Under the pieces are notes generated by a model that saw only the letters and a list, made by a program, of their open reading frames with translations, made no database searches and had not been told where the DNA came from. The position numbers and the translations under genes were made by a program. Source: a virus. Taken from it: DNA of 64,000 nucleotides. Below, one piece after another: positions 1 to 64,000 of the stretch. How positions within the stretch are numbered: position 1 is the first letter of the stretch; each line of letters starts with the position of its first letter. The stretch lies in UHGV virus genome UHGV-1351569; one strand, written 5' to 3'.

Positions 1-1210
<1,210 letters not shown>

Positions 1211-1251
1211 GATTTCTCCTAATCTGGGCTTTAATTAGTTTATAATATTTA

Positions 1252-2953
<1,702 letters not shown>

Positions 2954-2966
2954 TTAAAAATCCTTT

Positions 2967-2982
2967 GGGGCCTTGCGGCCCC
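2967..2982 (-). terminator. GC hairpin GGGGCC-ttgc-GGCCCC between wac stop and gene 13 start
   Basis: perfect 6-bp GC stem with tetraloop in the 32-bp intergenic gap; weak U tract, so may be an RNA-stabilising hairpin rather than a full terminator. Confidence 0.45.
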
Positions 2983-2985
2983 ATG

Positions 2986-4443
2986 TTATGCTGGTGATAA
3001 AAAGGTAGAAAGTAGTACCCATTCGCCGTCTTTACGAACGTAAGCTTGGCCATCTTTTGGAGCTTCAGGGATATAACCTGCTTCCTGTAAAGTCTGAACA
3101 TCCCCCTGTAATGAAGATACATTACTTTTAATACTACGCATTTCTTGATTAATAGAAGAAATGTTAGTTTCATTAGCTTTTATTGAATTAGTTAATCCGC
3201 GCTCTTCTACTGTTGAACCATTTGGATTTGTGCCGCTTACTAGTTTATTTAGTGCAACAACTTGGCCTTTAATTCCAGTAGTGTTATTACCAATTTCAAC
3301 TTGTAAGTTTTGAACATCATTGTTCAGTCTATTAACTGAAGTTTCAACAGTTGAAACCCTATTTAAAAGAGACCCAGGAGGAGAAGGCTGACCTCCACTA
3401 GAATCAGTTCCAACGATTTGGTTTAGCCATGAAACGTTTGCTCGTAGTCCAGATGAAGTGTTTTCACCAACAATTCCATTTAAAAACTCAATTGATGTTG
3501 TATTATCTTTAATTTGACCTTTAATACTAGAAGGAATATCATCTGAGCCAATTGACGTTTCAATGACAGTCAATCGTTGTTTAATACCTCCGCTTTTATT
3601 TAGTTCATCATTTAAAGCTGAAATTTCTTGTGTATTAGTGTTAACATCTGTGATTATTGAAGTATTTCCTGGATATCCAATAGAAGTTTTGATAGATTTA
3701 ATTTCGGAACTAAGATTAATCTGCGATTGATCTAAATTATGAACACGTGAATATATGCTTTCACTGAATGAAGATGGTCTTTGTCCAAGTTCTTGTCTAA
3801 GATTTCCGACTTCAATTGTCAGTGAACCTACATCAGATTCAATAAATTTTTCTTCCAAATCACTTAGACGTATTCCTTGGGAAGTTATAGCATCTGTATT
3901 ATTAATGATGCGGTGCTTCATACCCGTGCTGCTATTTCCTACAACAGGAAGACCATTAATGTCTTGCCCAGCATATTGTCCTAATTCCCTTTTAATCCAT
4001 AACAAATCATTTCTAATCGTTCTATAAACTGAATTTGCTTGCGAATTAAATGGACCAATATCAGAAAGAATATTATCAACCGTAGTATTTGTACCATTTA
4101 ATATATCAGTATGTTCATTCGTGAGTGTCTTTAAATTTGATATATCATTTTTATTAACACTGATCTGTGATAGCGCTTCTATATCTCCTGATACATCTAA
4201 AATGCCTTGAATGGTTTTAATATCTTCCTGAGATGTTTCAATGGCAGTTTTAAGAATTCCTACATTTTCGTCGAGAACCTCGACATTTTTAAACACAGAA
4301 ACAGTTGGTCTATTCATTGACCCATCGTTTCCATACTTAGTACTAGCTCCTAATATTTCTTCACCATTTTTAATCCATGAAATACGTTCCTGACCTTCGC
4401 CAGGAACGCTATCAACAAAAGGTAACTCTTTTAATTCAATCAT
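2986..4443 (-). CDS. wac: fibritin (whisker antigen control protein)
   Basis: 485-aa ORF ending ...[30 protein letters not shown] (fibritin foldon); repetitive coiled-coil body; between 12 and 13. Confidence 0.9.
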
Positions 4444-4452
4444 TTGTAATCC

Positions 4453-6003
4453 TTAGTAATGAATTTTAATAATATAGTTTAATGATATATTCCATGGTCT
4501 AGTTTCATAACCAATTAATCCTTCACGATTAAGTGTACCAAGGGCATCTCTCGGTCCACCCAATTCAAATCCATCATTAGTGAAGTATGAAGCATTATCC
4601 CAGTCGGCATATTTTCTAGTTCCAAGATATCCTTGATAAACGGACGCACCAAATGGAGCTTCATGTCTTTGGTATTCTCCCCAACCACCAGCATGTTTAT
4701 GGTATGACATTTGTTGTGCCTGAACGCCACCAACATGCATTCCGTCGCATCCTACACCAAGTCTATCCTTCCCATAACCATCTTGTCCACGTTGATTTAA
4801 AATATGACCGCCCGTGCCAGCTCCTCTAACAAAAAGACCTCTCATATCAGGAATGCCAGGGTTATTCCAATCACCACCAAATCTTGTTCCAACTGTGTTT
4901 CTATAATCAGGATATTGATCTCCTGACACTGTTCCACCATGGCACATAATCCAACCCGGAGGTGCTGAATCTCCTGCAAACATCATAATAGTTCCAACTG
5001 GAACCCTTTCTGACGCATATCTTTCAGTGGCAACAGGTTGATCGCCATTTTTCCACATTCCGCCGCGCGACCAAATTCCGTTTGCTGTAAGATGGTCTAA
5101 ATTTAAAGAACCATTAATAGTTTGTCCACCGCGAGTATTAATTACATCTGCGTTCCATGCTAATGCACCAGAGCTATCACCTTCAGGGGCAATACCGGCT
5201 TGCGTCGTTAATTTTACCACCCCACGCATAGAACCAGTAGCTCCTCGACCATTTAGTGTTTCACCTGTTACTGCAACATCTCCCAAATTACTGTTAATTT
5301 CCGATTGTGTCCCTAAACGTATAACACCCTTATATTCTTGTGTTGCAACAGAATTCATAAAGGTATACGGAGAAATTGCATATCCTTCGCGGAGAGTTCC
5401 TTGACGAGTTTGCGCAACAGTAGATAATTGAACTACACCTCTCACAGATTCTGATGCAGTATCTTCGGAAGGAGCTATTTGTGAAATTAATTTTATTGCA
5501 AGTTTTTGGGTTTTTAATGGAGTCATTGCCGTAGTATCATCTACTCCAGCTAAAGCTGCAGGTGTAGATGATATTTTAATAACCCCGTTTGATGACTCAG
5601 ACGAATATCTATTTTGGAACACATCGTCAGTGTGGTATTTCAGTTTTTGCGGCGTTATTGATGAATTATTATCTGAGCCTTCTAATGTTTCTTCATTTGT
5701 TGAATAACGCGTTAAACCATATTTAGTTTCAGTAGCATTTGGATATAATAATCTTGTTGCTAATGTAGCTGGCGTAACGATTTTAGAATTATTAGTTCCA
5801 TCTAAAACCTCTTGCTCTGACGCAATCATTGCTATTCCTTTAACTTCCATAGTTGCATCAGGAATACCATTTACGCCGATATTACTTATTTTTGATAATG
5901 CAGACTGCACTGTCGTGACAGTGTCAGGAAAATTCGATCCTGCAGGATCGAATTTAACATATTTTGATTCATTTGATACGTGCTGATATGTATTGTTACT
6001 CAT
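4453..6003 (-). CDS. 12: short tail fiber protein gp12
   Basis: 516-aa ORF, position between 11 and wac, size close to T4 gp12. Confidence 0.85.
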
Positions 6004-6659
6004 GCTATTCTCTCAAAATAATAAAATACCGTAGGTTGTGTGTGACTATCTAGCGTAACAGTTTGCGCACCTAATAATTGCCAAGTTCCGTATCCAGGTT
6101 TAGAAGGAGAAATTATTTCTTGTTTGAAAGTAATTCCTTTATCAGAGTATTGTTCTAAGATATGTTCCTGGTTATCTAAATACTTAACTTGTATTTTATT
6201 TCCTATTGTAGGATGGTCTTCAAATGAATCAATTGCAATAAATTTTGCAACCATTTCCTGTAGAGCTGTTCTAACGGCACTGGTAAATTCGATTGAAGTC
6301 ATTCCGTTAGTAGCTTTAACTGGAATACCAAACATGTTAACAATAACTGGGTCACCTGGTTTGGCTGAAGTATCAGTAACAGTTCCTTCAAATGACCAAT
6401 AGTCTGTTTGCTGCACGCCAGTAGGAGATACGCCGCTTATATTAACTAATACAGCTCCAACTTGTTGCTCTGCCATATTTCTAACATCATTGATAGCAGA
6501 TTCTACATTTGGGTCATAAAAACCTTTTGCTATTTGTGAAATTGTTACAGCGCCTACTGGCTGATTATTCATAACCGAAATATCATTTTTCTTAGTTCTA
6601 AAACCAAGAAAATCTGCTAAGCGGGAAATAACTCCCGCTTTATTATTAAGTAAACTCAT
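6000..6659 (-). CDS. 11: baseplate wedge / short-tail-fiber attachment protein gp11
   Basis: start taken at internal Met ([21 protein letters not shown]...) giving 219 aa; its ATG overlaps the gene 10 stop (TAATG). Confidence 0.85.
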
Positions 6660-8464
6660 TATGCAATCCTTATCCAACGGTATACAGTAATAGACGGTTG
6701 AATATTACTAATATTAGCAGGAGGAGTATGTGAAGAGTTTGTTGTTGCGTAATCTTCACGGTATTTTGTATATATAGGACCAGTTTCATCTGGGTCATAT
6801 TGGCAACCCCCAATAATAACCGATCCATTTTCGTCTTCAATTAAAACTCTTTCGTCGGTTTTAGTTGCAGGAAGATTTGCGTTTTCAAGCGTTACTGATG
6901 TTGTTCCAACTGTTCCACCGGCAGTATGTGAAGGATTTCCGCTAGAATCTAAATCATTATTGTTTAAAGCAAAGTTTGGATCTGTAACATCATCATTCCA
7001 TCCTACTAAAACCTGCCCTTTACCAAATAATTTCCATGAACCAAATCCCATATAAGTCACCGGATTATTTGGGTTTATAGCATTTTCATAAATTGAACCA
7101 ACAGGATAAATGCTGTCGAAAATAGATGATATTGAATTATACGTTCTAGTATAAGAATCAACTTTTTCAACATTTGGCCAACCGATTTTATCAAAATCTG
7201 TTAAGGCCACATCACCAGTAACTTCAGTAGATGATCCTTTACTAACATAACGGTCATCAGTTAATTCAATGATGTCATCTTTTTCTAAAAGAGTTCCTAA
7301 ATCATTATTGAACCATGTTATAACGATTATATCGCCGGATTCAAATTTTCTATCAAATAAAAGACTGACAGGTTTTCCATCTTCATATTCTATAGAATAA
7401 TCTGTATTCGATTCTTTCCATTCACCGCCAAGAGATATACATCCTTCTTGCGTATCTGAATTAGCGCCTTCACACAAAAACAGAGGATATCCAGCTGTTC
7501 CAGCCTGCTGCTGTAAAATTCCATTAAAACGAACCTCAAGAGAGTTAGGATTAATGGGTTCACCAGGAATTAATCCAAATGCAGAAAATGGAATTGATTT
7601 CATCGCCGATAAATCAGTAACATAAATGCTTCCTTCTAAAGAAGTCTTTGATGTTAGTTTTGAATCTAGTACTTTTATTTGGCGTCTTGTATATGAACTT
7701 CTCCATTGTGATACACCATCCATAAATGTTTCAATTTGAACGGTGTCACCAATATTACAAGGCTGTCTTAATCGAATATTAAATCCATCAAGAGGAACTA
7801 ATTCACCTTCATTTTCTCCAGGAGAACCAAAGTCACTGTTTTCGCTAAATACATCGCCATAATATAATTCATTACCGCGATGTTTTACTCTGATGTTATT
7901 GACATTATAACTAGTTCCATTAAAAACATCTAAAAAGTCTGTTTGCCCTTGAACTTCGACTAAAAATTCTTTGCGAGCTACATTACTAATATCTGAACTA
8001 ATAATTTTGTCAATTTGTTTATTTTTGACATATTCCCAACGTCCTGGAGCGCAATAAACGAGCTCTAAATCACTAAATTGAATATTAATTTCAACTGACG
8101 ATGACGACCCTTTAATTGTATCTCCGGAAGCAGCTACTAAAGTAACTGGATTGATGTTCCATGTAGCGAATACGTCTCTAGCTCTAATTACCTTGTTGTA
8201 ATCATTAACAGTTCCTTTAGGAAGTTGTAGAGTTACTCTTCCAGACGAAGTATTAATGGCATATGATTTTCCCCATTCTGCTGCTAATGTTTGTCCTGAT
8301 GAAGCATCATAAGTTTTCCAGGCACCGGCTGAATATGGAACATCTCCATCGCCAAGTTCATAATAAAGTTCATCAAAGTTTTCATTTATTTTTATACCAC
8401 CTTTACGCAGGTAGTCACCGGTACCATCATCAACAACATTACCGATATTAATATTTTGTTTCAT
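6659..8464 (-). CDS. 10: baseplate wedge protein gp10
   Basis: 601-aa ORF, size and order as T4 gp10. Confidence 0.85.
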
Positions 8465-9330
8465 TATTGAGCCACCCCGATTTTCTGCGTAGCGATAACT
8501 TTAACTGCTGCTCTCATACCGACAGTTGAAGAACTTATAGTTGCCGTTACATAATTTTCTTTAATACTAAATGCAATATTAGCGATTTCGTCTTCTTCTG
8601 TTTCATTTCCAACCCGCATGACAGCATATTCAGAAGAAATGACCGCTGAATTAACAGTATCTACAAGAATATTTATTTCTGCCGTTTTAATTTTTCTTCC
8701 ATCTACTGATTGGCATGTAACTAACAATTTAGCCATGTTATATTCAGTACGATGAAACAATGGAATGTCAACTGATCCAGACGTAGAAATATTCCATGTA
8801 CCTTCGGCCGGTGATTCCTTTTGGCCAAACATACTTTCAATAGAATAATTCCAAACAGACGTAGAATTATCAGATGAAATACATCGTAAAGTAACTTTAC
8901 TATATGGGCTAGTTACTACCAAATTACCCGAAACACCTTTAATTGAATCAATGGCTTGAATTGTTAAAGGATTAGTAACTGATATCGATCCATTAGAATT
9001 AATGAATTCAACACAGTCACCGAGTTCTCCTCTTTCAATGATAACTTTAACACCAACAGTAGAGGTATCAATATCATGCCTAGTACCAACTTTTACTGGA
9101 GTTGCGTACTCTGCAATAGAGTGTTTTTGATAATATCCAGTAGCATGGATAATTTGGCCATCTGCTCCAGTTCCATTTGCTACTGCCATTTTACGTTGAT
9201 CGCCAAACGCATTATAAATTGCGTTAAAATCACTATTAATTTTATTACCACCGTCGAATAAGATATCACCAGTAGAAGCGTTACCAATTTCGCCGGTATC
9301 AATCAATTTCTTTGGTTCTTGAATGAACAT
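8464..9330 (-). CDS. 9: baseplate wedge protein gp9 (long tail fiber socket)
   Basis: 288-aa ORF, size and order as T4 gp9. Confidence 0.85.
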   Translation of the reverse strand: MFIQEPKKLIDTGEIGNASTGDILFDGGNKINSDFNAIYNAFGDQRKMAVANGTGADGQIIHATGYYQKHSIAEYATPVKVGTRHDIDTSTVGVKVIIERGELGDCVEFINSNGSISVTNPLTIQAIDSIKGVSGNLVVTSPYSKVTLRCISSDNSTSVWNYSIESMFGQKESPAEGTWNISTSGSVDIPLFHRTEYNMAKLLVTCQSVDGRKIKTAEINILVDTVNSAVISSEYAVMRVGNETEEDEIANIAFSIKENYVTATISSSTVGMRAAVKVIATQKIGVAQ

Positions 9331-9354
9331 AGCGGTTTCCTTATGAGTTTATAG

Positions 9355-9362
9355 TATTTATA
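9355..9362 (-). promoter_or_regulatory. late promoter TATAAATA upstream of gene 9
   Basis: plus strand reads TATTTATA, i.e. TATAAATA on the minus strand, about 25 nt upstream of the gene 9 start. Confidence 0.6.
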
Positions 9363-9370
9363 AAGAAAAA

Positions 9371-9390
9371 AGGGAGCCCATGGGCTCCCT
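9371..9390 (-). terminator. rho-independent terminator after gene 8
   Basis: palindrome AGGGAGCCCATGGGCTCCCT followed on the minus strand by a U-rich run. Confidence 0.6.
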
Positions 9391-9394
9391 TAAG

Positions 9395-10399
9395 TTAAAA
9401 TGTAAACAGAATATTGATTTCTTCTGTTTGATCCATTGCCATGATAATAGGTGGCCTATTTTCCATATAAATCATTTCGCCCGAATGCCTCATTAAATCT
9501 TCCGGATCATAATAATCCTTTTCAGCTTTAACGTTTGGGTCATTTGGATTAGCTTTAGCTTCAAGAGGATTCGTGATTATTGATATTTGTCTAAATCCTT
9601 TATTTCCCGGCAATGCAGCTTCTGGAAAATAAACTGAATCTAAATATGCTTTAAAACGGATAGTATTTGCCTTAACACGGTAAATTAATCCAAAATCATC
9701 TTGTTGCCAAGTGAGATTATCTTCATACCCCCATCTAGCCGGGTCTTCTTTTAATTCCTCAGGCCAAGGAACCACGATATATTCATTCGTACATCTATTT
9801 ATAGATACATCAGGCGGAATCTCAAAAAGATATTCCCAAACATATCCGTCCCCAGGTTCAATTGTTCCTTCAGCATCTCCTCGACCTTCAGGCGGAGTCA
9901 TTGACCTAACAGAAGGAGTCCATTTTCCACCTAACTTAAGGCATTCATCCTTATTAGTTAAAGACTCAATTGAACACATTCCTGTGTCAGGAACATCTAA
10001 ACAACGATATACTAACCAGCCTGCGCCTGATTCAGTAGCATTGTAAGGAGCTGAGTTACACACTACAATATCGTTAATTCTAAATGTGTATGGATCCGGA
10101 TATCTAGTATCTCCCCAATCTCGACGAGGAATAACTGCATCAAGCATAGATGGAAGAACCTTTACGGTTCCCATCATATGAGTCCACATGTCAGTTACAC
10201 CTAATACAGAATCGGTAGGATAAGGTGGAGCAAAGCCCACCTCATTTTCATTTGATGACCACGGTTCTGATCTTCCAAATGTGATAAAGATAGTGTTTTT
10301 ATCCGGACCACTTCCAATTGAATTATAAAAATTCAACATTTTTTCTGTTCTAAATTTTGAAGTAACTATCGCACGATAGATAACACTTGAATCATTCAT
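9395..10399 (-). CDS. 8: baseplate wedge protein gp8
   Basis: 334-aa ORF, size and order as T4 gp8. Confidence 0.85.
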   Translation of the reverse strand: MNDSSVIYRAIVTSKFRTEKMLNFYNSIGSGPDKNTIFITFGRSEPWSSNENEVGFAPPYPTDSVLGVTDMWTHMMGTVKVLPSMLDAVIPRRDWGDTRYPDPYTFRINDIVVCNSAPYNATESGAGWLVYRCLDVPDTGMCSIESLTNKDECLKLGGKWTPSVRSMTPPEGRGDAEGTIEPGDGYVWEYLFEIPPDVSINRCTNEYIVVPWPEELKEDPARWGYEDNLTWQQDDFGLIYRVKANTIRFKAYLDSVYFPEAALPGNKGFRQISIITNPLEAKANPNDPNVKAEKDYYDPEDLMRHSGEMIYMENRPPIIMAMDQTEEINILFTF

Positions 10400-13300
10400 C
10401 TATTTTAACCTGTGTTGGATTTTCAGGGTCTCTTGGATTTCCTATATTATCTTTTAGACGTTTATTAACTAAATCCCTAAATTGTGCAAATGTTGTTCCA
10501 GATGCATCAAATAGAGGACTCATTAATTTACGTCGTTCAGATGGCAATTGACCTTGAAATATTGAATTATTATTTTCAGCATTATAGTCATCAGGAAGAG
10601 GATATTCTACACCAGCCATTGGGCCAGGTTCATAAATTGCTTCGCCTGTTACTGAGTCATGCTCAATTTCACCGGTTGGAGTTAATTTAGCTACTCTATC
10701 AGCATATTCAGTAGGCAATCCAGAATCCCATTTATAGTTTTTGTATTTATTAATTATAGTCTCTGTATGTTTAAGAGTTAAACCGACATTAATAAACATT
10801 GTTAAAAGGGTAATTGCTATAAATCCAAATCCTACTGGATGAACAAAACGAATAACGTCAGATTTCCAGCGGGAAGAAGGTAAATTGGATTTAATTTTCA
10901 TTACATAATATGATCTACTTCTATTAATATAGTCTATATTATTTTGAAGCAAATCCTTTCCTTTAACCCCGCGAATAATTTCGCCTTCGAAACTAGGGAG
11001 TCTTTCTGCTTTAACTTCTTGACCGGCAATTAATCTTCCCAAAAGATTATGAATAGTTACGGTCCATTGCAATTTGCCATTGGAATAGCTTCTTTCTATA
11101 TAAGTAACATTACATCTTCCTGTAGCAGTATAAATCGTTTGTCCTACTAAATCTTCAGTCAAAGAATCAGATTGAACGATTATATCATATTCAGTACCAG
11201 CCCCAGATTCAATTTCAATTTCAACTTCTTCATTATAAAGAACTTTAAAAAGAAATTTGTATGATGCTTCAATTCCTTTAGTAGAATAAAAATCATAGCT
11301 ACGTGATTCAAAAAATCTTGCAACAGCATCACGTTTGTCAGCATTTAAATAAATGTTTCTTTTATATATCTCTGACCACAAATATTCCCACGCATGCTCT
11401 TCTCGCGGATATTGGTTACGAATTAAATTTCGTAAATTATTATACTGAGTTCCATATCCATCAGAAAGATACTGAATATATGCTTCGCAGAATGCCTCAA
11501 AATTAGAATCCTGTAGCAAATAAGAATCAGGCATCATTGTGCCAATCAATGGTCTTAAATCAGGATCAGCTAATCCATGCTCTTCTTCCGGGGACCAAGG
11601 AGTTTCACGCTCTTGGTTTTGTAAAAATGCTTTTAAAAATATTCCAGTTGGCTTCCAAATTATTTCAACCGTGTCTCTCACTCGATAGTTAAAATCATAG
11701 TAAGAAATTATTTCACCAGAAGACTTATAAAAAAGCATCCCAGACGCGTATTTTTTAAATCCCGTGAATTTAACATTTGGCATTACTATCGTACAATCAC
11801 CATCATCCCAGTATTCATGAACTAATCTATCTGGTGATGTTTCCGGAATATTTTCTATAACTTTGGTGTATTTTAAATCAGCATAAACTACTACAGCTCT
11901 ATCAGAGTTGTTTATCCAACAGCGTGTGTTAGATTTTTTAGACCAGTTAAAGAATGGTTCTGCATAGTATTTCATCGGCTGAGGTGTAAAAGTTTCCCAA
12001 TCAGATTTTTCATCTGCTATAAATGCCATCATATGATAATGCTTATCAGCTAGCCATTCACGAGGAAATTCATATTTAACAGCACCTATTAACTGATATT
12101 TCGCCGCAGTTTCAGGGTCATTAACAATGTTATCACTTAAAAATTTAAAATTACTCGAAGACAGAGAAACTAATTTACCATCAGTTGACATATTCGCATA
12201 TCCAGGTTGAATACGTCTTCTTTCTTCTTCAGTGTTGCCAAAAACTCTTTTCCATGTTTTCGTGTCATGATTTAAAACATATATTCCTTTATCAGCAGAA
12301 TCAATTATTTTTGATGTTCTAGGATTAGCATTTAATGTTTCAACTTCTCCGATAATAAGAGCAAAAACTTTATCACCAATAGAATCCATTTTATAACATA
12401 CTGCTTTAGGATTTCCGGTTATAGTCATTGTATCAGGTTCAAATAGCCTTTCCGAATATGTTGGAGATAATGGGTCAGAATCTATAGGTGCATTACTCGT
12501 TTTTATGTATCTAACTTTGTCTCTGGCGACAACGTAAATGTAATCATCAGTGCAAGTAATAGCTTCCGCAATGCGGTATACATTAGCTGGCAAAGTCGCG
12601 TAAGTGGCAAAAATTTCTACATCAAATCCTAGATGTAATTGGTCGCCAAGTTTAGCAAATGTTATATCCTGCGAACTAAATCTGACATCATCAGCTGACC
12701 ATCTAACATCAGTAGATTTGCGGCCGTAGAAAATCTTGTCGTATCCTAGAACGTATGTTGTGTTTGCAGATTGGTAATATACAGTCTTAGATAAAGGATA
12801 TCCTACGCGGTCATTGAAGAGCTTTACAGCTTTCCAAGTTTGTCCTTTATCATTAGATACTTTAACTACAGGTTGATAACGCTCAAAAAGATATAGAATC
12901 CCTTCTGATTCCATCAAATAAACTCGGTTAATATCCTTACATACTTGCTGAATAGAACCTTGTATTTCATGATACTCATTTTCACCAATAATAAAATTAC
13001 TTATTGATGAAACATCAACATATGATGGGCTGAATTGAAACGATTCATTCATCAATGCAGCCATTATAGTGTCATTGTTAAAATTGACATAGTCAGAATT
13101 ATTAAGAGTAAATTTTTCCTGAATGAATTTATTAGCTAATTGCATTTCAATCATGTTTTGAAATGTATAAGCGTTTGTAGCAAAAGTTTCAAACTCTTCA
13201 GTATAAATCCAATCAGACTGCTTAAAATCCTGCGCAGCTGTAGCTACTCTAATAATGTACGATGTCAATGGATTAGCATTATCAAAAAAGAAGCTGTTAT

Positions 13301-13490
13301 TTGCAGTATATCCTAAGTTAATCCATCTGTATTGATTACTCGGGAGATTTTCCCCCGAGTTTGTTTTTGTCTCAGCGATTTCTACAAAATAGTAGAAATT
13401 AGCACCAACGTCATCCCAGCGTACTTGCACCTGATTTGCGGATAACTTGGAAATTCTGAGACTAGTGACTGAAGGTGCTTTTACTGTCAT
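10392..13490 (-). CDS. 7: baseplate wedge initiator gp7
   Basis: 1032-aa ORF, size and order as T4 gp7. Confidence 0.85.
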   Translation of the reverse strand: MTVKAPSVTSLRISKLSANQVQVRWDDVGANFYYFVEIAETKTNSGENLPSNQYRWINLGYTANNSFFFDNANPLTSYIIRVATAAQDFKQSDWIYTEEFETFATNAYTFQNMIEMQLANKFIQEKFTLNNSDYVNFNNDTIMAALMNESFQFSPSYVDVSSISNFIIGENEYHEIQGSIQQVCKDINRVYLMESEGILYLFERYQPVVKVSNDKGQTWKAVKLFNDRVGYPLSKTVYYQSANTTYVLGYDKIFYGRKSTDVRWSADDVRFSSQDITFAKLGDQLHLGFDVEIFATYATLPANVYRIAEAITCTDDYIYVVARDKVRYIKTSNAPIDSDPLSPTYSERLFEPDTMTITGNPKAVCYKMDSIGDKVFALIIGEVETLNANPRTSKIIDSADKGIYVLNHDTKTWKRVFGNTEEERRRIQPGYANMSTDGKLVSLSSSNFKFLSDNIVNDPETAAKYQLIGAVKYEFPREWLADKHYHMMAFIADEKSDWETFTPQPMKYYAEPFFNWSKKSNTRCWINNSDRAVVVYADLKYTKVIENIPETSPDRLVHEYWDDGDCTIVMPNVKFTGFKKYASGMLFYKSSGEIISYYDFNYRVRDTVEIIWKPTGIFLKAFLQNQERETPWSPEEEHGLADPDLRPLIGTMMPDSYLLQDSNFEAFCEAYIQYLSDGYGTQYNNLRNLIRNQYPREEHAWEYLWSEIYKRNIYLNADKRDAVARFFESRSYDFYSTKGIEASYKFLFKVLYNEEVEIEIESGAGTEYDIIVQSDSLTEDLVGQTIYTATGRCNVTYIERSYSNGKLQWTVTIHNLLGRLIAGQEVKAERLPSFEGEIIRGVKGKDLLQNNIDYINRSRSYYVMKIKSNLPSSRWKSDVIRFVHPVGFGFIAITLLTMFINVGLTLKHTETIINKYKNYKWDSGLPTEYADRVAKLTPTGEIEHDSVTGEAIYEPGPMAGVEYPLPDDYNAENNNSIFQGQLPSERRKLMSPLFDASGTTFAQFRDLVNKRLKDNIGNPRDPENPTQVKIDE

Positions 13491-15469
13491 TGTGATATAG
13501 GCTCCAAATCGATAGTTAAGTATTGTGGACGTAAATCATTTTCAAATACAATCAGTGAACCATCGCGTGTGAAAATAACATCGTCTATTGGATCAGAATA
13601 TAGCTCAATAGTCTGAACCTCAAATTTATCGGATGTTAAATTAATTTTAGCGATATTCCAATAAATCATGTCAGCTGGATAATTTATTTCACCGATAACA
13701 TAGTATTTGTCACGTCCATCGGAACTTGCTAATTTATTAAAATCATTGCCTGTATATGGCTGAATGTTTTCATTTTCTGTAACATCGCCAGAAGCAAATG
13801 GACCAATAATAACTTTGCCAATTCCTTTAGAATCTCGGTCTGTTGATACTATACGAACGTCATATAATACATCTTCTTCTAAACCAGTATCAGGATTTAC
13901 AACCTTTCGTCCAGAATTAAATGAAAACGTATTAGATTCCATAGAACGATCTTTTATTTGATTATTGTATTTAATACCCGCTTCAGGCGTTTTATAGAAG
14001 TTTTGTACTTCACGAACCATTTGAATTGTCGCGGATGAGCCAATGATAGAATGATCTGCATCATCTACGTATGTCAGCATCTTAGATTTAGCGAAAGATG
14101 AGTTAAAAATTTCTACATCTTCGGTATAATAACGATCAATTTTATCAATTATTTGACCTTCTAGCCACTGTTCTGATTCTTGCAGCTTATTTAAAGCATA
14201 TGTGACTTTTAAATTAGTCTTAACAAAAAGATAATTAGGAGAAATAATTGATGGTGTAATAGGAGCTAAATTATAATCTTTGAGATAATTTTTAATATCT
14301 TCACGTTGTACAGTAGTTAAATATAGTCCTGATTTAGGTTTAGCAGCAATAAATGCATAACCAGGCTTAGTAGAATCAGTGAAAGTCTGAACCGCTTGAA
14401 TAATAGAACCGAATCTTTCTGAAACGAATGTATCATAGTCGGTCGCAGTTACGCAGCGTTGCTGGGTTTCACGTTTAATAGTACCCAATTCGCGAATACG
14501 TTCAATATCTTCTGGGTCACCGCCGCCATCTGCCCCAACAAAATCTGGGTCATCGTTTGGATTTTCATTAATGTTGATGACAGTTATATTTGTTAATGTA
14601 TCTGCGTATGAAAATCCGACTGCACCGTTCGCATCTGCACCGTTAGTACTGATATACTCAATAACAATCGTAGAGTTCTGAGTAGGGTTAAGACCTCCAA
14701 TATAATTAGCGGTCAATGCTCCTTCTGCCGCATTAACGGAAATCTCACCTTCACCAAAATAAAATTCAGTATTTCCATCAATAGTTTCACGCATATAGTA
14801 AATTGTTGATGTAGAACCAGCGTGAACCATTGACTTTCTTGTCCAGTTAATCCATTCTGCTCCATCAACATACAGCTTAACTTGGTTTCTATCTATATTT
14901 TTGTCATAAATGATAATAGGTGTTAATTTATCATAAATGATTTCAGTTCTTACTATACGTCCCTGGGCCAATTTTAAACGCGGAAAATATTGATTATTTT
15001 TATCACGAATAGCAATAACATCTTCGGTAGAGACAAAGTTATAAGGATTAACAGAAGTATCCTTTGCATATGCTAAAAAGCGAGTACCACGAGGAATAGT
15101 AATGTAATTTCTATTCAATGCGTCTGTACAAGTTAGCATAATTTCAGTTTGAGCAGCTGATTTTGAAGTAGGTAAATATCCATTATCTTGTGCAGCTTGA
15201 ACTACTGAACTACGTAAGTTAGCAGTACGCATAAAGCTTTCATATACGGCAGCATTACCAAACTGCTGGATGTATAATGTATTATAAGCTAAAAGGTCAC
15301 ACAGAACGTTTAATCTTGAGCCTTCAAAATCATAATCCAAAAATTCATTTTGGCCATTAAGCCATTCAATGAGGTTTTGTTTTATTTCAGCAAACGTACC
15401 CCCGACGAATATCTCGGGAATAGCATTTGCTGTTCTTGTTAATTGATAATTTACAGGGGTATTTGCCAT
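13487..15469 (-). CDS. 6: baseplate wedge protein gp6
   Basis: 660-aa ORF, size and order as T4 gp6. Confidence 0.85.
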   Translation of the reverse strand: MANTPVNYQLTRTANAIPEIFVGGTFAEIKQNLIEWLNGQNEFLDYDFEGSRLNVLCDLLAYNTLYIQQFGNAAVYESFMRTANLRSSVVQAAQDNGYLPTSKSAAQTEIMLTCTDALNRNYITIPRGTRFLAYAKDTSVNPYNFVSTEDVIAIRDKNNQYFPRLKLAQGRIVRTEIIYDKLTPIIIYDKNIDRNQVKLYVDGAEWINWTRKSMVHAGSTSTIYYMRETIDGNTEFYFGEGEISVNAAEGALTANYIGGLNPTQNSTIVIEYISTNGADANGAVGFSYADTLTNITVININENPNDDPDFVGADGGGDPEDIERIRELGTIKRETQQRCVTATDYDTFVSERFGSIIQAVQTFTDSTKPGYAFIAAKPKSGLYLTTVQREDIKNYLKDYNLAPITPSIISPNYLFVKTNLKVTYALNKLQESEQWLEGQIIDKIDRYYTEDVEIFNSSFAKSKMLTYVDDADHSIIGSSATIQMVREVQNFYKTPEAGIKYNNQIKDRSMESNTFSFNSGRKVVNPDTGLEEDVLYDVRIVSTDRDSKGIGKVIIGPFASGDVTENENIQPYTGNDFNKLASSDGRDKYYVIGEINYPADMIYWNIAKINLTSDKFEVQTIELYSDPIDDVIFTRDGSLIVFENDLRPQYLTIDLEPISQ

Positions 15470-15477
15470 TTTAAATC

Positions 15478-15771
15478 CTATTTAATGAATACTTTAGATG
15501 ATGCCTGAGCCACAGTATCACCGCATGATATTGGATCAGCCATTTGAACAGCTTTCTTTCCAGTGACATATACCTTAGAAGTTCTGGGTTGTGTCACTCC
15601 GCCATGTGTTTCATATGGCTTTTTAATTTCTGTATGTTCTGTAATTGGATCACCTGCTACTAGAACAGCAATTCCTCCAGTGAATACTTTGCTTTGTGTA
15701 GCATTCACAACTGTTGGAGGCCACGCTTCATGACCAGCAGTAACACATTTATCATAACTTAATCCTGACAT
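15478..15771 (-). CDS. 5.4: PAAR-repeat spike tip protein gp5.4
   Basis: 97-aa ORF between 5 and 6 with Gly/Pro/His-rich PAAR-like repeats; RBS GAGG upstream. Confidence 0.75.
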
Positions 15772-16266
15772 TTATTGCCTCTCATATACGTAGCTTCTCA
15801 ATTTATTAGCCCAACGACTCCAATTTCCAACTATAGTTTTTGTGTAATTTTTAACAAGAGTTTTTCTTATTGGAGCTGGAGGATTCGTTGGTTCAGTAGT
15901 ATCAGAAGATGACCTAGAATTACTGCCAGAACCTCCAGATTCACTTTGTTCTTGGTAGTCATATATTAATGTTACTTCGTAAGTGAATGTCTTCTGGAGA
16001 TTTTGAGGAGCTTTCCATAAATACAACTGAGTGTCAGAATCAGTAGGAAGTTCTTCCCATGAAGCAGCAGTTTTAAATTCATCGCCTAAACGATATTTCA
16101 ACGCGTCATTTCCGAAACCAAATACAGATTCATATGTTCCATATAAGCGATTTTCTTCTACTAAAACCCCAGGAGTTTCTTCGTAACTAGTTATATTTAT
16201 AGATACTAACGTTTCACCTGTTTCTAATTGAGCGGTAAAGGTGACGTCGATAGAAGAACCTTCCAT
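15772..16266 (-). CDS. hypothetical protein (gp5.1-like)
   Basis: ORF between 5 and 5.4; start chosen at the Met preceded by AGGAGA ([10 protein letters not shown]...), the longer ORF would overlap gene 5. Confidence 0.55.
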
Positions 16267-16300
16267 GGATTCTCCTAAATCAGTGCTCATTGGAAGTATA

Positions 16301-18028
16301 TTAGCCAATGTCAATCCTCGATCCATCAATTGTGTATTGACCAGATGAAATAGAACTCATAGATGCCATTTTTTCTGTCCAATCACCACCAACGTCCCAA
16401 TCAACTGTCCCAGCAACTTTCCAAGAAAGATTTCCATTTACTGTATTAGTCTGATTTCCTTCAACTAAAGTGGTAGCATCTCCTTTAACTGTAATGTCAG
16501 CATTACCTTCAACTACAATAGTAACATTACCTTTGACTAGGATAGTTCCATTACCTTCAACCGTCTTAGTTTCATCGCCACGCACAAATATTGTATTGCT
16601 TCCATCTATTTGGTGGAGACGATTATCCATGTTGTAATAAATTTCTGACCCACCGACGTTAGTCTTTTTATCACCAGCTACCAAAAAATTACCATCAGCA
16701 TTTGTTATATCATACAAATTATCAACAGTTTTTCTTGTTCTTCTTCCTGACGGTGATACTTCCTCATATGTTCCAGTCGGATGAACTAATCTGTATCGTT
16801 CTTGTCCCGGGGTATCGTCAAATTCCTGAATATGACCGCTTTCAGTTTCCATTGTGTGAACATACGGATATTCACCTTTATATGAAGAAACAGGTTCTTT
16901 GAATAAAATTCTTGAATCATTCGGAATAGGAGGATCAGCCGGGTCAGAAGACTTTGCTACAGTAGCAGCCATTGCAGACAAAGACCTAGCCGGTGTTTTC
17001 ACTTCAATACCGTATGATTCCAAATTCCCTGTAAGAATAATCATGGTAACACGAGATGCACGGCCTTTTGTTTGTTGATACCACAATGAATCACGACCAG
17101 CTTTATATGCTTTTTCCCAATCTCCGGCTAACATAGCTGTTAACATTGTGTTAAATTTAGCTACACCGCCAACACCCATCTGAAATGCCATATTTTCTAA
17201 TGCCATTTGACGAGAACGATTAACTGCTTTCCAAACTGGGCCAACTTTAGAATGTGATTTAATGTCACGTTGCATATCAGCCAAATCGCGTTCAAATAAA
17301 GTTACCGCTTCTTCCATTGTAATAGAACCTGGATTTCCGGTAATTTCACGACCAACTTGTTTTGATAAAACTTTATTAATTTGGGTCATATCACGAACTG
17401 GCTGCTTCATGATAAGATGACCAATGCCAATTGTCGGATATCCTTCAGTATCCCAATAAACTTTTAGTCTTAATCCTTCATCACGGCGAAGCATTTCAGC
17501 CATTGACATATTTGGATTATCATCAGTTGGAATTTCTGATAACGGTCTATCATCAGGATTTATCGCAGTGTCTAGATTACTATCTTGGATAATATTAGAA
17601 GACGAATCATATCCTACTTCTCCGCCTTGGTTTAATACGTTAGTATCATTTCCTAGACGTCTAGGATACTGTCCAGTTGGGTCAGAAAATCCTTCAAGTC
17701 TATTAGGCTTTTCGCGAACTATTCCACCATACGTGCCAAGGACAATTCCGTTAGTTTTCCATTTGTCTAAAAAATGACCATAAACTCTAGTTCCTTCTAC
17801 TGGCCCTGTAACAGAACCTCCAATTCCAGACATTGCTGCAGAAGTTATCGGTTGAATAACTGACATCCATGGCAATTTATCGGTTGGAATACCCATTACA
17901 TCGCCTTGTGCTCTCTGAGGCGGATGCAGACCAACCACACGAACACGAACACGACCTAATTTTAATGGGTCCATTCTATCTTCAACAACACCAACAAACC
18001 AATTAAGGTTATTACTTATCATTTCCAT
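16301..18028 (-). CDS. 5: baseplate hub subunit and tail lysozyme gp5
   Basis: 575 aa; internal lysozyme motif LRRDEGLRLKVYWDTEGYPTIGIGHL similar to gene e product; C-terminal VxGNxT beta-helix repeats. Confidence 0.9.
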   Translation of the reverse strand: MEMISNNLNWFVGVVEDRMDPLKLGRVRVRVVGLHPPQRAQGDVMGIPTDKLPWMSVIQPITSAAMSGIGGSVTGPVEGTRVYGHFLDKWKTNGIVLGTYGGIVREKPNRLEGFSDPTGQYPRRLGNDTNVLNQGGEVGYDSSSNIIQDSNLDTAINPDDRPLSEIPTDDNPNMSMAEMLRRDEGLRLKVYWDTEGYPTIGIGHLIMKQPVRDMTQINKVLSKQVGREITGNPGSITMEEAVTLFERDLADMQRDIKSHSKVGPVWKAVNRSRQMALENMAFQMGVGGVAKFNTMLTAMLAGDWEKAYKAGRDSLWYQQTKGRASRVTMIILTGNLESYGIEVKTPARSLSAMAATVAKSSDPADPPIPNDSRILFKEPVSSYKGEYPYVHTMETESGHIQEFDDTPGQERYRLVHPTGTYEEVSPSGRRTRKTVDNLYDITNADGNFLVAGDKKTNVGGSEIYYNMDNRLHQIDGSNTIFVRGDETKTVEGNGTILVKGNVTIVVEGNADITVKGDATTLVEGNQTNTVNGNLSWKVAGTVDWDVGGDWTEKMASMSSISSGQYTIDGSRIDIG

Positions 18029-18602
18029 AAGATTTCTCCATTATACGTATAAGGTCGTTCATAAATGAATTAATGTCTGATTTTGCTATTATTTTTATTT
18101 GACGAAGTTTTTCATTTTCAAGAACAGCAGCTTCATACGTATCGACCGCAGCAAGTGCTCCTTCATATTGAGGATATTTTCTAGCTTTATCGCCTTTATC
18201 ATACCAAATATATGGATTATCATCGTATGATATTAAATTATAAAATTTTTCACCGTTCTCATTCACGTGATATACTATTTGGTCTCCACCCACATTTTTG
18301 TATTTTTGTATAGATGCTTGATAAGCAGCTTCTTGTGAAGTAATCCATCCATAATACGGATCATAATTATCATTACACATCAATAAAACCCAATACAACT
18401 GTGGATTTCCATATATAGCATTTGCTAATTCTTCTGGGCGCGGTGAACCTTTAATATAATAAGTACGTAAGCGGTATCCCGCAAGAGCACGTTTGAAATA
18501 GTCTTTATAGTTTCTAAAAATATCTGTCATAGGAATAGTCGGCGCGTTTTTATTCACCGTTTTGGCCGCATATTCAATCGGATCAAAAAATGTAAAGAGC
18601 AT
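18012..18602 (-). CDS. 53: baseplate wedge protein gp53
   Basis: 196-aa ORF immediately upstream of gene 5, divergent from gene 4. Confidence 0.8.
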   Translation of the reverse strand: MLFTFFDPIEYAAKTVNKNAPTIPMTDIFRNYKDYFKRALAGYRLRTYYIKGSPRPEELANAIYGNPQLYWVLLMCNDNYDPYYGWITSQEAAYQASIQKYKNVGGDQIVYHVNENGEKFYNLISYDDNPYIWYDKGDKARKYPQYEGALAAVDTYEAAVLENEKLRQIKIIAKSDINSFMNDLIRIMEKSYGNDK

Positions 18603-18615
18603 GGGCCCTCCTGTT

Positions 18616-18623
18616 TATAAATA
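18616..18623 (+). promoter_or_regulatory. late promoter TATAAATA for gene 4
   Basis: TATAAATA 27 nt upstream of the gene 4 ATG. Confidence 0.6.
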
Positions 18624-18630
18624 TATTATC

Positions 18631-18638
18631 TATTTATA
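18631..18638 (-). promoter_or_regulatory. late promoter TATAAATA for gene 53 (divergent)
   Basis: reverse complement of TATTTATA is TATAAATA, about 29 nt upstream of the gene 53 start on the minus strand. Confidence 0.6.
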
Positions 18639-18649
18639 AGGAGAATCCA

Positions 18650-19102
18650 ATGGCATATTCTGGAAAATGGGTTCCTAAAAATATATCAAAATATAGAGGT
18701 GACCCTAAAAAAATTACGTATAGATCAAATTGGGAAAAATTCTTTTTTGAATGGTTAGATAAAAATCCAGAAATTATTGCATGGGGTAGTGAAACAGCAG
18801 TAATTCCTTATTTTTGTAATGCAGAAGGGAAAAAACGTAGATACTTCATGGATATTTGGATGAAAGATTCTTCTGGACAAGAATTTTTTATTGAAATAAA
18901 ACCTAAAAAAGAAACACAACCACCAGTTAAACCGGCACATCTAACAACTGCAGCGAAGAAAAGATTTATGAATGAAATTTATACATATTCCGTTAATACT
19001 GACAAATGGAAAGCAGCGCAATCTTTAGCTGAAAAGCGTGGAATAAAATTTAGAATTTTAACAGAAGATGGATTACGAGCTCTTGGCTTTAAGGGGGCAT
19101 AA
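18650..19102 (+). CDS. 4: head completion protein gp4
   Basis: 150-aa ORF, size and position as T4 gp4. Confidence 0.8.
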
Positions 19103-19926
19103 TGGCTATTTTTCAAATAATTAATGAAAGCACTCCCCAAGTTCCAAAGGTTAAGCAATCATTAAACGAAAAGAAATGGATTCAGATAGGTCTTGAATAC
19201 AAAAAGGCCAAAGCAAAAGGAATGACAGGAAAGCAATTTGCCGAAGAAAGAGGAATAAAATACTCTACGTTTACTTCAGCAATGTCAAAATATGCTTCAG
19301 GAATTAAAACAGCTGAAAAGATTCAAAAGCTTGAATCAAAACCAATGAATAAACTCAATAAGCAAGAAAGACAACTGCTTATGATAAATTCATTCAGGCA
19401 AACATTGCGTGATAAAATTCGTAATGAAGGTGCAGCAATTAATAATAAAACCAAAAAGTGGTTTGCTGAAACTATTAAGCAGGTAAAAGGACATAAAGTT
19501 GTTCGCCCGCAGCCGGGACGAATATATGCTTTTGCTTATGATGCTAAACATAAAGAAACTCTTCCTTATTGGGATAAATTTCCTTTGATAATTTATCTTG
19601 GTTTAGGTAAACATAATTTAATGTATGGATTGAACTTGCACTATATTCCACCTAAAGCTCGTCAGCAATTTCTAGAAGAGCTTTTAAAGCAATACTCAAA
19701 TACACCTACTATTACTAATAAAACGAAATTAAAAATTGATTGGAGTCAAGTGAAAGGATTTAGGGGTGCAGATCAAATGATTAAGGCATATATACCCGGT
19801 AATATTATGGGTAGCCTTGTTGAAATCGCCCCGAAAGACTGGGCGAACGTTGTGTTAATGCCACTTCAGCAGTTCGTTTCAAAAGGAAAACGTTTCTCTG
19901 CAAACAAAGTCTGGTCAAATATCTAA
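19102..19926 (+). CDS. 2: DNA end protector protein gp2
   Basis: 274-aa basic protein, start overlaps gene 4 stop (TAATG). Confidence 0.8.
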
Positions 19927-20032
19927 TTCTATTATCTTCCATTCTTTTCTATTGTTTGTTCTAATTGGAATTGAATGGAAGGGACTTAGACCCATTATAC
20001 CACCAACATTTATAAAGCATTATGAGGAATAT

Positions 20033-20563
20033 ATGTCGCAAGCACTGCAACAAATTTTTAACCAAGCAAATACAACTAACTTTGTAGTATCAATACCGCA
20101 TAGTAATACTACATCTGCTTTTACTTTAAATGCTCAGTCAGTTCCTATTCCGGGAATTAGGATACCTGTTACTGATACCGTGACTGGGCCGTTTGGACTA
20201 GGTAGAGCACAGCGTCCAGGAGTTACATTTGAGTACGATCCACTCATCGTGAGATTTATAGTTGATGAAGAACTTAAGTCGTGGATAGGAATGTATGAAT
20301 GGATGCTAGGAACTAGCAACTATCTTACAGGCGAAAATACTGCCCAAAAAACAGGTCCTGAATACATTACGCTTTACATTTTAGATAATAGTAAAACTGA
20401 AATCGTGATGTCAATAAATTTTTATAAGCCCTGGGTTTCTGACCTGTCTGAAGTAGAATTTAGCTACACGGAAGATTCAGACCCAGCTTTAGTATGTACA
20501 GCAACGATTCCTTATACGTATTTTCAAGTAGAAAAAGATGGTAAAATTATAGCAGAAGTTTAA
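20033..20563 (+). CDS. 3: tail completion / sheath stabilizer protein gp3
   Basis: start taken at internal Met (MSQALQQIFNQ...) giving 176 aa. Confidence 0.75.
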   Translation: MSQALQQIFNQANTTNFVVSIPHSNTTSAFTLNAQSVPIPGIRIPVTDTVTGPFGLGRAQRPGVTFEYDPLIVRFIVDEELKSWIGMYEWMLGTSNYLTGENTAQKTGPEYITLYILDNSKTEIVMSINFYKPWVSDLSEVEFSYTEDSDPALVCTATIPYTYFQVEKDGKIIAEV

Positions 20564-20587
20564 TGCTTCAGTTTCATGTGTTATAAT
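20564..20587 (+). promoter_or_regulatory. middle (MotA-dependent type) promoter for gene 1
   Basis: MotA box TGCTTCA at 20564-20570, 11 nt spacer, TATAAT at 20582-20587. Confidence 0.55.
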
Positions 20588-20612
20588 CTTAACTAAATTT
20601 GAGGAGAAACAT

Positions 20613-21325
20613 ATGAAACTAATCTTTTTAAGTGGTGTAAAGCGTAGTGGAAAAGATACTACTGCAGATTTTATCATGAATAATTATTCTGCAGTTAAAT
20701 ATCAACTTGCTGGTCCTATTAAAGATGCATTGGCTTATGCATGGGGTGTATTTGCAGCAAACACTGACTATCCTTGTTTAACTCGTAAAGAGTTTGAAGG
20801 AATTGACTATGATCGTGAAACTAATTTAAATCTGACTAAATTAGAAGTAATTACGATTATGGAACAAGCATTTTGCTATCTTAATAGTAAAAGCCCAATT
20901 AAAGGTGTGTTTGTTTTTGATGACGCAGTTAATTTCGTAGCATTTAACAAGATTGCTGACGTTATAAATAATATTGAAGATCAATGGTCAGTCCGTCGTC
21001 TGATGCAAGCCCTAGGTACGGATTTGATTGTTAATAACTTCGACCGCATGTATTGGGTAAAATTATTTGCTTTAGATTATCTTGATAAATTTAACTCAGG
21101 TTATGATTATTATATCGTTCCTGATACCCGTCAAGATCATGAAATGGATGCGGCTAGGGCGATGGGTGCTACAGTAATTCATGTAGTTCGTCCTGGTCAA
21201 AAATCCAATGATACACATATTACAGAAGCTGGATTGCCAATTCGTGATGGCGATTTAGTAATTACAAACGATGGTTCTCTTGAAGAACTTTTTTCTAAAA
21301 TTAAAAATACACTAAAGGTACTATA

Positions 21326-21326
<1 letters not shown>
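20613..21326 (+). CDS. 1: deoxynucleoside monophosphate kinase gp1
   Basis: 237 aa, P-loop GVKRSGKDT; translation recognised as T4 dNMP kinase. Confidence 0.9.
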
Positions 21327-22023
<697 letters not shown>

Positions 22024-22035
22024 TTTCACAAAGTT

Positions 22036-22065
22036 GTTTACATGCTGATGAGGTAGTGATACTAT
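22036..22065 (+). promoter_or_regulatory. early promoter (-35 GTTTAC, -10 GATACTAT inside a GATGAG...CTCATC stem-loop)
   Basis: T4 early-promoter-like -35/-10 pair preceded by TAATTTCACAAAGTT. Confidence 0.6.
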
Positions 22066-22095
22066 TATCTCATCAAAATTAATTAGGAAAATAAA

Positions 22096-22353
22096 ATGAA
22101 AACTTTCAAAGAGTTTGCTACAAAAACTACTATTACTGAATCTTCTCATGGTATGGAAGTAAAGCTTGGAATGGCTTTAGCTGAAGCTGAGCGTCTTTTC
22201 TCTCGTATTAAAGAACTTGCTGCTGCAGTCGATCCTTCATCTTTTAAAGGAGACCAAACGAAAGTTAAAGCACTTTTAGCATTATGCTCCGATGCAGGAG
22301 AAATTGCTAAAAACGGTTCTAAGATGAAGAAACGATTAGAAGATTTAAAATAA
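22096..22353 (+). CDS. small protein with capsid-targeting-like N-terminus (internal-protein-like)
   Basis: 85 aa, starts MKTFKEFATK..., strong RBS AGGAAA; occupies the position of ipI. Confidence 0.55.
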   Translation: MKTFKEFATKTTITESSHGMEVKLGMALAEAERLFSRIKELAAAVDPSSFKGDQTKVKALLALCSDAGEIAKNGSKMKKRLEDLK

Positions 22354-22366
22354 TTTCACAAAGTTA

Positions 22367-22395
22367 TTTACACATGGTTTTAGTAGTGATACTAT
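22367..22395 (+). promoter_or_regulatory. early promoter (repeat of the 22036 module)
   Basis: TAATTTCACAAAGTTATTTACA ... GTGATACTAT within a GGTA...TACC inverted repeat. Confidence 0.6.
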
Positions 22396-22429
22396 TACCC
22401 TATCAAAACAAAACCAAATGGAAATCAAA

Positions 22430-22738
22430 ATGAAAACTTACCAAGAATTTATCAATGAAGCAGCTGCGCCAAAGACATTTGTTATTAATACTCAAGCGAG
22501 TCTTGATGACGAGTACGCAGAGGCAATTTTGAAGTCACTTGCTAAGAACGGTGTTGAAGTGTCTGCATCGGACTTTAAGAAAGGGGCTTCCGAGATGTTT
22601 ATTTCTATAACTAAAGGATCTAAAGCTAAAATTAAATCATCATTCGGAGTTGCTCGTGCCGATCAAATCGACAACCATGACTTTAAACAAACTGGTGCTA
22701 AACGACAGAACACAATTGCATCACGTGGAATAAAATAG
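22430..22738 (+). CDS. internal-protein-like protein with capsid targeting sequence
   Basis: begins MKTYQEFINEA (consensus capsid-targeting sequence of T4 internal proteins, prohead protease site after ...xE). Confidence 0.6.
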   Translation: MKTYQEFINEAAAPKTFVINTQASLDDEYAEAILKSLAKNGVEVSASDFKKGASEMFISITKGSKAKIKSSFGVARADQIDNHDFKQTGAKRQNTIASRGIK

Positions 22739-22750
22739 TTTTATAAAATT

Positions 22751-22780
22751 GTTTACTTTTAGATGGGGTAGTGATACTAT
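22751..22780 (+). promoter_or_regulatory. early promoter (third copy of the module)
   Basis: GTTTAC ... GTGATACTAT inside a GGGTA...TACCC inverted repeat. Confidence 0.6.
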
Positions 22781-22808
22781 TACCCTATCAACTACTGAGG
22801 AGAATAAA

Positions 22809-22994
22809 ATGAAACGTTGTGAATTAATTCGAAATGTTGCTATTGCAATTTCTGCTTCTGCTTTTAGTTTTTCAATGTTTGTTGGATTTATATGCGGATT
22901 ATTAACTACAGCAGAAAACGTTTTTTCACTTGTAGTAGCATTTTTAATTGGTTTAATTGCTATCGTTATGGATAAAATTTCTAAAGGTGAATAG
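22809..22994 (+). CDS. small predicted membrane protein
   Basis: 61 aa, RBS GAGGAG, hydrophobic segments. Confidence 0.5.
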   Translation: MKRCELIRNVAIAISASAFSFSMFVGFICGLLTTAENVFSLVVAFLIGLIAIVMDKISKGE

Positions 22995-22995
22995 A

Positions 22996-23379
22996 ATGTA
23001 TAAAGTGTACGCGGATTATCAGGCTAATCCATCTAAAAAGCCAAATTGTCAAATAGGATGGGCTCATGATACTTTGCTTGAAGCAGTAGATGCTGCTCAA
23101 AAATTGGGATATAAATATGTAGAGATTGTTCAACTTCCATCAGGAACAGTTATTACTCTTGAAGAGTTCAATAATATTAAACCAAACTTTTTACTTTTTG
23201 CAGGTGATAATTATTATCCTCGCGGTGGATATGCTGATTTAATCGCGAAAGCCGCTACCGAAGATGAACTCCGTGATATTATCAAAGAAAATGAAAACAA
23301 ACCGATGTATGGTTCTAATCGCTTTGATTGGTGGCAAATCGTAAATGCCCATACTCATACTATTGTTGATGAAGGTTAA
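22996..23379 (+). CDS. hypothetical protein
   Basis: 127 aa from RBS-supported ATG. Confidence 0.5.
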   Translation: MYKVYADYQANPSKKPNCQIGWAHDTLLEAVDAAQKLGYKYVEIVQLPSGTVITLEEFNNIKPNFLLFAGDNYYPRGGYADLIAKAATEDELRDIIKENENKPMYGSNRFDWWQIVNAHTHTIVDEG

Positions 23380-23381
23380 TA

Positions 23382-23672
23382 ATGATTCTTTATGCGAAAG
23401 TATCATCCATTGAAAATGGATATAAATATGATCAAGAAGCAGCTAAAGCCTTGATTGATGATTATGGCATTTTAACATGTTTTGAAGTTGAAAAGGTTTA
23501 CATTGACCGTTCATCTTCTCAAGTTAAATTAGTGAAGGAAGACCGTAAATTTAACACAGTTAACTTTGATTTCTTTATTGAAACGGAAAAAGGTCCTCTT
23601 GAATATGATATTTTCAAGAATCCTTTGGGTCTTGAATGTATTCAGAAAACGTATATTAATGCAGCGTGGTGA
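23382..23672 (+). CDS. hypothetical protein
   Basis: 96-aa ORF. Confidence 0.5.
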   Translation: MILYAKVSSIENGYKYDQEAAKALIDDYGILTCFEVEKVYIDRSSSQVKLVKEDRKFNTVNFDFFIETEKGPLEYDIFKNPLGLECIQKTYINAAW

Positions 23673-23674
23673 AA

Positions 23675-24190
23675 ATGAATATTTGTTTAGGTACTACAAT
23701 TCCGCAAGGTTATGTGATTGATGTAACTACATGGGAAAATGATGGTGACAACTATAAAACCAAAACACTGTTTGGCGTAGAAGAGCATGAAATCTTACAA
23801 TTCCAATATCTTTTAAAGAAGTTTAAAAGCCGACATTCTAGTACTAAAATTGAGCACTATTGTGGTAATGCTTCGTTCAGTGAGCAATCGCTTTTTATCT
23901 ATGAATACTTGGTTGAAGGACTGTTCTCAGACCAGCTTTGTTCAGAATTCATTAAAAAGGTCTTTGATATAGAAGTTGACCTTGGTAATAAATCCGAAGA
24001 AGACGAAGAACGTGTATTTGACTTATTCTTTGCGAACGGTAATAAAGTGCTTGAAGGACTTATTAATATTTTAGGCAGTGCTTCTGAATATTATGATTAT
24101 GATTTTCTGCGTGTAGTTGAGAGTGTTAAATACTCTTATATAGAAAAAGAAATTGTTTTGCCGACCGTTAAAATGTTTAATTTGCTTTAA
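23675..24190 (+). CDS. hypothetical protein
   Basis: 171 aa from first ATG (ORF track begins at GTG 23666). Confidence 0.5.
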   Translation: MNICLGTTIPQGYVIDVTTWENDGDNYKTKTLFGVEEHEILQFQYLLKKFKSRHSSTKIEHYCGNASFSEQSLFIYEYLVEGLFSDQLCSEFIKKVFDIEVDLGNKSEEDEERVFDLFFANGNKVLEGLINILGSASEYYDYDFLRVVESVKYSYIEKEIVLPTVKMFNLL

Positions 24191-24276
24191 GAATTATTTG
24201 TTATTATTAACTCATACCGCACTGATTAATACCCTCTATCATCAAGGGTTCTTATTTGAGAGCCTTTGTTAATAAT

Positions 24277-24349
24277 TGGGAATTAGCCAAGTTGGTAAGG
24301 CACTGGATTTTGATTCCAGGATGCAAAGGTTCGAGTCCTTTATTCCCAG
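24277..24349 (+). tRNA. tRNA-Gln (anticodon UUG), CCA not encoded
   Basis: cloverleaf read by hand: acceptor TGGGAAT/ATTCCCA, anticodon stem CTGGA/TCCAG, loop TTTTGAT. Confidence 0.8.
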
Positions 24350-24350
24350 C

Positions 24351-24437
24351 GCGAGAATGGTCAAATTGGTAAAGGCACAGCACTTAAAATGCTGCGGAAT
24401 GATTTCCTTGTGGGTTCGAGTCCCACTTCTCGCACCA
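24351..24437 (+). tRNA. tRNA-Leu (anticodon UAA), type II long variable arm
   Basis: acceptor GCGAGAA/TTCTCGC, anticodon loop CTTAAAA, encoded CCA. Confidence 0.8.
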
Positions 24438-24442
24438 AATTT

Positions 24443-24516
<74 letters not shown>

Positions 24517-24526
24517 ATTTAATTTA

Positions 24527-24603
24527 CTCCGTGTAGCTCAGTTTGGTAGAGCACCTCACTTGTAATGAGGATGTCGGCGGTTCGATTCCGTCAATCAGCA
24601 CCA
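24527..24603 (+). tRNA. tRNA-like gene with Thr anticodon UGU but non-complementary acceptor stem (probable hybrid / pseudo-tRNA)
   Basis: D, anticodon and T arms fold normally; 5' acceptor strand CTCCGTG cannot pair with 3' strand AATCAGC (4 of 7 mismatches). Confidence 0.55.
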
Positions 24604-24604
24604 A

Positions 24605-24676
24605 GGCCCTGTAGCTGGAAGGTTCAAGCAAGCGACTCATAATCGCCAGATGGTGGTTCAATTCCACCCAGGGCCA
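24605..24676 (+). tRNA. tRNA-Ile (anticodon CAU, lysidine type), CCA not encoded
   Basis: acceptor GGCCCTG/CAGGGCC, T arm GGTGG-TTCAATT-CCACC, anticodon loop CTCATAA. Confidence 0.7.
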
Positions 24677-24717
24677 TATTTTGGGAACATAAATACTCTT
24701 AGAAATAGGAGATATTT

Positions 24718-25383
24718 ATGTTCTATTACACTTATAAAATAACAAATAAAATTAATAATAAAATTTATATTGGTGTGCATTCTACCGAAAATTTAGATGA
24801 TGGATATATGGGTTCTGGTAAATTATTAAAAAGAGCCCAAGATAAATATGGTATAGAAAATTTTTCTAAAGAAATATTAGAGTATTTTGATGATAAAGAA
24901 TCTATGCTTGAAGCCGAGAAAAATATTGTTACAGAAGAGTTTTTAAATAGACCAGATGTGTATAATTTAAAACTTGGCGGTGAAGGTGGATGGGACCATA
25001 TAAATATTCCTGGGATGCTAAACCAGAAGAAAGACGCTAGTTTAAAAGGAGCTAAATCGTTTAAGTCACGTTTTAAAAATGATATTTTACTTCAAGAAAA
25101 ATATCGTAAACATGGTTCAAATGTATTTAAACAGCTTTGGGATAATCCTAAGTATAGAGAGAAATTTTTAAATACTAAATCTTTCTTGGGTAAGACCCAT
25201 ACTCTTGAAACTATTAATAAAATGAAAGAATCTCACGCCAGAAATAAACACCAACAGGGCGAAAAGAATTCCCAATTTGGTATGATGTGGATTCATTCAT
25301 TAGATGAAAAAGTTTCTAAACGTATTAAGAAAACTGACCCAATTCCAGAAGGATGGTTTAAAGGTCGAAAAATGAAATTTTAA
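24718..25383 (+). CDS. segB: GIY-YIG homing endonuclease SegB
   Basis: 221 aa; N-terminal YKITNKINNKIYIGVHS...GYMGSG GIY-YIG motif; located inside the tRNA cluster as T4 segB. Confidence 0.85.
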   Translation: MFYYTYKITNKINNKIYIGVHSTENLDDGYMGSGKLLKRAQDKYGIENFSKEILEYFDDKESMLEAEKNIVTEEFLNRPDVYNLKLGGEGGWDHINIPGMLNQKKDASLKGAKSFKSRFKNDILLQEKYRKHGSNVFKQLWDNPKYREKFLNTKSFLGKTHTLETINKMKESHARNKHQQGEKNSQFGMMWIHSLDEKVSKRIKKTDPIPEGWFKGRKMKF

Positions 25384-25386
25384 TTA

Positions 25387-25463
<77 letters not shown>

Positions 25464-25780
25464 AACAAGAAACCGGGTCGCTACCGGTAAGTCGTCGGAC
25501 TGATGTTCCCTGTTTAAGGACTGGCATTAATAAATCTTTATGTTTTGTTGATGCCCTCTTACATCACAGCAGAAACGGCGCACCGAATTATCGATTCGAG
25601 GAAATATTTTTGCCGTAAGCCGAGTAGCGTTTTTGACGGAACGTTCGGATATGGTCGAGATATGGCCTTTTAAAAATATTGAGTAGCGTCAACTGCTTAA
25701 TAACCGGGTTCGAATCCCGGCGTTTCGTACAAACACTTGCCTTAGCAGGTGGAACCCCGACAAGGTTGCCGCAAGGCTTA
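25464..25780 (+). ncRNA. small stable RNA region (rnaC/rnaD-like)
   Basis: ORF-free 0.3 kb directly after tRNA-Arg with tRNA-like T-arm CCGGG-TTCGAAT-CCCGG; T4 encodes two stable RNAs at this position. Confidence 0.4.
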
Positions 25781-25807
25781 GCCCCAACCGAAAGGTTGGG
25801 GCTTTTT
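25781..25807 (+). terminator. rho-independent terminator (GCCCCAACC-gaaa-GGTTGGGGC + T5)
   Basis: 9-bp stem, GAAA loop, T-run. Confidence 0.7.
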
Positions 25808-25809
25808 AG

Positions 25810-25817
25810 TATAAATA
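25810..25817 (+). promoter_or_regulatory. late promoter TATAAATA
   Basis: TATAAATA about 40 nt upstream of the 25858 ORF. Confidence 0.5.
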
Positions 25818-25857
25818 TAGTAGTATATTAAATCCACGAATTAAAACAGGAAATAAG

Positions 25858-26331
25858 ATGAAATCATATGCTCAATTTTTAAATGAAGCGGTGATAAATG
25901 AAGCATCTAGCACTGAAATTCAAGCTGTCGCGAAAGCAGCCATTGCAGCGGGTAAATATTCCTATAAAGATGCTTCTGACGAATCACGATTCCAATTTGC
26001 TCGTGATATGAAAGCCGAAGGATTTACAGGGAATGCAGTTAGTATGGCTTGGAAAAGTTTAGTTGCTACTGGAGCTGCTTTTGCAAAGGCTTCAGGTAAA
26101 CCTGCTCCTAAAGCAGATCCTAAAGTCACACAAGAGAAAAATATTGTTAAAGGAATTATCTCCAAATATGAAGCTATCCTTAAAGAGCTTTTAGTAATCA
26201 AAACTGAAGGCCAAAAACTGGCTCGTGCTTATAGTTTCAAAGATAACCCACATGCTCACTCTCTTGAGTATGTTGAAGACATCCAAAAAATTATTAAAGA
26301 CCGCATTTGGTCTGCTAAACAAATCAAATAA
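25858..26331 (+). CDS. hypothetical protein with capsid-targeting-like N-terminus MKSYAQFLNEA
   Basis: 157-aa Ala/Lys-rich protein; N-terminus resembles internal-protein targeting sequence; late promoter upstream. Confidence 0.5.
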   Translation: MKSYAQFLNEAVINEASSTEIQAVAKAAIAAGKYSYKDASDESRFQFARDMKAEGFTGNAVSMAWKSLVATGAAFAKASGKPAPKADPKVTQEKNIVKGIISKYEAILKELLVIKTEGQKLARAYSFKDNPHAHSLEYVEDIQKIIKDRIWSAKQIK

Positions 26332-26339
26332 CATTCTTA

Positions 26340-26366
26340 GCCCTAGCCGAAAGGTTGGGGCTTTTT
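26340..26366 (+). terminator. rho-independent terminator, near-identical copy of the 25781 hairpin
   Basis: GCCCTAGCC-gaaa-GGTTGGGGC + T5; a second GGCC hairpin follows. Confidence 0.65.
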
Positions 26367-26498
26367 GGTATCTAGGCCTTTCCGGGCCTCTCTAGGCATC
26401 ATTTAGTTTATACCCTTTATAATTATTATCCTACCTTTTAATTTCCTCTCCCTGCCCTAGAATTCCCTAAAACTTTTTAAAAAATTTTTCACAAAACT

Positions 26499-26528
26499 GT
26501 TTACATCCCTATTCTTCCATGGTACTAT
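26499..26528 (+). promoter_or_regulatory. early promoter with A/T-rich upstream element
   Basis: TTTTTCACAAAACTGTTTACA ... GGTACTAT. Confidence 0.6.
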
Positions 26529-26571
26529 ACAACTATCAACTACTGATACAGAAAACAACTTGGAGAACGAA

Positions 26572-26835
26572 ATGGATAATTACGGCGAACTGTTCAACTT
26601 CTTTATGAAATGCGTTTCAGAAGATTTCGGTCGTACAGTGAATGATATTAAAGTTATCGGTCCTGATCATCCGATGTTTGAAACTTACGCAGTAATGGGT
26701 AATGAAGATGGTCAGTGGTATACTGTAAAGGTTGTGATTAATATGTTCACGGCAGAAGGTTATGTTAAACTGTCTTCTAAAGTTTACCACGATAACGACG
26801 AAATCGCAGAAGAATATTTCAATAATATGAAATAA
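26572..26835 (+). CDS. hypothetical protein
   Basis: 87 aa from RBS-supported ATG (GGAG). Confidence 0.5.
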   Translation: MDNYGELFNFFMKCVSEDFGRTVNDIKVIGPDHPMFETYAVMGNEDGQWYTVKVVINMFTAEGYVKLSSKVYHDNDEIAEEYFNNMK

Positions 26836-26865
26836 GTTTACACAGGCTCATGATTGAGATATTAT
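26836..26865 (+). promoter_or_regulatory. early promoter overlapping an inverted repeat
   Basis: GTTTAC at 26836, -10 GATATTAT; inverted repeat CAGGCTCAT...ATGAGCCTG spans the spacer and -10. Confidence 0.55.
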
Positions 26866-26890
26866 GAGCCTGTAATTTGAGGAGAACATA

Positions 26891-27289
26891 ATGAATATTG
26901 AAGATAAAGAAATGCGAGAGTTATATAATTCATTAACACCTGAACAACAAAAAGCTGCCAAAGAATTAGAGAAAGCTCTTAGTTTAAGCTTGACAAAAAC
27001 TGATTGGGCCGCCGTGTATGAAGAAAAAATGAGGTCGGAAAATGAAGCTGCCGAGAGAAATGAATGGATTGTGGATACCAAGATTGGAGCTGATGGTTGT
27101 TCTGTTGAGGTGTCAGCTGTAGTTAAAGGTACTCATGGCGAAAAATCATGGGGTTGGCATAATGAGGCAAACAAATATATTGTTCTCTCAACATCAAAAA
27201 CTTATGGTCAAAAGGTTCCTGTATCCAAAGCTATTATTAAGCAAGCTCAATGGGAAGCCAATGAAATCTGTCTCGCAAAAATGAAATAA
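26891..27289 (+). CDS. hypothetical protein
   Basis: 132-aa ORF, RBS GAGGAG. Confidence 0.5.
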   Translation: MNIEDKEMRELYNSLTPEQQKAAKELEKALSLSLTKTDWAAVYEEKMRSENEAAERNEWIVDTKIGADGCSVEVSAVVKGTHGEKSWGWHNEANKYIVLSTSKTYGQKVPVSKAIIKQAQWEANEICLAKMK

Positions 27290-27293
27290 CATG

Positions 27294-27323
27294 TTTACAT
27301 TTCTCAAATAACAGGATATAATT
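27294..27323 (+). promoter_or_regulatory. early promoter
   Basis: GTTTAC ... GGATATAAT. Confidence 0.55.
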
Positions 27324-27363
27324 CTATACGGATTTTAAATCTTAATCAACTTAAGGAAATACT

Positions 27364-27957
27364 ATGAACACACTGAAGAAAATTGTTGAGTTTATTCGCA
27401 CTAAACTTGGTTCTGCTATGGCTAAAAATTTATCTGTCGAAGAACAGTATACTGCTGCGGCAGCAAAACTACTTGATAAAATTAAAGATCTAAAAACTGC
27501 TTCTGTTAAATCTATTAATGAAGAAAAACGTATTCGTGAACTTATTGTCGAAAAGAATCGACAAGCCGAATCAAAAGAGCGTGAAATTCGTAAACTTCTT
27601 TCCGAAGGTCAAGATGTAACAATGCACGCTAAACTCGGTTTACTATATCGTCGAACAGCTGAGCAGTTGACTACTAAGGCTGACGGTTATGCTGAAATGC
27701 GAATTGAAATCGCCAAGAAAGTAGTTGAGTTAGATGATGCTCGCCAAGAACTTGCAGTTAAATTGGAATATATCCGTGAAACTCGTGCAGCAAATGCCCT
27801 TGGAATTAGTACTGCCGATGATGTAGTTGAAATCGCAGCGCTGACTAAGGTTGATATTGAAGATACCCTTGCTCGAGTTGAAACCTTTAACGGTAATATT
27901 TCCGGGGTTGAAACTACCTCTGCCGATGTTCAGGAATACATTAATTCTCTGAAATAA
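27364..27957 (+). CDS. hypothetical coiled-coil protein (PspA-like features)
   Basis: 197 aa, predicted long helices; RBS AAGGAAA. Confidence 0.45.
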
Positions 27958-27962
27958 TGATA

Positions 27963-27978
27963 AGGGGCTTCGGCCCCT
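27963..27978 (+). terminator. hairpin AGGGGC-ttcg-GCCCCT
   Basis: 6-bp GC stem with UUCG tetraloop; weak U tract. Confidence 0.4.
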
Positions 27979-27998
27979 ATTACTTGGAGTAAATAGGA

Positions 27999-28607
27999 AT
28001 GAAAATGCAAAGTGATTTCAATTCAATGTTTGAAGAGTTCCAAAGACAGGTTGATGTTCCAGACCAATTACTAAATGCTCTTAAACGTATGGCAGAAGGA
28101 CGTAATTATTATTGGGGGTCTTCATATGAAACTGATGAAAGTCTTTCTGGAAGATTTTCTAGAGGTAAAAAGTCTTTAATACGTCCTGGAATACTCATTA
28201 AAAGTATTGAATCAATTCATTCATTGACGTGTGATTTTGATGTTGAATTTACTGATTTCATTTCTCCTGAATGGACAGTTTGTTATTTAAATGACGATTA
28301 TGATTATCTTGGCGTTTATAGTTTAAGTGACGCATGGTTTAAACGTAATTTACAAAAGTCAAATTTGTTCTATATTGATACTACGGTAAAATTTCAGGGA
28401 AAGAAATATTTCTTTACTCTTATAGTTGACTCTGAAACAAAACATGAAAATAAACGTATTCTTAGCAAAAAGAATATCTTGACTATTGTTGATGATCTTT
28501 TTGATAAATTCGTGGAAAATCCCAATTTTGAAAGCGATTTATTATTAGAAAAATTTGTTAAGGAATGTAGAGAATATGTCAAAGCCATCACTATACCTTC
28601 CAAGTAA
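27999..28607 (+). CDS. hypothetical protein (C-terminal FVKECR motif)
   Basis: 202-aa ORF; alternative start at 28005. Confidence 0.5.
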   Translation: MKMQSDFNSMFEEFQRQVDVPDQLLNALKRMAEGRNYYWGSSYETDESLSGRFSRGKKSLIRPGILIKSIESIHSLTCDFDVEFTDFISPEWTVCYLNDDYDYLGVYSLSDAWFKRNLQKSNLFYIDTTVKFQGKKYFFTLIVDSETKHENKRILSKKNILTIVDDLFDKFVENPNFESDLLLEKFVKECREYVKAITIPSK

Positions 28608-28968
28608 ACCTGTGAAGTATGAATTAAAGCGCCGGCTAATTCCTACTGATATATTAATAGGTCCTGTGACAGCTATATCATTTGTAATTCTATTGATTGT
28701 TGGAATGGTTATAGACTTTATGACTGATATTGAATCTGGCGTAATATTTCTGTTAGTATTAATTCTTCCATTTGTAGTTCCATTTTTATTAGTACCTGTA
28801 AATTGGGTAGGATACTGGTATCAAGGAAGGCATTATCGTAAACGCGTACGTGATTGGAAAGCACAGTGTAAAAAGATTAAAAAGGAACATCAGCTTAAAC
28901 TTGCTGCGTATGAATTTGATGAAATTATGAAATTTGTTAAGGAATCACGATGCAAAAGCCAAAACTAA
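28576..28968 (+). CDS. small membrane protein, paralogue family member 1
   Basis: two predicted TM helices; C-terminus ...KFVKESRCKSQN. Confidence 0.5.
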   Translation: MSKPSLYLPSKPVKYELKRRLIPTDILIGPVTAISFVILLIVGMVIDFMTDIESGVIFLLVLILPFVVPFLLVPVNWVGYWYQGRHYRKRVRDWKAQCKKIKKEHQLKLAAYEFDEIMKFVKESRCKSQN

Positions 28969-29312
28969 ATAAAGTCAAATATTCGTTTCCCGAGGCGCTA
29001 TTAATTCTTGCTGTGGCGTTGGCTGCAGCTCTTGCGGGTAGTCTTTTTGGATTGTTAATTGACTGTCTTATTTTAAACATTGACGGCACAGTAAATATAA
29101 TAGAAGTTTGGAGTGAACTTCGTTTTACTATAGCGATTTCATTATTTTCATTCTTTGGTACCATGTTATATTTTCATTATGATAATTTTAAAATAAATTG
29201 GCAAAGAAAAAAGGATTACAAAATACAATTAAAGGAATATAATAACTACATGTCTTATATTGAAAAAGAATCAATGGAAGAGTTTGTGAGTGATTGTAGG
29301 AAAATTAAATGA
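28950..29312 (+). CDS. small membrane protein, paralogue family member 2
   Basis: two predicted TM helices; C-terminus ...EFVSDCRKIK; start overlaps upstream gene end. Confidence 0.55.
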   Translation: MQKPKLNKVKYSFPEALLILAVALAAALAGSLFGLLIDCLILNIDGTVNIIEVWSELRFTIAISLFSFFGTMLYFHYDNFKINWQRKKDYKIQLKEYNNYMSYIEKESMEEFVSDCRKIK

Positions 29313-29797
29313 TTTTAAAAACTCGCTGGTATGATTTAGATGACGGGGATGATGGCATTTCAGTTGATAGAGTTGACTGGAATGGCTGTTCCGAAGATAT
29401 GAAAAATTTGCTGATTAGGGAGTTTAGAATGGGATATCAACCAGTTAAGCCATCTACTGCAACAGATGATAAATTCGTGTGTATTCATAATGGTCGCGCT
29501 AAATTAACGAACGCTGATTGGTTCACAGATAAGATTATGATTCTGTGGTATATTATTAGTTTTCCTGTGACATCATTTGTATTTTGCTTCTTTGGAGAAA
29601 GTCCAGTAGACAAAACGGGAGATTGGATTATTTTAACCATACTTGTTAATATTTTTACAGCAGCAATACTATCAGGAATATGGTACGTGTTCATTGAAAT
29701 GCCATGGCGGTTACGTAGGCAGCAAAAGATTTTTGATGAAAAGAAATATACTCAAAATTTAAATAACTTTATCACCGAATGCAGGAAATTAAAATGA
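29309..29797 (+). CDS. small membrane protein, paralogue family member 3
   Basis: two predicted TM helices; C-terminus ...NFITECRKLK. Confidence 0.55.
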   Translation: MILKTRWYDLDDGDDGISVDRVDWNGCSEDMKNLLIREFRMGYQPVKPSTATDDKFVCIHNGRAKLTNADWFTDKIMILWYIISFPVTSFVFCFFGESPVDKTGDWIILTILVNIFTAAILSGIWYVFIEMPWRLRRQQKIFDEKKYTQNLNNFITECRKLK

Positions 29798-30234
29798 AAA
29801 CATTATCAGCTGGTATTATCTTTATGACAGAAGATAAAGATTTATTCATGGGACGGGTTACTGGTTCTCGTAAGCCTGGAATGATGACACATCGCTGGGA
29901 TATTCCAAAAGGCCGTGTAGAAAATTCTGATTTGAGCGCACTAGATGCAGCACGAAGAGAATGCTTAGAAGAGACCGGTTTTAGCAATTATAATCCAGAC
30001 CTTCTAGAAGACCTAGGTGTATTTAAATATTCTAGTAATAAAGACTTACAGTTATTTTATTATACGATTCCAGTAGAGCATGAGATGTTTAGAAATTGCC
30101 ATTGCGAGTCTTATTTTGAAAATAAAGATGGCGTTATGATTCCAGAGATGGATGCTTTTGCTCTTATTCCTCGTACCCAGTGGCAATATGTGATGGGTCC
30201 TTCACTTTACCGAATAATGAACAACCTCTTTTAA
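29779..30234 (+). CDS. nudE: Nudix hydrolase
   Basis: Nudix box GRVENSDLSALDAARRECLEETGF; immediately upstream of e; alternative RBS-supported start at 29794. Confidence 0.75.
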   Translation: MQEIKMKTLSAGIIFMTEDKDLFMGRVTGSRKPGMMTHRWDIPKGRVENSDLSALDAARRECLEETGFSNYNPDLLEDLGVFKYSSNKDLQLFYYTIPVEHEMFRNCHCESYFENKDGVMIPEMDAFALIPRTQWQYVMGPSLYRIMNNLF

Positions 30235-30765
<531 letters not shown>

Positions 30766-30769
30766 AGCT

Positions 30770-30800
30770 GTTTACTTTCTCTTGGAATTGTGATAGTATA
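30770..30800 (+). promoter_or_regulatory. early promoter
   Basis: GTTTAC ... TGATAGTAT. Confidence 0.5.
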
Positions 30801-30853
30801 TTCACAGTTACTTGAATAGATAAATTACTAATTAAAATATTTAAAGGAAACCC

Positions 30854-31327
30854 ATGAAAACATATCAAGAATTTATTACTGAAGCAGCTATTAATTCTCA
30901 AATTATTGCTGAATCTTTTACTGATCTTTTGAAATTTAAAAAAGGTCAAAAAATCACTGCTGTATTGGATGATGGTACAGAAGTTGAGATGGATGTACAG
31001 GGATATAATTATGCAGTAGATGGAAAACTGTATAATAAATCTCATGCTAAATTTGATTCATTTGACGACTTTGTTAATACAGTTGAAGATGAAAAAACTC
31101 GTCGATCCATTGCAACTGGTGATGCTAAGGTTCTTATGGCACATGGTCATGAACGCATTCGCGCTAAACAGAATAAAATGGGTGAAGATAATTTTGCATT
31201 AGTTGGTTATCAATCTGGTAAACAAACTTATGGCTATCAACGTACTGCTACAGTGTATAATAAAAATGGTAAAATCGCTTTCGTGAATAGCAAAGGCTCT
31301 ATTCAGTACGTCAAATCATTCAAATAA
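30854..31327 (+). CDS. internal-protein-like protein with capsid targeting sequence (ipIII position)
   Basis: 157 aa, begins MKTYQEFITEAA; adjacent to e where T4 has ipIII. Confidence 0.6.
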   Translation: MKTYQEFITEAAINSQIIAESFTDLLKFKKGQKITAVLDDGTEVEMDVQGYNYAVDGKLYNKSHAKFDSFDDFVNTVEDEKTRRSIATGDAKVLMAHGHERIRAKQNKMGEDNFALVGYQSGKQTYGYQRTATVYNKNGKIAFVNSKGSIQYVKSFK

Positions 31328-31480
31328 GCAAATAAGAAATATGGGAACAAGCTGGACCTCATGATTCTATGAGGGATTCCCGCCAACCTGTAATAAGGTC
31401 GAGCCTAAGTGCGGTAATGGGTAAATACAGAAATGGACAATTCATGCGCCATGGAATGGCCCAAATTTAGAGAGAATAAA

Positions 31481-32020
31481 ATGAGAACATTTTTAACTGG
31501 TCCTTATCTATCCCTGATGAATGCTTTTACACACCATTCTGATGCTAGAGTAGAAGAAATTTGTAAAAACGATTATATCCCACCATTTGAAGACTTACTA
31601 AAACAATATTGCACACTTCGACTAGATGGTGGACGTCAATCTGGTAAATCAACTGCTGTGACTAACTTTGCTGCTAATTGGCTGTATGATGGTGGAACAG
31701 TTATTGTTCTTTCTAATACTTCAGCTTACGCTAAAATTTCTGCGGGCCACATTAAAAAAGAATTTTCTCGTTATTCTGGCGATGATATTCGATTCCGCTT
31801 ATTTACCGATTCTGTCCGTAGTTTTATCGGTAATAAAGGAAGCAAGTTCAGAGGTTTATCGCTTTCGCGTATTTTGTATATAATTGATGAGCCCGTTAAA
31901 TCTCCTGATATGGATAAAATTTACAATATTCATATTGAAACTGTGCACCACTGTTGCAATAGTAAATGCTGCATTGGTGGTATTACTCGTCCACAGTTTT
32001 TCATAATCGGAATGCAATGA
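31481..32020 (+). CDS. predicted P-loop NTPase
   Basis: Walker A GGRQSGKST and Walker B-like ILYIIDE; start at RBS-supported ATG (ORF extends to 31433). Confidence 0.55.
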   Translation: MRTFLTGPYLSLMNAFTHHSDARVEEICKNDYIPPFEDLLKQYCTLRLDGGRQSGKSTAVTNFAANWLYDGGTVIVLSNTSAYAKISAGHIKKEFSRYSGDDIRFRLFTDSVRSFIGNKGSKFRGLSLSRILYIIDEPVKSPDMDKIYNIHIETVHHCCNSKCCIGGITRPQFFIIGMQ

Positions 32021-32346
32021 TGACAGACACGCAACTTTTCGAATATCTTTATTTTTCGCCAAAAACTATTAAAAATAAATTGGTGAATCATTTTGAAATT
32101 TTGGCAAATAACAACGTCTTGAGCGAATTTTATCCTAAGCAATACAAATTACAAAAAGGCGTATTCAAAGGATGCAGAGTTTTGTGTACTGCTCCTAATG
32201 CAAGATTAATGAATAAAATTCCATATTTTACCATGGAATTTATTGATGGACCTTTTAAAGGACTAATCACACAGAGTTTAATGGCATATGATTCTGAGCC
32301 ATTTTTAATTAAAGAACAATCTTGGATAAATTTATTTTCTAATTGA
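32017..32346 (+). CDS. hypothetical protein
   Basis: 109 aa; ATG overlaps upstream stop (ATGA). Confidence 0.5.
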
Positions 32347-32353
32347 GGTTTAT

Positions 32354-32716
32354 ATGAAAGCATATCAAATTCTTGAAGGCACACATAAAGGCACTATTTA
32401 TTTTGAAGATGGTATTCAAGCACGAATTATTGTTTCTAAAACCTTTAAAGAGGACTCTTTTGTAGACCCAGAAATTTTCTATGGTTTGCATGCCCGTGAA
32501 ATTGAAATTGAGCAACAGCCTACAGTTAAAATTGAAGGTGGTCAACACCTGAACGTTAACGTTCTGCGTCGTGAAACTCTGGAAGATGCAGTTAAGCATC
32601 CGGAAAAATATCCACAGCTGACCATCCGTGTATCCGGTTATGCAGTTCGCTTTAACTCTCTGACTCCGGAACAGCAGCGCGACGTTATCGCTCGTACCTT
32701 CACTGAGAGTTTGTAA
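32354..32716 (+). CDS. autonomous glycyl radical cofactor (GrcA/YfiD-like) protein
   Basis: C-terminus ...[60 protein letters not shown] carries the RVSGY glycyl-radical motif; RBS GAGG. Confidence 0.8.
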
Positions 32717-32937
32717 TGGCAAAGATAATTATTGAAGGTTCTAAAGATGTGCTAAATGCTTTCGCCGAGTGGTTTAGTAATTCAGGCGAACAGCAATTTA
32801 ATGAAGCATGGAATATGGGTGATATTGATGGAATTTATCCTACGACAGAAATTTCTGTTCAGGGATATGGCATTCATGAACCTATTCGTTTAGTTGAATA
32901 TGATTTAGGTACTGGTGAGGAAGTAAAATATGATTGA
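32716..32937 (+). CDS. hypothetical protein
   Basis: 73-aa ORF, start overlaps upstream stop. Confidence 0.45.
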   Translation: MAKIIIEGSKDVLNAFAEWFSNSGEQQFNEAWNMGDIDGIYPTTEISVQGYGIHEPIRLVEYDLGTGEEVKYD

Positions 32938-33196
32938 AGATATTAAGGGTTATAAGCCACATACTGAAGAGAAAATCGGTAAAGTGAATGCTATCAAAGA
33001 TGCTGAAGTTCGTTTAGGACTTATCTTTGACGCTTTATATGATGAATTTTGGGAAGCACTAGATAATTGCGAAGACTGTGAACTCGCGAAGAATTATGCC
33101 GAAAGCCTTGATCAGTTAACTATTGCTAAAACGAAACTCAAAGAAGCCAGTATGTGGGCTTGCCGTGCAGTGTTCCAACCAGAGGAAAAATACTAA
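32930..33196 (+). CDS. hypothetical protein
   Basis: 88-aa ORF. Confidence 0.45.
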
Positions 33197-33474
33197 TGGC
33201 TCAATTAAGCGCAGGGTTTGGTTATGAGTATTATACTGCCCCTCGTCGTGTATCTGCTGCTCCTAAGAAAATTCAGAGTCTTGATGACTTCCAGGAAGTA
33301 GTTCGTAACGCTTTCCAGGACTATGCACGTTATCTTAAAGAAGATTCACAGGACTGTCTCGAAGAAGATGAAATTGCTTACTATACGCAGCGTCTTGAAC
33401 AGCTCAAAAATCTACATGAGGTTCGTGCAGAAGTTTCAAAGTCTATGAATAAATTGATTAGATTTAAAGAATAA
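33196..33474 (+). CDS. hypothetical protein
   Basis: 92 aa from ATG overlapping upstream stop (TAATG). Confidence 0.45.
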
Positions 33475-33476
33475 TT

Positions 33477-33506
33477 GTTTACTTTTCCTCTTGACTGTGG
33501 TATAAT
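33477..33506 (+). promoter_or_regulatory. early promoter
   Basis: GTTTAC ... TGGTATAAT, then RBS AGAGGAG. Confidence 0.6.
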
Positions 33507-33533
33507 TTTTCTATCAGTTAAGAGGAGAACAAC

Positions 33534-33995
33534 ATGACTATCAACACAGAAGTTTTTATCCGTCGAAATAAGCTCCGTCGTCACTTTGAGTTGGAGTTTC
33601 GTCAAATTAACAATGAGATTCGTGAGGCATCAAAAGCAGCAGGGGTCTCATCGTTTCATCTAAAATATTCTCAACATCTTCTTGATCGCGCAATTCAACG
33701 GGAGATTGATGAGACATACGTTTTTGAATTATTCCATAAAATAAAAGACCATGTTTTAGAAGTTAATGAATTCCTGAGTATGCCTCCGCGTCCTGACATT
33801 GACGAGGATTTTATTGATGGGGTTGAATACCGTCCTGGACGTTTAGAAATCACAGATGGAAATCTTTGGCTTGGATTTACAGTTTGTAAACCTAATGCGA
33901 AGTTCAAAGACCCGTCGCTTCAGTGCAGGATGGCAATTATCAACAGTCGTCGTTTACCAGGAAAGGCTTCTAAAGCAGTAATTAAAACTCAATGA
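33534..33995 (+). CDS. regB: RegB site-specific endoribonuclease
   Basis: 153 aa, MTINTEVFIRRNKLRRHFELEFRQINNEIREASK... recognised as T4 RegB. Confidence 0.85.
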   Translation: MTINTEVFIRRNKLRRHFELEFRQINNEIREASKAAGVSSFHLKYSQHLLDRAIQREIDETYVFELFHKIKDHVLEVNEFLSMPPRPDIDEDFIDGVEYRPGRLEITDGNLWLGFTVCKPNAKFKDPSLQCRMAIINSRRLPGKASKAVIKTQ

Positions 33996-34002
33996 GGTAA
34001 GC

Positions 34003-34548
34003 ATGAGAAAAGCACTACTCGCTGGTCTATTGGCCATTTCAATGATGGCACATAGCTCCGAGCATACTTTCAGTAATGTCCAACTCGATAACATGCGTTA
34101 CGCGTATCAATTCGGGGAACAATTTTCTAAGGATGGAAAATATAAAACACACAAAAATATCCACAAGAGCGGATTAGGTCATATAATGGCTGCTATTTTA
34201 TGGCAAGAAAGCTCTGGCGGAGTTAATTTAAAATCTAAACCAAAGCATCACGCTTACGGAATGTTCCAAAATTATTTGCCTACTATGCGAGCAAGAGTTA
34301 AGGAACTTGGTTATAATATGACCGACGCTGAAATAAAAAGAATGTTGAATAAACGATCCAATTCAGCTTCCTGGGCGTACATTGAACTTTCTTATTGGTT
34401 AAATATACATAAGGGCGATATAAGAAAAGCAATATCCTCTTATAATTCGGGATGGAATGTTAAAGCAGGTTCTAAATATGCTTCTGAAGTCCTAGAAAAG
34501 GCTAATTACCTTAAAAATAATAAACTTTTGGAAATAGTAAATGACTAA
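34003..34548 (+). CDS. secreted lytic transglycosylase-like protein (SLT domain)
   Basis: signal peptide MRKALLAGLLAISMMAHS; SLT motifs WQESSG, GMFQ, YNSG. Confidence 0.65.
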   Translation: MRKALLAGLLAISMMAHSSEHTFSNVQLDNMRYAYQFGEQFSKDGKYKTHKNIHKSGLGHIMAAILWQESSGGVNLKSKPKHHAYGMFQNYLPTMRARVKELGYNMTDAEIKRMLNKRSNSASWAYIELSYWLNIHKGDIRKAISSYNSGWNVKAGSKYASEVLEKANYLKNNKLLEIVND

Positions 34549-34888
34549 AATTTTGGTTTTATGTATAGGATTAATTTCATTTTCTGCTTCTGCGTCAGCA
34601 GATACATCATATACTGAAATTAGAGAATATGTAAACCGCACTGCGGCAGATTATTGTGGGAAAAATAAAGCATGCCAAGCTGAATTTGCACAGAAATTAA
34701 TATATGCATATAAAGACGGAGAAAGAGATAAATCAAGCAGATACAAAAACGATACATTATTAAAACGATATGCTAAAAAGTGGAATACTTTAGAATGTTC
34801 AGTTGCGGAGGAGAAAGATAAAGCCGCTTGTCATTCAATGGTTGACCGTTTGGTAGATTCTTATAATCGAGGATTGAGTACTAGATGA
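34541..34888 (+). CDS. small secreted protein (vs-like)
   Basis: 115 aa with signal peptide; position of T4 vs. Confidence 0.5.
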   Translation: MTKILVLCIGLISFSASASADTSYTEIREYVNRTAADYCGKNKACQAEFAQKLIYAYKDGERDKSSRYKNDTLLKRYAKKWNTLECSVAEEKDKAACHSMVDRLVDSYNRGLSTR

Positions 34889-35364
34889 TTGTAAAATATA
34901 TCAAGGGCGATATTGTCGCCCTATTTCTTCAAGGTAATATTATTGCGCACGGGTGTAACTGTTTTCATACAATGGGCAGTGGTGTAGCTGGTCAATTAGC
35001 AAGAGCCTATCCCAAAATTTTAGAAATAGATAAGACCACAACTGAATATGGTTCGCGTGAAAAACTCGGTGATATGTCTATTGTTTTTAAACATAAACCT
35101 AATGGTTTTGGCATATGTTATAACTTGTATACGCAATACGAACCAGGTCCTAATCTTGATTATGGTGCTTTAGTAAACTGCATGATAGAATTAAATCTAC
35201 AGGCAGAAACCCTTTTGTTTAAACCAGTAATTTACATTCCACGCATAGGTTGTGGTATTGCTGGCGGTGATTGGGATAAGGTTTCTAAATTAATCGACAT
35301 GTTTACTCCTGATATTGATTTAATAGTGGTGGATTATGAAAGTACATTACCCACATCCGTTTGA
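34885..35364 (+). CDS. macro-domain-like protein (ADP-ribose binding/processing fold)
   Basis: GDIVALFLQGNIIAHGCNCFHTMGSGVAGQLARAY and IPRIGCGIAGGDW resemble macro domain N- and C-terminal motifs. Confidence 0.55.
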   Translation: MIVKYIKGDIVALFLQGNIIAHGCNCFHTMGSGVAGQLARAYPKILEIDKTTTEYGSREKLGDMSIVFKHKPNGFGICYNLYTQYEPGPNLDYGALVNCMIELNLQAETLLFKPVIYIPRIGCGIAGGDWDKVSKLIDMFTPDIDLIVVDYESTLPTSV

Positions 35365-35548
35365 TCCTAAAAACAAAGCAGAAATTATTCGTCAATGGGA
35401 ACGCATTTGCCGTACTAAATGCCCAATTAATAGTTCACATGATGTAAATAAAGACTATATTGGAACATTCGTTGAATATACCTTTATTGATAAGAAAGGT
35501 CGTAAACAGCACGTAGAAGAATATTGCTTAAAGGTTACATGGTTATGA
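35336..35548 (+). CDS. hypothetical protein
   Basis: 70-aa ORF. Confidence 0.4.
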   Translation: MKVHYPHPFDPKNKAEIIRQWERICRTKCPINSSHDVNKDYIGTFVEYTFIDKKGRKQHVEEYCLKVTWL

Positions 35549-35751
35549 GCCAAACTAGTATTCTTAAAAATGCCCATTGTGAAAAGTGTAAATGGCCTGT
35601 TGTTTTTGCTTTATGTAATGATGAAATGGCTTGTGATTTCGATTATTGGTGCTATTGTTCGAACAAAGGATGTAGCAATCATAAAGGTGAAGGGTTTTAC
35701 TCGGGATTTTACCCTTATCCTGATTTCGTTAAAGAAGGTGAACCAAAATGA
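35524..35751 (+). CDS. small Cys-rich protein (possible zinc ribbon)
   Basis: CEKC...CDFDYWCYCSNKGC. Confidence 0.4.
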   Translation: MLKGYMVMSQTSILKNAHCEKCKWPVVFALCNDEMACDFDYWCYCSNKGCSNHKGEGFYSGFYPYPDFVKEGEPK

Positions 35752-35924
35752 ATGATGATTTAAAATATCAATTATTACGTGAACTTGATGTTTTGATTGA
35801 ACTTTCTGCACAAAAAGGATTTATAATTGGATCGGGTCAAAAAGACCCCAACGGTCATTCAATCGTATCGGTTATGAATCAGAAACGAGTCATTTTAAAA
35901 CTTTTGGGGATTGACATACTGTGA
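35748..35924 (+). CDS. small hypothetical protein
   Basis: 58 aa; ATGA overlap upstream and GTGA overlap downstream. Confidence 0.35.
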   Translation: MNDDLKYQLLRELDVLIELSAQKGFIIGSGQKDPNGHSIVSVMNQKRVILKLLGIDIL

Positions 35925-36106
35925 GCCTAAGCAAAGAACAAAAAGATAAATTGTTTGAGCTTATCCATGAACTTCTAGATGAGCATACAGAAGCAAACAC
36001 CTTTTATGATGAATACGGCCCGCTATCTCCCGAACAGCAGGAAGAATTTGCTGATCGGTTTGATAAGAAAGAAAATGAATTAATAGCTTATGTGAATACG
36101 CTTTAA
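35921..36106 (+). CDS. small acidic hypothetical protein
   Basis: 61 aa, GTG start. Confidence 0.4.
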   Translation: MSLSKEQKDKLFELIHELLDEHTEANTFYDEYGPLSPEQQEEFADRFDKKENELIAYVNTL

Positions 36107-36115
36107 GAAGGTGAT

Positions 36116-36697
36116 ATGGCGAGTTTAATTTTTACTTATGCAGCAATGAATGCTGGAAAATCTGCTTCTCTTTTGACTGCTGCGCATAATTATAAAGAAC
36201 GCGGAATGGGTGTATTAGTTCTTAAGCCTGCTATTGATACTCGCGATTCTGTCTGTGAAGTCGTTTCTCGCATCGGAATTAAACAGGAAGCGAATATTAT
36301 TACGGATGATATGGATATTTTCGAGTTCTATAAATGGGCTGAAGCACAAAAAGATATTCATTGTGTATTTGTAGATGAAGCTCAGTTTTTAAAAACTGAA
36401 CAGGTGCATCAATTAAGCCGAATTGTTGATACATATAATGTTCCTGTTATGGCTTATGGACTAAGGACTGATTTCGCTGGAAAATTATTTGAAGGTTCTA
36501 AAGAACTTTTGGCGATTGCAGATAAACTTATTGAACTAAAGGCAGTTTGTCATTGTGGTAAAAAAGCTATTATGACAGCTCGATTAATGGAAGATGGAAC
36601 ACCAGTTAAAGAAGGCAATCAAATCTGTATTGGTGATGAAATTTATGTTTCTTTGTGTAGAAAACATTGGAATGAATTAACTAAAAAGCTCGGTTAG
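36116..36697 (+). CDS. tk: thymidine kinase
   Basis: 193 aa, P-loop AMNAGKSAS, C-terminal zinc ribbon CHCGKK...C. Confidence 0.9.
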   Translation: MASLIFTYAAMNAGKSASLLTAAHNYKERGMGVLVLKPAIDTRDSVCEVVSRIGIKQEANIITDDMDIFEFYKWAEAQKDIHCVFVDEAQFLKTEQVHQLSRIVDTYNVPVMAYGLRTDFAGKLFEGSKELLAIADKLIELKAVCHCGKKAIMTARLMEDGTPVKEGNQICIGDEIYVSLCRKHWNELTKKLG

Positions 36698-36739
36698 TGC
36701 AAAAGTTATAAATAGGTTTATCTAACTAAAGGGGTATAT

Positions 36740-36952
36740 ATGCTACAATTAACTGAAAAGCAACTTCGCAATCTTACTGTTCTTCAATTAGATGAAATTC
36801 GTAGGGAAGTTGGAAATATCATTTCAGCTTTGCGTCGAGAAGTATCGCTCAACCAATCTCCGGCAGACTATACTAGATTGCGAAATTTTGAAAAATACCT
36901 TGATAAAGTTAAGGCCGTGCATCGGCATAAAGTAAATACAGGACAAAAATGA
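36740..36952 (+). CDS. hypothetical protein
   Basis: 70-aa ORF between tk and rI. Confidence 0.5.
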
Positions 36953-36964
36953 TAGGAGGCCTTT

Positions 36965-37258
36965 ATGGCCTTAAAAGCAACGGCACTTTTTGCCATGCTA
37001 GGATTGTCATTTGTTTTATCTCCATCAATTGAAGCGAATGTCGATCCTCATTTTGATAAATTTATGGAATCTGGTATTAGGCACGTTTATACACTTTTTG
37101 AAAATAAAAGCGTAGAATCGTCTGAACAATTCTATAGTTTTATGAGAACGACCTATAAAAATGACCCGTGCTCTTCAGATTTTGAATGTATAGAGCGAGG
37201 CGCGGAGATGGCACAATCATACGCTAGAATTATGAACATTAAATTGGAGACTGAATGA
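36965..37258 (+). CDS. rI: lysis inhibition regulator rI
   Basis: 97 aa with N-terminal signal/anchor MALKATALFAMLGLSFVLSP; position after tk. Confidence 0.75.
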   Translation: MALKATALFAMLGLSFVLSPSIEANVDPHFDKFMESGIRHVYTLFENKSVESSEQFYSFMRTTYKNDPCSSDFECIERGAEMAQSYARIMNIKLETE

Positions 37259-37641
37259 AATTCAGCGACTTTTCACAAAGTGGAAAACCTTCAAAGGCAG
37301 ATGAATACTTAGGTTTATTAATGGCTGCACAAGCTTATTTTCATTCTGCGCATTTTGAAACTAAAAGTTATGCTAGACACAAAGCATACGATTTTATTTT
37401 CTCTGAGTTACCAGATTTGATTGATAAATTTGGTGAGCAATATTTGGGGTATTCTGGTAGAAAATACACACCTTCAATTCCAGATGCCAGTAAACTTCCT
37501 ACCGACACAATTAAAATGATTGATCGCATACTAGACCAATCTAACAGCATTTACAAAGAAATGCCTCCAGCCATTCAAAGCACGATAGATGATATTACTG
37601 GAATGTTTTACCAGAGTAAATATCTTCTTTCCCTCGAATAA
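37255..37641 (+). CDS. hypothetical protein
   Basis: 128-aa ORF. Confidence 0.5.
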
Positions 37642-37645
37642 CATT

Positions 37646-37668
37646 AGTCTCCTTCGGGAGACTTTTTT
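37646..37668 (+). terminator. rho-independent terminator
   Basis: AGTCTCC-ttcg-GGAGACT followed by T6. Confidence 0.7.
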
Positions 37669-37678
37669 CATTTTACCG

Positions 37679-37708
37679 GTTTACTTTCCATTTGAGCTGT
37701 GATACTAT
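37679..37708 (+). promoter_or_regulatory. early promoter
   Basis: GTTTAC ... GTGATACTAT then RBS AGAGGAG. Confidence 0.6.
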
Positions 37709-37736
37709 ACAACCATCAGATAAAGAGGAGAACATC

Positions 37737-37925
37737 ATGAAAATTGAAGCACTTAATCAAGAAGGAAATATCTACGTCATCATTAATGGTGATTTTTTCG
37801 TCAACATGGATGAAGTTACCAGTGAAGAACTTGAAAAACTTCTTAAGAAACGCTATGATATGTGTGATGAAGCTGCAACTCATATGGCGTGTGCAATATT
37901 CTCTCTTTCATATGTGGTGGAATAA
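37737..37925 (+). CDS. hypothetical protein
   Basis: 62 aa from RBS-supported ATG. Confidence 0.45.
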
Positions 37926-38128
37926 TGATTAGTATTGAACAAGCAGATAAAATTAAAGAATTGGTAGCTTTAATTCGCAAAGCAGACGAGGAACTTAGTG
38001 ACTTTGCTTGGTTTTCGGCAGGCATTGCAAATAAAGGCGCTGAAGAACTTGAAGCTAAAGTTGATAATGCTGTAGAAGCTTTAGATATGTTTCTTGATGA
38101 AATTATCGATCATAATACGAGAGTTTAA
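37925..38128 (+). CDS. hypothetical protein
   Basis: 67 aa, start overlaps upstream stop. Confidence 0.45.
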   Translation: MISIEQADKIKELVALIRKADEELSDFAWFSAGIANKGAEELEAKVDNAVEALDMFLDEIIDHNTRV

Positions 38129-38130
38129 GT

Positions 38131-38325
38131 ATGCTAACACGTGAACAGTTTGAAAAAATCATTAAATTAGCACGTGATATTGAAATAGATTCATACCAAT
38201 TGGCAGTTGAGCATTGTGAAGGATATTCATACGATGGTATAGAAGCAGCTAAAAAGGATTTGGATAAATCCAAAGCTAAGTTAGTTCAATATCTTGAAAT
38301 GATTAGGTGGAATAATGAAAACTGA
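38131..38325 (+). CDS. hypothetical protein
   Basis: 64-aa ORF. Confidence 0.45.
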   Translation: MLTREQFEKIIKLARDIEIDSYQLAVEHCEGYSYDGIEAAKKDLDKSKAKLVQYLEMIRWNNEN

Positions 38326-38488
38326 AAAGCAGATGTTTTTAATGAAGCTAATTGAAGAATATGCTAATGCAGTTTCTGACTATGAGTATTCTTCTAGGGA
38401 AAGAGGTACAGCTTTCGCAAAGGAAGAAATGAAAATCATGGTTGATGCTCACACAAAGCTTCAGAATTTTATTGAAAACGTCATTTAA
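38315..38488 (+). CDS. small hypothetical protein
   Basis: 57-aa ORF overlapping upstream gene end (ATGAAAACTGA). Confidence 0.35.
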   Translation: MKTEKQMFLMKLIEEYANAVSDYEYSSRERGTAFAKEEMKIMVDAHTKLQNFIENVI

Positions 38489-38490
38489 TG

Positions 38491-38520
38491 GTTTACAAGT
38501 TGGCAAGGTTATGGTATAGT
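38491..38520 (+). promoter_or_regulatory. early promoter
   Basis: GTTTAC ... TGGTATAGT. Confidence 0.5.
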
Positions 38521-38655
38521 AATCTTGTCAACTGCCAAGGAGAAGAGAATGAAAGTTTTGTTTGTTGTGTATGTGATGATTCAATATTATCACCCGATGT
38601 TTACTTATAATCTGGTGAACAACATTATTGATATTATTCAAAGGAGTATGTAATT

Positions 38656-39033
38656 GTGAGTGAGTCGAAGAGAATCAATATGAAACGATTGGTATTAGAA
38701 GTTAGTCCACTTTTTGGTGAATTGGCTATAGAAAAAGTAAATAACATGTATCGTTTGACGCAAGAAGACGATATGCTGTATTTTACGCCTAGTGAAATCA
38801 TTCATTTAACCCAAATTGAATATCCTTATACTGATAAAATAGTAAGCATCAATGATGAGCACAAAATTCATTTTTATTCTTCATGCCCAGGATTTAATAT
38901 TAAAAGTGAGTCAATGTGTTTATCAGTTATCCATTGGGATAGTTTTATAGATAAGATTAAATATTTTTATTATTCTAATGAAAGAAAACATAGTTTAAAA
39001 TGGTTTAAAAAATTGCAATGCTATTATTACTAA
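38656..39033 (+). CDS. hypothetical protein
   Basis: 125 aa, GTG start 9 nt after AAGGAG. Confidence 0.45.
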   Translation: MSESKRINMKRLVLEVSPLFGELAIEKVNNMYRLTQEDDMLYFTPSEIIHLTQIEYPYTDKIVSINDEHKIHFYSSCPGFNIKSESMCLSVIHWDSFIDKIKYFYYSNERKHSLKWFKKLQCYYY

Positions 39034-39220
39034 CGCTTGCAATCAGAACGATGAAACTCTTTTAAATGTATCAAAATGTTATGAAGATGGAGATGTCTTA
39101 ACTATTCGTCAAATTGATGATTTTCGATCGCATATTGTCACATTTACCAAAGACGAAGCTATTGCGCTAAAGACTTATCTTGATTCTGTCATTCCAACTA
39201 TGATTTCAAAGTGAGGAAAT

Positions 39221-39742
39221 ATGTTTATTTCAAGTGAAAGCGGTTTAATTCGTGTTGAATTTAAAAATGACATCTTTCTTATTCAAGGAGATGATATTAT
39301 TAAAATGAGTTATGACGAAATCAAGAAAATTTGTAATGCTCTTGAAAATCATGGAAAGGTGAATGCTGTCATTGATATTGGCGATTTATGGGTGACACTT
39401 TATGAAGTATCCGAAGGATTTAACATTGAAGATGAAAACAACATCTTAGCTATTGATAAAAGAAGCGATTTGTTTGATGTGTTAAAAGTTTATGAACAGT
39501 CAAACGGTGGAAGAAAAGCTGCATTGATTTATCAAAAACCACATTCATGCGGAACTGCTTCAATCATTTCCAATATTGAAGGCGAAGTTGATACTTATAT
39601 GTGTGTTTTAAAAGCTGGTGGTGACCGTCATCCGGATTTTATTTCTATTCGTCAAAACAATGGAGAAATTTCATTATCAAAATCAGAAGCTGAAGCTATG
39701 ATTAAGTATTTAACAACCGTTACGCCTTCAATGAAAGGATAA
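39221..39742 (+). CDS. hypothetical protein
   Basis: 173-aa ORF, RBS GAGG. Confidence 0.5.
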   Translation: MFISSESGLIRVEFKNDIFLIQGDDIIKMSYDEIKKICNALENHGKVNAVIDIGDLWVTLYEVSEGFNIEDENNILAIDKRSDLFDVLKVYEQSNGGRKAALIYQKPHSCGTASIISNIEGEVDTYMCVLKAGGDRHPDFISIRQNNGEISLSKSEAEAMIKYLTTVTPSMKG

Positions 39743-39744
39743 TT

Positions 39745-40206
39745 ATGATTATTAATGAAAACTCTTGGCACTATAAATTATTCAAATTGTTTAACGATGA
39801 ATGGCAACGACCTAAGACACTATGCGCATATTTTTGGTCTATTGCCATTCCTACATTTTTCGTTTCTATTTTTGGATGTGCTATACTCGTAGGGCTAACA
39901 ATTATTTGTGCAGAAAGCCTACAACGTTGGCTTATTTTTGGTAGTTTATGGACTTTGCTTCCATCAGCATTTATACTTGCGATTTTGGTTGTTTTACTTA
40001 TTATCGGTTCATTTGTTATTCCTGCACATTTGCGTGAAAAATATAAAGATTATAAATGGAAAAAGGATTATGCTTTACACGTAGAAAATATTGATAGGGC
40101 GTATAAAGGTTTACCTCCTATTCAACCCAAGAAATCGATTATCGTTGAATTTTTAAAAGCTCGTAAAGCTAAAGTATGTCCTGTTATTGAATATAAGGCT
40201 GAATGA
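39745..40206 (+). CDS. predicted membrane protein
   Basis: 153 aa with three hydrophobic helices. Confidence 0.5.
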   Translation: MIINENSWHYKLFKLFNDEWQRPKTLCAYFWSIAIPTFFVSIFGCAILVGLTIICAESLQRWLIFGSLWTLLPSAFILAILVVLLIIGSFVIPAHLREKYKDYKWKKDYALHVENIDRAYKGLPPIQPKKSIIVEFLKARKAKVCPVIEYKAE

Positions 40207-41216
40207 TGAAAACAGTAATGAAAAGCTATTTTGGTAGTCATCTTTATGGAACTTCTACCCCAGAATCTGATGTAGATTTTAAAGAAATCTTTGTTCCTCC
40301 TGCTCGCGATATTCTTATCGGAAATGTCAAAGAGCATATGAGTAAAAACACTAACAACACATCATCTAAAAACACTAAAGATGATATTGACCATGAACTA
40401 TACAGTCTTAAGTATTTCTTTAAATTAGCAGCAGATGGTGAAACCGTAGCATTGGATATGCTCCACACTCCACCTGAGCTAGTGGTTAAATCTGATTTAC
40501 CTGATGTATGGAAATTTATCCAAGACAATCGTTCACGGTTTTATACAACTAACATGAAATCCTATTTAGGATATGTCCGCAAGCAAGCTTCTAAATACGG
40601 TGTCAAGGGTTCTCGTTTGGCCGCATTACGTGATGTATTGAAAGTAGTTAATCAAATCCCTGAGCAATGGGTTGATTACCAAGAAGACGGCTCCATTAAG
40701 CAGCGTCGCACTAAAGTTGAAGATATTAAGCATCGTCTTCCAGAGAACGAATTCTGTGAATGGGTATTCCATAATCATGAGAAAACAGGTCCACAAACGT
40801 TCTACACTGTGTTGGGTCGTAAATATCAAACAACGCTTTCTCTTATTGAGCTTAAGCAGTCACTGAATAAATTAGATGCTGAATACGGCGAACGTGCTCG
40901 TAAGGCTGAAGCGAATGAGGGCATCGACTGGAAAGCTCTGAGTCATGCTTGTCGTGGTGGACTCCAACTATTGGAAATTTACAAAACTGGTGACTTAGTC
41001 TATCCACTTCAAGACGCTCCATTTATTCTCGACGTGAAGTTGGGTAAACATCCATTTAAAACTGTTCAAGAGTTTTTGGAAGATGTGGTCGATCAAGTAG
41101 AAGCAGCATCCATTGAAGCTTCTAAGAACGGTATGCAGCAAAAAGTAGACATGGGTTTCTGGGATGACTTCCTTGAGAGGGTTTATCTTGAAAACCACCG
41201 AAGTTATTATAAATGA
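40203..41216 (+). CDS. nucleotidyltransferase-fold protein (pol-beta superfamily motif)
   Basis: N-terminal FGSHLYGTSTPESDVDF fits the hG[GS]x(9-13)Dh[DE]h nucleotidyltransferase signature; a further acidic residue in ...ALDMLHT. Confidence 0.5.
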   Translation: MMKTVMKSYFGSHLYGTSTPESDVDFKEIFVPPARDILIGNVKEHMSKNTNNTSSKNTKDDIDHELYSLKYFFKLAADGETVALDMLHTPPELVVKSDLPDVWKFIQDNRSRFYTTNMKSYLGYVRKQASKYGVKGSRLAALRDVLKVVNQIPEQWVDYQEDGSIKQRRTKVEDIKHRLPENEFCEWVFHNHEKTGPQTFYTVLGRKYQTTLSLIELKQSLNKLDAEYGERARKAEANEGIDWKALSHACRGGLQLLEIYKTGDLVYPLQDAPFILDVKLGKHPFKTVQEFLEDVVDQVEAASIEASKNGMQQKVDMGFWDDFLERVYLENHRSYYK

Positions 41217-41217
41217 T

Positions 41218-41242
41218 AGGGAGCCTTCGGGCTCCCTTTTTT
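41218..41242 (+). terminator. rho-independent terminator
   Basis: AGGGAGCC-ttcg-GGCTCCCT followed by T6. Confidence 0.7.
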
Positions 41243-41266
41243 ATTTCAAAATTTTTTCACAAAACG

Positions 41267-41296
41267 GTTTACAAGCATAAAGCTTTATGGTACTAT
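41267..41296 (+). promoter_or_regulatory. early promoter with A/T-rich upstream element
   Basis: TTTTTTCACAAAACGGTTTACA ... GGTACTAT. Confidence 0.6.
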
Positions 41297-41330
41297 ACAA
41301 CTATCAACTGATACGGATTTGGAGAATAAA

Positions 41331-42300
41331 ATGAAAACTGTAACTATCAATAAGGGTATCTACTTCGGTAAAGAAATCTCTGGAACTTTTGAGCTCTTAG
41401 GCGAATGGTTCCCAGATAATGCTCCGGTAGATGCACAAGGAGATGGTAAAGTTTTTGTTGAAATTGACGGTAAACGTCGCGGTGTTTGGGTTTACAAATC
41501 AGATATTTCATATGATGGTGTAAAAGTTGAAGAAGTTAAAGAATCGTATGAAGATATGAAAACCCGCATTAATAAAAGATTTAATGTTATGGGAATGATG
41601 ACGAATGGTATTATTAATGGAAATATTCGTTCATTGATTATCTCTGGTGCAGCAGGTATTGGTAAAACGTATTCTTTAGATAAAGCTTTAAATAAAGCAA
41701 ATGATATTGGATACATTGAATATAAAAGCATTAATGGTAAAATCTCTGGTATTGGTCTTTATGAGCAGCTTTGGAATAATCGTGAAGAGAATTCTGTCCT
41801 TTTGATTGATGATGTGGATGTTTTCTCTGATATGGACATTCTTAATCTTCTAAAAGCTGCTCTGGACACTGGAGAGACCCGTAAAGTCTGCTGGAGCACG
41901 GCGTCTTCTTACTTAGAAGAAAAAGGCATTGAGCGTGAGTTTGAATTTAAAGGAACGATTGTTTTTATCACAAACGTTGACATTGACCGCGAATTAGACC
42001 GTGGTACTAAACTTGCCCCCACACTTACAAGCATTAGTGTCCCGCTCGGTTTATTTGGATTTAGGCGTTCACACTAATGAAGAAATTATGGTCAGGGTTG
42101 AAGATGTTATTCTTTCAACTGACATGATGCAAAAGCGCGGTCTTTCTGATGAAGAAACTTATAAAGCATTATCATGGATGAAAGTTAATGTTAATCGTTT
42201 ACGCAATGTTTCACTGCGTACTGCTCTTTATCTTGCTGACTTTATTATGACCGACAAAAACGGTTGGGAAGAAATTGCTGAGGTTACTCTTCTGAAATAA
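41331..42300 (+). pseudogene. AAA+ ATPase with reading frame split by a +1 shift near a C5 run (42016-42020)
   Basis: Walker A SGAAGIGKT, Walker B LLIDDVD, sensor-1 FITN in frame 1 (stop at 42075-42077); frame +1 ORF from 42001 continues to 42300; removing one C joins them into about 322 aa. Confidence 0.5.
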
Positions 42301-42389
42301 TTCATAAGAGGACTTCTATGACAAAAAGGCAGTTCAGAAATAGATTATATGGACTGCCATTAAAAAGATGACTAGAATTAAACTGGTGA

Positions 42390-42704
42390 ATGGAGGTAAT
42401 GATGTTATACTCAAAGGCTCGTGAAATTTACGAAACTAAAATTAAAGAAGCAGTATTTCAGTTCGCAACAACGATGCGATGGACAAATGATTGGGAGTAT
42501 TCAAAAAATCATAAGAAGCCCATGGTGACAAGAAAGGCTCATATGTTAGTGTTAATAGACCGTGAGCAGATTAAAGCCCGAGAAGCCCTCCAGAATCATA
42601 AAAAGGCTGCCTTTGAATGGTTTATGGATAACACTGCTCCTGAGACTAAGAAAGCAGTGAGCGCCTGGTTCAGTGGAAAAAATTGTGAAAGAAGTTTCTT
42701 TTAG
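42390..42704 (+). CDS. hypothetical protein
   Basis: 104-aa ORF. Confidence 0.45.
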   Translation: MEVMMLYSKAREIYETKIKEAVFQFATTMRWTNDWEYSKNHKKPMVTRKAHMLVLIDREQIKAREALQNHKKAAFEWFMDNTAPETKKAVSAWFSGKNCERSFF

Positions 42705-42706
42705 TG

Positions 42707-42736
42707 GTTTACAAGACTGTTCCTCTGTGGTACTAT
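42707..42736 (+). promoter_or_regulatory. early promoter
   Basis: GTTTAC ... GGTACTAT then RBS GGAGG. Confidence 0.6.
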
Positions 42737-42764
42737 ACAACTATCAACTACGGAGGAACAGAAA

Positions 42765-43292
42765 ATGAACGCTAAAGATATTTTCAACTTGGTAAATTAC
42801 AACGATGGTAAATTTAAATCTGAAGCACAAAGCAAGTTCTTTAACGACATCTCAATCGGAGGTGAAATTACTGTTGATGGAGGACAAATTTACAAATCCC
42901 GTTGGAATTGGATCGTTATTATCGATGAGATTGGTATTGTAGAAATTTACAAGAATACGAATAAAAATCGTACATTACACTGGTCTCGTGATACTAATGA
43001 ACAGTACAAAAAGGATAAAGCATCTAAATTATCTCGTGTAACTCAAGAAGATATTGAGTTCATCAAGAAAGATATTTTAATGTATGATAACTTAATTGCT
43101 GAAGAGCAAGCTGTTATTGATAAATTTGACGAGATTAAAGCTTCTCGTGAAATTCCTGATTTTATGAAAGAATCAGTAAATGAACGATACTCTCTCATTT
43201 CAGAGCGTATTGAAACTTACAAAAAGCAAAGAGCTGAACGCCAAAATACTCTTCGGAAGTTTGAAGAACGGTTAAAGACGGTACTCGCATAA
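42765..43292 (+). CDS. hypothetical protein
   Basis: 175-aa ORF. Confidence 0.5.
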   Translation: MNAKDIFNLVNYNDGKFKSEAQSKFFNDISIGGEITVDGGQIYKSRWNWIVIIDEIGIVEIYKNTNKNRTLHWSRDTNEQYKKDKASKLSRVTQEDIEFIKKDILMYDNLIAEEQAVIDKFDEIKASREIPDFMKESVNERYSLISERIETYKKQRAERQNTLRKFEERLKTVLA

Positions 43293-43347
43293 CCGCTTTA
43301 TACCAAGGATGGTATAATGGTTCTAAGCCCTTTTAATTGAGATTGTT

Positions 43348-43752
43348 ATGAAACAGTTGATAATTAAAAGATTGAATTTATTGATATGTTGTTTATGTAT
43401 AGTAATTGCATATGGTTATTACGCAATTAATGATTATATGCATTATAAAGATTATGATGTTACTGTAGTTAATACCTTTACAGGAACTCAAGGAAAGGGG
43501 TCTAGTTTATCGTTTATTGCTGTATATGAACTCAAAGACGGTTATAGATTTAGCGAATATATTTCACCAGAGATGTATTCATCAATAGAAAAAGGCGATA
43601 ATATTACTGTAAGTTTACGTCCTTTCGACGTAAAACAGACATTGTTTGATAATATTGTTTGGTTCTTTGGAATGGTATTAGTTCAATCTGTATGCGGTGC
43701 TTATATAGTCTTTTCCATCATATTCTGCATATTTAGTAAAATTGAAAATTGA
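43348..43752 (+). CDS. predicted membrane protein
   Basis: 134 aa, N- and C-terminal hydrophobic helices. Confidence 0.5.
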   Translation: MKQLIIKRLNLLICCLCIVIAYGYYAINDYMHYKDYDVTVVNTFTGTQGKGSSLSFIAVYELKDGYRFSEYISPEMYSSIEKGDNITVSLRPFDVKQTLFDNIVWFFGMVLVQSVCGAYIVFSIIFCIFSKIEN

Positions 43753-44651
43753 GTGAGGAAAATATGTCAGTAGTAATTAATAATGTCAATGCAGTAATTA
43801 AATCTTTAGTTAATAAAAAATTGAATGAATGGACTGTACTTCGTCGTGGAGAGCCAGATAAATTTTTTCATAGATTTAACCCAACTTTGGATTTGAATGT
43901 TATTGACAGAGATGTTCATGCTGAAATTTTAGATAAATTTAAAGTTGATATTGGGTTTGGATTAGATAAACATTTACAACGAACAAACGGGTCTGGAATG
44001 GGTTTATCTAATCGCATCATGAAAGCCCTTAATAAAATTGGAGCGTTGTCTCGTATTAATGCGAGTGAAATCCTTCGTAATTATAATAAAGGATATGACC
44101 TTTATGGTCGACTAATGCCAAAATTATCATTCGATCAAATGATTGCGGATTTGTGGGAAAATCAACGACGATTATTAGCATTGGGAGCTCGATTAGCTAA
44201 AGGTCTAGATAAACAAATGATTTTTAAGACCAATAATACAGAAGACCTTAAATGCTTTAAATTTAGTATTCGTGGCGATGATTATTACATCAGAACTCGC
44301 TCCACAGATTATGTCAATATGGGCCATCATCTCTGTTTAGCTTTTGAAGTTTTAAAAGAAGCTGGAACATTAGAATATACGTCTGGTACTAAATGCCCGA
44401 TTGGTTCAAATTGTATTTTGATTTATCGCCCGGATGAATCCAGTTCAACTAAATTGCCTACGAAACCTGTACCAGTTCGTAGTAATGAAAAACATTCTGA
44501 ACAAATTGATTATTTTAATAAGCAAATTGAAGAGCTGAATATTTCTATTCAACAGTATGACGATGAAATTTTCAGACTATCTGGATTGAGTAGTAAAGCT
44601 AAATCTGAGCGTGAAAAGTTAATTAAAATTGTCGATTTACTTAAATCTTAA
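43749..44651 (+). CDS. hypothetical protein with C-terminal coiled coil (array member 1)
   Basis: 300-aa ORF. Confidence 0.5.
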   Translation: MSEENMSVVINNVNAVIKSLVNKKLNEWTVLRRGEPDKFFHRFNPTLDLNVIDRDVHAEILDKFKVDIGFGLDKHLQRTNGSGMGLSNRIMKALNKIGALSRINASEILRNYNKGYDLYGRLMPKLSFDQMIADLWENQRRLLALGARLAKGLDKQMIFKTNNTEDLKCFKFSIRGDDYYIRTRSTDYVNMGHHLCLAFEVLKEAGTLEYTSGTKCPIGSNCILIYRPDESSSTKLPTKPVPVRSNEKHSEQIDYFNKQIEELNISIQQYDDEIFRLSGLSSKAKSEREKLIKIVDLLKS

Positions 44652-44659
44652 GGAACACC

Positions 44660-45688
44660 ATGAAAACTCGTTCTCAAATTGAAGATATGGTTCGTAACGC
44701 CAGCTATACTCGTGATGTTATGACATTTTTGTGCCAAAATAATTTAGACCCTGATAAAGTTAATCGTGTTATTCATCACTTTAAGTATACGAATAGCAGT
44801 GAATGGGTGCGTAATTTTAGTAAAGCGGGGTATATTACACAAATGACTGCTCGTGAGCAGCTCACCGATTTCTGTAAAACTATTGATTATAAAAATCCTC
44901 TATTTGTTCAAGGCGTTGGTCAAAGTAAGGTCGATTTATCAACAGGATTTTTTAATCCAAATCATTATCGTATTGAATGGAGATTTATTGCTCTATTCCG
45001 TAAACAATTAAAGCAAATTTTGTCTACTGCTAGTCGATTAAAAGGTTCTGATATTAACTTAAAGAATCTGAAATTTGATGGTTATACTCTTCAGATGGAA
45101 GTAAGACCATTAAAAGAAAATAACAGAACTGCACGAATTAGCTTTAAACCTAATACAAAAAATTCTCTTTCAATTTGCGAATGCCTTAAATCGCAGTTGA
45201 CAGAAGCATTTAAGTATATGGATGTTGTTGCTGCTGTTCAGTCTAAGATTTCACAACATTTCGAACGATTTAAATTAGACACAACAACATATGAACTTGA
45301 TATGATCGTTTCATTTAAATATGAATTTTTGAGAAAGGACGAAGTTACACAAGAGAAAAAGCAAGAAGTGCAAGATAACTTAAATTTAAATTTATCCAAT
45401 TACTCATCAAACGATCCTAAATTTTGGATGTATAGTTCAGGTAATAAGGATGCATGGAAATTCAATAAAGTGAATTTTCTTCCTGTTGAAAATCCGAGTC
45501 TTAAACCTGTTGAAAAATGGCATGCAGATGCGATTGAGAAGTCTATCAAGGCAGTAGATGATGAACTCGTTAAAGCAACTAATGAAGTGCTAGAAGCTGA
45601 AAAGATGCTAGAAAAAGCTCAAGAAAAAGTCAAAAATCTCACGAAGCAACGTTCTAAACTGAACAATGCACTAAATGCACTGAACTAG
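44660..45688 (+). CDS. hypothetical protein with C-terminal coiled coil (array member 2)
   Basis: 342-aa ORF. Confidence 0.5.
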   Translation: MKTRSQIEDMVRNASYTRDVMTFLCQNNLDPDKVNRVIHHFKYTNSSEWVRNFSKAGYITQMTAREQLTDFCKTIDYKNPLFVQGVGQSKVDLSTGFFNPNHYRIEWRFIALFRKQLKQILSTASRLKGSDINLKNLKFDGYTLQMEVRPLKENNRTARISFKPNTKNSLSICECLKSQLTEAFKYMDVVAAVQSKISQHFERFKLDTTTYELDMIVSFKYEFLRKDEVTQEKKQEVQDNLNLNLSNYSSNDPKFWMYSSGNKDAWKFNKVNFLPVENPSLKPVEKWHADAIEKSIKAVDDELVKATNEVLEAEKMLEKAQEKVKNLTKQRSKLNNALNALN

Positions 45689-45717
45689 TTTACTTTACCA
45701 CAGGGATGTGGTATAAT
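45688..45717 (+). promoter_or_regulatory. early promoter
   Basis: GTTTAC ... TGGTATAAT. Confidence 0.55.
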
Positions 45718-45745
45718 GTTCTTACTTTCTACTGAGGAGATTAAT

Positions 45746-46747
45746 ATGACTCGTAACGAATATATCAAATCATTCAATAGCGTTATTGATGATAAAGCTA
45801 TACCGATGTTTGGCCAAAATAGCGTTCTTTCTATTATCAATCAATGGCTCAATAGTGTTGATGCAAGTATTGTTTCTTCTACTAAATTTATTCATGAAAT
45901 TCGTAAAATTTCTAGCCGTGTAGATAAAGATGTTATCAAGAAAACCTTTAAAGAGTCTCGTCTTCTTTCATATTTGGTTAATCGGGATATTCTTGGTAAT
46001 TTTGGGAAAGAAATTAAACGAACCAAAGATGTAGTAGGATATAATTGGTTCGGTGATGTTAATTCTTATCATCTTAATAATAAAGAAGACCCTGAGAATA
46101 TTTTTACTCGTCGTTGGATTAGTAATTTCAGACTTTTCAAAGGACAGATTCTAAAATCAGCTTCTAAATTATGTTATGGCGATTATCGTCAAATTCATCC
46201 TTTGGCTTCTGATATGATTATCATAAAAGAATATGAACTTGATAAAAATAAAGTATCTATTTTTGTGAATTATGGATTTTTTACACCAGAAACTAACCAA
46301 AAGAATATTAATAAATTTTTCTCAATTGCTAGCACTATAACTCGTCAATTAGAGACCGCATTACTTTGTATGGAAACAGTAGAAAATATTCATACATATC
46401 CTTTTAAGAATATATGCGGATGGGAAGGATATAAAATTGTAATTAGTCTTCGTGAAGTGAAATGTGCTTATTCACCTACTGATAAAGAAATTTATCAACA
46501 AAAATGTGAGGAAATTGTGAATACTCCTAAAGAAGAAACTACCCTTGAGGAACTAATGGAATGTCTTGATGATTCACCTGAACCGGTAGAAATTCGTCCA
46601 GAAGTTATTGCATTAGAAAAAGCTTATAAAGAAGTTCTAGAAATTTCTAATAAAGCGCAGAAAGAATATGAGCAGGCTAAAAGGATTTGGGAAGAATCTG
46701 TTAATCGTCTTGATCGTCTGGAACAAGCTTTACAGTTAATTAAGTAA
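45746..46747 (+). CDS. hypothetical protein with C-terminal coiled coil (array member 3)
   Basis: 333 aa from RBS-supported ATG (GAGGAG). Confidence 0.5.
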   Translation: MTRNEYIKSFNSVIDDKAIPMFGQNSVLSIINQWLNSVDASIVSSTKFIHEIRKISSRVDKDVIKKTFKESRLLSYLVNRDILGNFGKEIKRTKDVVGYNWFGDVNSYHLNNKEDPENIFTRRWISNFRLFKGQILKSASKLCYGDYRQIHPLASDMIIIKEYELDKNKVSIFVNYGFFTPETNQKNINKFFSIASTITRQLETALLCMETVENIHTYPFKNICGWEGYKIVISLREVKCAYSPTDKEIYQQKCEEIVNTPKEETTLEELMECLDDSPEPVEIRPEVIALEKAYKEVLEISNKAQKEYEQAKRIWEESVNRLDRLEQALQLIK

Positions 46748-46799
46748 TTTAAAGCCAAGGATGGCTCGGAGTATAAACTATTAACCAAGTGAGAAGAAC

Positions 46800-47726
46800 A
46801 TGAAAACTCGTAAACATTATATTGATTATTTTGACAGTCTTATTACTAAACATCGTAATTATCAGATAGGACACAGAGCAGTAATCAATAATATTCTTCG
46901 TGATTTTTTAGACTATATTGGATGGGAAAACCATATTTGTAAAGATACACAAAATGCGTATTCACATTCTCTTGGTTCTTTGCTCGAGTGGTTCAAACGT
47001 TCCCGATTACTATCTTCTGTGATAGCTGTTAATAATGTTAAAAAATTTATGTATCCAAGCTACATTGAGACTAATGTATCAAATGCTAGTGTTGTTACAT
47101 TTAATATTATTAACGACGTGAAAAGAACTTATTTAGAAGAATGGTTTTCTAAAGATAGTAAAGAAAAATTTGCCAGTGAGTTTTCACACGAATTTAATAA
47201 TAATGTGAATATGCTTTTTAAGCATTCTCGTAGACTGTTTTGTCATGGCGATGACCGTACTATTAATGTAAATGTAAAAGATTGGGTTACGGCTAAATTC
47301 ATTCCATCATCACAGAATGGACCATTTGAATTGTCAATTATTGTTTGTGCTCCGCATGAAATATATAAAAATATTCCATATATGAAACCATGTGAAGCTA
47401 ATAAACATAATAAAACGATTCGTTCTTTGACTTATAATCTTCGTACGTTATTGTCTAAAATGGACGTAGTTGAATCCTTTGATGATAATACGAATTATGG
47501 TCTTTCACTATTTGAAACTAAAGTTGTTATTAAGTTAAAGGACCCTAGTAAATTTAAACCTACGCCAAAGCCCAATCGTGGGAATGATACTATGAAAGAA
47601 GAACGCGAATATCTCAGTGCTCGTTTGATTGAAGTTGAAAAACAGATTGAAGAGCATACTAAAGTTATTAAGGCTTTAACTGCCAAAGCAAATGGTTTAC
47701 GTGATGCTATTGAGGTACTGAAATGA
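46800..47726 (+). CDS. hypothetical protein with C-terminal coiled coil (array member 4)
   Basis: 308-aa ORF. Confidence 0.5.
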   Translation: MKTRKHYIDYFDSLITKHRNYQIGHRAVINNILRDFLDYIGWENHICKDTQNAYSHSLGSLLEWFKRSRLLSSVIAVNNVKKFMYPSYIETNVSNASVVTFNIINDVKRTYLEEWFSKDSKEKFASEFSHEFNNNVNMLFKHSRRLFCHGDDRTINVNVKDWVTAKFIPSSQNGPFELSIIVCAPHEIYKNIPYMKPCEANKHNKTIRSLTYNLRTLLSKMDVVESFDDNTNYGLSLFETKVVIKLKDPSKFKPTPKPNRGNDTMKEEREYLSARLIEVEKQIEEHTKVIKALTAKANGLRDAIEVLK

Positions 47727-48040
47727 AAAAGCGTTTATTAGAAGATATTGCAGCTTCAAGTAATTCCAGTCTAATTAAAATTATTATGGCTGGTGAAGAA
47801 GACGATCTGGAAATGCGTGGAAAGATTCATGGTTGTGACGATTTAGATTTTAAACCTCCAGCTTGGGATGCCATTATGGCTATGGTTGAACGTCGCGAAA
47901 GGGCTTCTAAAAGCGTTCCTAATTGTCCTGAATGCGGTACTGAACAGGTTCAATTAGTCCATTGGCAGACTAGTAATCTTCGTTATAAATGCCGTCATTG
48001 CAAACACCGATTTAACCGAGAAGAAAATGACCAAGCGTAA
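47723..48040 (+). CDS. small protein with C-terminal zinc-ribbon-like CxxC...CxxC
   Basis: NCPECG...CRHCKH. Confidence 0.45.
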
Positions 48041-48254
48041 AGAATATATGGAGATTGCTGAAAAGGCAGTACGTGAATTAGCAATAGCATATTATAATGA
48101 ACATGGTAAATTTCCTGATAGATACAGCGTGCTTAAATCTGCTTTAACTCGTTCATATAAAAATATGCTATCAGAAGTAAGTGATATTATTACAAACATA
48201 AAGAACAAACGGGCCAAAGTCTTGATTACGACGAGACTTTTAAACAAGTACTAG
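48027..48254 (+). CDS. hypothetical protein
   Basis: 75-aa ORF. Confidence 0.45.
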
Positions 48255-48269
48255 GAATTAAGGAATAAT

Positions 48270-48533
48270 ATGTTTAAAGTATATGGTTATGATAGCAACA
48301 TCCATAAATGTGTGTATTGCGATAATGCAAAACGTCTTTTGACTGTGAAGAAACAGCCGTTTGAATTTATCAATATTATGCCGGAAAAAGGTGTTTTTGA
48401 TGATGAGAAAATCGCTGAGCTTCTGACGAAACTAGGTCGTGATACTCAAATTGGTTTGACAATGCCACAAGTATTTGCTCCTGATGGAAGTCATATTGGC
48501 GGATTTGACCAATTGCGGGAATACTTTAAATGA
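48270..48533 (+). CDS. nrdC: thioredoxin (glutaredoxin-like) NrdC
   Basis: 87 aa, MFKVYGYDSNIHKCVYCDNAKRLL... with CVYC redox motif. Confidence 0.9.
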   Translation: MFKVYGYDSNIHKCVYCDNAKRLLTVKKQPFEFINIMPEKGVFDDEKIAELLTKLGRDTQIGLTMPQVFAPDGSHIGGFDQLREYFK

Positions 48534-48745
48534 TGCTCGAAGGAACTGATTATATCCATGACTACCGCGGAAGCGCGGTATATGTAGGTGATGAGGTTGC
48601 AGTTTATTACGGGTATGGAACTTTGATGACAGCAAAGGTTATTCAAATTAAAAATAACCGTGCTAAACTCGAAGTTTATTATTCTAATGGTGAAAAGTCT
48701 ATTTCTAAGTGGAAATACGGCGATTGCATGGTCAAACTGGGGTAA
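48530..48745 (+). CDS. hypothetical protein
   Basis: 71-aa ORF. Confidence 0.45.
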   Translation: MMLEGTDYIHDYRGSAVYVGDEVAVYYGYGTLMTAKVIQIKNNRAKLEVYYSNGEKSISKWKYGDCMVKLG

Positions 48746-48928
48746 ATATGATTTACGATATTAATGTAGCAAGAGCTCCGTCAATGGTTACTATTCCAGC
48801 TGAAGAATTAGATCGTCTTCAGAAAATTGAAGAGCTTCTTTGGGAAATTGAATCTGATTTGCCATCAGGACTAGAATCCTGGATTGATTATGAAGAACTT
48901 AATAAATTGCGAAATTAATTGGTGAAAA

Positions 48929-49249
48929 ATGAATATTGAAAATAAATTAGATGTTGATGCAGTTCTGAGCGAAATCATCGAAGACCATGATGCATTTTCA
49001 GAAAATTATGATTTCGATTTTTCGGATTATCTTAAACCTGTCGAAATAGAAGACTGGGTGCAAGATGGTAAATGCCAATATCGTCAGTGTGTTTATTTTA
49101 GTCCAAAACATAACGTTCATGTGTCTGTAAATGAATCTCGTTCAGGTTCTTACCATTCTGACTGGTATTATGCAGTTCCGACTGTTGAACTAGTCGAGCC
49201 CCGTGAACGTGTAGTAACTCAGACAGTACGAGAATGGATTACGCTATAA
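48929..49249 (+). CDS. hypothetical protein
   Basis: 106-aa ORF. Confidence 0.45.
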   Translation: MNIENKLDVDAVLSEIIEDHDAFSENYDFDFSDYLKPVEIEDWVQDGKCQYRQCVYFSPKHNVHVSVNESRSGSYHSDWYYAVPTVELVEPRERVVTQTVREWITL

Positions 49250-49372
49250 AACCTTGGTGGGCGGCTAGATGGGAAACAGTAGAGCCAGAGCCGGAAGAAC
49301 CGGTTTACACTGATGAAGAAACAGTATATAATGAACCAACAATAAATGACTTAATTGATATGGAGATGGGAC

Positions 49373-49819
49373 ATGATTACAGTAGATAAGTGGTTTAGAA
49401 TTAATCGTGCTGATAAAGGGCTGTGTAATTACTGGCCGGAACTTAGTGCAGGTACTGTCTTTAAAGTTCGTGAACTTGCAAAAGAATGCGAAGATGATAT
49501 AGAACCTGATACTGGAATTATTGAAATTGAACTTTCTGATGGAAAGATTATTAACATCTATGATAAGCCAATTACATATTGGTGCTTGTGGAATACCGAA
49601 TCAGTAGAAAATGGCGAAATTGAAGAAGTTGTAGAACGAGTTGATCAAGCTATTCATAAACCTAAAGCCGCTTTTCAAGGTGAACGCATTTCATATGCAT
49701 TATCTAAATCGGCGTTGAAAAAAGATATTGATGATTACGAAGGAAATTTAATGCAAGCCGCGGCAGAATATATTGAATGGCTTGAAACTCAAATTTCTTT
49801 TTCTGACCGAGCGTTTTAA
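49373..49819 (+). CDS. hypothetical protein
   Basis: 148 aa from first ATG (ORF track begins at TTG 49355). Confidence 0.45.
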   Translation: MITVDKWFRINRADKGLCNYWPELSAGTVFKVRELAKECEDDIEPDTGIIEIELSDGKIINIYDKPITYWCLWNTESVENGEIEEVVERVDQAIHKPKAAFQGERISYALSKSALKKDIDDYEGNLMQAAAEYIEWLETQISFSDRAF

Positions 49820-50036
49820 TGAAAACCGAATTAATTTATACTGAAAAGTTAAATGGTGGTAAGGTTTGGAAACTTTTTATTAAAGGAAGTCCTACTGACC
49901 CTAATATGACCACTTGTATAGGAACTTATTCTCGTCCTACTAAAAAGATGATTCGACAATATAAGCGATTGCATCGAATGTTTTACAATACTTGAAAATA
50001 ATAAATACCCTTATCTATTCAAGGTAAGGGTTTATT

Positions 50037-50510
50037 ATGTTATTGACTGGCAAATTATATAAAGAAGAAAAACAGAAATTTTATGATGCGCAAAACGGTA
50101 AATGCTTAATTTGCCAACGAGAACTAAATCCTGATGTTCAAGCTAATCACCTTGACCATGACCATGAATTAAATGGACCAAAAGCAGGAAAGGTACGTGG
50201 ATTGCTCTGTAATCTCTGTAATGCTGCAGAAGGTCAAATGAAGCATAAATTCAATCGTTCTGGCTTAAAGGGACAAGGTGTTGATTATCTTGAATGGCTA
50301 GAAAATTTACTTACTTATTTAAAATCCGATTACACCCAAAATAATATTCACCCTAACTTCGTTGGAGATAAATCAAAGGAATTTTCTCGTTTAGGAAAAG
50401 AGGAAATGATGGCTGAGATGCTTCAAAGAGGATTTGAATATAATGAATCTGACACTAAAACACAATTAATAGCTTCATTTAAGAAGCAGCTTAGAAAGAG
50501 TTTAAAATGA
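50037..50510 (+). CDS. 49: endonuclease VII (Holliday junction resolvase)
   Basis: 157 aa, zinc site CLICQ...CNLCN and HDHELNGPKAGKVRG catalytic region. Confidence 0.9.
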   Translation: MLLTGKLYKEEKQKFYDAQNGKCLICQRELNPDVQANHLDHDHELNGPKAGKVRGLLCNLCNAAEGQMKHKFNRSGLKGQGVDYLEWLENLLTYLKSDYTQNNIHPNFVGDKSKEFSRLGKEEMMAEMLQRGFEYNESDTKTQLIASFKKQLRKSLK

Positions 50511-51044
50511 CAATTGAAAAAGAAATTGAAGGATTGATTCATAAAACTAATAAAGACCTTTTAAACGAGAATGCTAATAAAGATTCTCGTGTTTTTCCAA
50601 CTCAACGGGACCTTATGGCTGGTATTGTGTCTAAACACATTGCCAAAAATATGGTCCCGTCTTTTATTATGAAAGCGCATGAAAGCGGAATTATCCATTT
50701 CCATGATATTGATTATTCCCCTGCTCTTCCATTTACTAATTGCTGTTTAGTAGATTTAAAAGGAATGCTTGAAAACGGATTTAAGCTCGGTAATGCACAG
50801 ATTGAAACTCCTAAATCAATCGGCGTTGCTACTGCAATTATGGCACAAATTACTGCACAGGTTGCTTCCCACCAATATGGCGGAACGACTTTTGCGAATG
50901 TAGATAAAGTACTTTCTCCTTATGTTAAACGCACCTATGCAAAACATATTGAGGATGCAGAAAAATGGCAAATCGCTGATGCGTTGAATTATGCTCAATC
51001 CAAAACAGAAAAAGATGTCTATGATGCATTCCAGGCGTATGAGT
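50507..51044 (+). CDS. nrdD: anaerobic ribonucleotide reductase NrdD, exon 1 (3' boundary approximate)
   Basis: N-terminal NrdD sequence; reading frame terminates just inside the intron. Confidence 0.75.
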
Positions 51045-52077
51045 TAATTTAATTCAGGCTCATGTAAAACCGGTCTAAACGGGGAACCTCTCTAGTAGAC
51101 AATCCCGTGCTAAATGTTCTTTTGAACTAAATGCCTAACGACTAACCGTGATGAATGTAGCGGTGTAGAATAGAAGCTAATGCTATTCGAAACGGCCGGC
51201 ATCGAAAGATGAAGATATAGTCTAATCTGCATGGCGACATGCAGCAGTCATCTTGTATAAATAAGATTATCTTATGAATACGAGGTGAAACAATGAAATG
51301 GATAAAAAGACGTTGTACTAAAATAAAAGATAAAGACGCATTTACATACTTAGTTAAGTTTTCTAATGGCGACATTTATATCGGTTATAAAAAAGTTAGA
51401 ACAATTAAAAACAAGCCCACAAACTGGAAAACTTACACAACGTCATCTAAGTATATAAATGAACGCTTAAAAACTGATACACCTACTAAATGGATAATTT
51501 TAAAAACATTTGATAGTTATAAAGACGCATTAAAACATGAAGAAGAGGTCATACGTAAATATTTTTATAGCAAAAAATGTTTAAATAAATCCATAGGCGG
51601 TAAAAAGTTTTATAAGCATCCGGATACTGAAGAACATATTCAAAAATTAAGAGATGCTCATAAGGGTAAAGTGTTATCCGAATCTCATAAAAACAATATA
51701 AAATCTTCTGTAGCTGAATATTATGCTAAAAACGGAAGATCTAAGGAACATGTGCAAAATAATATCAATAGTCGAAAAAGTAAAAAACAAGTATCGATAA
51801 AGCTTAAAAATAAAACTTTTAGAAGTTTTAAAAAAGCGGCGGAATATTTAAATTGCACTGAAAGTGAAGTCGAAACTCATCCTCTTGTTTTGAGTATTAA
51901 GACTACTATTCATAAAGTTCCTGAATATGTGGTTGTTGACGGTATTAAGTATACGTCTTATATAGAAGCAGCTAAAGCGCTAAATTTTCATCCTAGCACT
52001 ATAAAAGAACGTTGCGTATCTATGGACTATCCAAATTTTGTTGTTTCATATAAACGGGCATGAATTTGCGACTCATG
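51045..52077 (+). mobile_element. group I self-splicing intron in nrdD carrying a homing endonuclease ORF (boundaries +/-10 nt)
   Basis: about 1.03 kb interrupts nrdD between ...DAFQAYE and EYNDEVNTLF...; contains a free-standing ORF. Confidence 0.7.
51293..52063 (+). CDS. intron-encoded homing endonuclease I-TevII-like
   Basis: 256-aa basic ORF inside the nrdD intron with degenerate GIY-YIG-like N-terminus (YLVKFSNGDIYIGYKK). Confidence 0.75.
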   Translation: MKWIKRRCTKIKDKDAFTYLVKFSNGDIYIGYKKVRTIKNKPTNWKTYTTSSKYINERLKTDTPTKWIILKTFDSYKDALKHEEEVIRKYFYSKKCLNKSIGGKKFYKHPDTEEHIQKLRDAHKGKVLSESHKNNIKSSVAEYYAKNGRSKEHVQNNINSRKSKKQVSIKLKNKTFRSFKKAAEYLNCTESEVETHPLVLSIKTTIHKVPEYVVVDGIKYTSYIEAAKALNFHPSTIKERCVSMDYPNFVVSYKRA

Positions 52078-53369
52078 CCGAATATAATGATGAAGTAAAT
52101 ACACTTTTCAGCTCTAATGGACAAACGCCTTTTGTAACAATTACGTTTGGTACGGGAACTGACTGGACTGAACGAATGATTCAGAAAGCAATTCTGAAAA
52201 ATCGTATTAAAGGTCTTGGTCGCGATGGGATAACTCCTATTTTCCCTAAGCTTGTTATGTTCGTTGAAGAAGGTGTTAATCTTTATAAAGATGACCCGAA
52301 CTATGATATTAAACAGCTTGCTCTAGAGTGCGCAAGCAAAAGAATGTATCCTGACATCATTTCGGCTAAGAACAATAAAGCTATCACCGGTTCATCTATT
52401 CCTGTTTCTCCAATGGGTTGCCGCAGTTTCTTGAGCGTATGGAAAGATTCGACTGGTAATGAAATTCTTGATGGACGTAATAATCTTGGCGTTGTAACAC
52501 TGAATCTTCCTCGCATCGCGTTAGATTCTTATATTGGAACACAGTTCAATGAACAGAAATTTGCCGAATTGTTCAATGAACGAATGGATTTATGTTTTGA
52601 AGCTTTGATGTGTAGAATTAGTTCCTTAAAAGGAGTTAAAGCGACTGTTGCTCCTATTCTTTATCAAGAAGGTGCATTCGGGGTTCGTCTTAAACCAGAT
52701 GACGACATAATTGAGTTATTTAAAAACGGTAGAAGTTCAGTGTCTTTGGGATACATTGGTATTCACGAATTGAATATTCTTGTCGGTCGTGATATTGGGC
52801 AGGAAATTTTGACTAAAATGAATGCTCATCTTAAGCAGTGGACTGAAAGAACCGGTTTTGCTTTTAGTTTGTATTCTACACCTGCTGAAAACCTGTGCTA
52901 TCGCTTCTGTAAACTTGATACCGAAAAATATGGAAGTGTAAAGGATGTTACTGATAAAGGCTGGTACACTAACAGTTTCCATGTTTCAGTAGAAGAAAAT
53001 ATCACTCCGTTTGAAAAGATTTCTCGTGAAGCGCCATATCATTTCATTGCGACAGGTGGTCACATTTCTTATGTTGAACTTCCTGATATGAAAAATAACT
53101 TAAAAGGTCTTGAGGCTGTATGGGATTATGCTGCACAACATTTAGATTATTTTGGCGTTAACATGCCAGTAGATAAATGTTTTACGTGTGGAAGTACCCA
53201 TGAAATGACTCCTACTGAAAACGGGTTTGTTTGTTCTATTTGTGGAGAAACTGATCCTAAAAAGATGAACACAATAAGAAGAACTTGTGGTTATTTGGGA
53301 AATCCGAACGAACGTGGATTTAATCTTGGCAAAAATAAAGAAATCATGCATAGGGTTAAACACCAATGA
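52078..53369 (+). CDS. nrdD: anaerobic ribonucleotide reductase NrdD, exon 2 (5' boundary approximate)
   Basis: C-terminal glycyl radical motif RRTCGYLG and zinc ribbon CFTCGS...CSICG. Confidence 0.8.
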
Positions 53370-53836
53370 ATTATGATAGATTTTATCCTTGCGATTTTGT
53401 GAATGGCCCTGGATGCAGGGTCGTTCTTTTCGTTACAGGTTGTTTGCATAAATGTGAAGGGTGTTATAATAAATCAACATGGAATGCTAGAAATGGCGTT
53501 CCATTCACTGGTGAAACACTAGAACAATTAATTGAATGTTTGAATAATGATTATATAGAAGGATTAACTATAACTGGAGGTGACCCTCTTTATCCTGATA
53601 ACCGAGATGTTATTCATTGCATTGTTCAAACAGTAAAAAATCTTTATCCGAATAAAAGCATTTGGTTGTGGACCGGATATAAGTTTGAGGATATTAAACA
53701 ACTAGAAATGCTTAAATATGTTGATGTTATTATTGATGGGAAGTATGAGAAAAATCTTCCGACCAAAAAGCTGTGGCGAGGATCAGATAATCAGCGACTT
53801 TGGTCAAATACCGATGGGGTGTGGAAACATGATTAA
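53366..53836 (+). CDS. nrdG: anaerobic RNR activating enzyme NrdG (radical SAM)
   Basis: 156 aa, CxxxCxxC (CLHKCEGC) cluster. Confidence 0.9.
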   Translation: MNYDRFYPCDFVNGPGCRVVLFVTGCLHKCEGCYNKSTWNARNGVPFTGETLEQLIECLNNDYIEGLTITGGDPLYPDNRDVIHCIVQTVKNLYPNKSIWLWTGYKFEDIKQLEMLKYVDVIIDGKYEKNLPTKKLWRGSDNQRLWSNTDGVWKHD

Positions 53837-53950
53837 ATTGAATTATATTATGGACACTATAAATGATATGATTTTTCATTTTGGTCCAGAATTTTATTCG
53901 CAATATAGTTTAGTGCTTATCAATGCTTGGTTAATCAATTAAGGGTAAAT

Positions 53951-54163
53951 ATGTATAAATTTCGTAAAGGTTTAGCTGATTTTCTTACAACCGTAACGTT
54001 CTTTTTGTTTATGGCAGTTGGTGCTATTTTTCTTATTCCTTTTATTGCTATATTTTTCGTGATTAGCTTAATTTCTCCAGAAAAAGGCTTATCTTCTAGC
54101 GAATTCAATGAGCGTCTGGATAAAATTACTAACAAGCTTAATGCTGCTCTTAGTAAGGAATAG
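53951..54163 (+). CDS. small membrane protein
   Basis: 70 aa, hydrophobic helix. Confidence 0.4.
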   Translation: MYKFRKGLADFLTTVTFFLFMAVGAIFLIPFIAIFFVISLISPEKGLSSSEFNERLDKITNKLNAALSKE

Positions 54164-54165
54164 TT

Positions 54166-54474
54166 GTGAAACAAAACAAGATTGAAGTCTATGGAATTCC
54201 AGATGAAGTAGGTCGTTGTCCTGGATGTCAATCAGTTACAAAACTTTTAAAGGAGCTCAATGCTCCTTTTACTTTCTATAAAGTTCTTACAAATAATGGT
54301 AAGATTGAGTATGATCGTCCACTGATTGTATCTCTTGCTAAACGAGCTGGATTCGCATCTCTTAGCATTCGTTATCCAGTCATTTTCATCAATGATTCTA
54401 GACAAAAGAACATTAAACACTTCAAAGAAACTCTCATTTCACTTGGATATGATAGAGATATCATAGAAGACTAA
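54166..54474 (+). CDS. nrdH: glutaredoxin-like protein NrdH
   Basis: 102 aa, CPGC redox motif, GTG start after AAGGAA. Confidence 0.7.
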   Translation: MKQNKIEVYGIPDEVGRCPGCQSVTKLLKELNAPFTFYKVLTNNGKIEYDRPLIVSLAKRAGFASLSIRYPVIFINDSRQKNIKHFKETLISLGYDRDIIED

Positions 54475-54477
54475 GAC

Positions 54478-54499
54478 GGGCCCTCTGGGCCTTTCTTTC
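54478..54499 (+). terminator. hairpin GGCCC-tct-GGGCC plus U-rich tail
   Basis: short GC stem followed by TTTCTTTCT. Confidence 0.45.
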
Positions 54500-54572
54500 T
54501 CACATTCTGTATATTACCATTCTAAGCTATCGTTCCCTTCTTATCGTTCCCTAAAATAATTTTCACAAAGTT

Positions 54573-54602
54573 GTTTACAAGAAGTTCAAACTGTGGTATT
54601 AT
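54573..54602 (+). promoter_or_regulatory. early promoter with upstream TTTTCACAAAG element
   Basis: GTTTAC ... GGTATTAT. Confidence 0.55.
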
Positions 54603-54756
54603 TAACATATGAATTGCCTTTGAGGAATTGATATGGTTGATAAAGAGATTAAAAGGGATCAGTATTATCGTGTTAACGGACATATTGTTATTGTTACAGC
54701 AGTAGATGATCTAGATGTTCATTATACTGTACTTAAATGGAACAAACGCATGATTT

Positions 54757-55023
54757 GTGATCGTGCTGTATTTAGTTCAGTTGCTAAGGAAATTAAACTC
54801 CATGGGTAAAACGTATCGTCGTAAAGATTTAAAAGTACGTGATTATGACTATTTCGGAAAGCGTAAAGCTCCTGATGGTGTAAGTCATAAAGATATGGTT
54901 GAAAACATTTTTCGCTCTGATAAATGGCGTAGAATGAAAGGCATTGATTCAGAAGTTAAAGATGAGTTAAATCGTCAATTGCGTGGTGAAGTAAGAAAGT
55001 TGAAAAAAATCAGTTTACATTGA
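54757..55023 (+). CDS. hypothetical basic protein
   Basis: 88-aa ORF; likely start at internal ATG 54802; a 58-aa ORF (54633-54809) lies upstream. Confidence 0.4.
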   Translation: MIVLYLVQLLRKLNSMGKTYRRKDLKVRDYDYFGKRKAPDGVSHKDMVENIFRSDKWRRMKGIDSEVKDELNRQLRGEVRKLKKISLH

Positions 55024-55025
55024 CG

Positions 55026-55235
55026 ATGATTTTGATTACAATACTTCTCAACGAGTTGCTAAGCGTAAATCAAACGAGTGCTATCGTTACAGCTGAGGAA
55101 AATATGAATATCAAACGCATGCTTTTTAAACAAGGATTATACACTTTAAATATTGCTCCAAAAGGCGATACGACCAAGTGGTCAGTAAATGACTGGATTA
55201 AATTCATTGATGAAAACGGTAACTGGAAAATTTAA
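55026..55235 (+). CDS. hypothetical protein
   Basis: 69 aa from first ATG. Confidence 0.4.
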   Translation: MILITILLNELLSVNQTSAIVTAEENMNIKRMLFKQGLYTLNIAPKGDTTKWSVNDWIKFIDENGNWKI

Positions 55236-55436
55236 ATGAATCCTGAATCTAAATTATCACAACGAATTGCCGAAGCTCGTCGTCAGTTCTTTGAAAATAT
55301 GATAGCCCAAGGTATTGATGACGAAGTTTTTCTGAACTGGTTTTGGAATCACAAATATTCAAAATGCGCAGGAGCAATATTAATATCAGCTGCAATGATG
55401 TACGAAGGCTGGAAGGGTGCCAAACGGTTTAGCTAA
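55236..55436 (+). CDS. hypothetical protein
   Basis: 66-aa ORF. Confidence 0.45.
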   Translation: MNPESKLSQRIAEARRQFFENMIAQGIDDEVFLNWFWNHKYSKCAGAILISAAMMYEGWKGAKRFS

Positions 55437-55453
55437 GGGCTTCGGCCCTTTTT
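55436..55453 (+). terminator. rho-independent terminator
   Basis: AGGGC-ttcg-GCCCT followed by T5. Confidence 0.7.
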
Positions 55454-55488
55454 GGATAATAAAATTTTAACGTAATTGAGGATAATGT

Positions 55489-55815
55489 ATGACTATTCAA
55501 ATTAAAAACGCCATCAATTCTTATGCATATGATAAAGTAGTTTCTTTGCTAGAAAAAGGCGATATTGTAACTCCTCAAATTTTGGATAAATGGGAAAAAG
55601 AGCTTCATCAGACGATGAAACAGAATGATCAGAAAATTGGACGCAATACTGTCCGTGAATTGTTGGTTCAATATATCTTGTCAGAATTTGATGTTAAAGC
55701 TTTTGGCGTAGAATCTAAAGCTTATCAAAAGCATGAAATTTCTGATAAAACTATTCGTCGTATGAAAAATCAACGCAAGAAAAAATTTGCTGATCTGAAA
55801 ATTACTAAGGCATAA
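55489..55815 (+). CDS. hypothetical protein
   Basis: 108-aa ORF. Confidence 0.5.
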   Translation: MTIQIKNAINSYAYDKVVSLLEKGDIVTPQILDKWEKELHQTMKQNDQKIGRNTVRELLVQYILSEFDVKAFGVESKAYQKHEISDKTIRRMKNQRKKKFADLKITKA

Positions 55816-55817
55816 TT

Positions 55818-56033
55818 ATGAATGAAGCTCTTATTAACGATTTACGTCTTGCTGGGTATGAAGTAAATACAAATGGCATTGGTTTAACTCAAATTGAAGG
55901 AAACGGATTCATCCTTGAGTATGAATTTAGCCAATGGTGGTTATACGCTAATTACGGCGAATTGATTGAATACGTTGACCAATTTGATTCACTAGATGCA
56001 GCTCTCGAAGCGGCTAAGTTGATGAATGTATGA
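55818..56033 (+). CDS. hypothetical protein
   Basis: 71-aa ORF. Confidence 0.45.
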   Translation: MNEALINDLRLAGYEVNTNGIGLTQIEGNGFILEYEFSQWWLYANYGELIEYVDQFDSLDAALEAAKLMNV

Positions 56034-56299
56034 AATTTATTAATATTTCTATTACTATTGAAAATTATGGAATTTTCTATGTTGATCAATACATGAAAAT
56101 TTCATTTTTCCCAAATAAGACTGGTGTTGGATATTGGGAAAGCCATGTTTCTGAATTAAATGAAAGCGAATATGTTAGCACACATGAAAAGTTTTTAGAC
56201 TTTTTATATCATGCTGATTTAACTAGTCATTATATAGATATTCATGAATTTAAAAAGATGATGGAGAAAGTATTCCAAGCATACTGTTTACTTAGATAA
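56030..56299 (+). CDS. hypothetical protein
   Basis: 89-aa ORF. Confidence 0.45.
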   Translation: MKFINISITIENYGIFYVDQYMKISFFPNKTGVGYWESHVSELNESEYVSTHEKFLDFLYHADLTSHYIDIHEFKKMMEKVFQAYCLLR

Positions 56300-56377
56300 C
56301 TGATATCCTCTATGCTTTAAGATAGATCTTCAAATATTATGATATAATAGATCTATGAATTGAGCTAAGAGGTGAAA

Positions 56378-56935
56378 ATGTCAGAAACTAAGCCTAAATA
56401 TAATTACGTAAACAATAAAGAGCTTTTACAAGCTATTATTGATTGGAAAACAGAATTAGCAAATAATAAAGACCCAAATAAAGTAGTTCGTCAGAATGAT
56501 ACTATCGGATTAGCCATTATGCTTATTGCAGAAGGCTTATCTAAACGTTTCAACTTTTCAGGATACACCCAATCCTGGAAACAAGAAATGATTGCAGATG
56601 GTATAGAAGCTTCTATTAAGGGGCTTCATAATTTTGATGAAACGAAATATAAAAACCCACATGCGTATATAACTCAAGCTTGTTTTAATGCATTCGTCCA
56701 ACGTATTAAAAAAGAACGTAAGGAAGTTGCAAAGAAATATAGTTACTTCGTTCACAATGTCTATGACAGTCGTGACGACGATATGGTTGCGTTAGTAGAT
56801 GAAACTTTTATTCAAGACATCTACGATAAAATGACGCATTACGAAGAATCAACCTATAGAACACCGGGGGCTGAAAAGAAAAGTGTTGTAGACGATTCTC
56901 CTAGTTTGGATTTTTTATATGAGGCTAACGATTAA
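56378..56935 (+). CDS. 55: late transcription sigma factor gp55
   Basis: 185 aa from [21 protein letters not shown]...; position between nrdH region and alpha-gt. Confidence 0.85.
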
Positions 56936-57137
56936 CCTCTCCGGATTCTTGGAAGAAATACCCGAAGTTGAAGCTATTCCCTATTTACTTAAAATGTATC
57001 TCAGGGAAGTTTTAGCTCTTGACATTGATATTGATCCAGAAAATCCGTATGATACCGCTTTTAAATCTAATGGTGTAGAATTAAACTATCGGTATCATTT
57101 AACAGATGATGATTTTTATTTTATATTAGAGAAATAA
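56919..57137 (+). CDS. hypothetical protein
   Basis: 72-aa ORF. Confidence 0.45.
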
Positions 57138-57138
57138 T

Positions 57139-57456
57139 ATGACTGATAAACCCGAAATTAATGATGAAGTGGAAAAGCTTATTTCTTCTATTGAAGAAAA
57201 GAACCGTCTTGAAGCAGAAAGAAAAGCAAATAAGTTATTGTCTAAAAACAAACGCGAACTGAACCGTCTCTATAAGCACGCTCAGATTGCAGCTGAAAAC
57301 AATAATTTTGCTCAATACGAATATGCTATCAAGAAAAGTCGGGATATTCTAAAACAGCCATATAACGATGAACTCATTAGTATTCTTTGGAAGACTACTA
57401 GATCGCAGATTGAGGATATGATTGATGCTTACACGCGTAAAATTCAAGCGTCTTAA
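57139..57456 (+). CDS. hypothetical protein
   Basis: 105-aa ORF. Confidence 0.5.
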   Translation: MTDKPEINDEVEKLISSIEEKNRLEAERKANKLLSKNKRELNRLYKHAQIAAENNNFAQYEYAIKKSRDILKQPYNDELISILWKTTRSQIEDMIDAYTRKIQAS

Positions 57457-57628
57457 AATTAATGCAGGATTTACTGAATCTTTGAATGGTCATCTTTGCG
57501 TGAAAATTTCTGAAAAGGAATACCATGATAGTTCAATTAAAGAAGTTAATCCTCCTATTGTAAGAGCAGACCCTAATATGAAAGTGTGGGTTGATTCCTA
57601 TCAAGTCAAAAAATGGTGGCAACTGTGA
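57422..57628 (+). CDS. hypothetical protein
   Basis: 68-aa ORF. Confidence 0.4.
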   Translation: MMLTRVKFKRLKINAGFTESLNGHLCVKISEKEYHDSSIKEVNPPIVRADPNMKVWVDSYQVKKWWQL

Positions 57629-57803
57629 AAGATGAACACCCAGACTTCTGAAATAGATTATAATAAAATTCGTTCCTCTAAAGTAGAAATGATGAGACGC
57701 TTTAAAGAGTCTCATGATAAAGCTAAAGCAGAAGGAACTATAACATATAAGCGTATAAAATTTAGAAGCTCTAATGAGCCTCTGTATGGTGTATTATGCG
57801 GAT

Positions 57804-57819
57804 AGGAGCTTCGGCTCCT
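57804..57819 (+). terminator. hairpin AGGAGC-ttcg-GCTCCT
   Basis: GC stem with UUCG loop; weak U tract. Confidence 0.4.
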
Positions 57820-57823
57820 ATAT

Positions 57824-57847
57824 TGCTTTACAAATTTTTGGTAAAAT
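57824..57847 (+). promoter_or_regulatory. middle promoter (MotA box TGCTTTA, -10 TAAAAT) for alpha-gt
   Basis: MotA box at 57824-57830, 11 nt spacer, -10 at 57842-57847. Confidence 0.55.
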
Positions 57848-57871
57848 AAACCAAAACAATGAGGATATTAA

Positions 57872-59074
57872 ATGAAAGTATGCATTTTTATGGCTCGAGG
57901 TCTTGAAGGTTGCGGTGTAACTAAATTTTCTCTTGAGCAACGTGATTGGTTTATTAAAAACGGTCATGAAGTAACTTTAGTTTATGCTAAAGATAAATCA
58001 TTTACCCGTAATTGCGCGCATGATTATAAATCATTTTCAATTCCGGTTTTATTGGCAAAAGAATACGATAAAACACTTAAGCTGGTAAATGATTGTGATA
58101 TTCTAATTATCAATTCAGTTCCTGCTACTTCAGTCGAAGAAGACACTATTAATAACTATAAAAAAATTATTGATAACATTAAACCTTCGGTTCGTGTTGT
58201 AGTTTATCAACATGACCATTCTTCTCTTTCTTTGCGTCGAAATTTGGGATTAGAAGAAACTGTTCGCCGAGCTGATGTTATTTTTAGTCATTCTGATAAT
58301 GGTGATTTTAATAAAGTTCTGATGAAAGAATGGTATCCAGAAACTGTTTCACTGTTTGATGATATTGAAGAAGCACCGACCGTATACAACTTTCAGCCTC
58401 CTATGGATATTGCGAAGGTTCGATCAACCTACTGGAAAGATGTTTCTGAAATTAACATGAATATCAACCGTTGGATTGGTCGTACGACTACATGGAAAGG
58501 TTTTTATCAGATGTTTGATTTTCACGAAAAACATCTTAAACCTGCAGGACTAAGTACTATTATGGAAGGTCTGGAACGTTCTCCAGCGTTCATTCCTATT
58601 AAAGAAAAAGGAATTCCATACGAGTATTATCGTCTTCATCAAGTAGACCAAATTAAAATTGCTCCTAATTTGCCAACGCAAATTCTTGACCGTTATGTAA
58701 ATAGCGAAATGCTTGAACGCATGAGTAAATCCGGATTTGGTTATCAGCTGAGTAAATTAGATAAAAAATATCTACAACGTTCTTTAGAATATACTCATCT
58801 CGAGCTTGGTGCATGTGGAACAATTCCAGTATTTTGGAAATCTACTGGCGAAAATTTAAAATTCCGTGTTGATAATACTCCGTTAATTTCTCATGATAGC
58901 GGTATCGTTTGGTTTGATGAAAATGACATGGAATCAACATTTGAGCGTATTAAAGAACTGTCATCTGACCGAGCTCTTTATGACCGTGAACGCGAAAAAG
59001 CTTATGAATTTTTGTATCAGCATCAAGATTCAAGCTTCTGCTTTAAAGAACAGTTTGACATTATTACAAAATAA
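57872..59074 (+). CDS. a-gt: DNA alpha-glucosyltransferase
   Basis: 400 aa, MKVCIFMARGLEGCGVTKFSLEQRDWF...; size and position as T4 alpha-gt. Confidence 0.85.
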   Translation: MKVCIFMARGLEGCGVTKFSLEQRDWFIKNGHEVTLVYAKDKSFTRNCAHDYKSFSIPVLLAKEYDKTLKLVNDCDILIINSVPATSVEEDTINNYKKIIDNIKPSVRVVVYQHDHSSLSLRRNLGLEETVRRADVIFSHSDNGDFNKVLMKEWYPETVSLFDDIEEAPTVYNFQPPMDIAKVRSTYWKDVSEINMNINRWIGRTTTWKGFYQMFDFHEKHLKPAGLSTIMEGLERSPAFIPIKEKGIPYEYYRLHQVDQIKIAPNLPTQILDRYVNSEMLERMSKSGFGYQLSKLDKKYLQRSLEYTHLELGACGTIPVFWKSTGENLKFRVDNTPLISHDSGIVWFDENDMESTFERIKELSSDRALYDREREKAYEFLYQHQDSSFCFKEQFDIITK

Positions 59075-59090
59075 AGGGCTTCGGCCCTTT
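59074..59090 (+). terminator. rho-independent terminator
   Basis: AAGGGC-ttcg-GCCCTT; same 21-mer recurs at 63781. Confidence 0.6.
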
Positions 59091-59250
59091 AGCTTTATAC
59101 GGAGTTTGATATAATGATATTTCTTGGATATGTGATACTTTTTCTCGCATTTTATCTATTCACTAGAGCATGTTGGATTGGGTTCTTTAGCACTCCAGAT
59201 GGATTTATTTCAATAATTTTATTTTGCATTTCAATGACGGTTCTTGATAT

Positions 59251-60270
59251 ATGAAAATTTTAAATTTAGGTGATTGGCATTTAGGCGTTAAAGCTGATGA
59301 TGAATGGATTCGCGGTATTCAAATTGATGGAATTAAGCAAGCGATAGAATATTCTAAGAAAAATGGAATTACTGTATGGATTCAATACGGTGATATTTTT
59401 GATGTACGAAAAGCGATCACGCATAAAACTATGGAGTTTGCTCGTGAGATAGTTCAAATGCTTGATGACGCTGGAATCACATTACATACTATTGTAGGAA
59501 ATCACGATCTCCACTATAAAAATGTAATGCATCCAAATGCTTCTACTGAGCTTTTGGCTAAATATCCTAATGTTAAAGTATATGATAAGCCTACTACAGT
59601 AGATTTTGACGGATGTTTGATTGATTTAATTCCTTGGATGTGCGAAGAAAATACTGGTGAAATTCTTGAACACATCAAAACTTCATCTGCTTCTTTTTGT
59701 GTTGGTCACTGGGAACTGAATGGATTTTATTTTTATAAAGGAATGAAATCTCACGGTCTTGAACCTGATTTCCTTAAGACTTATAAAGAGGTGTGGTCTG
59801 GTCACTTCCATACTATCTCTGAGGCTGCTAACGTCAGATATATTGGGACACCATGGACACTAACTGCAGGTGACGAGAATGACCCTCGTGGGTTCTGGAT
59901 GTTTGATACAGAAACAGAACGAATGGAATTTATTCCAAACAACACCACCTGGCATCGTCGAATTCAATATCCATTTAAGGGAAAAATTGACTATAAAGAT
60001 TTTACAAATTTATCAGTACGTGTTATAGTAACTGAGGTAGACAAAAATCTAACGAAGTTCGAATCTGAACTAGAAAAAGTTGTGCATTCATTACGAGTTG
60101 TGTCAAAGATTGATAACTCTGTCGAGTCAGATGATAGTGAAGAAGTTGAAGTTCAATCTCTTCAGACGTTGATGGAAGAATACATTAATGCAATTCCAGA
60201 CATCACTGATTCTGACCGCGAAGCACTTATTCAATATGCAAATCAGTTATATGTAGAGGCAACACAATGA
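59251..60270 (+). CDS. 47: recombination endonuclease subunit gp47 (Mre11-like)
   Basis: 339 aa; phosphoesterase motifs LGDWHLG, GDIFD, GNHD. Confidence 0.9.
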   Translation: MKILNLGDWHLGVKADDEWIRGIQIDGIKQAIEYSKKNGITVWIQYGDIFDVRKAITHKTMEFAREIVQMLDDAGITLHTIVGNHDLHYKNVMHPNASTELLAKYPNVKVYDKPTTVDFDGCLIDLIPWMCEENTGEILEHIKTSSASFCVGHWELNGFYFYKGMKSHGLEPDFLKTYKEVWSGHFHTISEAANVRYIGTPWTLTAGDENDPRGFWMFDTETERMEFIPNNTTWHRRIQYPFKGKIDYKDFTNLSVRVIVTEVDKNLTKFESELEKVVHSLRVVSKIDNSVESDDSEEVEVQSLQTLMEEYINAIPDITDSDREALIQYANQLYVEATQ

Positions 60271-60530
60271 CTTTTGATGAATTTAAAAATGTTATGATGA
60301 GTCAGCATTTTGAATGTGAAGTAAAAGATGATATTGGGCATAAAGAAATTATTGAATATTGGTTTGAACCGCTAGAGGTTGAAGATAATTGTATTAAAAA
60401 GGTCACGGTCTGCACTGACTGGGCTGTATCTTTTAACTTCAACATTTTAGATAATGACACACCTAAATCATTACAAGATATGGCTGTATCTTGTATTAAG
60501 GATGCATACTGTGAAGTTTTCGACATTTGA
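60267..60530 (+). CDS. hypothetical protein
   Basis: 87-aa ORF between 47 and 46. Confidence 0.45.
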   Translation: MTFDEFKNVMMSQHFECEVKDDIGHKEIIEYWFEPLEVEDNCIKKVTVCTDWAVSFNFNILDNDTPKSLQDMAVSCIKDAYCEVFDI

Positions 60531-60717
60531 CATTAACGATGAATTCATAGCAAATATTGATTACACCGAAGAAGATTCTAGATATGTTGGAATAATTTAT
60601 ATCACATCAAAAGCAGCACAAGGTGTTGTTTGCATGGCTGAATTTGATGAATACTTTTTAGATTATGATGATATGATAGAATGGTCTAAAAGATACATTA
60701 AAAGGAATCTTTTGTGA
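60502..60717 (+). CDS. hypothetical protein
   Basis: ORF overlapping upstream gene; start uncertain (ATG 60502 or GTG 60511). Confidence 0.35.
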   Translation: MHTVKFSTFDINDEFIANIDYTEEDSRYVGIIYITSKAAQGVVCMAEFDEYFLDYDDMIEWSKRYIKRNLL

Positions 60718-62396
60718 AGAATTTTAAACTAAACCGAGTTAGGTATCAAAATATAATGTCAGTAGGTGGAAATCCTATTGACATTCAATTAGATAAGGTT
60801 CAAAAAACTCTTATTACTGGACGAAATGGCGGTGGTAAGTCTACTATGTTAGAAGCCATCACATTTGGGCTTTTTGGCAAGCCATTTCGTGATGTAAAGA
60901 AAGGTCAATTAATAAACAGCACAAATAAGAAAGAACTTTTAGTTGAACTGTGGATGGAATATGATGAGAAAAAGTACTATATCAAAAGAGGACAAAAACC
61001 AAACGTTTTCGAAATCACCGTTAACGGTACACGTCTTAATGAATCTGCCAGCAGTAAAGATTTCCAAGCAGAATTTGAACAGCTTATCGGAATGTCATAT
61101 GCCAGTTTCAAGCAGATTGTTGTTCTTGGTACAGCAGGGTATACCCCTTTCATGGGTTTGTCGACCCCTGCACGAAGAAAGCTTGTGGAAGACCTGCTTG
61201 AGGTAGGAACATTAGCTGAAATGGATAAGCTTAATAAAGCACTAATACGTGAATTAAATTCACAAAACCAAGTGCTTGATGTTAAAAAAGATAGTATTAT
61301 CCAACAAATTAAAATATATAATGATAACGTTGAACGCCAGAAAAAATTAACTGGTGATAACCTTACTCGTCTGCAGAATATGTATGATGATTTGGCAAAA
61401 GAAGCTAGAACGTTAAAATCGGAAATAGAAGAAGCTAATGAAAGATTAGTTAATATTGTTTTGGATGAAGACCCGACTGATGCATTTAATAAAATCGGTC
61501 AAGAAGCATTTTTGATTAAATCAAAAATTGACTCGTATAATAAAGTCATTAATATGTATCACGAAGGTGGATTATGTCCAACCTGTTTGTCACAATTAAG
61601 TTCCGGCGATAAAGTTGTTTCTAAAATTAAAGATAAAGTTTCTGAATGCACGCATTCGTTTGAACAGCTTTCAACACATCGTGATAATTTAAAAGTTCTT
61701 GTTGATGAATACCGAGATAATATTAAAACCCAACAGTCGTTGGCGAATGATATTCGCAATAAAAAGCAATCTCTAATCACGACTGTAGATAAAGCTAAAA
61801 AAGTTAAAGCGGCTATAGAAAAAGCATCTTCTGAGTTTATTGACCATGCTGATGAAATAGCACTGCTTCAAGAAGAACTTGATAAAATTGTTAAGACAAA
61901 AACTAATTTAGTAATGGAAAAATACCATAGAGGAATTTTGACTGATATGCTCAAAGATTCTGGTATTAAAGGTGCTATTATTAAAAAGTACATTCCATTA
62001 TTTAATAAGCAAATTAACCATTATCTTAAAATAATGGAAGCGGATTATGTGTTTACATTAGATGAAGAATTTAATGAGACAATTAAATCCCGTGGTCGTG
62101 AAGATTTTAGTTATGCTTCATTTAGTCAAGGTGAAAAAGCACGAATTGATATTGCTCTTTTATTTACTTGGCGTGATATTGCTGAAAAAGTTTCAGGTGT
62201 TAAAATAAACACACTAATTCTTGATGAAGTTTTTGATTCAGCAACCGATGTTGAAGGTGTAAAAGCTATTTCAACTATTTTAGATAGTTTAAAAAATACT
62301 AATGTTTTTGTTATTTCACATAGAGACCATGACCCACAGGCATATGGTCAGCATCTCCAAATGAAGAAAGTTGGTCGATTTACTGTAATGGTTTAA
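60714..62396 (+). CDS. 46: recombination endonuclease subunit gp46 (Rad50/SbcC-like ATPase)
   Basis: 560 aa, Walker A GRNGGGKST, central coiled coil with CxxC zinc hook, C-terminal LILDEVFD. Confidence 0.9.
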   Translation: MKNFKLNRVRYQNIMSVGGNPIDIQLDKVQKTLITGRNGGGKSTMLEAITFGLFGKPFRDVKKGQLINSTNKKELLVELWMEYDEKKYYIKRGQKPNVFEITVNGTRLNESASSKDFQAEFEQLIGMSYASFKQIVVLGTAGYTPFMGLSTPARRKLVEDLLEVGTLAEMDKLNKALIRELNSQNQVLDVKKDSIIQQIKIYNDNVERQKKLTGDNLTRLQNMYDDLAKEARTLKSEIEEANERLVNIVLDEDPTDAFNKIGQEAFLIKSKIDSYNKVINMYHEGGLCPTCLSQLSSGDKVVSKIKDKVSECTHSFEQLSTHRDNLKVLVDEYRDNIKTQQSLANDIRNKKQSLITTVDKAKKVKAAIEKASSEFIDHADEIALLQEELDKIVKTKTNLVMEKYHRGILTDMLKDSGIKGAIIKKYIPLFNKQINHYLKIMEADYVFTLDEEFNETIKSRGREDFSYASFSQGEKARIDIALLFTWRDIAEKVSGVKINTLILDEVFDSATDVEGVKAISTILDSLKNTNVFVISHRDHDPQAYGQHLQMKKVGRFTVMV

Positions 62397-62410
62397 TTTA
62401 TTAGAGATTA

Positions 62411-62434
62411 TGCTTTAATTTATTAGAGTATAAT
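62411..62434 (+). promoter_or_regulatory. middle promoter (MotA box TGCTTTA, -10 TATAAT)
   Basis: MotA box 62411-62417, 11 nt spacer, TATAAT 62429-62434. Confidence 0.6.
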
Positions 62435-62451
62435 CTCTATGGAGGAAAAAC

Positions 62452-62640
62452 ATGGAATATTCAACTGGACAGCATCTATTAACTATTCCTGAAATAAAAC
62501 GATATATTCTGAGAAATAATTTTTCTAATGAAGAGCATATAGTTACTGAATCTATGCTTAAGAATGCATTTAAATCAGAATATACGAAAATAATGTCCAA
62601 CAGGAATGAAGCTTGGACTGTTACTGATTATTATGACTAA
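62452..62640 (+). CDS. hypothetical protein (45.2 position)
   Basis: 62-aa ORF between 46 and rpbA. Confidence 0.55.
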   Translation: MEYSTGQHLLTIPEIKRYILRNNFSNEEHIVTESMLKNAFKSEYTKIMSNRNEAWTVTDYYD

Positions 62641-62649
62641 AGGTGTATT

Positions 62650-63039
62650 ATGACTAAAATTACTGTGAATTATACTGTTGATGTAAAAGATATTCAGCCA
62701 AAACACGTGCGTTCTGAATCAAATCCACAAAACCAAAATAAAATTCGTCGAGCATGGGTTTTGTCTCTTTCTGATAATGCAATGGAAGTTATTCAGAACA
62801 AAATTAAATCTGCACCTGCTCGTCATGCGTATTATGAAGCTATTGATCGTGAAGTGAGTGATAAATGGATTGAACTGATGCGCAAACATACGGCAGAATC
62901 TCTAAACGCTGGTGCCAAATTTATTATGACTTCATGTGGTGAACGCCTTGAAGATGATTACTGCGGTAATGCAGATGAACGTCTAATTGTTGCTGCTCAA
63001 ATTGTTGCTGAAACAATTGCTGCTGATTTTAATCGTTAA
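62650..63039 (+). CDS. rpbA: RNA polymerase binding protein RpbA
   Basis: 129-aa ORF immediately upstream of gene 45. Confidence 0.65.
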
Positions 63040-63040
63040 T

Positions 63041-63063
63041 TGCTTTATTAAATTAGTTATAAA
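63041..63063 (+). promoter_or_regulatory. middle promoter for gene 45 (MotA box TGCTTTA, -10 TATAAA)
   Basis: MotA box 63041-63047, -10 at 63058-63063. Confidence 0.6.
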
Positions 63064-63094
63064 ATTAAATCTCATTTGAATTGAAGGAAATTAC

Positions 63095-63781
63095 ATGAAA
63101 CTGTCTAAAGATACTACTGCTCTGCTTAAAAATTTCGCTACTATTAACTCTGGTATTATGCTTAAATCCGGTCAATTTATTATGACTCGCGCAGTTAATG
63201 GTACAACTTATGCGGAAGCAAATATTTCTGACACTATTGATTTTGATGTAGCGATTTACGATTTGAACGGTTTTCTCGGTATTCTGTCTCTAGTTAATGA
63301 CGATGCAGAAATTTCCCAGTCAGAAGATGGAAATATTAAAATTGCTGATGCCCGTTCAACAATTTTTTGGCCAGCAGCTGATCCGAGTACAGTAGTTGCT
63401 CCTAATAAACCAATTCCATTCCCGGTAGCATCTGTTGTTACCGAAATTAAAGCTGAAGACCTTCAACAGCTGTTGCGTGTATCTCGCGGTCTGCAGATTG
63501 ATACAATTGCTATCACAGTAAAAGAAGGTAAAATTGTAATTAACGGTTTTAACAAAGTAGAAGATTCTGCTTTGACCCGTGTTAAATATTCTTTGACTCT
63601 TGGTGATTATGATGGTGAAAATACATTTAATTTCATTATCAATATGGCAAATATGAAAATGCAACCAGGAAATTATAAACTTCTTCTCTGGGCAAAAGGT
63701 AAACAAGGCGCTGCTAAATTTGAAGGTGAACATGCGAATTATGTAGTAGCTCTTGAAGCTGATTCTACCCACGATTTTTAA
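63095..63781 (+). CDS. 45: sliding clamp gp45
   Basis: 228 aa, MKLSKDTTALLKNFATINSGIMLKSGQFIMTRAV... recognised as T4 gp45. Confidence 0.9.
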   Translation: MKLSKDTTALLKNFATINSGIMLKSGQFIMTRAVNGTTYAEANISDTIDFDVAIYDLNGFLGILSLVNDDAEISQSEDGNIKIADARSTIFWPAADPSTVVAPNKPIPFPVASVVTEIKAEDLQQLLRVSRGLQIDTIAITVKEGKIVINGFNKVEDSALTRVKYSLTLGDYDGENTFNFIINMANMKMQPGNYKLLLWAKGKQGAAKFEGEHANYVVALEADSTHDF

Positions 63782-63783
63782 TA

Positions 63784-63799
63784 AAGGGCTTCGGCCCTT
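63784..63799 (+). terminator. hairpin AAGGGC-ttcg-GCCCTT after gene 45
   Basis: identical to the hairpin after alpha-gt. Confidence 0.5.
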
Positions 63800-63832
63800 T
63801 ATAATTTACACTAAAACTTGAATGAGGAAATT

Positions 63833-64000
63833 ATGATTACTGTAAATGAAAAAGAACACATTCTTGAACAGAAATATCGTCCATCTACTATCGATGAATG
63901 TATTCTTCCCGCCTTTGATAAAGAAACCTTTAAATCTATTACAAGTAAAGGTAAAATTCCACATATTATTCTTCATTCTCCTTCTCCAGGAACAGGTAAA
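63833..64000 (+). CDS. 44: clamp loader subunit gp44, 5' portion only (runs off window end)
   Basis: MITVNEKEHILEQKYRPSTIDECILPAFDK...HSPSPGTGK (Walker A begins at the window edge); RBS GAGG. Confidence 0.85.
   Translation, partial: MITVNEKEHILEQKYRPSTIDECILPAFDKETFKSITSKGKIPHIILHSPSPGTGK

Follow-up and report, generated by a model that had tools for sequence, protein, structure and literature searches.

Identification of the gene between e and vs.8 as ip4

Based on its sequence, the gene at 30854..31327 (+) of the window (the whole 64,000-nucleotide stretch of viral DNA analyzed here) is near certain to be ip4 (ipIV), the gene of a separate and long-named internal protein family. Its product, Ip4, is identical in 156 of 157 residues to the protein annotated as "IpIV internal head protein" in phage PP01, and comparison with the latter shows that the window allele carries V134 where the common allele has M. 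The proteins called Ip4 or IpIV in phages K3, RB32, PP01, and T2 are the same protein: they match at 98–99% identity over all 157 residues, are encoded at the same site 3′ of e, and carry the same signal. Identities of 98–99% were also obtained with genes in RB18, RB27, RB33, RB68, and ime09, besides T2; the homologue in ime09 (98.1% identical) is annotated "Ip4," as is the homologue in RB32. No 100% identical Ip4 was found in the phage collection, in which the best record reached 99.4%. The Ip nomenclature reportedly goes back to Repoila et al. 1994.

Searches of family and structure libraries returned matches along the entire protein. Pfam family DUF7412 (PF24183) matched with a score of 316.6 bits (cut-off, 27), with residues 1–157 aligned to profile positions 1–158, and phrog_3155 ("internal virion protein") matched residues 1–157 of 157 with E = 4e-101. 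In BFVD, a library of viral structure models, the top match was Ip4 of Enterobacteria phage K3 (Q38388; 98% identical).

The first-pass annotation of this locus had described an ORF beside e that opens with the canonical targeting sequence at the position of T4 ipIII, and that encodes a product of 157 aa, shorter than IPIII, with a mature part unrelated to IPII and IPIII. The targeting sequence, MKTYQEFITE, is indeed seen, and T4 IPIII is 193 aa long. When T4 IPIII was compared with Ip4 by BLASTP, residues 1–13 alone aligned (10/13 identical), and the remaining segments had E > 5. The mature part of T4 IPII, compared with Ip4 minus its first 10 residues, gave E = 0.47, that is, no homology. 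Because IPIII aligns over residues 1–13 alone and signal-less IPII gives this E value, the description was accurate, and the alignments revealed no high full-length identity to IPIII. The term "divergent," which had been applied to this gene at the IPIII position, needs correction, since the gene is no unusual or new variant but a member of the different Ip4 family, near-identical in T2, K3, RB32, and PP01.

We also considered the possibility that the gene is a diverged or shortened version of IPIII or IPII, and this was rejected, since the similarity ends with the signal. In tblastn searches of the 64-kb window with T4 IPI, IPII, and IPIII, only matches to the N-terminal signal were obtained, and no ipII or ipIII was found anywhere. 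The original observation is confirmed, its interpretation is supported in part, and it concerns a gene that is already known and widely distributed; the annotation for the window is settled as ip4, not a degenerate ipIII.

Gene context and the cassette site

In the ORF listing, ip4 has an ATG start and 157 codons followed by a stop codon, and its product begins MKTYQEFITEAAINS. A ribosome-binding site, AAGGAA (30844..30849, +), could be read from the sequence 4 nt 5′ of the ATG. The gene lies immediately 3′ of the lysozyme gene e (30271..30765, +; assigned by ORF translation and annotated e in PP01 and T4) and 5′ of vs.8 (31481..32020, +; assigned by a phrog_1488 match and by the PP01 and JB75 annotations), which are its conserved left and right neighbors. 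This position is one of two ip loci, the genes being located beside e or beside 57B. The gene order in the window is nudE (29779..30234, +; upstream of e), e, ip4, and then vs.8, vs.7, and a GrcA-like vs.6; the region follows the T4 gene order, read from the opposite strand.

A motif scan placed two copies of TATAAATA, which we take to be the T4 late-promoter consensus, 5′ of e (30237–30244 and 30250–30257, +), and no terminator-like site was found on the + strand between e and ip4. The two motifs are possible late promoters, from which transcripts could read through into ip4. The 5′ end of ip4 is also overlapped by an unsupported ORF of 105 aa on the opposite strand (30728–31045, −), which is most simply explained by chance in A+T-rich DNA.

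Comparison with T4 delimits an exchangeable cassette without DNA homology to that phage (30886..31342, +), at the ends of which T4 homology breaks off and resumes. The homology spans e, the intergenic region, and ip4 to approximately codon 11, where it ends; it restarts at GGGAACAA (31343), approximately 16 nt past the ip4 stop codon. Between e and vs.8, T4 carries ipIII, ipII, and denV, PP01 carries ip10 and ipIV, and EO1 carries denV and ip4, while Bas37 has denV only, and T2, JB75, and the window have ip4 only. In line with the latter arrangement, a tblastn search of all 64 kb with T4 DenV (endonuclease V, involved in pyrimidine-dimer repair) gave no match at E up to 1, and the expected denV site, the interval from e to vs.8 (30766–31480), holds ip4 alone.

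Every ip gene is preceded by a block of approximately 40 nt (TTAAAGGAAAC.CATGAAAAC.TATCAAGAATTTATT), which comprises the ribosome-binding site and the signal-coding sequence. The block was found before ipIII of T4, before both ip10 and ipIV of PP01, and before ip4 of EO1, where it follows denV. Homologous recombination between copies of this block could plausibly mediate the exchange of cassettes.

Targeting sequence, predicted processing, and fold

The capsid targeting sequence of Ip4, assigned by its likeness to that of T4 IPIII, covers residues 1–10 (MKTYQEFITE; 30854..30883, +) and ends at the first protease site, I8-T9-E10. It is followed by a variable linker (residues 11–20; 30884..30913, +) that ends at a second candidate protease site, I18-A19-E20, and, assuming a cut at E20, by the mature Ip4 domain (residues 21–157; 30914..31324, +). 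The 64-kb window contains two instances of the DNA pattern of the targeting sequence (30854 and 22430), compared with 0.01 expected by chance. Previous studies on T4 IPIII have shown that targeting depends on residues 4 and 7 and processing on residues 8 and 10, and that the prohead protease gp21 cuts after L/I-X-E (PMC9026906). The corresponding residues of the T-even targeting sequence, Y4, F7, I8, and E10, are all present in Ip4. Among 14 Ip4 homologues (61–99% identity), M1, K2, F7, and E10 are invariant, as is E20, whereas residues 11–17 are variable and position 18 is occupied exclusively by I, L, or M. Both E10 and E20 are preceded by I/L/M-x in all 14 homologues.

Cleavage by gp21 is predicted after E10 and would probably also occur after E20, because both sites are invariant, the N terminus is modeled with low confidence (see later), the propeptides of T4 internal proteins are 10–19 residues long (PMC9026906), and IPI has the motif ITE at residues 17–19. 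For comparison, GenBank entry X04567 annotates the IPIII precursor as −10 to 183. Cut at E20, Ip4 would consist of 137 residues with a computed mass of 15.5 kDa and pI of 9.3; if cut only at E10, these values would be 147 residues, 16.5 kDa, and 9.1. Mature Ip4, with its 17 Lys, is small and basic, as are the T-even internal proteins.

An AlphaFold2 model of Ip4 based on 15 sequences had a pLDDT of 83.7 and a pTM of 0.77, with all five models in agreement. Confidence was low for residues 1–20 (pLDDT < 50 at residues 10–18) and mostly > 90 from approximately residue 31 onward. The model thus describes a confidently predicted fold with a putatively disordered N terminus. Sequence and profile searches of the PDB with Ip4 gave no significant match, and no informative fold match was obtained for the mature domain.

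Of the named T4 proteins, IPIII, which inhibits the GmrS1/GmrSD2 enzyme of ECOR17, shares with Ip4 the locus beside e, the predicted cut after Glu10, and its basic character. The two targeting sequences differ by one substitution in 10 residues (A9T). Ip4 is, however, 36 residues shorter, has the extra candidate site at E20, and shows no detectable similarity to IPIII past residue 13. T4 IPI (a 95-aa precursor, the processed form of which, IPI*, inhibits GmrSD of Escherichia coli CT596) is small, signal-bearing, processed, and injected, as predicted for Ip4. Its propeptide of approximately 19 residues, ending in ITE (17–19), resembles the 20-residue N-terminal segment that we propose for Ip4. 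IPI differs from Ip4 in its locus, which is beside 57B, in its signal variant (MKTFKEF), and in its unrelated mature sequence.

Distribution, selection, and distant homologues

Using tblastn, ip4 was found in 471 phage records, versus 261 for the mature part of T4 IPIII; in this collection, Ip4 is therefore commoner than IPIII. T4 is among the phages without ip4, and Klebsiella phage KP182 carries both IPIII and Ip4. Sequences with 95–99.4% identity to the window protein come mostly from Escherichia and Shigella phages, and those with 60–80% identity mostly from Klebsiella phages. The full length of 157 aa is retained in 469/471 records. Comparison of the window allele with five further Tequatrovirus alleles gave 5–15 synonymous versus 0–2 nonsynonymous differences, corresponding to dN/dS values of 0.02–0.10, which are as low as those of the lysozyme gene e. 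Hence, ip4 is a genuine coding gene under strong purifying selection.

In Serratia phage SP1 and Klebsiella phage Roth21, the gene likewise adjoins e, and the Roth21 proteins are 69% (Ip4), 65% (lysozyme), and 83% (vs.6) identical to those of the window. Where it is present, Ip4 evolves as an ordinary conserved gene, and the variability of the site consists in the presence or absence of cassettes, not in rapid sequence change.

Beyond these close relatives, an exhaustive profile-free search yielded just four clusters, with 34–41% identity to Ip4. These distant homologues open with a different N-terminal signal, MNFEQFLNE followed by S, or similar. In one 381-kb viral contig (IMG/VR contig IMGVR_UViG_3300011242_000001; positions 2822–4468), three adjacent genes of 243, 83, and 157 aa start with MNFEQFLNE or MSFTNFLNE, and the last of these encodes an Ip4 homologue with 34% identity. 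These N termini appear to represent a capsid-targeting signal specific to this lineage, with L-N-E as the cleavage motif, and the three-gene set suggests an internal-protein array of a very large, distantly related phage. Since the distant homologues carry another signal, the Ip4 domain appears to be older than the Tequatrovirus signal to which it is attached here, which supports a modular design of exchangeable signal and payload.

Four residues that are invariant among the close homologues, H64, H99, E111, and D112, are all replaced in the homologues with 34–41% identity. The hypothesis that Ip4 is an enzyme was dropped on these grounds, the His, Asp, and Glu residues conserved among close homologues being replaced in distant ones. 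The finding that no catalytic-type residue survives in the distant homologues favors a binding protein over an enzyme.

Proposed role of Ip4

We propose, with a confidence slightly above even for the complete chain of packaging, cleavage, injection, and anti-restriction, that Ip4 acts as an injected inhibitor of a modification-dependent host nuclease. The first three steps are modeled on T4 IPI, IPII, and IPIII, and the anti-restriction target is a guess by class. According to this proposal, the Ip4 precursor would be made during head building, and residues 1–10 (MKTYQEFITE) would dock it to the prohead scaffolding core. The signal would be removed by gp21, which would cut after Glu10 (I-T-E) and probably also after Glu20 (I-A-E). 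The freed, basic, and folded protein of 15.5 to 16.5 kDa would remain packaged with the DNA inside the head, probably at a high copy number; T4 internal proteins are estimated at approximately 300 copies each per head. Ip4 would then enter the next host together with the phage DNA, and there it would most likely bind and block a type IV restriction enzyme of a further subtype, a host nuclease directed at glucosyl-hydroxymethylcytosine DNA.

Previous work supports the general idea, contained in the first-pass annotation, that proteins of the internal-protein class are candidates for anti-defense functions: each of the T4 proteins Ip1, Ip2, and Ip3 inhibits a single GmrSD type IV enzyme, without cross-protection (PMC12373910). 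IPIII lacking its targeting sequence is active from the host cytoplasm (PMC9391042), and Bas37_0260, a signal-bearing protein, blocks McrBC (bioRxiv 10.1101/2025.11.20.689424). Ip4 and Bas37_0260 are alike in that a payload stands behind the same kind of N-terminal signal; the payloads are nonhomologous, and the anti-restriction function is proven for Bas37_0260. The latter further differs from Ip4 in its length (77 aa) and in being encoded at the ipI locus, in a phage without ip4. Direct fitness data for Ip4 were sought in the HIDEN-SEQ screen, but Bas37 has denV alone at the site. A search of the accessible literature for Ip4, IpIV, and DUF7412 returned no more than a passing mention of ipIV in T2, and nothing on virion presence, cleavage, or host target.

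When ip4–10 were assayed against active GmrSD variants, no reproducible inhibition was observed (PMC12373910, Supplementary Fig. 9). Moreover, the strong conservation of Ip4 is an unusual signature for an arms-race inhibitor and counts against the anti-restriction reading, although internal proteins seem to vary by cassette swapping. In a wider formulation, which we regard as plausible if somewhat short of probable, Ip4 would be an injected inhibitor of a host defense with which it has not yet been paired, the payload being old and the host target widespread and conserved. An old payload and a widespread target are indicated because the GmrSD panel was negative, because the gene occupies the same site in T4-like phages of Escherichia, Klebsiella, and Serratia, and because a distant homologue carries another packaging signal. 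Ip4 occupies the site beside e more often than IPIII does; with Ip1, Ip2, and Ip3 recently paired with restriction enzymes, Ip4 is an obvious next candidate for such pairing, as is already recognized in the field.

One alternative is that Ip4 is mainly a structural or DNA-associated component of the head, which aids core assembly or neutralizes DNA charge and has no specific host target. Mature Ip4 is rich in lysine and basic (pI 9.1–9.3; 17 Lys), T4 internal proteins bind DNA at low salt, and loss of IPIII halves the rate of head assembly and lowers burst size (PMC9026906); lysines of internal proteins have also been described to contact DNA phosphates (PMC3012670). Such a housekeeping role would agree with the strong purifying selection and with synteny being maintained across genera, as well as with the failure of the GmrSD panel to give a target. 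Nevertheless, we consider this alternative unlikely. The gene is dispensable for the lineage, being absent from T4 and Bas37 and replaced by other cassettes at the site elsewhere, all four of the four signal-bearing proteins of known function are restriction inhibitors, and the specific fold that is confidently predicted for Ip4 would exceed what charge neutralization needs. A similarly low probability applies to the idea that Ip4 is injected to inhibit a defense other than type IV restriction, for example, an early system that senses DNA or injection. Delivery together with the DNA would suit any "first-response" defense (PMC9391042), the negative GmrSD panel is compatible with such a target, and conservation of Ip4 in phages of Escherichia, Klebsiella, Salmonella, and Serratia points to a widely distributed target that, in contrast to the hypervariable GmrSD family, is itself conserved. 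On the other hand, no T-even internal protein is known to act on such a target, and our searches revealed no sequence or structural similarity of Ip4 to any known anti-defense protein.

The signal-coding block is common to all cassettes, and one could therefore imagine that the ORF is a decaying remnant in which the signal is kept because its DNA serves as a recombination site. This reading, to which we assign practically no probability, is refuted by the selection and conservation data: the length of 157 aa is kept in all but two of the records, dN/dS is low (0.02–0.10), and orthologues at 61–70% identity retain the whole domain. The confident fold prediction likewise speaks against it. An injected inhibitor of a modification-dependent nuclease remains our preferred, if cautious, interpretation.

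A conserved RNA-like element downstream of ip4

A noncoding element of approximately 120 nt (31343–31462, +) lies between the ip4 stop codon and the start of vs.8 and forms the right-hand anchor of the cassette. Judged from sequence comparisons, it looks like an undescribed phage structured RNA. Its G+C content is 44%, compared with 35% for the window, and it is nearly invariant in T4-like phages. The element is considered noncoding in the window because vs.8 likely starts at ATG 31481 (see later) and because the frame annotated in T4 meets a stop codon.

The core of the element is a 43-nt sequence, CGCCAACCUGUAAUAAGGUCGAGCCUAAGUGCGGUAAUGGGUA (31381–31423), which was also found, at 86–95% identity, in unrelated phages, namely in Vequintavirus, Vibrio phage F101 (138 kb), and E. 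coli phage Ivi (45 kb). There, it is intergenic, with credibly annotated genes on either side. Bacterial genomes contained exact matches to the core at a frequency ascribed to chance (12 versus approximately 35 expected), and the remainder of the motif was missing from them. A covariance model of the element detected a single copy in the window.

Covariation was analyzed using 28 distinct core variants from phage records and IMG/VR contigs, picked by exact core match. In a three-helix junction model of the core, the helices of which are short (2–4 bp), 87% of cells were paired, compared with 22–50% for slid controls. The pairs formed by columns 3–42, 4–41, and 24–31 vary by compensatory double changes (CG, GC, AU, or UA) without pairing being lost in any variant, and the covariation score of the core was reached in 0/500 shuffles. 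Upstream of the core, a closing helix with an inner hairpin keeps its pairing across differing sequences (GGGAA/UUCCC, GGGAG/CUCCC, GGGG/CCCC, GUACC/GGUAC, and AAAGCU/AGCUUU). The single-sequence folding energy of the element, including the upstream helix, was not significant. A search of Rfam 15 with the element gave no match, and none of the papers searched contained the core sequence.

Other features of the window

The longest ORF for vs.8 opens at ATG 31433 (31433–32020, +), whereas the PHROG profile and the homologues start only at M17, which corresponds to ATG 31481 (MRTFLTG). The profile, phrog_1488, covers residues 19–195 of the ORF that starts at 31433, and PP01 and JB75 annotate vs.8 proteins of 179 aa from the equivalent of ATG 31481. 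Based on these comparisons, the true start of vs.8 is likely ATG 31481, not 31433. The 219-aa vs.8 protein annotated in T4 begins within the conserved element; the corresponding frame is closed in the window. The vs.8 protein resembles a terminase ATPase domain (weak phrog_2 and Terminase_6N matches), and, according to a 2026 preprint, its co-expression with the immune sensor EcAvs2 is toxic.

A second internal-protein locus is located between 57B and the tRNA cluster (22096–22353 and 22430–22738, +). It contains an ORF of 85 aa that starts with MKTFKEFATKTTITE, an IPI-type signal, and an ORF of 102 aa that starts with MKTYQEFINEAA, and its DNA is 92.7% identical to the ip7/ip5 region of T2. 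With this ip7/ip5-type pair and Ip4, the phage therefore holds a T2-like set of internal proteins. The tRNA cluster itself (24277–25463, +) comprises five genes according to ARAGORN, for Gln, Leu, Gly, Met, and Arg; T4 has eight tRNA genes.

Follow-up and report, generated by a model that had tools for sequence, protein, structure and literature searches.

A T2-type, denV-less interval between e and vs.8 in a T4-like phage, with a candidate structured RNA in its intergenic gap

Gene content of the interval between e and vs.8

The window (the whole 64-kb stretch of DNA analysed) belongs to a T4-like phage (Tequatrovirus), with its plus strand being that of the early genes, on which nudE (an ORF at 29779-30234), e, the gene for an Ip4-type internal protein, a gap of 150 nt, vs.8, vs.7 and vs.6 follow each other in the direction of regB. 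Gene e for T4 lysozyme (30271..30765, + strand; 164 aa, 95.7% identical to T4 e) is the conserved left border of the variable internal-protein/denV cassette. The sole gene between e and vs.8 (30854..31327, + strand) encodes an internal head protein of 157 aa with the capsid-targeting leader MKTYQEFITEA at 30854, which agrees with the MKTYQEFIxE pattern of T4 internal head proteins and for which cleavage by the prohead protease is predicted. This gene is not ipIII but of the Ip4 type, as the product matches Pfam DUF7412 (E 4e-95) and the PHROG 3155 'internal virion protein' (E 4e-101), with T4 IPII and IPIII matching its first 11-13 aa only; in RB32, AR1 and PP01, the gene is annotated as Ip4/ipIV. 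A single Rfam match at E<=1 in the region 30700-32400, SNORD116 (E 0.078), is located inside the Ip4 gene at 30900-30986.

On the right-hand side of the gap, the vs.8 orthologue (31481..32020, + strand, with the ORF open from 31433; 179 aa) carries the Walker A motif DGGRQSGKST and the Walker B motif ILYIIDEP. It is followed by the orthologues of vs.7 (32017..32346, + strand; 98% identity to T4 Vs.7), the start of which overlaps the vs.8 stop codon, and vs.6 (32354..32716, + strand; 98% identity to T4 Vs.6), the product of which contains a GrcA-like glycyl-radical domain (Pfam Gly_radical, E 2.5e-18). The regB gene (33534..33995, + strand), a 153-aa ORF beginning with MTINTEVFIRRNKL, is collinear with regB of T4 and NR1. 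While the genes flanking the interval are 96-98% identical to their T4 counterparts, none of the deposited genomes is identical to the window, with the best collinear relatives at approximately 95-96% identity.

The absence of denV and ipII from this position, as initially proposed, was borne out by tblastn searches, as neither T4 DenV, the divergent NR1-type DenV nor IPII has a homologue within the 64-kb window. The best match of T4 DenV has an E value of 2.5 and the NR1-type DenV shows none, and IPII and IPIII match other internal-protein genes (at 30854 and 22430) solely over the capsid-targeting leader of 11-13 aa that is common to all internal proteins. In T4, the gene order is e, ipIII, ipII, denV, vs.8, vs.7 and vs.6, and in NR1 e, ORF127c, denV, Ip4 and vs.8. 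Phage T2 (AP018813) possesses the same e-Ip4-vs.8 layout as the window, with 95.7% identity over window positions 29780-35047, and matches to this arrangement in a single piece were found in RB32, RB33, AR1, JB75, OE5505, ESCO58, SG1 and T2. The cassettes of T2, RB32 and AR1 have the identical order nudE-e-Ip4-element-vs.8 without denV at 95-96% DNA identity to the window, although vs.8 is split into three frames in the T2 record AP018813. A count of denV-less genomes via the e/Ip4 junction arrived at 249, a number which is not clean as pieces were joined across short inserts. The interval is the classical, already known T2-type, denV-less allele, and would represent the T2/RB32 version of a hypervariable internal-protein/denV cassette situated between e and vs.8.

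The initial hint at T-even phages that are naturally more UV-sensitive than T4 is in keeping with T2, which shares the e-Ip4-vs.8 layout and the complete genome of which (163,826 bp) shows zero matches to either type of DenV at E<=1. Streisinger in 1956 and Harm in 1963 reportedly found T2 to be without the v gene of T4 and to be more UV-sensitive. By analogy with this classical T2 genetics, the phage of the window, which carries the T2-type cassette, would be more UV-sensitive than T4, and denV-less phages may depend on host repair for UV dimers. Judged from T2, denV is probably absent from the entire genome of the window's phage, the absence being seen directly for 64 kb.

The P-loop ORF next to the cassette

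The Walker motifs recognized initially in the ORF downstream of the gap are present (GGRQSGKST at nt 31628-31654 and ILYIIDE at nt 31871-31891 of the ORF 31433/31481-32020, + strand). The ORF product is 88% identical to T4 Vs.8 (T4p119, NP_049732) over 195 aa (tblastn, E 2e-117) and matches the whole PHROG 1488 profile (E 1.9e-78). It is encoded directly before vs.7/vs.6 to the right of the internal-protein/denV cassette, and this order is the same in T4, NR1, IME08 and T2. The proposition that an unrelated P-loop NTPase gene has taken over the place of denV and ipII, as their absence and an ORF with Walker A and B motifs behind the internal-protein gene had made it appear, is exceedingly improbable in view of this identity, the succession of vs.7 and vs.6 as in T4, the joint occurrence of denV and vs.8 in T4 and NR1, and the same DNA in 707 phage records. 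The ORF is not a slot-filler because vs.8 sits beside denV in T4; it is the T4 vs.8 orthologue in its normal place after denV and before vs.7, and as such the constant right-hand neighbour of the variable cassette, neither an insert nor a replacement of denV. The ORF therefore is a conserved T4 gene, as the initial annotation had considered with respect to its own refutation, but the denV homologue considered alongside is not found within the 64 kb. The identification as vs.8 removes a false 'novel NTPase', and otherwise the gene content has housekeeping value only.

In the Vs.8 homologues taken from public protein sets, DGGRQSGK shows no variation, while IIDEP is invariant or nearly so in 18 homologues. 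Walker A of Vs.8, DGGRQSGKST, aligns with SRQLGKTT of gp17, and Vs.8 shows the terminase-type combination of a Walker A motif R-Q-x-G-K-T/S with a Walker B motif ending in D-E. In common with the ATPase of the T4-type terminase gp17 (Terminase_6N; PDB 2O0H) are the RecA-like ASCE fold, R-Q-x-G-K-(S/T) and hhhhDE, but the window protein has only 179 aa, ends approximately 40 residues past Walker B and is without the C-terminal RNase-H-like nuclease domain. A PHROG terminase profile matches Vs.8 weakly (E 5e-6), Pfam Terminase_6N stays under threshold with 14.5 bits (cut-off 22) over residues 66-106 only, and the RecA1 domains of SF2 helicases score as high against Vs.8 as gp17. Sequence and profile searches of the PDB with Vs.8 gave no significant match.

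The neighbouring gene vs.4 is presumably Acb2. Another neighbour, vs.3, has been identified as TadIV-1, an anti-Thoeris sponge (PMC13243611). A 2026 paper (PMC13601566) presents vs.8 as an ATPase-like Avs2 activator, an uncharacterised protein with homology to the ATPase domain of terminase and toxicity upon co-expression with the sensor EcAvs2. The Vs.8 of the window is a single-domain ATPase of 179 aa, the RecA-like fold of which resembles that of ATPase domains in large terminases, and the literature ties it to triggering of the Avs2 sensor.

A conserved element in the gap upstream of vs.8

The most unusual part of the interval is the gap, which was missed in the initial annotation. Its description as an ORF-free stretch of 150 bp holds with respect to extent, as the distance from the internal-protein gene to the vs.8 start is approximately 150 nt (31328-31480), but the stretch is not featureless, being approximately 95% identical to T4. 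The similarity extends from 31343 to approximately 31475, beginning a few bases past the Ip4 stop codon in the window and exactly after the denV stop codon in T4, where the stretch maps to approximately 64,790-64,935 on the minus strand. Within this stretch we delineate a candidate structured RNA element of approximately 120 nt on the sense (+) strand at 31343..31462, the core of which, ACCTGTAATAAGGTCGAG-CCTAAGTG-CGGTAA, is located at 31386..31417.

A sensitive blastn search with the 151 nt retrieved 1159 places in 1111 phage records, mostly one place per record. The segment 31383-31462 matches intergenic DNA that carries no annotation in T4-type phages (Dhaka-, Moon-, Gelderland- and Marfa-type and Klebsiella-infecting), and the shorter segment 31379-31421 matches at 86-95% unrelated phages such as the rV5-like phita32 and navn, Vibrio F98 and the 45-kb Ivi. 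T4-like, rV5-like, Vibrio and small uncultured phages all carry the core ACCUGUAAYAAGGUCGAG-N7/8-CGGUAA unchanged; in 38 distinct contexts, the 18-mer and CGGTAA are identical except for the one Y position, with the intervening 7-8 nt being variable. An exact search with ACCTGTAAYAAGGTCGAG found 34 loci in IMG/VR on contigs of 14-175 kb, and ACCTGTAAYAAGGTCGAG followed by N6-12-CGGTAA found 28 metagenome loci and, in 185,579 bacterial and archaeal genomes, a single locus. The invariance of the core is partly by construction because these IMG/VR, bacterial-genome and metagenome loci were retrieved with the exact pattern, so that the independent evidence for core identity is limited to the aligned loci retrieved by BLAST.

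The bacterial match (L045), which falls within an ORF of 286 aa on a metagenome-assembled contig of high GC content, probably arose by chance. The core has no match in 5,426 E. coli genomes and occurs as a single copy in the window, where 0.05 matches are expected by chance. The element is phage-restricted. No Rfam 15 family overlaps the element at E<=1 in a scan of 30700-32400, a scan of 31330-31490 returned only a 9-bit MS2-hairpin match (E 7), and a scan of the rV5-like copy gave nothing relevant, two of these three scans being permissive. A literature search with the core sequence found no paper containing it, a search for vs.8 found mentions in PMC13601566 and PMC13243611 (both 2026) only, and T4-like phages go unmentioned in the text of a 2023 catalogue of candidate phage RNAs. 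The element is present in T4, among the best-studied of genomes, and yet looks like an unrecognised structured RNA, the interval holding a candidate for a new phage RNA family hidden in the T4 annotation.

The proposed order of strands is a5' - CA - b5' - (hairpin h) - a3' - c5' - [ACCU GUAAYA AGGU] - CGAG - (mini-hairpin e) - CGGUAA - c3' - linker - b3'. In the window, on the + strand, helix a would be formed by 31343-31347 and 31377-31381, hairpin h by 31357-31362 and 31369-31374, pseudoknot b by 31352-31354 and 31428-31430, and helix c by 31383-31385 and 31418-31420. Hairpin d (ACCU-GUAAUA-AGGU) occupies 31386-31399, the junction CGAG 31400-31403, mini-hairpin e 31404-31411 and the junction CGGUAA 31412-31417, while a 3' hairpin f specific for T4-like phages is located at 31448-31460. 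In this fold, the loop of hairpin a would pair with a downstream segment to give pseudoknot b, and a small three-way junction of helices c, d and e, carrying the 24 nt that are identical in every retrieved locus, would sit between the two strands of b.

Support for this fold comes from the pattern of substitutions. In an alignment (A5) of 31 diverged T4-type sequences, 97.1% of the cells pair compared with 21-45% when the 3' partners are slid. Pairs with changes on both sides and no or almost no broken cells are, in A5 columns, 12-59 (GC 24, CG 6, AU 1), 18-114 (CG 20, AU 7, GC 4), 19-113 (GC 20, CG 11), 21-57 (CG 20, AU 10) and 68-101 (UA 11, UG 10, CG 6, AU 4). RNAalifold, which was blind to the proposal, predicts the long-range helix 17-19/113-115, equivalent to b, and helices c, d, e and f. 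The closing pair of helix c is formed in 38 of the 38 core contexts from all clades by five pair types, and the closing pair of hairpin e in 37 of the 38 (CG 33, UA 2, GC 2).

Helices a and b are found at the same positions with unrelated sequences in different clades: GGGAA/UUCCC with CUG/CAG in the window, GAGGG/CCCUC with CUCCGG/CCGGAG in Ivi, GAAUGU/ACAUUC with CGGAA/UUCCG in L057, and GUGUAU/AUACAC with CGGUUA/UAGCCG in L073. A position-constrained search for a and b exceeded shuffles with a combined p of ~2e-6 over 17 clade representatives, which are not fully independent. An unconstrained search for the architecture of hairpin and pseudoknot performed no better than shuffles, the fold stability of the single sequence is no greater than that of shuffles (z = 0.02), and tree-robust measures (pairs or pair types with double changes) did not exceed shuffles. 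The compensatory changes stem from few independent lineages, and helix b in the window consists of 3 bp only.

Possible roles of the element

Taken together, we consider it likely that a T2/RB32-type allele, vs.8 as its fixed neighbour and a structured element in the gap which acts as RNA jointly account for the interval. In most T4-type phages (Tequatro-, Dhaka-, Moon- and Gelderland-type), the element is located 20-40 nt before the vs.8 start, and the T4-like phages add the conserved 3' hairpin beside the ribosome-binding site, which would suit a leader of the vs.8-vs.3 anti-defence operon that controls translation or stability purely in cis and does not function as a free RNA. Against such a leader, the copy in Marfa precedes an internal-protein gene, and in the rV5-like phages, Ivi and Vibrio F98 a strong promoter of the TTGACA-N17-TATAAT type separates the element from the next gene. 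In the loci L027 and L055, helix a is preceded at a distance of a few bases by a TATAAT box as the element's own -10 box. The element of L055 runs antisense to the genes on either side, and that of L027 shares its strand with the upstream genes and has the downstream genes converging on it. These contexts therefore favour a functional RNA over a dedicated vs.8 leader, which we regard as doubtful in its pure form, although the element may have a leader role in T4-like phages.

As a functional RNA, the element would be made within the early transcript from ip to vs.8 in T4-like phages and from its own promoter in some small phages. The near-invariant junction may provide a binding or catalytic surface for a partner common to the gamma-proteobacterial hosts or to the phages. 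Our preferred guess is a phage RNA, either stand-alone or released by processing, with a conserved factor as its binding partner. A more specific version, put forward tentatively as one possibility, is a new class of phage functional RNA in which a pseudoknot-scaffolded three-way junction presents 24 invariant nucleotides that bind a small molecule or a conserved factor of host or phage, or else catalyse a reaction such as self-cleavage in the processing of early transcripts. The core is common to unrelated phages and the element adjoins a number of genes with proven anti-defence roles. Should it be a functional RNA, it would be easy to test in T4 or T2, and a new interaction between phage and host or a new fold of a ribozyme or aptamer could come to light. 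In T4-like phages the element heads the anti-defence block of vs.8, vs.4/Acb2 and vs.3/TadIV-1, and it is free-standing in other phage families.

Alternatively, the conserved block could act as DNA, either as a promoter or regulatory site of the vs.8 operon or as a target of recombination or homing at the right border of the cassette. It is always found at the border of a variable cassette, HNH endonuclease genes are located nearby in two unrelated phages, the type-B linker GTTTACAT is similar to the -35 box of T4 early promoters and, together with an AATNAT box located 17 nt downstream of it, to such a promoter as a whole, and the phrase 'the promoter of vs.8' has been used (PMC13243611). A DNA site is nevertheless unlikely, as compensatory changes maintain helices with strands 50-95 nt apart and the G.U pairs frequent in the helices, which fit the sense strand only, would be C.A on the other strand. 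Furthermore, neither the window nor T4 conserves the promoter-like boxes, and the invariant core is not promoter-like.

With respect to known RNAs, the element was compared by inspection with HDV-like, pistol, hammerhead and twister ribozymes. HDV-like ribozymes, including theta ribozymes, which are common in phages and near tRNA genes, have the same nested double-pseudoknot order of a5', b5', an optional hairpin, a3', an inner domain and b3'. In contrast to those, the element has no conserved C before b3', where the linker is UAAAUA, UUUACAUA, CU, UG or absent. The hairpin between b5' and a3' that resembles P3/L3 is missing in the minimal versions Ivi, L057 and L073, of which those of Ivi (L005 1978-2062) and L057 measure approximately 80 nt, and the invariant nucleotides lie in the part equivalent to P4, which is dispensable and variable in HDV-like ribozymes. 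Despite the shared strand topology, the element is not assigned to the HDV-like ribozymes because the catalytic C and P3/L3 are missing and the conserved nucleotides are misplaced; Rfam gives no HDV match for it.

The GUAAUA hexaloop of hairpin d also occurs in 23S rRNA at 1093-1098 (GTPase-associated centre, H44), where it is followed 13 nt downstream by GGUCGAGUC, and the Y=C variant of the element shares GUAACAAGGU with 16S rRNA at 1497-1506. Mimicry of rRNA was dropped because alignments to the E. coli rrnH operon are no better than those of shuffled queries (p 0.09-0.98) and the matches are at chance level, so that the likeness is at most a resemblance of structural modules. Neither does the element, single-copy in the window and unmatched in the 5,426 E. 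coli genomes, show the tandem repeats or the identity to a host repeat that would mark a type III antitoxin-like or CRISPR-repeat-like decoy RNA.

The T4 annotation assigns the stretch to a protein, as RefSeq gives a Vs.8 of 219 aa in which the DNA equivalent to the gap is read as codons 1-40. Following this annotation, the gap would be the 5' coding part of vs.8 and the window copy would be frameshifted or mis-sequenced; the translation of window positions 31369-31464 is 94% identical to T4 residues 1-32, and T2 matches T4 residues 1-72 in one frame. However, the 40 extra N-terminal residues of T4 Vs.8 are closed by a stop in the window and in nearly all relatives, with an in-frame TAG in 10 of the 11 distinct T4-type sequences; T4 alone reads through, and carries an 8-nt duplication (CTTATAGAG twice). 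All 17 diverse Vs.8 homologues begin with M(R/K)TFLT and are 173-196 aa long, the same core is found in non-coding DNA of unrelated phages and before other genes, and the substitutions are compensatory for pairing and not codon-like, which leaves a coding function of the gap very improbable. Cumulatively, the in-frame stop codons and the starts of the homologues point to the ATG at 31481 (MRTFLTGPY), rather than 31433, as most likely the true start of vs.8 in the window, with the stretch upstream being non-coding. The annotation of this stretch as the N-terminus of T4 Vs.8 is most likely an artefact of the T4-specific 8-nt duplication. This suggests that the RefSeq start of T4 vs.8 has been placed 40 codons too far upstream, which is relevant as vs.8 is now expressed and modelled as a trigger of Avs2.

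The helix-joining linker and the flanks of the element

The linker joining the 3' strand of the inner junction helix c to the 3' strand of the pseudoknot helix b of the candidate structured RNA element reads GTTTACAT without variation in T4-type phages other than Tequatrovirus (columns 105-111 of A5, the alignment of 31 diverged T4-type element sequences; about 2040-2046 in the copy L007, for example), and is followed in these phages, 17-18 nt further 3', by AAT(T/C)AT or AAACAT, a combination similar to a T4 early promoter. In the window and in T4, the linker is GTAAATAC instead.

Directly 5' of the element, the rV5-like phages carry the motif (C)CCTTAGAGGGCTTGA(T/A)AGTGC (L003, 1900-1935; L035, about 1-45), which in L035 is located directly 3' as well (about 170-200) and may function as a phage-specific promoter or terminator. 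The small uncultured phages L027 and L055 have in common a further conserved block 3' of the pseudoknot, TCTAGC(C/T)TCGA(A/G)ATGT(A/G)G..GT.ACGGC, downstream of the core at about 3010-3080 and about 3440-3500, respectively, in oriented coordinates; the RNA of these two phages may be approximately 190 nt long with an extra domain. HNH endonuclease genes are located 0.2-0.6 kb from the element in Vibrio phage F98 (L004, 933-1490) and in an uncultured 75-kb phage (L043, 2195-2731), an arrangement that would fit the invariant core as a homing target.

The vs.8 gene and its annotation

In the T4 RefSeq annotation, vs.8 starts 40 codons 5' of the start common to all relatives (L001 4794-4913, corresponding to NC_000866 64,793-64,912, minus strand). 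This N-terminal extension is open in T4 only, owing to an 8-nt duplication (two copies of CTTATAGAG) immediately 5' of the most likely true start of vs.8. In the assembly of phage T2, the match to T4 Vs.8 is split over three frames covering residues 1-72, 73-155 and 154-219 (L077 11756-12399, corresponding to AP018813 61,756-62,399); either T2 vs.8 is a pseudogene or the assembly contains two indel errors.

Many GenBank phage records name vs.8 and vs.7 'endoribonuclease RegB domain-containing protein' or 'large terminase subunit', and the Ip4 gene of T2 carries the annotation 'valyl tRNA synthetase modifier'; such names are transferred by similarity and are misleading.

Accessory genes and other variable regions of the window

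The gene vs.6 (window 32354-32716) encodes a glycyl-radical (GrcA-like) domain, and the 159-aa open reading frame at 34885-35364 would correspond, by its position, to T4 tk.4, for which the T4 record gives the annotation A1pp (macro-domain) phosphatase. With vs.3, vs.4 and vs.8, these two genes make up a block densely packed with small genes of accessory or anti-defence type.

The tRNA region of the window (24277-25463) contains only five tRNA genes, for Gln, Leu, Gly, Met and Arg, as identified by ARAGORN, while T4 possesses eight and the T2 record nine within the region displayed. As the numbers differ among the three phages, the tRNA region is another variable cassette. Near this region, at 22430-22489, lies a second leader of the internal-protein type (MKTYQEFIAEA-like), which identifies an additional IP gene in an ipI-type position.

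Follow-up and report, generated by a model that had tools for sequence, protein, structure and literature searches.

Only two 'spare part' proteins have been biochemically validated, E. coli YfiD/GrcA and Y06I of bacteriophage T4, the product of vs.6 (PMC8683613). In the case of Y06I, a radical was installed by the pyruvate formate-lyase (PFL)-activating enzyme, after which the activity of O2-cleaved PFL was restored (Wagner et al. 2001, per PMC8683613). YfiD consists of a structured domain, residues 61-127, that duplicates residues 693-759 of PFL, and a disordered region, residues 1-60, that aids binding; this N-half makes binding and activation about fourfold better and is dispensable for catalysis (PMC8683613). 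The vs.6 gene was found in six of the six T4-like genomes compared (PMC1524935). Both its identity and its biochemical function have been known since 2001, and the annotation itself is nothing new.

Among the host-derived auxiliary metabolic genes of virulent phages, cyanophage psbA has been described as exchanging gene segments with its host counterparts. Like psbA, vs.6 is a gene for metabolic maintenance that a phage shares with its host, and it too shows evidence of exchange of segments between the two copies. Unlike psbA, it resides in a cytosine-modifying, host-DNA-destroying T-even phage, the patch measures only ~170 bp, and the gene product serves to repair a host enzyme instead of being a subunit of a core enzyme. 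According to a review of T4-related genomes, there are few clues to the route by which these phages receive genes laterally (PMC2993671). Our literature search returned no account of the vs.6 nucleotide mosaic described here or of its Klebsiella counterpart, prior mention being possible in primary papers outside that search.

Here, we describe the vs.6 gene of a T-even genome segment, which very probably codes for a PFL spare part carrying a patch of host grcA that was placed by homologous recombination into a pre-existing homologue. The gene as such is known; its evolution adds a well-resolved footnote of modest interest.

The vs.6 gene and its predicted role as a PFL spare part

The window, the whole 64-kb stretch of DNA that was analysed, is a T-even (Tequatrovirus-type) genome segment, and its plus-strand genes include nudE, the lysozyme gene e (30271-30765), regB, vs.1, vs, and the macro-domain gene tk.4. 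The features of vs.6 are collected in Table 1. The gene belongs to the T4-like vs.6 orthologue group (PHROG 1209): the phrog_1209 profile matched residues 1-120 of the protein against positions 1-121 of 121 (5.7e-63), the neighbours matched vs.7 (phrog_2049) and vs.5 (phrog_1986), and the same gene order occurs in phages PhAPEC2 and Lutter. T-even vs.6 genes shared 98-99% nucleotide identity with the window CDS. In T4, the same gene lies at the same locus (vs.7-vs.6-vs.5-vs.4), codes for 120 amino acids, and likewise carries an E. coli-derived patch. The two versions differ at one amino acid (Q54 in the window, P54 in T4) and at 7 of 363 nucleotides, with four in the first 180, two in the patch, and one in the tail. 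The host-identical tract of T4 is three codons longer, the window showing changes at codons 87 (CCA) and 116 (TTC) and the phage state at codon 118.

Table 1. Coordinates of vs.6, its parts, and nearby expression signals in the window
Feature	Position	Strand	Basis
vs.6 / Y06I CDS, 120 aa, autonomous glycyl radical cofactor (GrcA/YfiD homologue)	32354..32716	+	ORF, Pfam, PDB 6OWR match
vs.6 5' half (diverged GrcA N-half)	32354..32531	+	phage-like codons, 46.6% nucleotide identity to E. coli grcA
Host-derived tract from Escherichia coli grcA, coding for the glycyl-radical domain (GrcA 68 to ~125)	32532..32706	+	chi-square scan, megablast, codons, NJ tree
RVSGYAV glycyl-radical motif; codon 95 (32636-32638) = radical glycine	32627..32647	+	motif search, alignment to PFL 697-759 and GrcA
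Phage-type 3' tail GAG AGT TTG TAA, retained	32707..32716	+	three synonymous differences from E. coli GAA AGC CTG
GAGG Shine-Dalgarno, 5 nt 5' of the vs.6 ATG, overlapping the vs.7 stop codon	32345..32348	+	sequence reading
Sigma-70-type promoter-like site 5' of vs.7: TTGAAA-17-AATAGT with TG	31935..31963	+	consensus scan

In agreement with the first-pass annotation, which had called the product a GrcA/YfiD-type protein, Pfam Gly_radical matched at 2.5e-18, over residues 60-101 only, which align to the final 42 positions of that model, and the GrcA structure PDB 6OWR matched at 9e-42 over aligned residues 22-120. Residues 61-120 were identical to E. coli GrcA 68-127 (PDB 6OWR), and the glycyl-radical domain of the window protein is that of the host spare part, residue for residue. 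The orthologue in phage Lutter carries the RefSeq name 'autonomous glycyl radical cofactor GrcA'. The architecture is that of GrcA, a stand-alone protein of about 14 kDa: vs.6 codes for a small stand-alone protein with an N-half and a glycyl-radical domain and without the catalytic barrel, and its C-terminal domain is a duplicate of the end of PFL (residues 693-759), with the RVSGYAV radical-glycine loop present. The PFL counterpart of the radical glycine at codon 95 is Gly734 (equivalence via PMC8683613).

The phage protein shares with E. coli GrcA (YfiD, PDB 6OWR) an identical stretch of 60 C-terminal residues, a 171-nt patch core that is 98.8% identical, homologous N-halves, and a common domain plan, with a disordered N-half followed by the glycyl-radical domain. 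It is, however, seven residues shorter and only about 29-35% identical over the N-half. The GrcA equivalog model TIGR04365 ('spare_glycyl', InterPro IPR011140) matched residues 20-120 at profile positions 25-126 of 126 with 154.9 bits (E 1.2e-45), short of the curated cutoff of 170 bits because the vs.6 N-half has diverged. By this NCBIfam criterion, the protein would rank as a diverged GrcA relative rather than a strict equivalog, though its T4 version is functional. The diverged N-half could alter the binding or activation step.

By analogy with T4 Y06I, from which it differs at one N-half residue, the window protein is predicted to be a PFL spare part. The host PFL-activating enzyme would activate it, and its C-terminal domain would replace the piece that PFL loses on oxygen cleavage at Gly734, such that fermentative acetyl-CoA and ATP production of the host would be kept running during microaerobic infection. 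Host grcA is under FNR/ArcA control. In contrast to the host gene with its own control, vs.6 may be expressed from the promoter-like site upstream of vs.7, a candidate that probably serves a vs.7-vs.6-vs.5-vs.4 transcription unit; the RefSeq record of phage Lutter has a promoter annotation at the corresponding site upstream of vs.7 (L184, 2782-2809). A phage promoter of this early type would make the supply of the spare part in oxygen-exposed fermenting cells independent of host gene expression. At the other end of the gene, the vs.6 TAA overlaps the vs.5 ATG (TAATG, 32714-32718), and GAGAG in the vs.6 tail is a possible Shine-Dalgarno sequence for vs.5. In phage Matisse, a ribosome-binding site is annotated at the codon equivalent to this tail.

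Rescue of host PFL during infection had been suggested from the first reading of the sequence and is the activity reported for T4 Y06I (Wagner et al. 2001, per PMC8683613). The same reading also proposed the phage's own NrdD as a client. The window does encode NrdD (C-terminal part, 52038-53369) and NrdG (53366-53836), a role of vs.6 in nucleotide metabolism has been speculated on (PMC1524935), and spare parts for glycyl-radical enzymes other than PFL are conceivable (PMC8683613). A spare part must, however, duplicate the C-terminal strand, loop, and helix of its own client (PMC8683613), and residues 58-120 of the vs.6 protein align over their whole length with PFL 697-759 (E 5e-26), identity to host GrcA being complete from residue 61. 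Against the NrdD of the window, whose C-terminal motif reads RRTCGYLGNP, BLASTP gave only E 4.1, with an alignment away from the glycine loop, and the C-terminal domain of vs.6 does not match the NrdD C-terminus. Rescue of NrdD is without sequence support, and we regard NrdD as a very unlikely main client in place of host PFL.

A tract of Escherichia grcA within vs.6

We scrutinized 5,426 complete E. coli genomes for matches to vs.6. By blastn, bases 179-363 of the gene matched grcA at 97.3% in every genome, which answers the comparison with E. coli grcA that had been proposed, while the 5' half had no match in any of these genomes. A two-breakpoint maximum chi-square scan delimited the tract at 32532-32706, with 2 of 175 nucleotides differing from E. 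coli grcA as against 98 of 188 in the remaining CDS (chi2 = 118). Pairwise identity was 46.6% over 32354-32531, 166 of 167 nucleotides over 32532-32698, and 14 of 18 over 32699-32716; T4 vs.6 shares an exact run of 178 nt with E. coli grcA. When the whole window was searched against the same genomes by megablast, the vs.6 tract was the sole match, with no other E. coli-like segment in the 64 kb. The ORF with the next most E. coli-like codon usage (41331-42077) had no nucleotide match to E. coli genomes. An assembly or contamination artefact was ruled out, the patch being in frame, phage-specific at both ends, marked by private mutations, and present in hundreds of independent T-even genomes, including T4 and T2.

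To compare codon usage, we tabulated the codons of 69 long ORFs in the window and of 31 E. coli genes from the neighborhood of grcA. Codon preference, expressed as mean log2(E. coli/phage), was -0.26 over codons 1-59 and +0.376 over codons 60-115, and GC3 was 0.20 in the 5' half versus 0.41 in the tract; the 5' half is phage-like, as originally described. On the same scale, E. coli genes and windows average +0.50, phage windows of 56 codons average -0.395 (sd 0.165), and none of 12,773 such phage windows reached the value of the tract (z = 4.7). Hence, the codon switch seen by the first-pass annotation withstood quantification, its position moving from about 32537 to 32532; CTG occurs five times rather than four, and the last two to five codons are not host-like.

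Synonymous choices were compared at the 60 codons, other than those for Met and Trp, at which phage and E. coli encode a common residue. The window used the E. coli codon at 55 of these and T4 at 58 (P of synonymous identity ~8e-9 and ~6e-12, respectively). For comparison, E. coli and the nearest other bacterial genus agree at 47 of 61, and unpatched phage lineages share roughly 50-60% with E. coli. The nucleotide identity of the tract is therefore far above the level set by protein constraint. Without any DNA transfer, protein constraint and translation selection might bring phage codons to converge on those of a highly expressed host gene; the C-terminal domain is extremely conserved at the protein level in all phages and hosts, and several codons of the tract are E. 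coli-preferred. Yet the 55-58 identical choices include the phage-preferred codons GCA, GTA, CAA, ACT, and GTT, equally constrained phages stay at about 50-60%, no such convergence is seen in the E. coli phages RB49 and T5-like, and Klebsiella phages follow Klebsiella synonymous choices. We give convergence practically no credence. Identity no higher than protein constraint would yield, together with an unbroken codon usage, had been named beforehand as grounds for abandoning a host origin; neither was observed (55 of 60 synonymous codons the same, z = 4.7).

The donor of the patch in the window and in T4 is Escherichia. The last 61 codons matched E. coli grcA at 96.7% in the window and 98.4% in T4, and the 171-nt patch core matched at 98.8% and 100%, with 97.7% and 98.8% to Escherichia sp. 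The next genus, Citrobacter, reached only about 91% to the phage patch, E. coli and Citrobacter themselves being 92% identical. In a neighbor-joining (NJ) tree of 105 sequences over the 171-nt patch, Escherichia and the T-even phages formed a clade with 98% bootstrap, and with 93% on third positions only; phage monophyly was never recovered in the bootstraps of this tree. The proposal that the 3' half is host-derived is confirmed at the nucleotide level (2 of 175 differences; 96-100% to Escherichia versus ~91% to Citrobacter).

The composition of the tract is anomalous for the phage and unremarkable for the host, which sets the direction as host to phage. Near-identity by itself would leave the direction undecided, and the 3' half of E. 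coli grcA might conversely have been acquired from a T-even phage. However, the tract stands out by its codons among phage genes (z = 4.7) and falls within the range of E. coli genes. Further, each of the 5,426 E. coli genomes has a grcA gene, which lies between ung and eamB in an example strain, its 3' block shows an ordinary divergence from other Enterobacterales (88-92% identity), and phages of Klebsiella match Klebsiella instead. Such a reverse transfer is highly implausible.

Transfer from host to phage appears recent relative to the phage genera that share it. Between Tequatrovirus and Mosigvirus, the N-half shows 18-22 differences per 180 nt and the patch 0-5 per 171 nt (Fisher p 0.002-0.003); with the N-half diverged and the patch nearly unchanged, the patch would be younger than the split of these genera. 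The differences of the patch from E. coli are mostly private single changes, those at codons 73 and 94 recurring in more than one phage. The patch may have been acquired more than once or passed between the two genera, and a single acquisition with phage-to-phage spread cannot be separated here from independent conversions in Tequatrovirus and Mosigvirus.

Breakpoints in an old phage gene and a second donor

The 5' half of vs.6 codes for a divergent version of the GrcA N-half. When only the N-halves were compared, BLASTP gave 35% identity over 40 aa (E 5e-6), and hhalign of 11 phage N-halves against 10 host GrcA N-halves aligned them end to end (probability 94.8%, E 5.4e-8). By tblastn, homologues of vs.6 were found in 1,589 phage records, including those of T5-like, jumbo Yersinia, Aeromonas, and Vibrio phages, a distribution that points to vs.6 as an old gene in T4-like phages. 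The 3' blocks of Karamvirus, Krischvirus, Slopekvirus, Pseudotevenvirus, Biquartavirus, Aeromonas, and T5-like phages are unpatched, with 72-85% identity to any host grcA in a panel of roughly 85 genes. Their longest exact runs to host grcA are 17-35 nt versus 178 nt in T4.

The 5' breakpoint falls between AAA ATT and GAA GGT GG and the 3' breakpoint between CGT ACC TTT ACT and GA, each within a stretch that is conserved across nearly all of the phages and hosts. Between them lies the structured GrcA domain (residues 61-127 in the NMR structure). The 3' breakpoint is inside the vs.6 ORF, and the last two to five codons are phage-type rather than host-like. The tail GAG AGT (C/T)T(A/G) is common to Mosigvirus, Pseudotevenvirus, and Slopekvirus, whereas E. 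coli has GAA AGC CTG TAA. Given a breakpoint inside the ORF and a retained phage tail, a patch appears to have been replaced within a full-length homologue. Close relatives carry single tail codons in the E. coli state, namely GAA at codon 118 in T4, CTG at 120 in one phage (L105), and AGC at 119 in another (L107). These mosaic tail codons are compatible with tracts of differing end points, for which they are weak evidence.

A host-like 3' block with the same boundaries was found in the orthologous vs.6 of Jiaodavirus, a genus of Klebsiella/Salmonella T4-like phages that includes KpV477 and PSE-D1. The donor there is of the Klebsiella type, and the domain variant is the LLDAVEH of Klebsiella instead of the E. 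coli LEDAVKH. Klebsiella grcA DNA was retrieved by protein search and contig look-ups, and over 171 nt the Jiaodavirus patch was nearest to it (96.5% for PSE-D1, 93.6% for KpV477), its boundaries being exactly those of the T-even patch. GC3 was 0.22-0.24 in the Jiaodavirus N-half versus 0.60-0.63 in the patch, and the N-half was 75% identical to that of the window (46 differences in 180 nt). Two of the differences between KpV477 and PSE-D1 (ACC/ACT and GCT/GCC) coincide with differences among the sampled Klebsiella alleles. In the best NJ tree, the clade of Jiaodavirus and Klebsiella had only 60% bootstrap (171 sites). A Klebsiella-like patch with the same boundaries indicates a second event.

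The first-pass annotation had read vs.6 as a captured host gene fragment fused to a phage-type N-terminus. In that case, the 3' part of a host grcA would have been captured illegitimately and joined in frame with an unrelated, phage-specific N-terminus, giving rise to a new chimeric gene. The sharp 5' boundary at 32532, the mere 47% nucleotide identity upstream of it, and the change from phage-like to host-like codon usage across it all fit this account. It is nevertheless difficult to reconcile with an N-half that matches its GrcA counterpart from end to end, with the full-length orthologues of many other phage lineages, in which the 3' half does not resemble that of the host, or with a 3' boundary inside the ORF beyond which a tail common to other phage genera has been kept. 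Moreover, the same boundaries with a different donor in Jiaodavirus are predicted by homology-guided crossovers and not by random capture. The fusion was accordingly set aside as improbable; homologous replacement within a pre-existing gene is the reading we pursue.

Possible route of exchange and host range of the patches

Under homologous replacement, ~170-175 bp (32532-32706) would have been copied from the E. coli chromosomal grcA into the diverged phage homologue. From the pattern of the sequence we infer homologous (homeologous) recombination or gene conversion as the mechanism, as well as the timing and any advantage of matching the host. The crossovers would have occurred in two conserved blocks of microhomology flanking the structured domain, GAA GGT GG on the 5' side and CGT ACC TTT ACT GA on the 3' side. 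Crossovers are found at the edges of the domain only, presumably because similarity of ~80-85% exists only in this constrained part of the gene. T-even phages degrade cytosine-containing host DNA and themselves carry hydroxymethylcytosine. Uptake of host sequence would therefore need a copying step, such as synthesis-dependent repair.

The patch might further be the trace of a recurrent, homology-guided copying of host grcA that re-matches the domain to the current host, of the E. coli type in Tequatrovirus and Mosigvirus and of the Klebsiella type in Jiaodavirus, and is favoured for the host-specific variant (LEDAVKH versus LLDAVEH), a suggestion that we make tentatively and think somewhat less probable than its absence. 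If correct, it would provide natural evidence that virulent phages that modify cytosine and degrade host DNA still recombine with host chromosomes, and vs.6 would be a sequence marker of recent host association. When Klebsiella grcA was searched against all phage records by blastn, 60 records matched at 95-99% and 82 at 90-95%. The best-listed matches were Klebsiella phages of ~166-168 kb, all starting at query position 199 or 202 and ending at 374. With S. enterica grcA, no patch above 95% was found in 50,697 phage records by blastn, and only two records matched at 90-95%. Since no Salmonella-like patch exceeds 95%, host tracking is not general. These distributions suggest that the host-patch phenomenon recurred at least twice.

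With a donor known to genus, vs.6 would represent a clean, precisely bounded transfer from host to virulent phage by homologous replacement. A second case in a sister genus, in which a patch from another donor has the same boundaries, makes the locus a natural and experimentally tractable example. The 178 nt of perfect homology between T4 and E. coli permits direct laboratory measurement of the frequency of host-to-phage conversion.

Two kinds of loci recovered alongside the phage genes were set aside. The IMG/VR locus L132, 91% identical to Yersinia grcA, appears to be a bacterial grcA whose contig had been classified as viral, and loci L173-L183 are the 3' ends of full-length PFL-type genes.

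Divergence at the Karamvirus 3′ block

Between the Karamvirus phages CC31 and EnC07 (loci L089 and L098), which are close relatives, the 3′ block of the vs.6 homologue, compared over the last 57 codons before the tail, carried 21 differences in 171 nt compared with 11 in the 180 nt of the N-half, an excess with a Fisher p of 0.06. Identity of the CC31 and EnC07 blocks to any sampled host was 0.83 or less. These data hint at more exchange at the Karamvirus 3′ block, in which the donors would be either unsampled or other phages.

Genomic surroundings of vs.6 in the window

The second gene downstream of vs.6 occupies the T4 vs.4 position and is predicted to encode an 88-aa protein with an Acb2/Tad1 hairpin domain, a nucleotide-sponge fold associated with anti-CBASS and anti-Thoeris functions. 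In Lutter, a close T-even relative, denV (endonuclease V) is located between the lysozyme gene e and vs.8, whereas the denV motif (AEYRELPR / MAEYRE) did not occur in a six-frame translation of the whole window. Therefore, the internal-protein/denV region of this phage (30765-32020) seems unlike that of Lutter.

Further downstream, nrdD, the anaerobic ribonucleotide reductase gene, appears to be broken up within 51293-53369 (+), with the SegE-type ORF lying directly 5′ of the nrdD ORF and the ends of the two overlapping. This is probably the type of intron or homing-endonuclease layout that is known in T4. The runner-up in the window for E. coli-like codon usage was an AAA/STAND-like NTPase ORF, with a mean log2(E. 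coli/phage) codon preference of +0.14 at around codon 180; this ORF had no nucleotide match to E. coli.

Features of the vs.4 position, the NTPase ORF, and the nrdD region
Feature	Position	Strand	Basis
88-aa ORF, T4 vs.4 position	32930-33196	+	Pfam Acb2/Tad1 hairpin domain, 5.5e-20
AAA/STAND-like NTPase ORF	41331-42077	+	weak Pfam matches
ORF with SegE-type GIY-YIG and NUMOD1 domains	51293-52063	+	domain matches
nrdD ORF	52038-53369	+	domain match, NRDD model positions 145-562 only
nrdG	53366-53836		3′ of nrdD ORF

Family annotation and atypical grcA records

In PHROGs v4, phrog_1209, to which vs.6 (32354-32716 in the window) belongs, carries the label 'unknown function', despite biochemical characterisation of the T4 member in 2001, and many GenBank phage records list vs.6 as 'hypothetical protein', 'pyruvate formate-lyase' or '2-ketobutyrate formate-lyase'. 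Among the genome contigs (L026/L034), full-length grcA was found on a 275-kb replicon of Klebsiella sp. WOUb02 labelled as a plasmid. The assembly labelled Vagococcus sp. WN89Y contained a grcA of enterobacterial type, whose product shares 91% identity with the E. coli protein; this probably reflects contamination or mislabelling. Several IMG/VR contigs classed as viral (L173-L183) carried the 3′ part of a PFL-type gene of full length (MHGRDQKGAVASLTSVAKLPF...), and another (L132) an apparently bacterial grcA with 91% identity to its Yersinia counterpart. The sequences on these contigs probably come from bacterial or prophage-flanking DNA, not from phage grcA genes.

Follow-up and report, generated by a model that had tools for sequence, protein, structure and literature searches.

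The open reading frame (ORF) at positions 34885..35364 (+) of the analysed window, a 64,000-nucleotide stretch of the virus genome UHGV-1351569, is identified by synteny and sequence as the Tequatrovirus tk.4/adfM orthologue, and its product belongs, as a small stand-alone protein, to the TARG1/ALC1-like macrodomains. The function that we favour, with reasonable but far from full confidence, is an anti-DarTG2 one, in which window Tk.4 would protect replicating phage DNA from the toxin DarT2 by a hydrolysis like that of SCO6735. An anti-defence role of this kind is already published (2025) for the T4 orthologue, and the locus does not represent a new kind of system. The gene is found here as an allele strongly divergent from that of T4, and the protein has a glutamine at the position of the catalytic lysine of DarG.

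The ORF runs from ATG to TGA and encodes 159 amino acids. The motifs from which a preliminary description of this DNA had proposed a macro fold are all found in its translation, with GDIVALFLQGNIIAHGCNC at residues 8–26, GSGVAGQLARAY at residues 31–42 and IGCGIAGGDW at residues 121–130. The fold itself is borne out by several searches. The Pfam Macro family (PF01661) is matched with an E-value of 2.4e-8 and 34.4 bits over model positions 2–117 of 118, above the gathering threshold of 22 bits, and PHROG 335, of which T4 Tk.4 is also a member, is matched with an E-value of 1.5e-71. A sequence search of the PDB recovered the macrodomains BT1257, Poa1p, SCO6735, DarG, and TARG1 (best E-value 1e-10), and with a profile of the 57-sequence family the best match was BT1257 (E 1.7e-19). 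AlphaFold2 gave an unusable model from the single sequence (pLDDT 35.8) and was therefore rerun with the 57-sequence alignment as input. The resulting model has a mean pLDDT of 93.6 and a pTM of 0.88 and displays the alternation of strands and helices typical of the three-layer alpha/beta/alpha macro fold. In its comparison with the PDB by Foldseek, over 50 macrodomains of solved structure were matched at a probability of 1.00, including TARG1, BT1257, Poa1p, and DarG, with query-normalised TM-scores of 0.72–0.77 for TARG1, Poa1p, and DarG and of 0.68 for BT1257. The structure prediction called for in the preliminary description has thus given a macro fold and no differing one. Hundreds of database entries labelled macro domain or phosphatase are 95–99% identical to window Tk.4. 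The ORF is real, and its assignment to the macrodomains is far above chance. The features of the locus are collected in Table 1.

Table 1. Features in and around tk.4, in positions of the window.
Feature	Coordinates	Strand	Basis
vs (valyl-tRNA synthetase modifier), upstream neighbour	34541..34888	+	100% amino acid identity to T4 Vs
tk.4/adfM orthologue, stand-alone macrodomain	34885..35364 (including stop codon)	+	Pfam, PHROG, AlphaFold2, Foldseek, synteny
GC-rich palindrome AGGGCGATATTGTCGCCCT, tk.4 codons 7–13; hairpin, then T-rich stretch	34904..34922		terminator scan, RNA fold
Divergent allele block, 33–83% of nucleotides shared with T4 per 30-nt window (backbone 97–100%)	34923..35337	+	sliding window
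ADP-ribose-binding loop 1, H22-G-C-N25-C...M-G-S-G-V-A-G36	34948..34992	+	conservation, SCO6735 alignment
Catalytic-loop segment N80-L-Y-T-Q84-Y-E-P-G88	35122..35148	+	MAFFT alignments, HMM alignment to TARG1/BT1257
Phosphate-binding loop 2, P119-R-I-G122-C-G124-I-A-G-G-D-W130	35239..35274	+	conservation, alignments
tk.3, downstream neighbour	35336..35548	+	91% amino acid identity to T4 Tk.3

The identity of the gene is founded on a T4-like gene order together with a BLASTP match to T4 Tk.4 of 57% identity over 155 amino acids (E 1e-69). The 10 kb around tk.4 match many Tequatrovirus genomes at about 96% identity, and the order regB, vs.1, vs, tk.4, tk.3, small ORFs, tk, rI.1, and rI is that of T4, with the gene placed, as its orthologue is, between vs and tk.3 and upstream of tk. 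In the preliminary description the gene had not been recognised as T4 tk.4. Its earlier location as next to tk holds only roughly, since four small ORFs separate it from tk (36116..36697) further downstream, and the adjoining genes are vs and tk.3. The vs stop and the tk.4 start overlap in the tetranucleotide ATGA, an arrangement suggestive of a joint transcript with coupled translation; by the same token, tk.4 may be co-transcribed with regB, vs.1, and vs. A sigma-70 scan for a dedicated tk.4 promoter gave 9 sites against 13.6 expected in shuffled sequence, and none is claimed. Only an early-type site upstream of regB (33478–33506) is of note. The Rfam search of 33000–37500 returned nothing at E ≤ 1.

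The stretch between tk.3 and tk (35524–36106) is hyperplastic, adjoins the swapped tk.4 allele, and holds small ORFs unlike those of T4. A Cys-rich ORF of about 68–75 amino acids (35524/35545..35751) carries CxxC...C...CxC...C motifs, a 58-residue ORF (35748..35924) has no counterpart among T4 tk.1, tk.2, and tk.3, and a 61-residue ORF (35921..36106) is 52% identical to T4 Tk.2. A tk.1 homologue is absent among these small ORFs.

The neighbours of tk.4 are nearly identical in the window and in T4. Their amino acid identity is 99% for regB, 100% for vs.1, 100% for vs, 99% for tk, 100% for rI.1, 99% for rI, and 100% for rI.-1, whereas tk.4 is at 56% in amino acids and 66.5% in nucleotides. In 30-nt windows the identity to T4 is 96–100% up to 34900, falls to 83% in 34901–34930 with all of the mismatches after 34922, reaches 33–50% in the middle of tk.4, and returns to 80–96% within tk.3. 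The right-hand junction of the swap is placed inside the overlap of tk.4 and tk.3 because this overlap (35336–35364) measures 29 nt in the window and 4 nt in T4, and because the C-terminus of window Tk.4, which overlaps tk.3, is four residues longer than that of T4 Tk.4. T2, T4, and T6 share the T4-type gene at 98.7–100%. A cut-off of at least 90% amino acid identity yields about 319 phage records for the window-type allele and about 224 for that of the T4 type. Window Tk.4 is 91% identical in amino acids to the copy of the Dhakavirus CLB_P2, in which the flanking genes are at 26–70%; the window-type allele also occurs in a Gaprivervirus, and T4 Tk.4 is 83% identical to the copy of RB69. Within the window-type allele, dN/dS is 0.04–0.13. 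Taken together, the allele looks like a gene-precise replacement between genera, and the comparison of sequences identifies window-type tk.4 as a maintained and functional gene under purifying selection.

Two other origins of the divergence were considered and rejected. Gene decay does not agree with an ORF intact in hundreds of genomes and with the above dN/dS values. Fast local evolution does not agree with the high identity to the Dhakavirus copy as compared to its flanking genes. A separate record, GenBank PV654520.1, named “Pseudomonas phage vB_PSGBLB0006” (host P. aeruginosa, 142 kb), contains a tk.4 whose DNA is 98.5% identical to this E. coli Tequatrovirus allele; a wrong label or a contamination is the probable cause.

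The palindrome AGGGCGATATTGTCGCCCT lies exactly at the left edge of the divergent block, and the remaining tk.4 diverges after it. The palindrome was flagged by the terminator scan on both strands, and the RNA fold of 34880–34945 has an energy of −14.3 kcal/mol (z −2.2). It is kept, third codon positions included, in T4, in RB69 (Mosigvirus), and in IME08 (Dhakavirus), where the loop shows a single T-to-C change. The element could be an attenuator of the vs transcript, a hairpin that stabilises this RNA, or the site of a recombination junction.

The functional evidence comes from T4. T2 and T4 are still resistant to DarTG2 without adfA and adfN (PMC11825919), and for this reason another anti-DarTG2 factor was to be expected. 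According to a preprint of November 2025, tk.4 was the sole significant hit, depleted when a T4 transposon library was grown on a DarTG2 host, a clean T4 tk.4 knockout became DarTG2-sensitive, and the gene was renamed adfM, for anti-DarT factor Macrodomain (10.1101/2025.11.20.689424). In the same work, T4 without tk.4 forms plaques as wild type does on cells with the empty vector, sensitisation being seen on DarTG2 cells only, and the removal of ADP-ribose from DNA by T4 Tk.4 is deduced without biochemistry, hydrolysis being worded as what “seems likely” (10.1101/2025.11.20.689424). Biochemical data have been reported for a different protein, PhiKZ gp104 AdfM, which removes DarT2-made ADP-ribose from a TNTC oligonucleotide in vitro and shows reduced activity as the N23A variant (PMC13309987). 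The idea of the preliminary description that a phage macrodomain may act as an anti-defence factor is therefore correct in kind for the T4 orthologue, by transposon screen and knockout, and extends to the window allele by inference. For this allele, 56% identical to that of T4, the same DarTG2 role exerted by hydrolysis appears rather probable; the job is inferred rather than established, since the genetics concerns only the T4 allele and 44% of the residues differ.

The active site gives an indication of the chemistry. In a family alignment of 57 sequences, which includes the window allele and leaves out T4 Tk.4, 15 columns are invariant, and T4 Tk.4 agrees with the family at each of them. 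The invariant residues include H22, G23, N25, C26, G33, and A35 of loop 1, N80, Y82, and Q84 of the catalytic-loop segment, and P119, G122, G124, and W130 of loop 2. Q84 (codon 35134..35136) is aligned with K80 of DarG, K84 of TARG1, and Q85 of SCO6735. The lysine motifs at this position, as aligned with MAFFT, are PTKK in DarG, ITKK in TARG1, and PTKD in PhiKZ AdfM, whereas both window Tk.4 (YTQY) and T4 Tk.4 have Gln. Residues H22, N25, Q84, G122, and G124 of the window protein correspond to H24, N27, Q85, G126, and G128 of SCO6735, in an alignment obtained partly via BT1257. MAFFT aligned the SCO6735 sequence AHVCND with loop 1; the PDB search with residues 60–159, in which the SCO6735 alignment around Q84 was sought, returned the P-loop alone, and that alignment was obtained by way of BT1257. 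Compared with IGAGIGKGNW of T4, the window P-loop IGCGIAGGDW stands nearer to SCO6735 and to the consensus of the family.

SCO6735 is the relative in which these residues have a documented role. It cleaves thymidine-linked ADP-ribose on DNA efficiently and rescues DarT toxicity; its Q85A and Q85E variants are inactive, N27S is almost inactive, and a defect has been described for G128E, while the proposed mechanism is water-mediated, with the Gln positioning the distal ribose (PMC9411070). Although window Tk.4 is devoid of the DarG lysine, a hydrolysis of thymidine-ADP-ribose would be compatible with this constellation, because SCO6735 has the same Gln and cleaves that bond. The T-even Tk.4 is thus probably SCO6735-like, and not DarG-like, in its chemistry. 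A Gln-type active site is absent from the accessible passages of the preprint (10.1101/2025.11.20.689424) and would represent a point beyond the published work. Counting against the hydrolysis reading, the DNA-positioning lysines K34 and K89 of SCO6735 are replaced by S32 and G88 in the window protein.

DarT2, the toxin of DarTG2 systems, ADP-ribosylates single-stranded DNA at N3 of thymidine. In the mechanism that we propose, window Tk.4 would hydrolyse the thymidine-ADP-ribose bond, so that ADP-ribose would be freed and a replicable template given back. A catalytic lysine is absent; Q84, with Asn25 holding it in place, would instead orient the distal ribose for a water-mediated cleavage. Hydrolysis could be only a part of what the protein does, because SCO6735 can block DarT by binding alone, and toxin binding or an activity on uracil-ADP-ribose is possible in window Tk.4 by analogy. 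Elsewhere in the window, a 151-residue ORF (29779–30234) with the Nudix box GRVENSDLSALDAARRECLEETG immediately precedes the lysozyme gene e (30271..30765) and corresponds to T4 e.1/NudE; the T2 record names the equivalent gene NudE nudix hydrolase. T4 NudE hydrolyses ADP-ribose, and by analogy this NudE-like protein could dispose of the ADP-ribose released by Tk.4.

A rival reading is that the protein acts chiefly as an antitoxin mimic, binding DarT2 or a different ADP-ribosyltransferase toxin and so neutralising it, with the two deeply divergent alleles matched to different toxin variants. The catalytically dead Q85A variant of SCO6735 indeed still inhibits DarT, and is a stronger inhibitor than the dead forms of DarG and TARG1 (PMC9411070). 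In addition, most differences between the window and T4 alleles lie outside the ADP-ribose loops, and the allele has passed between genera as a precise cassette, as is common for arms-race genes. However, the catalytic-site residues are invariant in the 57 homologues, dN/dS is low throughout, as fits a conserved enzyme, and a 159-residue protein set against a 338-position model has no counterpart of the toxin-binding C-terminal part of DarG; binding as the main action is accordingly judged quite unlikely. Related to it is the broader idea that divergent tk.4 alleles among near-identical Tequatroviruses are arms-race specificity variants, swapped as a cassette to change the defences that are escaped, to which we give some small weight. 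If it were true, the window-type allele, also found in Dhakavirus and Gaprivervirus, would neutralise DarT2-like or base-directed ADP-ribosyltransferases other than those met by the T4 allele, perhaps partly by binding.

Enzymatic hydrolysis could also be directed at a different substrate. The T4 gene is annotated “phosphatase; contains A1pp phosphatase motif,” databases carry it as an A1pp/macro protein, the PDB matches include Poa1p, with an HxCNC motif in common, and a comparative-genomics survey has made the case that the targets of phage Macro domains are mostly ADP-ribose derivatives of low molecular weight (PMC9503650). These points speak for soluble derivatives (ADP-ribose-1''-phosphate, O-acetyl-ADP-ribose, or ADP-ribose-based immune signals) as the main substrates. 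Against them stand the sole T4 tk.4 phenotype reported by the preprint, which is DarTG2 sensitivity, and the fact that the closest solved relatives include SCO6735 and BT1257, the former acting on nucleic-acid-linked ADP-ribose. A main role of this sort is unlikely, although one protein could have both activities.

Nucleic-acid substrates other than thymidine in DNA deserve a similar consideration. TARG1, DarG, and SCO6735 hydrolyse uracil-linked ADP-ribose on single-stranded RNA, SCO6735 doing so efficiently, and TARG1 also removes thymine-linked ADP-ribose (PMC13036486). Tk.4 might therefore reverse the ADP-ribosylation of RNA (e.g., uracil-linked) or of other nucleic acids by another host toxin, with DarTG2 as a side activity. 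We regard this as very doubtful, given that the literature searched holds no bacterial anti-phage system making uracil-ADP-ribose and that the RNA-adenine modification by CmdT has been described as irreversible (PMC13036486), while CmdTAC, according to the abstract of the CmdTAC paper, defends robustly against T-even phages.

The preliminary description had further suggested that the enzyme could tune the phage's own modifications, that is, erase or adjust the ADP-ribosylation of host proteins by Alt, ModA, and ModB. These three enzymes make arginine-linked ADP-ribose. The TARG1/ALC1-like class acts on ester-linked ADP-ribose, and we know of no arginine-ADP-ribose hydrolase activity reported for it. 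Thymine- and uracil-linked ADP-ribose are also substrates of this class (PMC9411070, PMC13036486). The sole point in favour of such tuning is the coexistence of the Alt and Mod enzymes with Tk.4 in T-even phages, whereas the catalytic constellation of Tk.4 matches that of a thymidine-ADP-ribose hydrolase and, according to the preprint, the T4 tk.4 deletion plaques as wild type on the empty-vector host (10.1101/2025.11.20.689424). The suggestion found no support, and a role in modifying Alt, ModA, or ModB products is extremely improbable.

Phage macrodomains are very common, homologues of window Tk.4 alone being present in about 2,770 records among 50,697 of phages. To our knowledge, no phage macrodomain had a demonstrated role until 2025–26. 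For the anti-DarTG2 reading two points are sharpened here, namely, that the T-even AdfM is of a Gln type resembling SCO6735, and that it exists as at least two alleles, 56% identical, which are exchanged as exact cassettes. All of the genetic evidence comes from one allele, and the designation “anti-DarTG2” reaches the approximately 320 records with the other allele by extrapolation.

Among the known systems, the nearest is T4 Tk.4/AdfM itself. It shares with window Tk.4 the slot between vs and tk.3, the size (155 against 159 amino acids), the fold, and the invariant H, N, Q, and G residues, and it differs in its identity of 56–57% in amino acids and 66.5% in nucleotides, next to flanking genes at 99–100%, in its P-loop (IGAGIGKGNW against IGCGIAGGDW), and in the four-residue C-terminal extension present only in the window protein. 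The DarTG2 phenotype belongs to the T4 allele only, T2, T4, and T6 all being of the T4 type. SCO6735 (PDB 5E3B) and BT1257 of Bacteroides (2FG1/2AFC), which are close homologues of each other, are TARG1/ALC1-like proteins that have Gln where the catalytic Lys would stand and share the His, Asn, and Gly-x-Gly with window Tk.4, at about 27% identity to it; SCO6735 is a cellular, DNA-damage-inducible protein of Streptomyces coelicolor, whereas window Tk.4 is a phage protein. Human TARG1/OARD1 (4J5R/4J5S) is the top structural match (E 1.2e-10, TM 0.73–0.83). Its catalytic dyad K84/D125 is Q84/A126 in window Tk.4, on which ground a TARG1-type Lys/Asp mechanism was discarded. Yeast Poa1p (6LFQ–6LFU), an ADP-ribose-1''-phosphate phosphatase, has IHSCNC where the window protein has AHGCNC; its alignment covers residues 3–79 and the P-loop, keeps the His of the His23 region, and leaves the middle of the domain unaligned by sequence. 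The database label “phosphatase” of tk.4 derives from the similarity to Poa1p, and we know of no phosphatase phenotype for any phage member.

The DarG macrodomain (PDB 5M31/5M3E/5M3I) is matched by Foldseek with a probability of 1.00 and a TM-score of 0.72–0.73 and has the loop-1 Asn in common with window Tk.4; the Thermus and Mycobacterium labels of 5M3I and 5M31 differ between PDB tools, but both structures carry PTKK, and the conclusion is the same under either label. DarG and PhiKZ gp104 AdfM have the same proposed task as window Tk.4, the removal of DarT2-made ADP-ribose from thymidine, but they keep the catalytic Lys where the window protein has Gln. On the DarG model NF048014, with a cut-off of 250 bits, window Tk.4 scores 28.1 bits, T4 Tk.4 30.3, and PhiKZ AdfM 137.8; the window protein matches only positions 2–142 of 338, and its PADLOC DarG score is 28 bits. 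The C-terminal DarT-binding domain of DarG is absent from its 159 amino acids, and no darT adjoins tk.4, the neighbours being vs and tk.3. Membership in DarG was rejected on the NCBIfam and PADLOC scores far below cut-off and on the absence of the catalytic Lys and of the C-terminal domain. With PhiKZ AdfM, window Tk.4 is barely alignable by BLASTP (E 0.001). The name AdfM has been given to PhiKZ gp104 and to T4 Tk.4 by two unrelated groups. The two proteins share the fold and PHROG 335 at about 21% identity, the former being Lys-type and DarG-like and the latter Gln-type. Judged from their aligned active sites, the common name hides a mechanistic difference between them.

What the first reader, a model, noticed from the sequence alone, without database searches (positions are those of the whole stretch)
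40203..42300. Nucleotidyltransferase-fold protein paired with an AAA+ ATPase in the accessory region
The 337-aa ORF has the pol-beta-type nucleotidyltransferase signature (GS x9 SDVD, then ...ALD...). The same signature is used by CCA-adding enzymes, antibiotic nucleotidyltransferases and cyclic-nucleotide synthases. It is followed, after a terminator and early promoter, by an AAA+ ATPase. Neither resembles a core replication or morphogenesis gene. Possible roles include tRNA 3'-end repair (several phage tRNAs here lack an encoded CCA) or interference with host nucleotide-based immune signalling.
Basis: partly seen in the sequence, partly recalled or inferred. Interest (0 to 1): 0.55.

Follow-up and report, generated by a model that had tools for sequence, protein, structure and literature searches.

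The report
T4 NrdC.11 RNA-repair nucleotidyltransferase, unlinked ATPase
The 337-aa gene is the T4 phage gene nrdC.11, an already catalogued relative of RlaP enzymes that add one or two nucleotides to broken RNA ends, and the ATPase gene next to it (nrdC.10, broken by a one-base insertion here) is only a neighbour, not a partner.

Summary
The window is a T4-like (Tequatrovirus) genome. ORF 40203-41216 is the orthologue of T4 NrdC.11. The next gene is NrdC.10.

**What holds up**
- The GS-x9-SDVD and ALD motifs, the terminator and the early-type promoter are all present.
- NrdC.11 is a pol-beta-fold nucleotidyltransferase: Pfam RlaP at E 3e-11, AF2 pLDDT 94.7, and best structural matches that are all nucleotidyltransferases.
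- A 2025 preprint names T4 NrdC.11 as an RlaP-family member. It shows that Pseudomonas RlaPs add 1-2 NMPs to RNA 3'-OH ends.
- In 26 of 80 cellular loci encoding NrdC.11-like proteins I found RNA-repair genes: RtcB, RtcA, Pnkp, Hen1, a Ro-like TROVE protein, or a canonical RlaP. The canonical RlaP is usually translationally coupled.
- The most likely function is restoring nucleotides at damaged tRNA ends before ligation. This is inferred, not tested.

**What does not hold up**
- The "pairing" with the AAA+ gene. The two genes are separate transcription units. Each occurs without the other in other phages. No cellular NrdC.11 locus has an NrdC.10 relative.
- In this window nrdC.10 carries a private +1 C insertion. 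It is either a sequencing error or a pseudogene.
- CCA-adding and cyclic-nucleotide roles have no support.

Verdict: known gene family, low novelty.

The parts
40203..41216 (+). nrdC.11 orthologue: 337-aa pol-beta-fold nucleotidyltransferase, long-form relative of RlaP. The databases annotate the second ATG at 40206, giving 336 aa.
   Evidence: The start overlaps the stop of the upstream membrane ORF 39745-40206.
40233..40277 (+). hG[GS]...DxD catalytic motif (G11 S12 ... D23 V24 D25).
   Evidence: G11 and S12 are invariant; D23 and D25 are at least 90% conserved. Aligns to the GS/DYD motif of canonical RlaP.
40383..40391 (+). D61-I-D63 on beta-strand 62-68: candidate third catalytic carboxylate.
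   Evidence: At least 90% conserved. Lies at the start of a strand in the AF2 model. Falls within one residue of the invariant Asp of canonical RlaP in the hhalign alignment.
40449..40457 (+).
   Evidence: D85 is at least 90% conserved. It aligns with the invariant E97 of canonical RlaP. It is helical in the model.
41218..41245 (+). Intrinsic terminator: AGGGAGCC-TTCG-GGCTCCCT followed by TTTTTTAT.
   Evidence: Identical in T4 and ECO4.
41268..41296 (+). Sigma-70 / T4-early-type promoter TTTACA-17-TACTAT with an upstream TG, serving nrdC.10.
   Evidence: Conserved in T4, ECO4 and Shfl2.
41331..42300 (+). nrdC.10 orthologue: AAA+ ATPase, interrupted here. As written it gives 41319/41331-42077 plus 42001-42300. 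Removing one C restores a 322-aa protein identical to that of phage ECO4.
   Evidence: (PHROG 1250).
41646..41669 (+). Walker A, GAAGIGKT (aa 106-113 of NrdC.10).
   Evidence: invariant G106, A107, G109, G111, K112.
42016..42020 (+). C5 run holding the private +1 insertion that frameshifts nrdC.10. The closest relatives have C4.

Best explanation
ORF 40203-41216 is the orthologue of phage T4 NrdC.11. It is a two-domain enzyme: an N-terminal pol-beta nucleotidyltransferase core, a beta-rich insert, and a C-terminal helical domain. [quoted passage not shown]

**Proposed mechanism (inferred by homology and gene context, not shown for this protein)**
1. Two metal ions are held by D23, D25 and a third carboxylate (D61/D63, possibly D85).
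2. The enzyme transfers one or two NMPs from NTPs to the 3'-OH of a broken RNA, without a template.
3. In infection this would act on tRNAs cut by host anticodon nucleases that also remove a nucleotide (RloC-type).
4. That would rebuild the loop before the phage's own kinase-phosphatase and RNA ligase reseal it.

**The neighbouring gene**
- NrdC.10 is a separate AAA+ gene with its own promoter.
- It has a Walker A/B core and an SRS box that resembles the clamp-loader SRC motif.
- Its function is unknown.
- In this sequence it is frameshifted.
- It is not part of a two-gene system with the nucleotidyltransferase.
For: **Identity**
- 97-98% DNA identity to Tequatrovirus genomes; the two genes are annotated there as nrdC.11 and nrdC.10.

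**Fold**
- Pfam RlaP above its cut-off.
- AF2 pLDDT 94.7, pTM 0.85.
- The strongest Foldseek matches (E 0.003-0.3) are nucleotidyltransferases.
- hhalign against canonical RlaP gives 94.7% probability, E 6e-8.

**Family biochemistry** (PMC12776372)
- Pseudomonas RlaPs add 1-2 NMP to RNA 3'-OH ends.
- They prefer Mn2+ and the 5' half of a cleaved tRNA mimic.
- They partly rescue aminoacylation of a tRNA lacking one nucleotide.
- The paper places T4 NrdC.11 in PF10127 (cluster 5).

**Gene context of the NrdC.11 clade, found here**
- Among 80 cellular loci: canonical RlaP in 15 (13 directly downstream, mostly overlapping), RtcB in 6, TROVE in 5, Pnkp-ligase in 5, Hen1 in 4, RtcA in 2.
- That is 26 loci with at least one of these.
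- One Nitrosospira locus reads TROVE-RtcB-RtcA-NrdC.11-like-RlaP-Hen1-...-Pnkp.

**Other support**
- Jumbo-phage RlaP distribution mirrors that of RNA ligases (PMC7824862).
- RloC excises the wobble nucleotide, a lesion proposed to defeat T4 repair (PMC2610378).

**Independence of NrdC.10**.
Against: - No activity has been measured for NrdC.11 or any member of its long-form clade.
- Profile similarity to biochemically characterised RlaP covers only residues 8-97. The Pfam match covers residues 7-135 only.
- The remaining ~200 residues, including the beta-rich insert 155-209, have no characterised counterpart.
- In T4-like phages the gene is not next to an RNA ligase or kinase-phosphatase. None lies within the T4 region 44-100 kb.
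- Two thirds of the cellular loci show no RNA-repair neighbour.
- The closest solved structure (HalB) makes oligodeoxyadenylate signals, not repaired RNA.
- I know of no deletion phenotype. T4 mutants that lost nrdC.11-mobD.3 are viable on laboratory hosts.
Confidence: 0.6

Rival explanations
1. NrdC.11 is a phage CCA-adding or tRNA 3'-end repair enzyme. It would complete phage tRNAs that lack an encoded CCA, or restore acceptor ends attacked by host toxins.
For: - Two of the five intact tRNAs in the window (Gln and the CAT tRNA) have no encoded CCA.
- RlaP enzymes do add nucleotides to any RNA 3'-OH, including the 3' tRNA half, in vitro.
Against: - No match to the CCA-enzyme head-domain family; only RlaP and a sub-threshold NTP_transf_2 hit.
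- RlaP shows little NTP specificity and stops after 1-2 additions, so it cannot write CCA.
- It prefers the break in the anticodon loop over the acceptor end.
- From my own recollection of older literature (not checked here), T4 tRNA maturation depends on the host CCA enzyme.
Confidence: 0.1
2. NrdC.11 nucleotidylates a small molecule or a protein, as aminoglycoside nucleotidyltransferases, MNT antitoxins and DrrA/GlnE AMPylases do. One example would be inactivating a host toxin or effector.
For: Structural neighbours include kanamycin NTase, ANT(4'), LinB, AadA, the MNT antitoxin, DrrA and GlnE. The architecture of an NTase plus a helical domain resembles KNTase.
Against: - The sequence family signal is RlaP.
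- Recurrent neighbours are RNA-repair genes, not HEPN toxins or resistance genes.
- RlaP did not label E. coli proteins or DNA.
Confidence: 0.1
3. NrdC.11 makes or mimics a nucleotide or oligonucleotide immune signal, for example HalB-like oligodeoxyadenylate, to interfere with host signalling defences.
For: - RlaP can use dATP on RNA primers.
Against: - Only 16% identity to HalB.
- No hit to any PADLOC defence model.
- No CD-NTase or SMODS signature in Pfam.
- The cellular gene context is RNA repair.
Confidence: 0.05
4. NrdC.11 and NrdC.10 form a functional two-gene module, in which the AAA+ ATPase loads, remodels or regulates the nucleotidyltransferase.
For: - The genes are adjacent in Tequatrovirus and Dhakavirus, and nearly adjacent in Acinetobacter Lazarusvirus.
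- One cellular RNA-repair island contains an unrelated MoxR-type AAA+.
Against: - A terminator and a promoter lie between the genes.
- Each gene occurs without the other nearby in several phage lineages.
- Their distributions across hosts differ, for example Klebsiella 286 vs 149 records and Vibrio 59 vs 121.
- 0 of 80 cellular loci have an NrdC.10 relative, and only 1 of 80 has a MoxR AAA+.
- In this window NrdC.10 is frameshifted while NrdC.11 is intact.
Confidence: 0.05

Closest known systems
RlaP (PF10127), e.g. Pseudomonas fluorescens and P. aeruginosa RlaP (PMC12776372)
   Same: - Pol-beta NTase core with GS...DxD, a downstream conserved Asp and a conserved acidic residue (D85/E97).
- Pfam match above threshold.
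- Followed by a helical C-terminal domain.
- Genes of both kinds sit in RtcB/RtcA/Pnkp/Hen1/TROVE RNA-repair islands.
- T4 NrdC.11 is already listed as a family member.
   Different: - About 90 residues longer.
- Only the first ~90-135 residues align by profile.
- Has a beta-rich insert at about 155-209.
- In bacteria it is usually a second gene upstream of, and coupled to, a canonical RlaP rather than a substitute for it.
- T4-like phages carry only the long form.
- Its activity is untested.
Phage T4 tRNA repair pathway (Pnkp/PseT plus Rnl1) countering the anticodon nuclease PrrC
   Same: Same phage lineage and the same biological conflict. NrdC.11 would add the missing 'fill-in' step for lesions that lose a nucleotide.
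   Different: - Pnkp and Rnl1 are experimentally established; NrdC.11 is not.
- The genes are not linked to nrdC.11 in the genome.
Hailong HalB and kanamycin nucleotidyltransferase (closest solved structures)
   Same: NTase fold. KNTase also has an NTase-plus-helical-domain layout. HalB is a template-independent polymerising NTase.
   Different: - Different substrates (dATP to oligo-dA; aminoglycosides).
- Different gene contexts.
Clamp-loader / initiator-type AAA+ ATPases (RFC, Hda, ORC), for NrdC.10
   Same: Walker A/B, sensor-1 Asn, an SRS box resembling the SRC arginine-finger motif, and a lid domain. Foldseek hits to RFC, Hda, ORC and RuvB. Weak PHROG clamp-loader hits.
   Different: - Equally good matches to NtrC, PspF, NorQ and dynein modules, so there is no clade assignment.
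- Has its own ~65-aa N-terminal beta domain.
- No sequence-level PDB relative.
- T4 already has gp44/62.

Membership tests
RlaP / PF10127 | Match to the family profile above the curated threshold | tested here: met
   43.8 bits against a cut-off of 23, E 3.3e-11. The match is partial: residues 7-135 to model positions 23-142 of 249.
RlaP / PF10127 | Pol-beta NTase catalytic residues (hG[GS], DxD, third carboxylate) | tested here: met
   G11, S12, D23, D25, D61/D63 and D85 are all invariant or at least 90% conserved. They align to the RlaP invariants.
RlaP / PF10127 | Full-length homology: NTase domain plus the RlaP C-terminal helical domain, with a terminal helix packing on the NTase domain | tested here: inconclusive
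   - The AF2 model has a helical C-terminal half (helices 214-336).
- hhalign aligns only residues 8-97.
- The PfRlaP structure is not in the PDB copy searched.
RlaP / PF10127 | Genomic association with RNA ligases and RNA-repair genes | tested here: met
   - Met for the NrdC.11 clade in cellular genomes: 26 of 80 loci.
- Not met in the window or in T4: no ligase lies near nrdC.11.
RlaP / PF10127 | Adds 1-2 NMP to RNA 3'-OH, Mn2+-dependent | not testable with these tools
   Shown only for two Pseudomonas enzymes (PMC12776372).
CCA-adding enzyme (class I/II tRNA nucleotidyltransferase) | Head-domain family signature and the neck/body/tail tRNA-binding architecture | tested here: not met
   - No Pfam hit other than RlaP and a sub-threshold NTP_transf_2 match.
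CD-NTase / cGAS-like or other defence-signalling synthases | Match to CD-NTase/SMODS or any defence-system model | tested here: not met
   0 PADLOC hits and no such Pfam hit. The only link is fold-level similarity to HalB.
AAA+ ATPase (NrdC.10) | Walker A, Walker B, sensor 1, arginine finger, and an alpha/beta core plus helical lid | tested here: met
   - GAAGIGKT, DD160-161, N215 and S237-R238-S239 are invariant.
- AF2 pLDDT 89.9.
- 178 Foldseek matches at E <= 0.001; the 50 listed are all AAA+ proteins.
- In this window the frameshift removes everything after residue ~229, including R238.
Conserved NTase + AAA+ two-gene system | Co-transcription and conserved linkage across lineages | tested here: not met
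   - A terminator and a promoter lie between the genes.
- Linkage is lost in Schizotequatrovirus and Mylasvirus phages, in the Klebsiella phage Lemur_ER36 and in jumbo phages.
- Absent from 80 cellular loci.

The most novel reading that the evidence does not exclude
The long-form NrdC.11 enzyme is not just another RlaP. It may be the specialised partner of a two-nucleotidyltransferase repair step, since in bacteria it is translationally coupled to a canonical RlaP. T4-like phages would have kept only this half as a dedicated counter-defence. It would rebuild the excised wobble nucleotide after RloC-type attack, which would explain how T4-type repair can defeat 'repair-proof' anticodon nucleases. 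A more remote variant: it supplies HalB-like oligonucleotides to silence a Hailong-type defence.
Probability: 0.2. Interest if true: 0.6.

Novelty: already known. Interest (0 to 1): 0.25.

Why it matters
T4 is where RNA repair was discovered, yet the role of its RlaP-type enzyme has never been tested. If NrdC.11 restores nucleotides removed by RloC-like nucleases, it would close a known gap in the phage-host tRNA arms race. The gap is how repair copes with lesions that lose a base. The gene family, its predicted role and the T4 membership are already published, so the finding adds little beyond three points:
- It confirms the published family assignment and predicted role.
- It removes the supposed link to the AAA+ gene.
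- It flags a frameshift in this genome's nrdC.10.

Tried and rejected
- **PDB sequence searches.** Searches with the protein and with profiles found nothing for NrdC.11 or NrdC.10. The PfRlaP crystal structure is evidently not in the copy.
- **AFDB Foldseek** was unavailable.
- **Burroughs & Aravind 2016**, the paper that named RlaP, is not held. I rely on papers that cite it.
- **NCBIfam and PADLOC** gave nothing useful.
- **A 252-aa database protein (P0126)** looked like a second copy of the frameshift allele. It turned out to be a fragment from a contig end.
- **Programmed frameshifting in nrdC.10** was considered and rejected. The insertion is absent from all 483 relatives, and the nearest relatives differ only by C4 versus C5.
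- **MoxR-type AAA+ as a recurrent partner of NrdC.11-like genes** was considered. It occurs in only 1 of 80 loci.
- **Pfam scan of 150 neighbour proteins.** Apart from RlaP (7), no family recurred in more than 3. The second half of the neighbour set was checked only with seed searches.
Full report
**What the window is**

The 3.1 kb around the finding is 97-98% identical to many Tequatrovirus (T4-like) genomes. The window's + strand runs in the direction of T4 early transcription. In annotated relatives and in T4 itself the two genes are nrdC.11 ('nucleotidyltransferase') and nrdC.10 (hypothetical protein). In T4 the HNH homing-endonuclease gene mobD lies upstream of nrdC.11. Here two other ORFs take its place:
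- a y05I-like ORF at 39221-39742;
- a membrane ORF at 39745-40206, whose stop codon overlaps the nrdC.11 start.

**Checking the observation**

The 337-aa ORF at 40203-41216 exists. It carries GS-x9-SDVD at residues 11-25 and ALD at 83-85.

These are family features, not chance matches:
- Pfam PF10127 (RlaP) scores 43.8 bits against a cut-off of 23.
- PHROG 388 'nucleotidyltransferase' gives E 7e-137.
- A search of 1.84 billion representative proteins found 3421 clusters at E <= 1e-3. The 150 best listed mostly align end to end at about 36-58% identity.
- In an alignment of 136 of these, G11 and S12 are invariant. D23, D25, D61, D63 and D85 are at least 90% conserved.

The intergenic features are also real:
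- an 8-bp GC-rich hairpin with a UUCG loop and a T-run at 41218-41237;
- a TTTACA-17-TACTAT promoter with an upstream TG at 41268-41296;
- a GGAG ribosome-binding site before the ATG at 41331.

All are conserved in T4.

The AAA+ gene is not intact. An extra C in the run at 42016-42020 splits it into a 252-aa ORF and a 99-aa ORF. Deleting one C restores a 322-aa protein identical to that of phage ECO4. None of 483 related phage records is identical over this stretch. The closest differ only by that one base. No IMG/VR contig holds the sequence. So this is either a homopolymer sequencing error or a private inactivating mutation.

**What NrdC.11 is**

An AlphaFold2 model built on the diverse alignment is confident (pLDDT 94.7, pTM 0.85). 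It shows three parts:
- an N-terminal alpha/beta core;
- a beta-rich insert at about residues 155-209;
- a helical C-terminal half.

There is no close solved structure.
- The strongest Foldseek matches, at E 0.003-0.3, are all pol-beta-fold nucleotidyltransferases: kanamycin NTase, Hailong HalB, 3c18, ANT(4'), Tam41, LinB, AadA and the MNT antitoxin.

The fold claim is therefore confirmed.

It aligns with an invariant Glu of canonical RlaP. D61/D63 lie on a beta-strand and fall next to RlaP's invariant Asp. Either could be the third metal ligand. I could not inspect coordinates.

**What the literature already says**

A December 2025 preprint (PMC12776372) characterised two Pseudomonas RlaP enzymes, encoded between rtcB and rtcA. 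It reports that:
- they add one or two NMPs (or dAMP) to RNA 3'-OH ends, but not to DNA or protein;
- they prefer Mn2+;
- they favour the 3' end of the 5' half of a cleaved-tRNA mimic;
- they partly restore aminoacylation of a tRNA missing one anticodon-loop nucleotide.

The authors propose RlaP as the antidote to nucleases such as RloC that cut and then trim. They explicitly mark T4 NrdC.11 as a PF10127 member (cluster 5) of unknown function.

Three other papers bear on this:
- A jumbo-phage survey makes the same prediction and notes that RlaP tracks RNA ligases (PMC7824862).
- RloC's wobble excision was proposed in 2008 to defeat T4 repair (PMC2610378).
- The COG3541 nucleotidyltransferase match of nrdC.11 and the AAA match of nrdC.10 were reported in 2006 (PMC1524935).

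T4 mutants that lost the nrdC.11-mobD.3 fragment are viable (PMC9825161).

**New supporting evidence from gene context**

I fetched 80 bacterial and archaeal loci encoding full-length NrdC.11-like proteins at 32-54% identity.

| Neighbouring gene | Loci (of 80) |
|---|---|
| Canonical ~250-aa RlaP | 15 |
| RtcB | 6 |
| TROVE/Ro60-like | 5 |
| Pnkp with ligase domain | 5 |
| Hen1 | 4 |
| RtcA | 2 |
| At least one of the above | 26 |

Sources.

- The canonical RlaP lies immediately downstream in 13 of its 15 loci, mostly overlapping by a few bases.
- One Nitrosospira locus reads TROVE/vWA - RtcB - RtcA - NrdC.11-like - RlaP - Hen1 - MoxR AAA - ... - Pnkp.

This ties the long-form clade itself, and not only canonical RlaP, to RNA repair.

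There are limits:
- Profile-profile similarity between the two forms covers only residues 8-97 (94.7% probability, E 6e-8).
- The long form usually accompanies a canonical RlaP rather than replacing it.
- T4-like phages carry only the long form. Canonical RlaP appears in 81 phage records, 53 of them Pseudomonas phages such as phiKZ, with the rest from eight other host genera. None is a Tequatrovirus.

**Is the AAA+ gene a partner?**

No. The evidence is:
- A terminator and a promoter lie between the two genes.
- NrdC.10 occurs without a nearby NrdC.11 in Vibrio phage nt-1 (between vs.1 and gene 52), Vibrio phage 2.275.O, Cronobacter phage GAP32 and Pseudomonas phage Paride.
- NrdC.11 occurs without NrdC.10 in Klebsiella phage Lemur_ER36 and Vibrio phage phi-ST2. 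HMM searches of those loci confirm this.
- Their host distributions differ.
- No cellular NrdC.11-like locus has an NrdC.10 relative, even at E <= 10.

NrdC.10 itself is a genuine AAA+ protein:
- It has invariant Walker A and B motifs, N215 and an SRS box.
- The AF2 model has pLDDT 89.9.
- Foldseek hits RuvB, ORC, RFC, Hda, NtrC and NorQ about equally.

Its function stays unknown.

- *CCA repair.* Gln and the CAT tRNA do lack an encoded CCA. But NrdC.11 has no CCA-enzyme signature, and RlaP chemistry is unspecific and limited to 1-2 additions.
- *Cyclic-nucleotide interference.* There are no defence-model or CD-NTase matches. Only fold-level similarity to HalB remains.

**Verdict**

- The sequence observation is largely right.
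- The nucleotidyltransferase call is right.
- The 'pair' is an accident of synteny.
- The ATPase gene is broken in this sequence.
- The most likely function is nucleotide restoration at damaged RNA ends as part of phage tRNA repair. This is already a published prediction for this very gene and remains untested.

Novelty is low. Interest is modest and rests on the untested T4 biology.

Noticed in passing
window 42016-42020: nrdC.10 carries a one-base C insertion (C5 instead of C4). It truncates the AAA+ protein before its arginine-finger box and lid. It is absent from all 483 related phage records and from IMG/VR. It is either a homopolymer sequencing error or a private pseudogene.
   Followed up: yes
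window 24534-24592: A partial tRNA that ARAGORN does not call (Rfam 47 bits, model positions 8-63). Alignment with T4 shows the 5' part of tRNA-Pro fused in the D-arm to the 3' part of tRNA-Thr, with tRNA-Ser deleted. This looks like unequal recombination between tRNA genes.
   Followed up: partly
window 24277-24676: tRNA-Gln and the CAT-anticodon tRNA have no encoded CCA, whereas Leu, Gly and Arg do. tRNA-Gln differs from T4's by several changes on both sides of the anticodon stem. The CAT tRNA differs substantially from T4 tRNA-Ile.
   Followed up: partly
window 24718-25383: A 221-aa ORF lies between the CAT tRNA and tRNA-Arg, at the position of T4 segB (a GIY-YIG homing endonuclease).
   Followed up: no
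window 39221-40206: The T4 homing-endonuclease gene mobD upstream of nrdC.11 is absent. A y05I-like ORF (Pfam T4_y05I_N/C) and a 153-aa membrane ORF take its place. The membrane ORF's stop overlaps the nrdC.11 start.
   Followed up: partly
L049:3558-16626; also L064, L045, L026, L062 and others: In bacteria the NrdC.11-like gene is often translationally coupled to a canonical RlaP gene directly downstream (13 of 80 loci). It sits inside RNA-repair islands (TROVE, RtcB, RtcA, Hen1, Pnkp, Macro). This suggests a two-nucleotidyltransferase step.
   Followed up: partly
L001:5540-5620 (Shigella phage Shfl2): Shfl2 has a 36-nt tandem duplication of the nrdC.10 promoter/leader segment. This is why its annotated nrdC.10 ORF is longer.
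   Followed up: no
window 42708-42736: A second TTTACA-17-TACTAT promoter with an upstream TG, with the same hexamers as the one before nrdC.10, precedes the next ORF (42765-43292, the nrdC.8 position). Each small gene block here appears to have its own early promoter.
   Followed up: no
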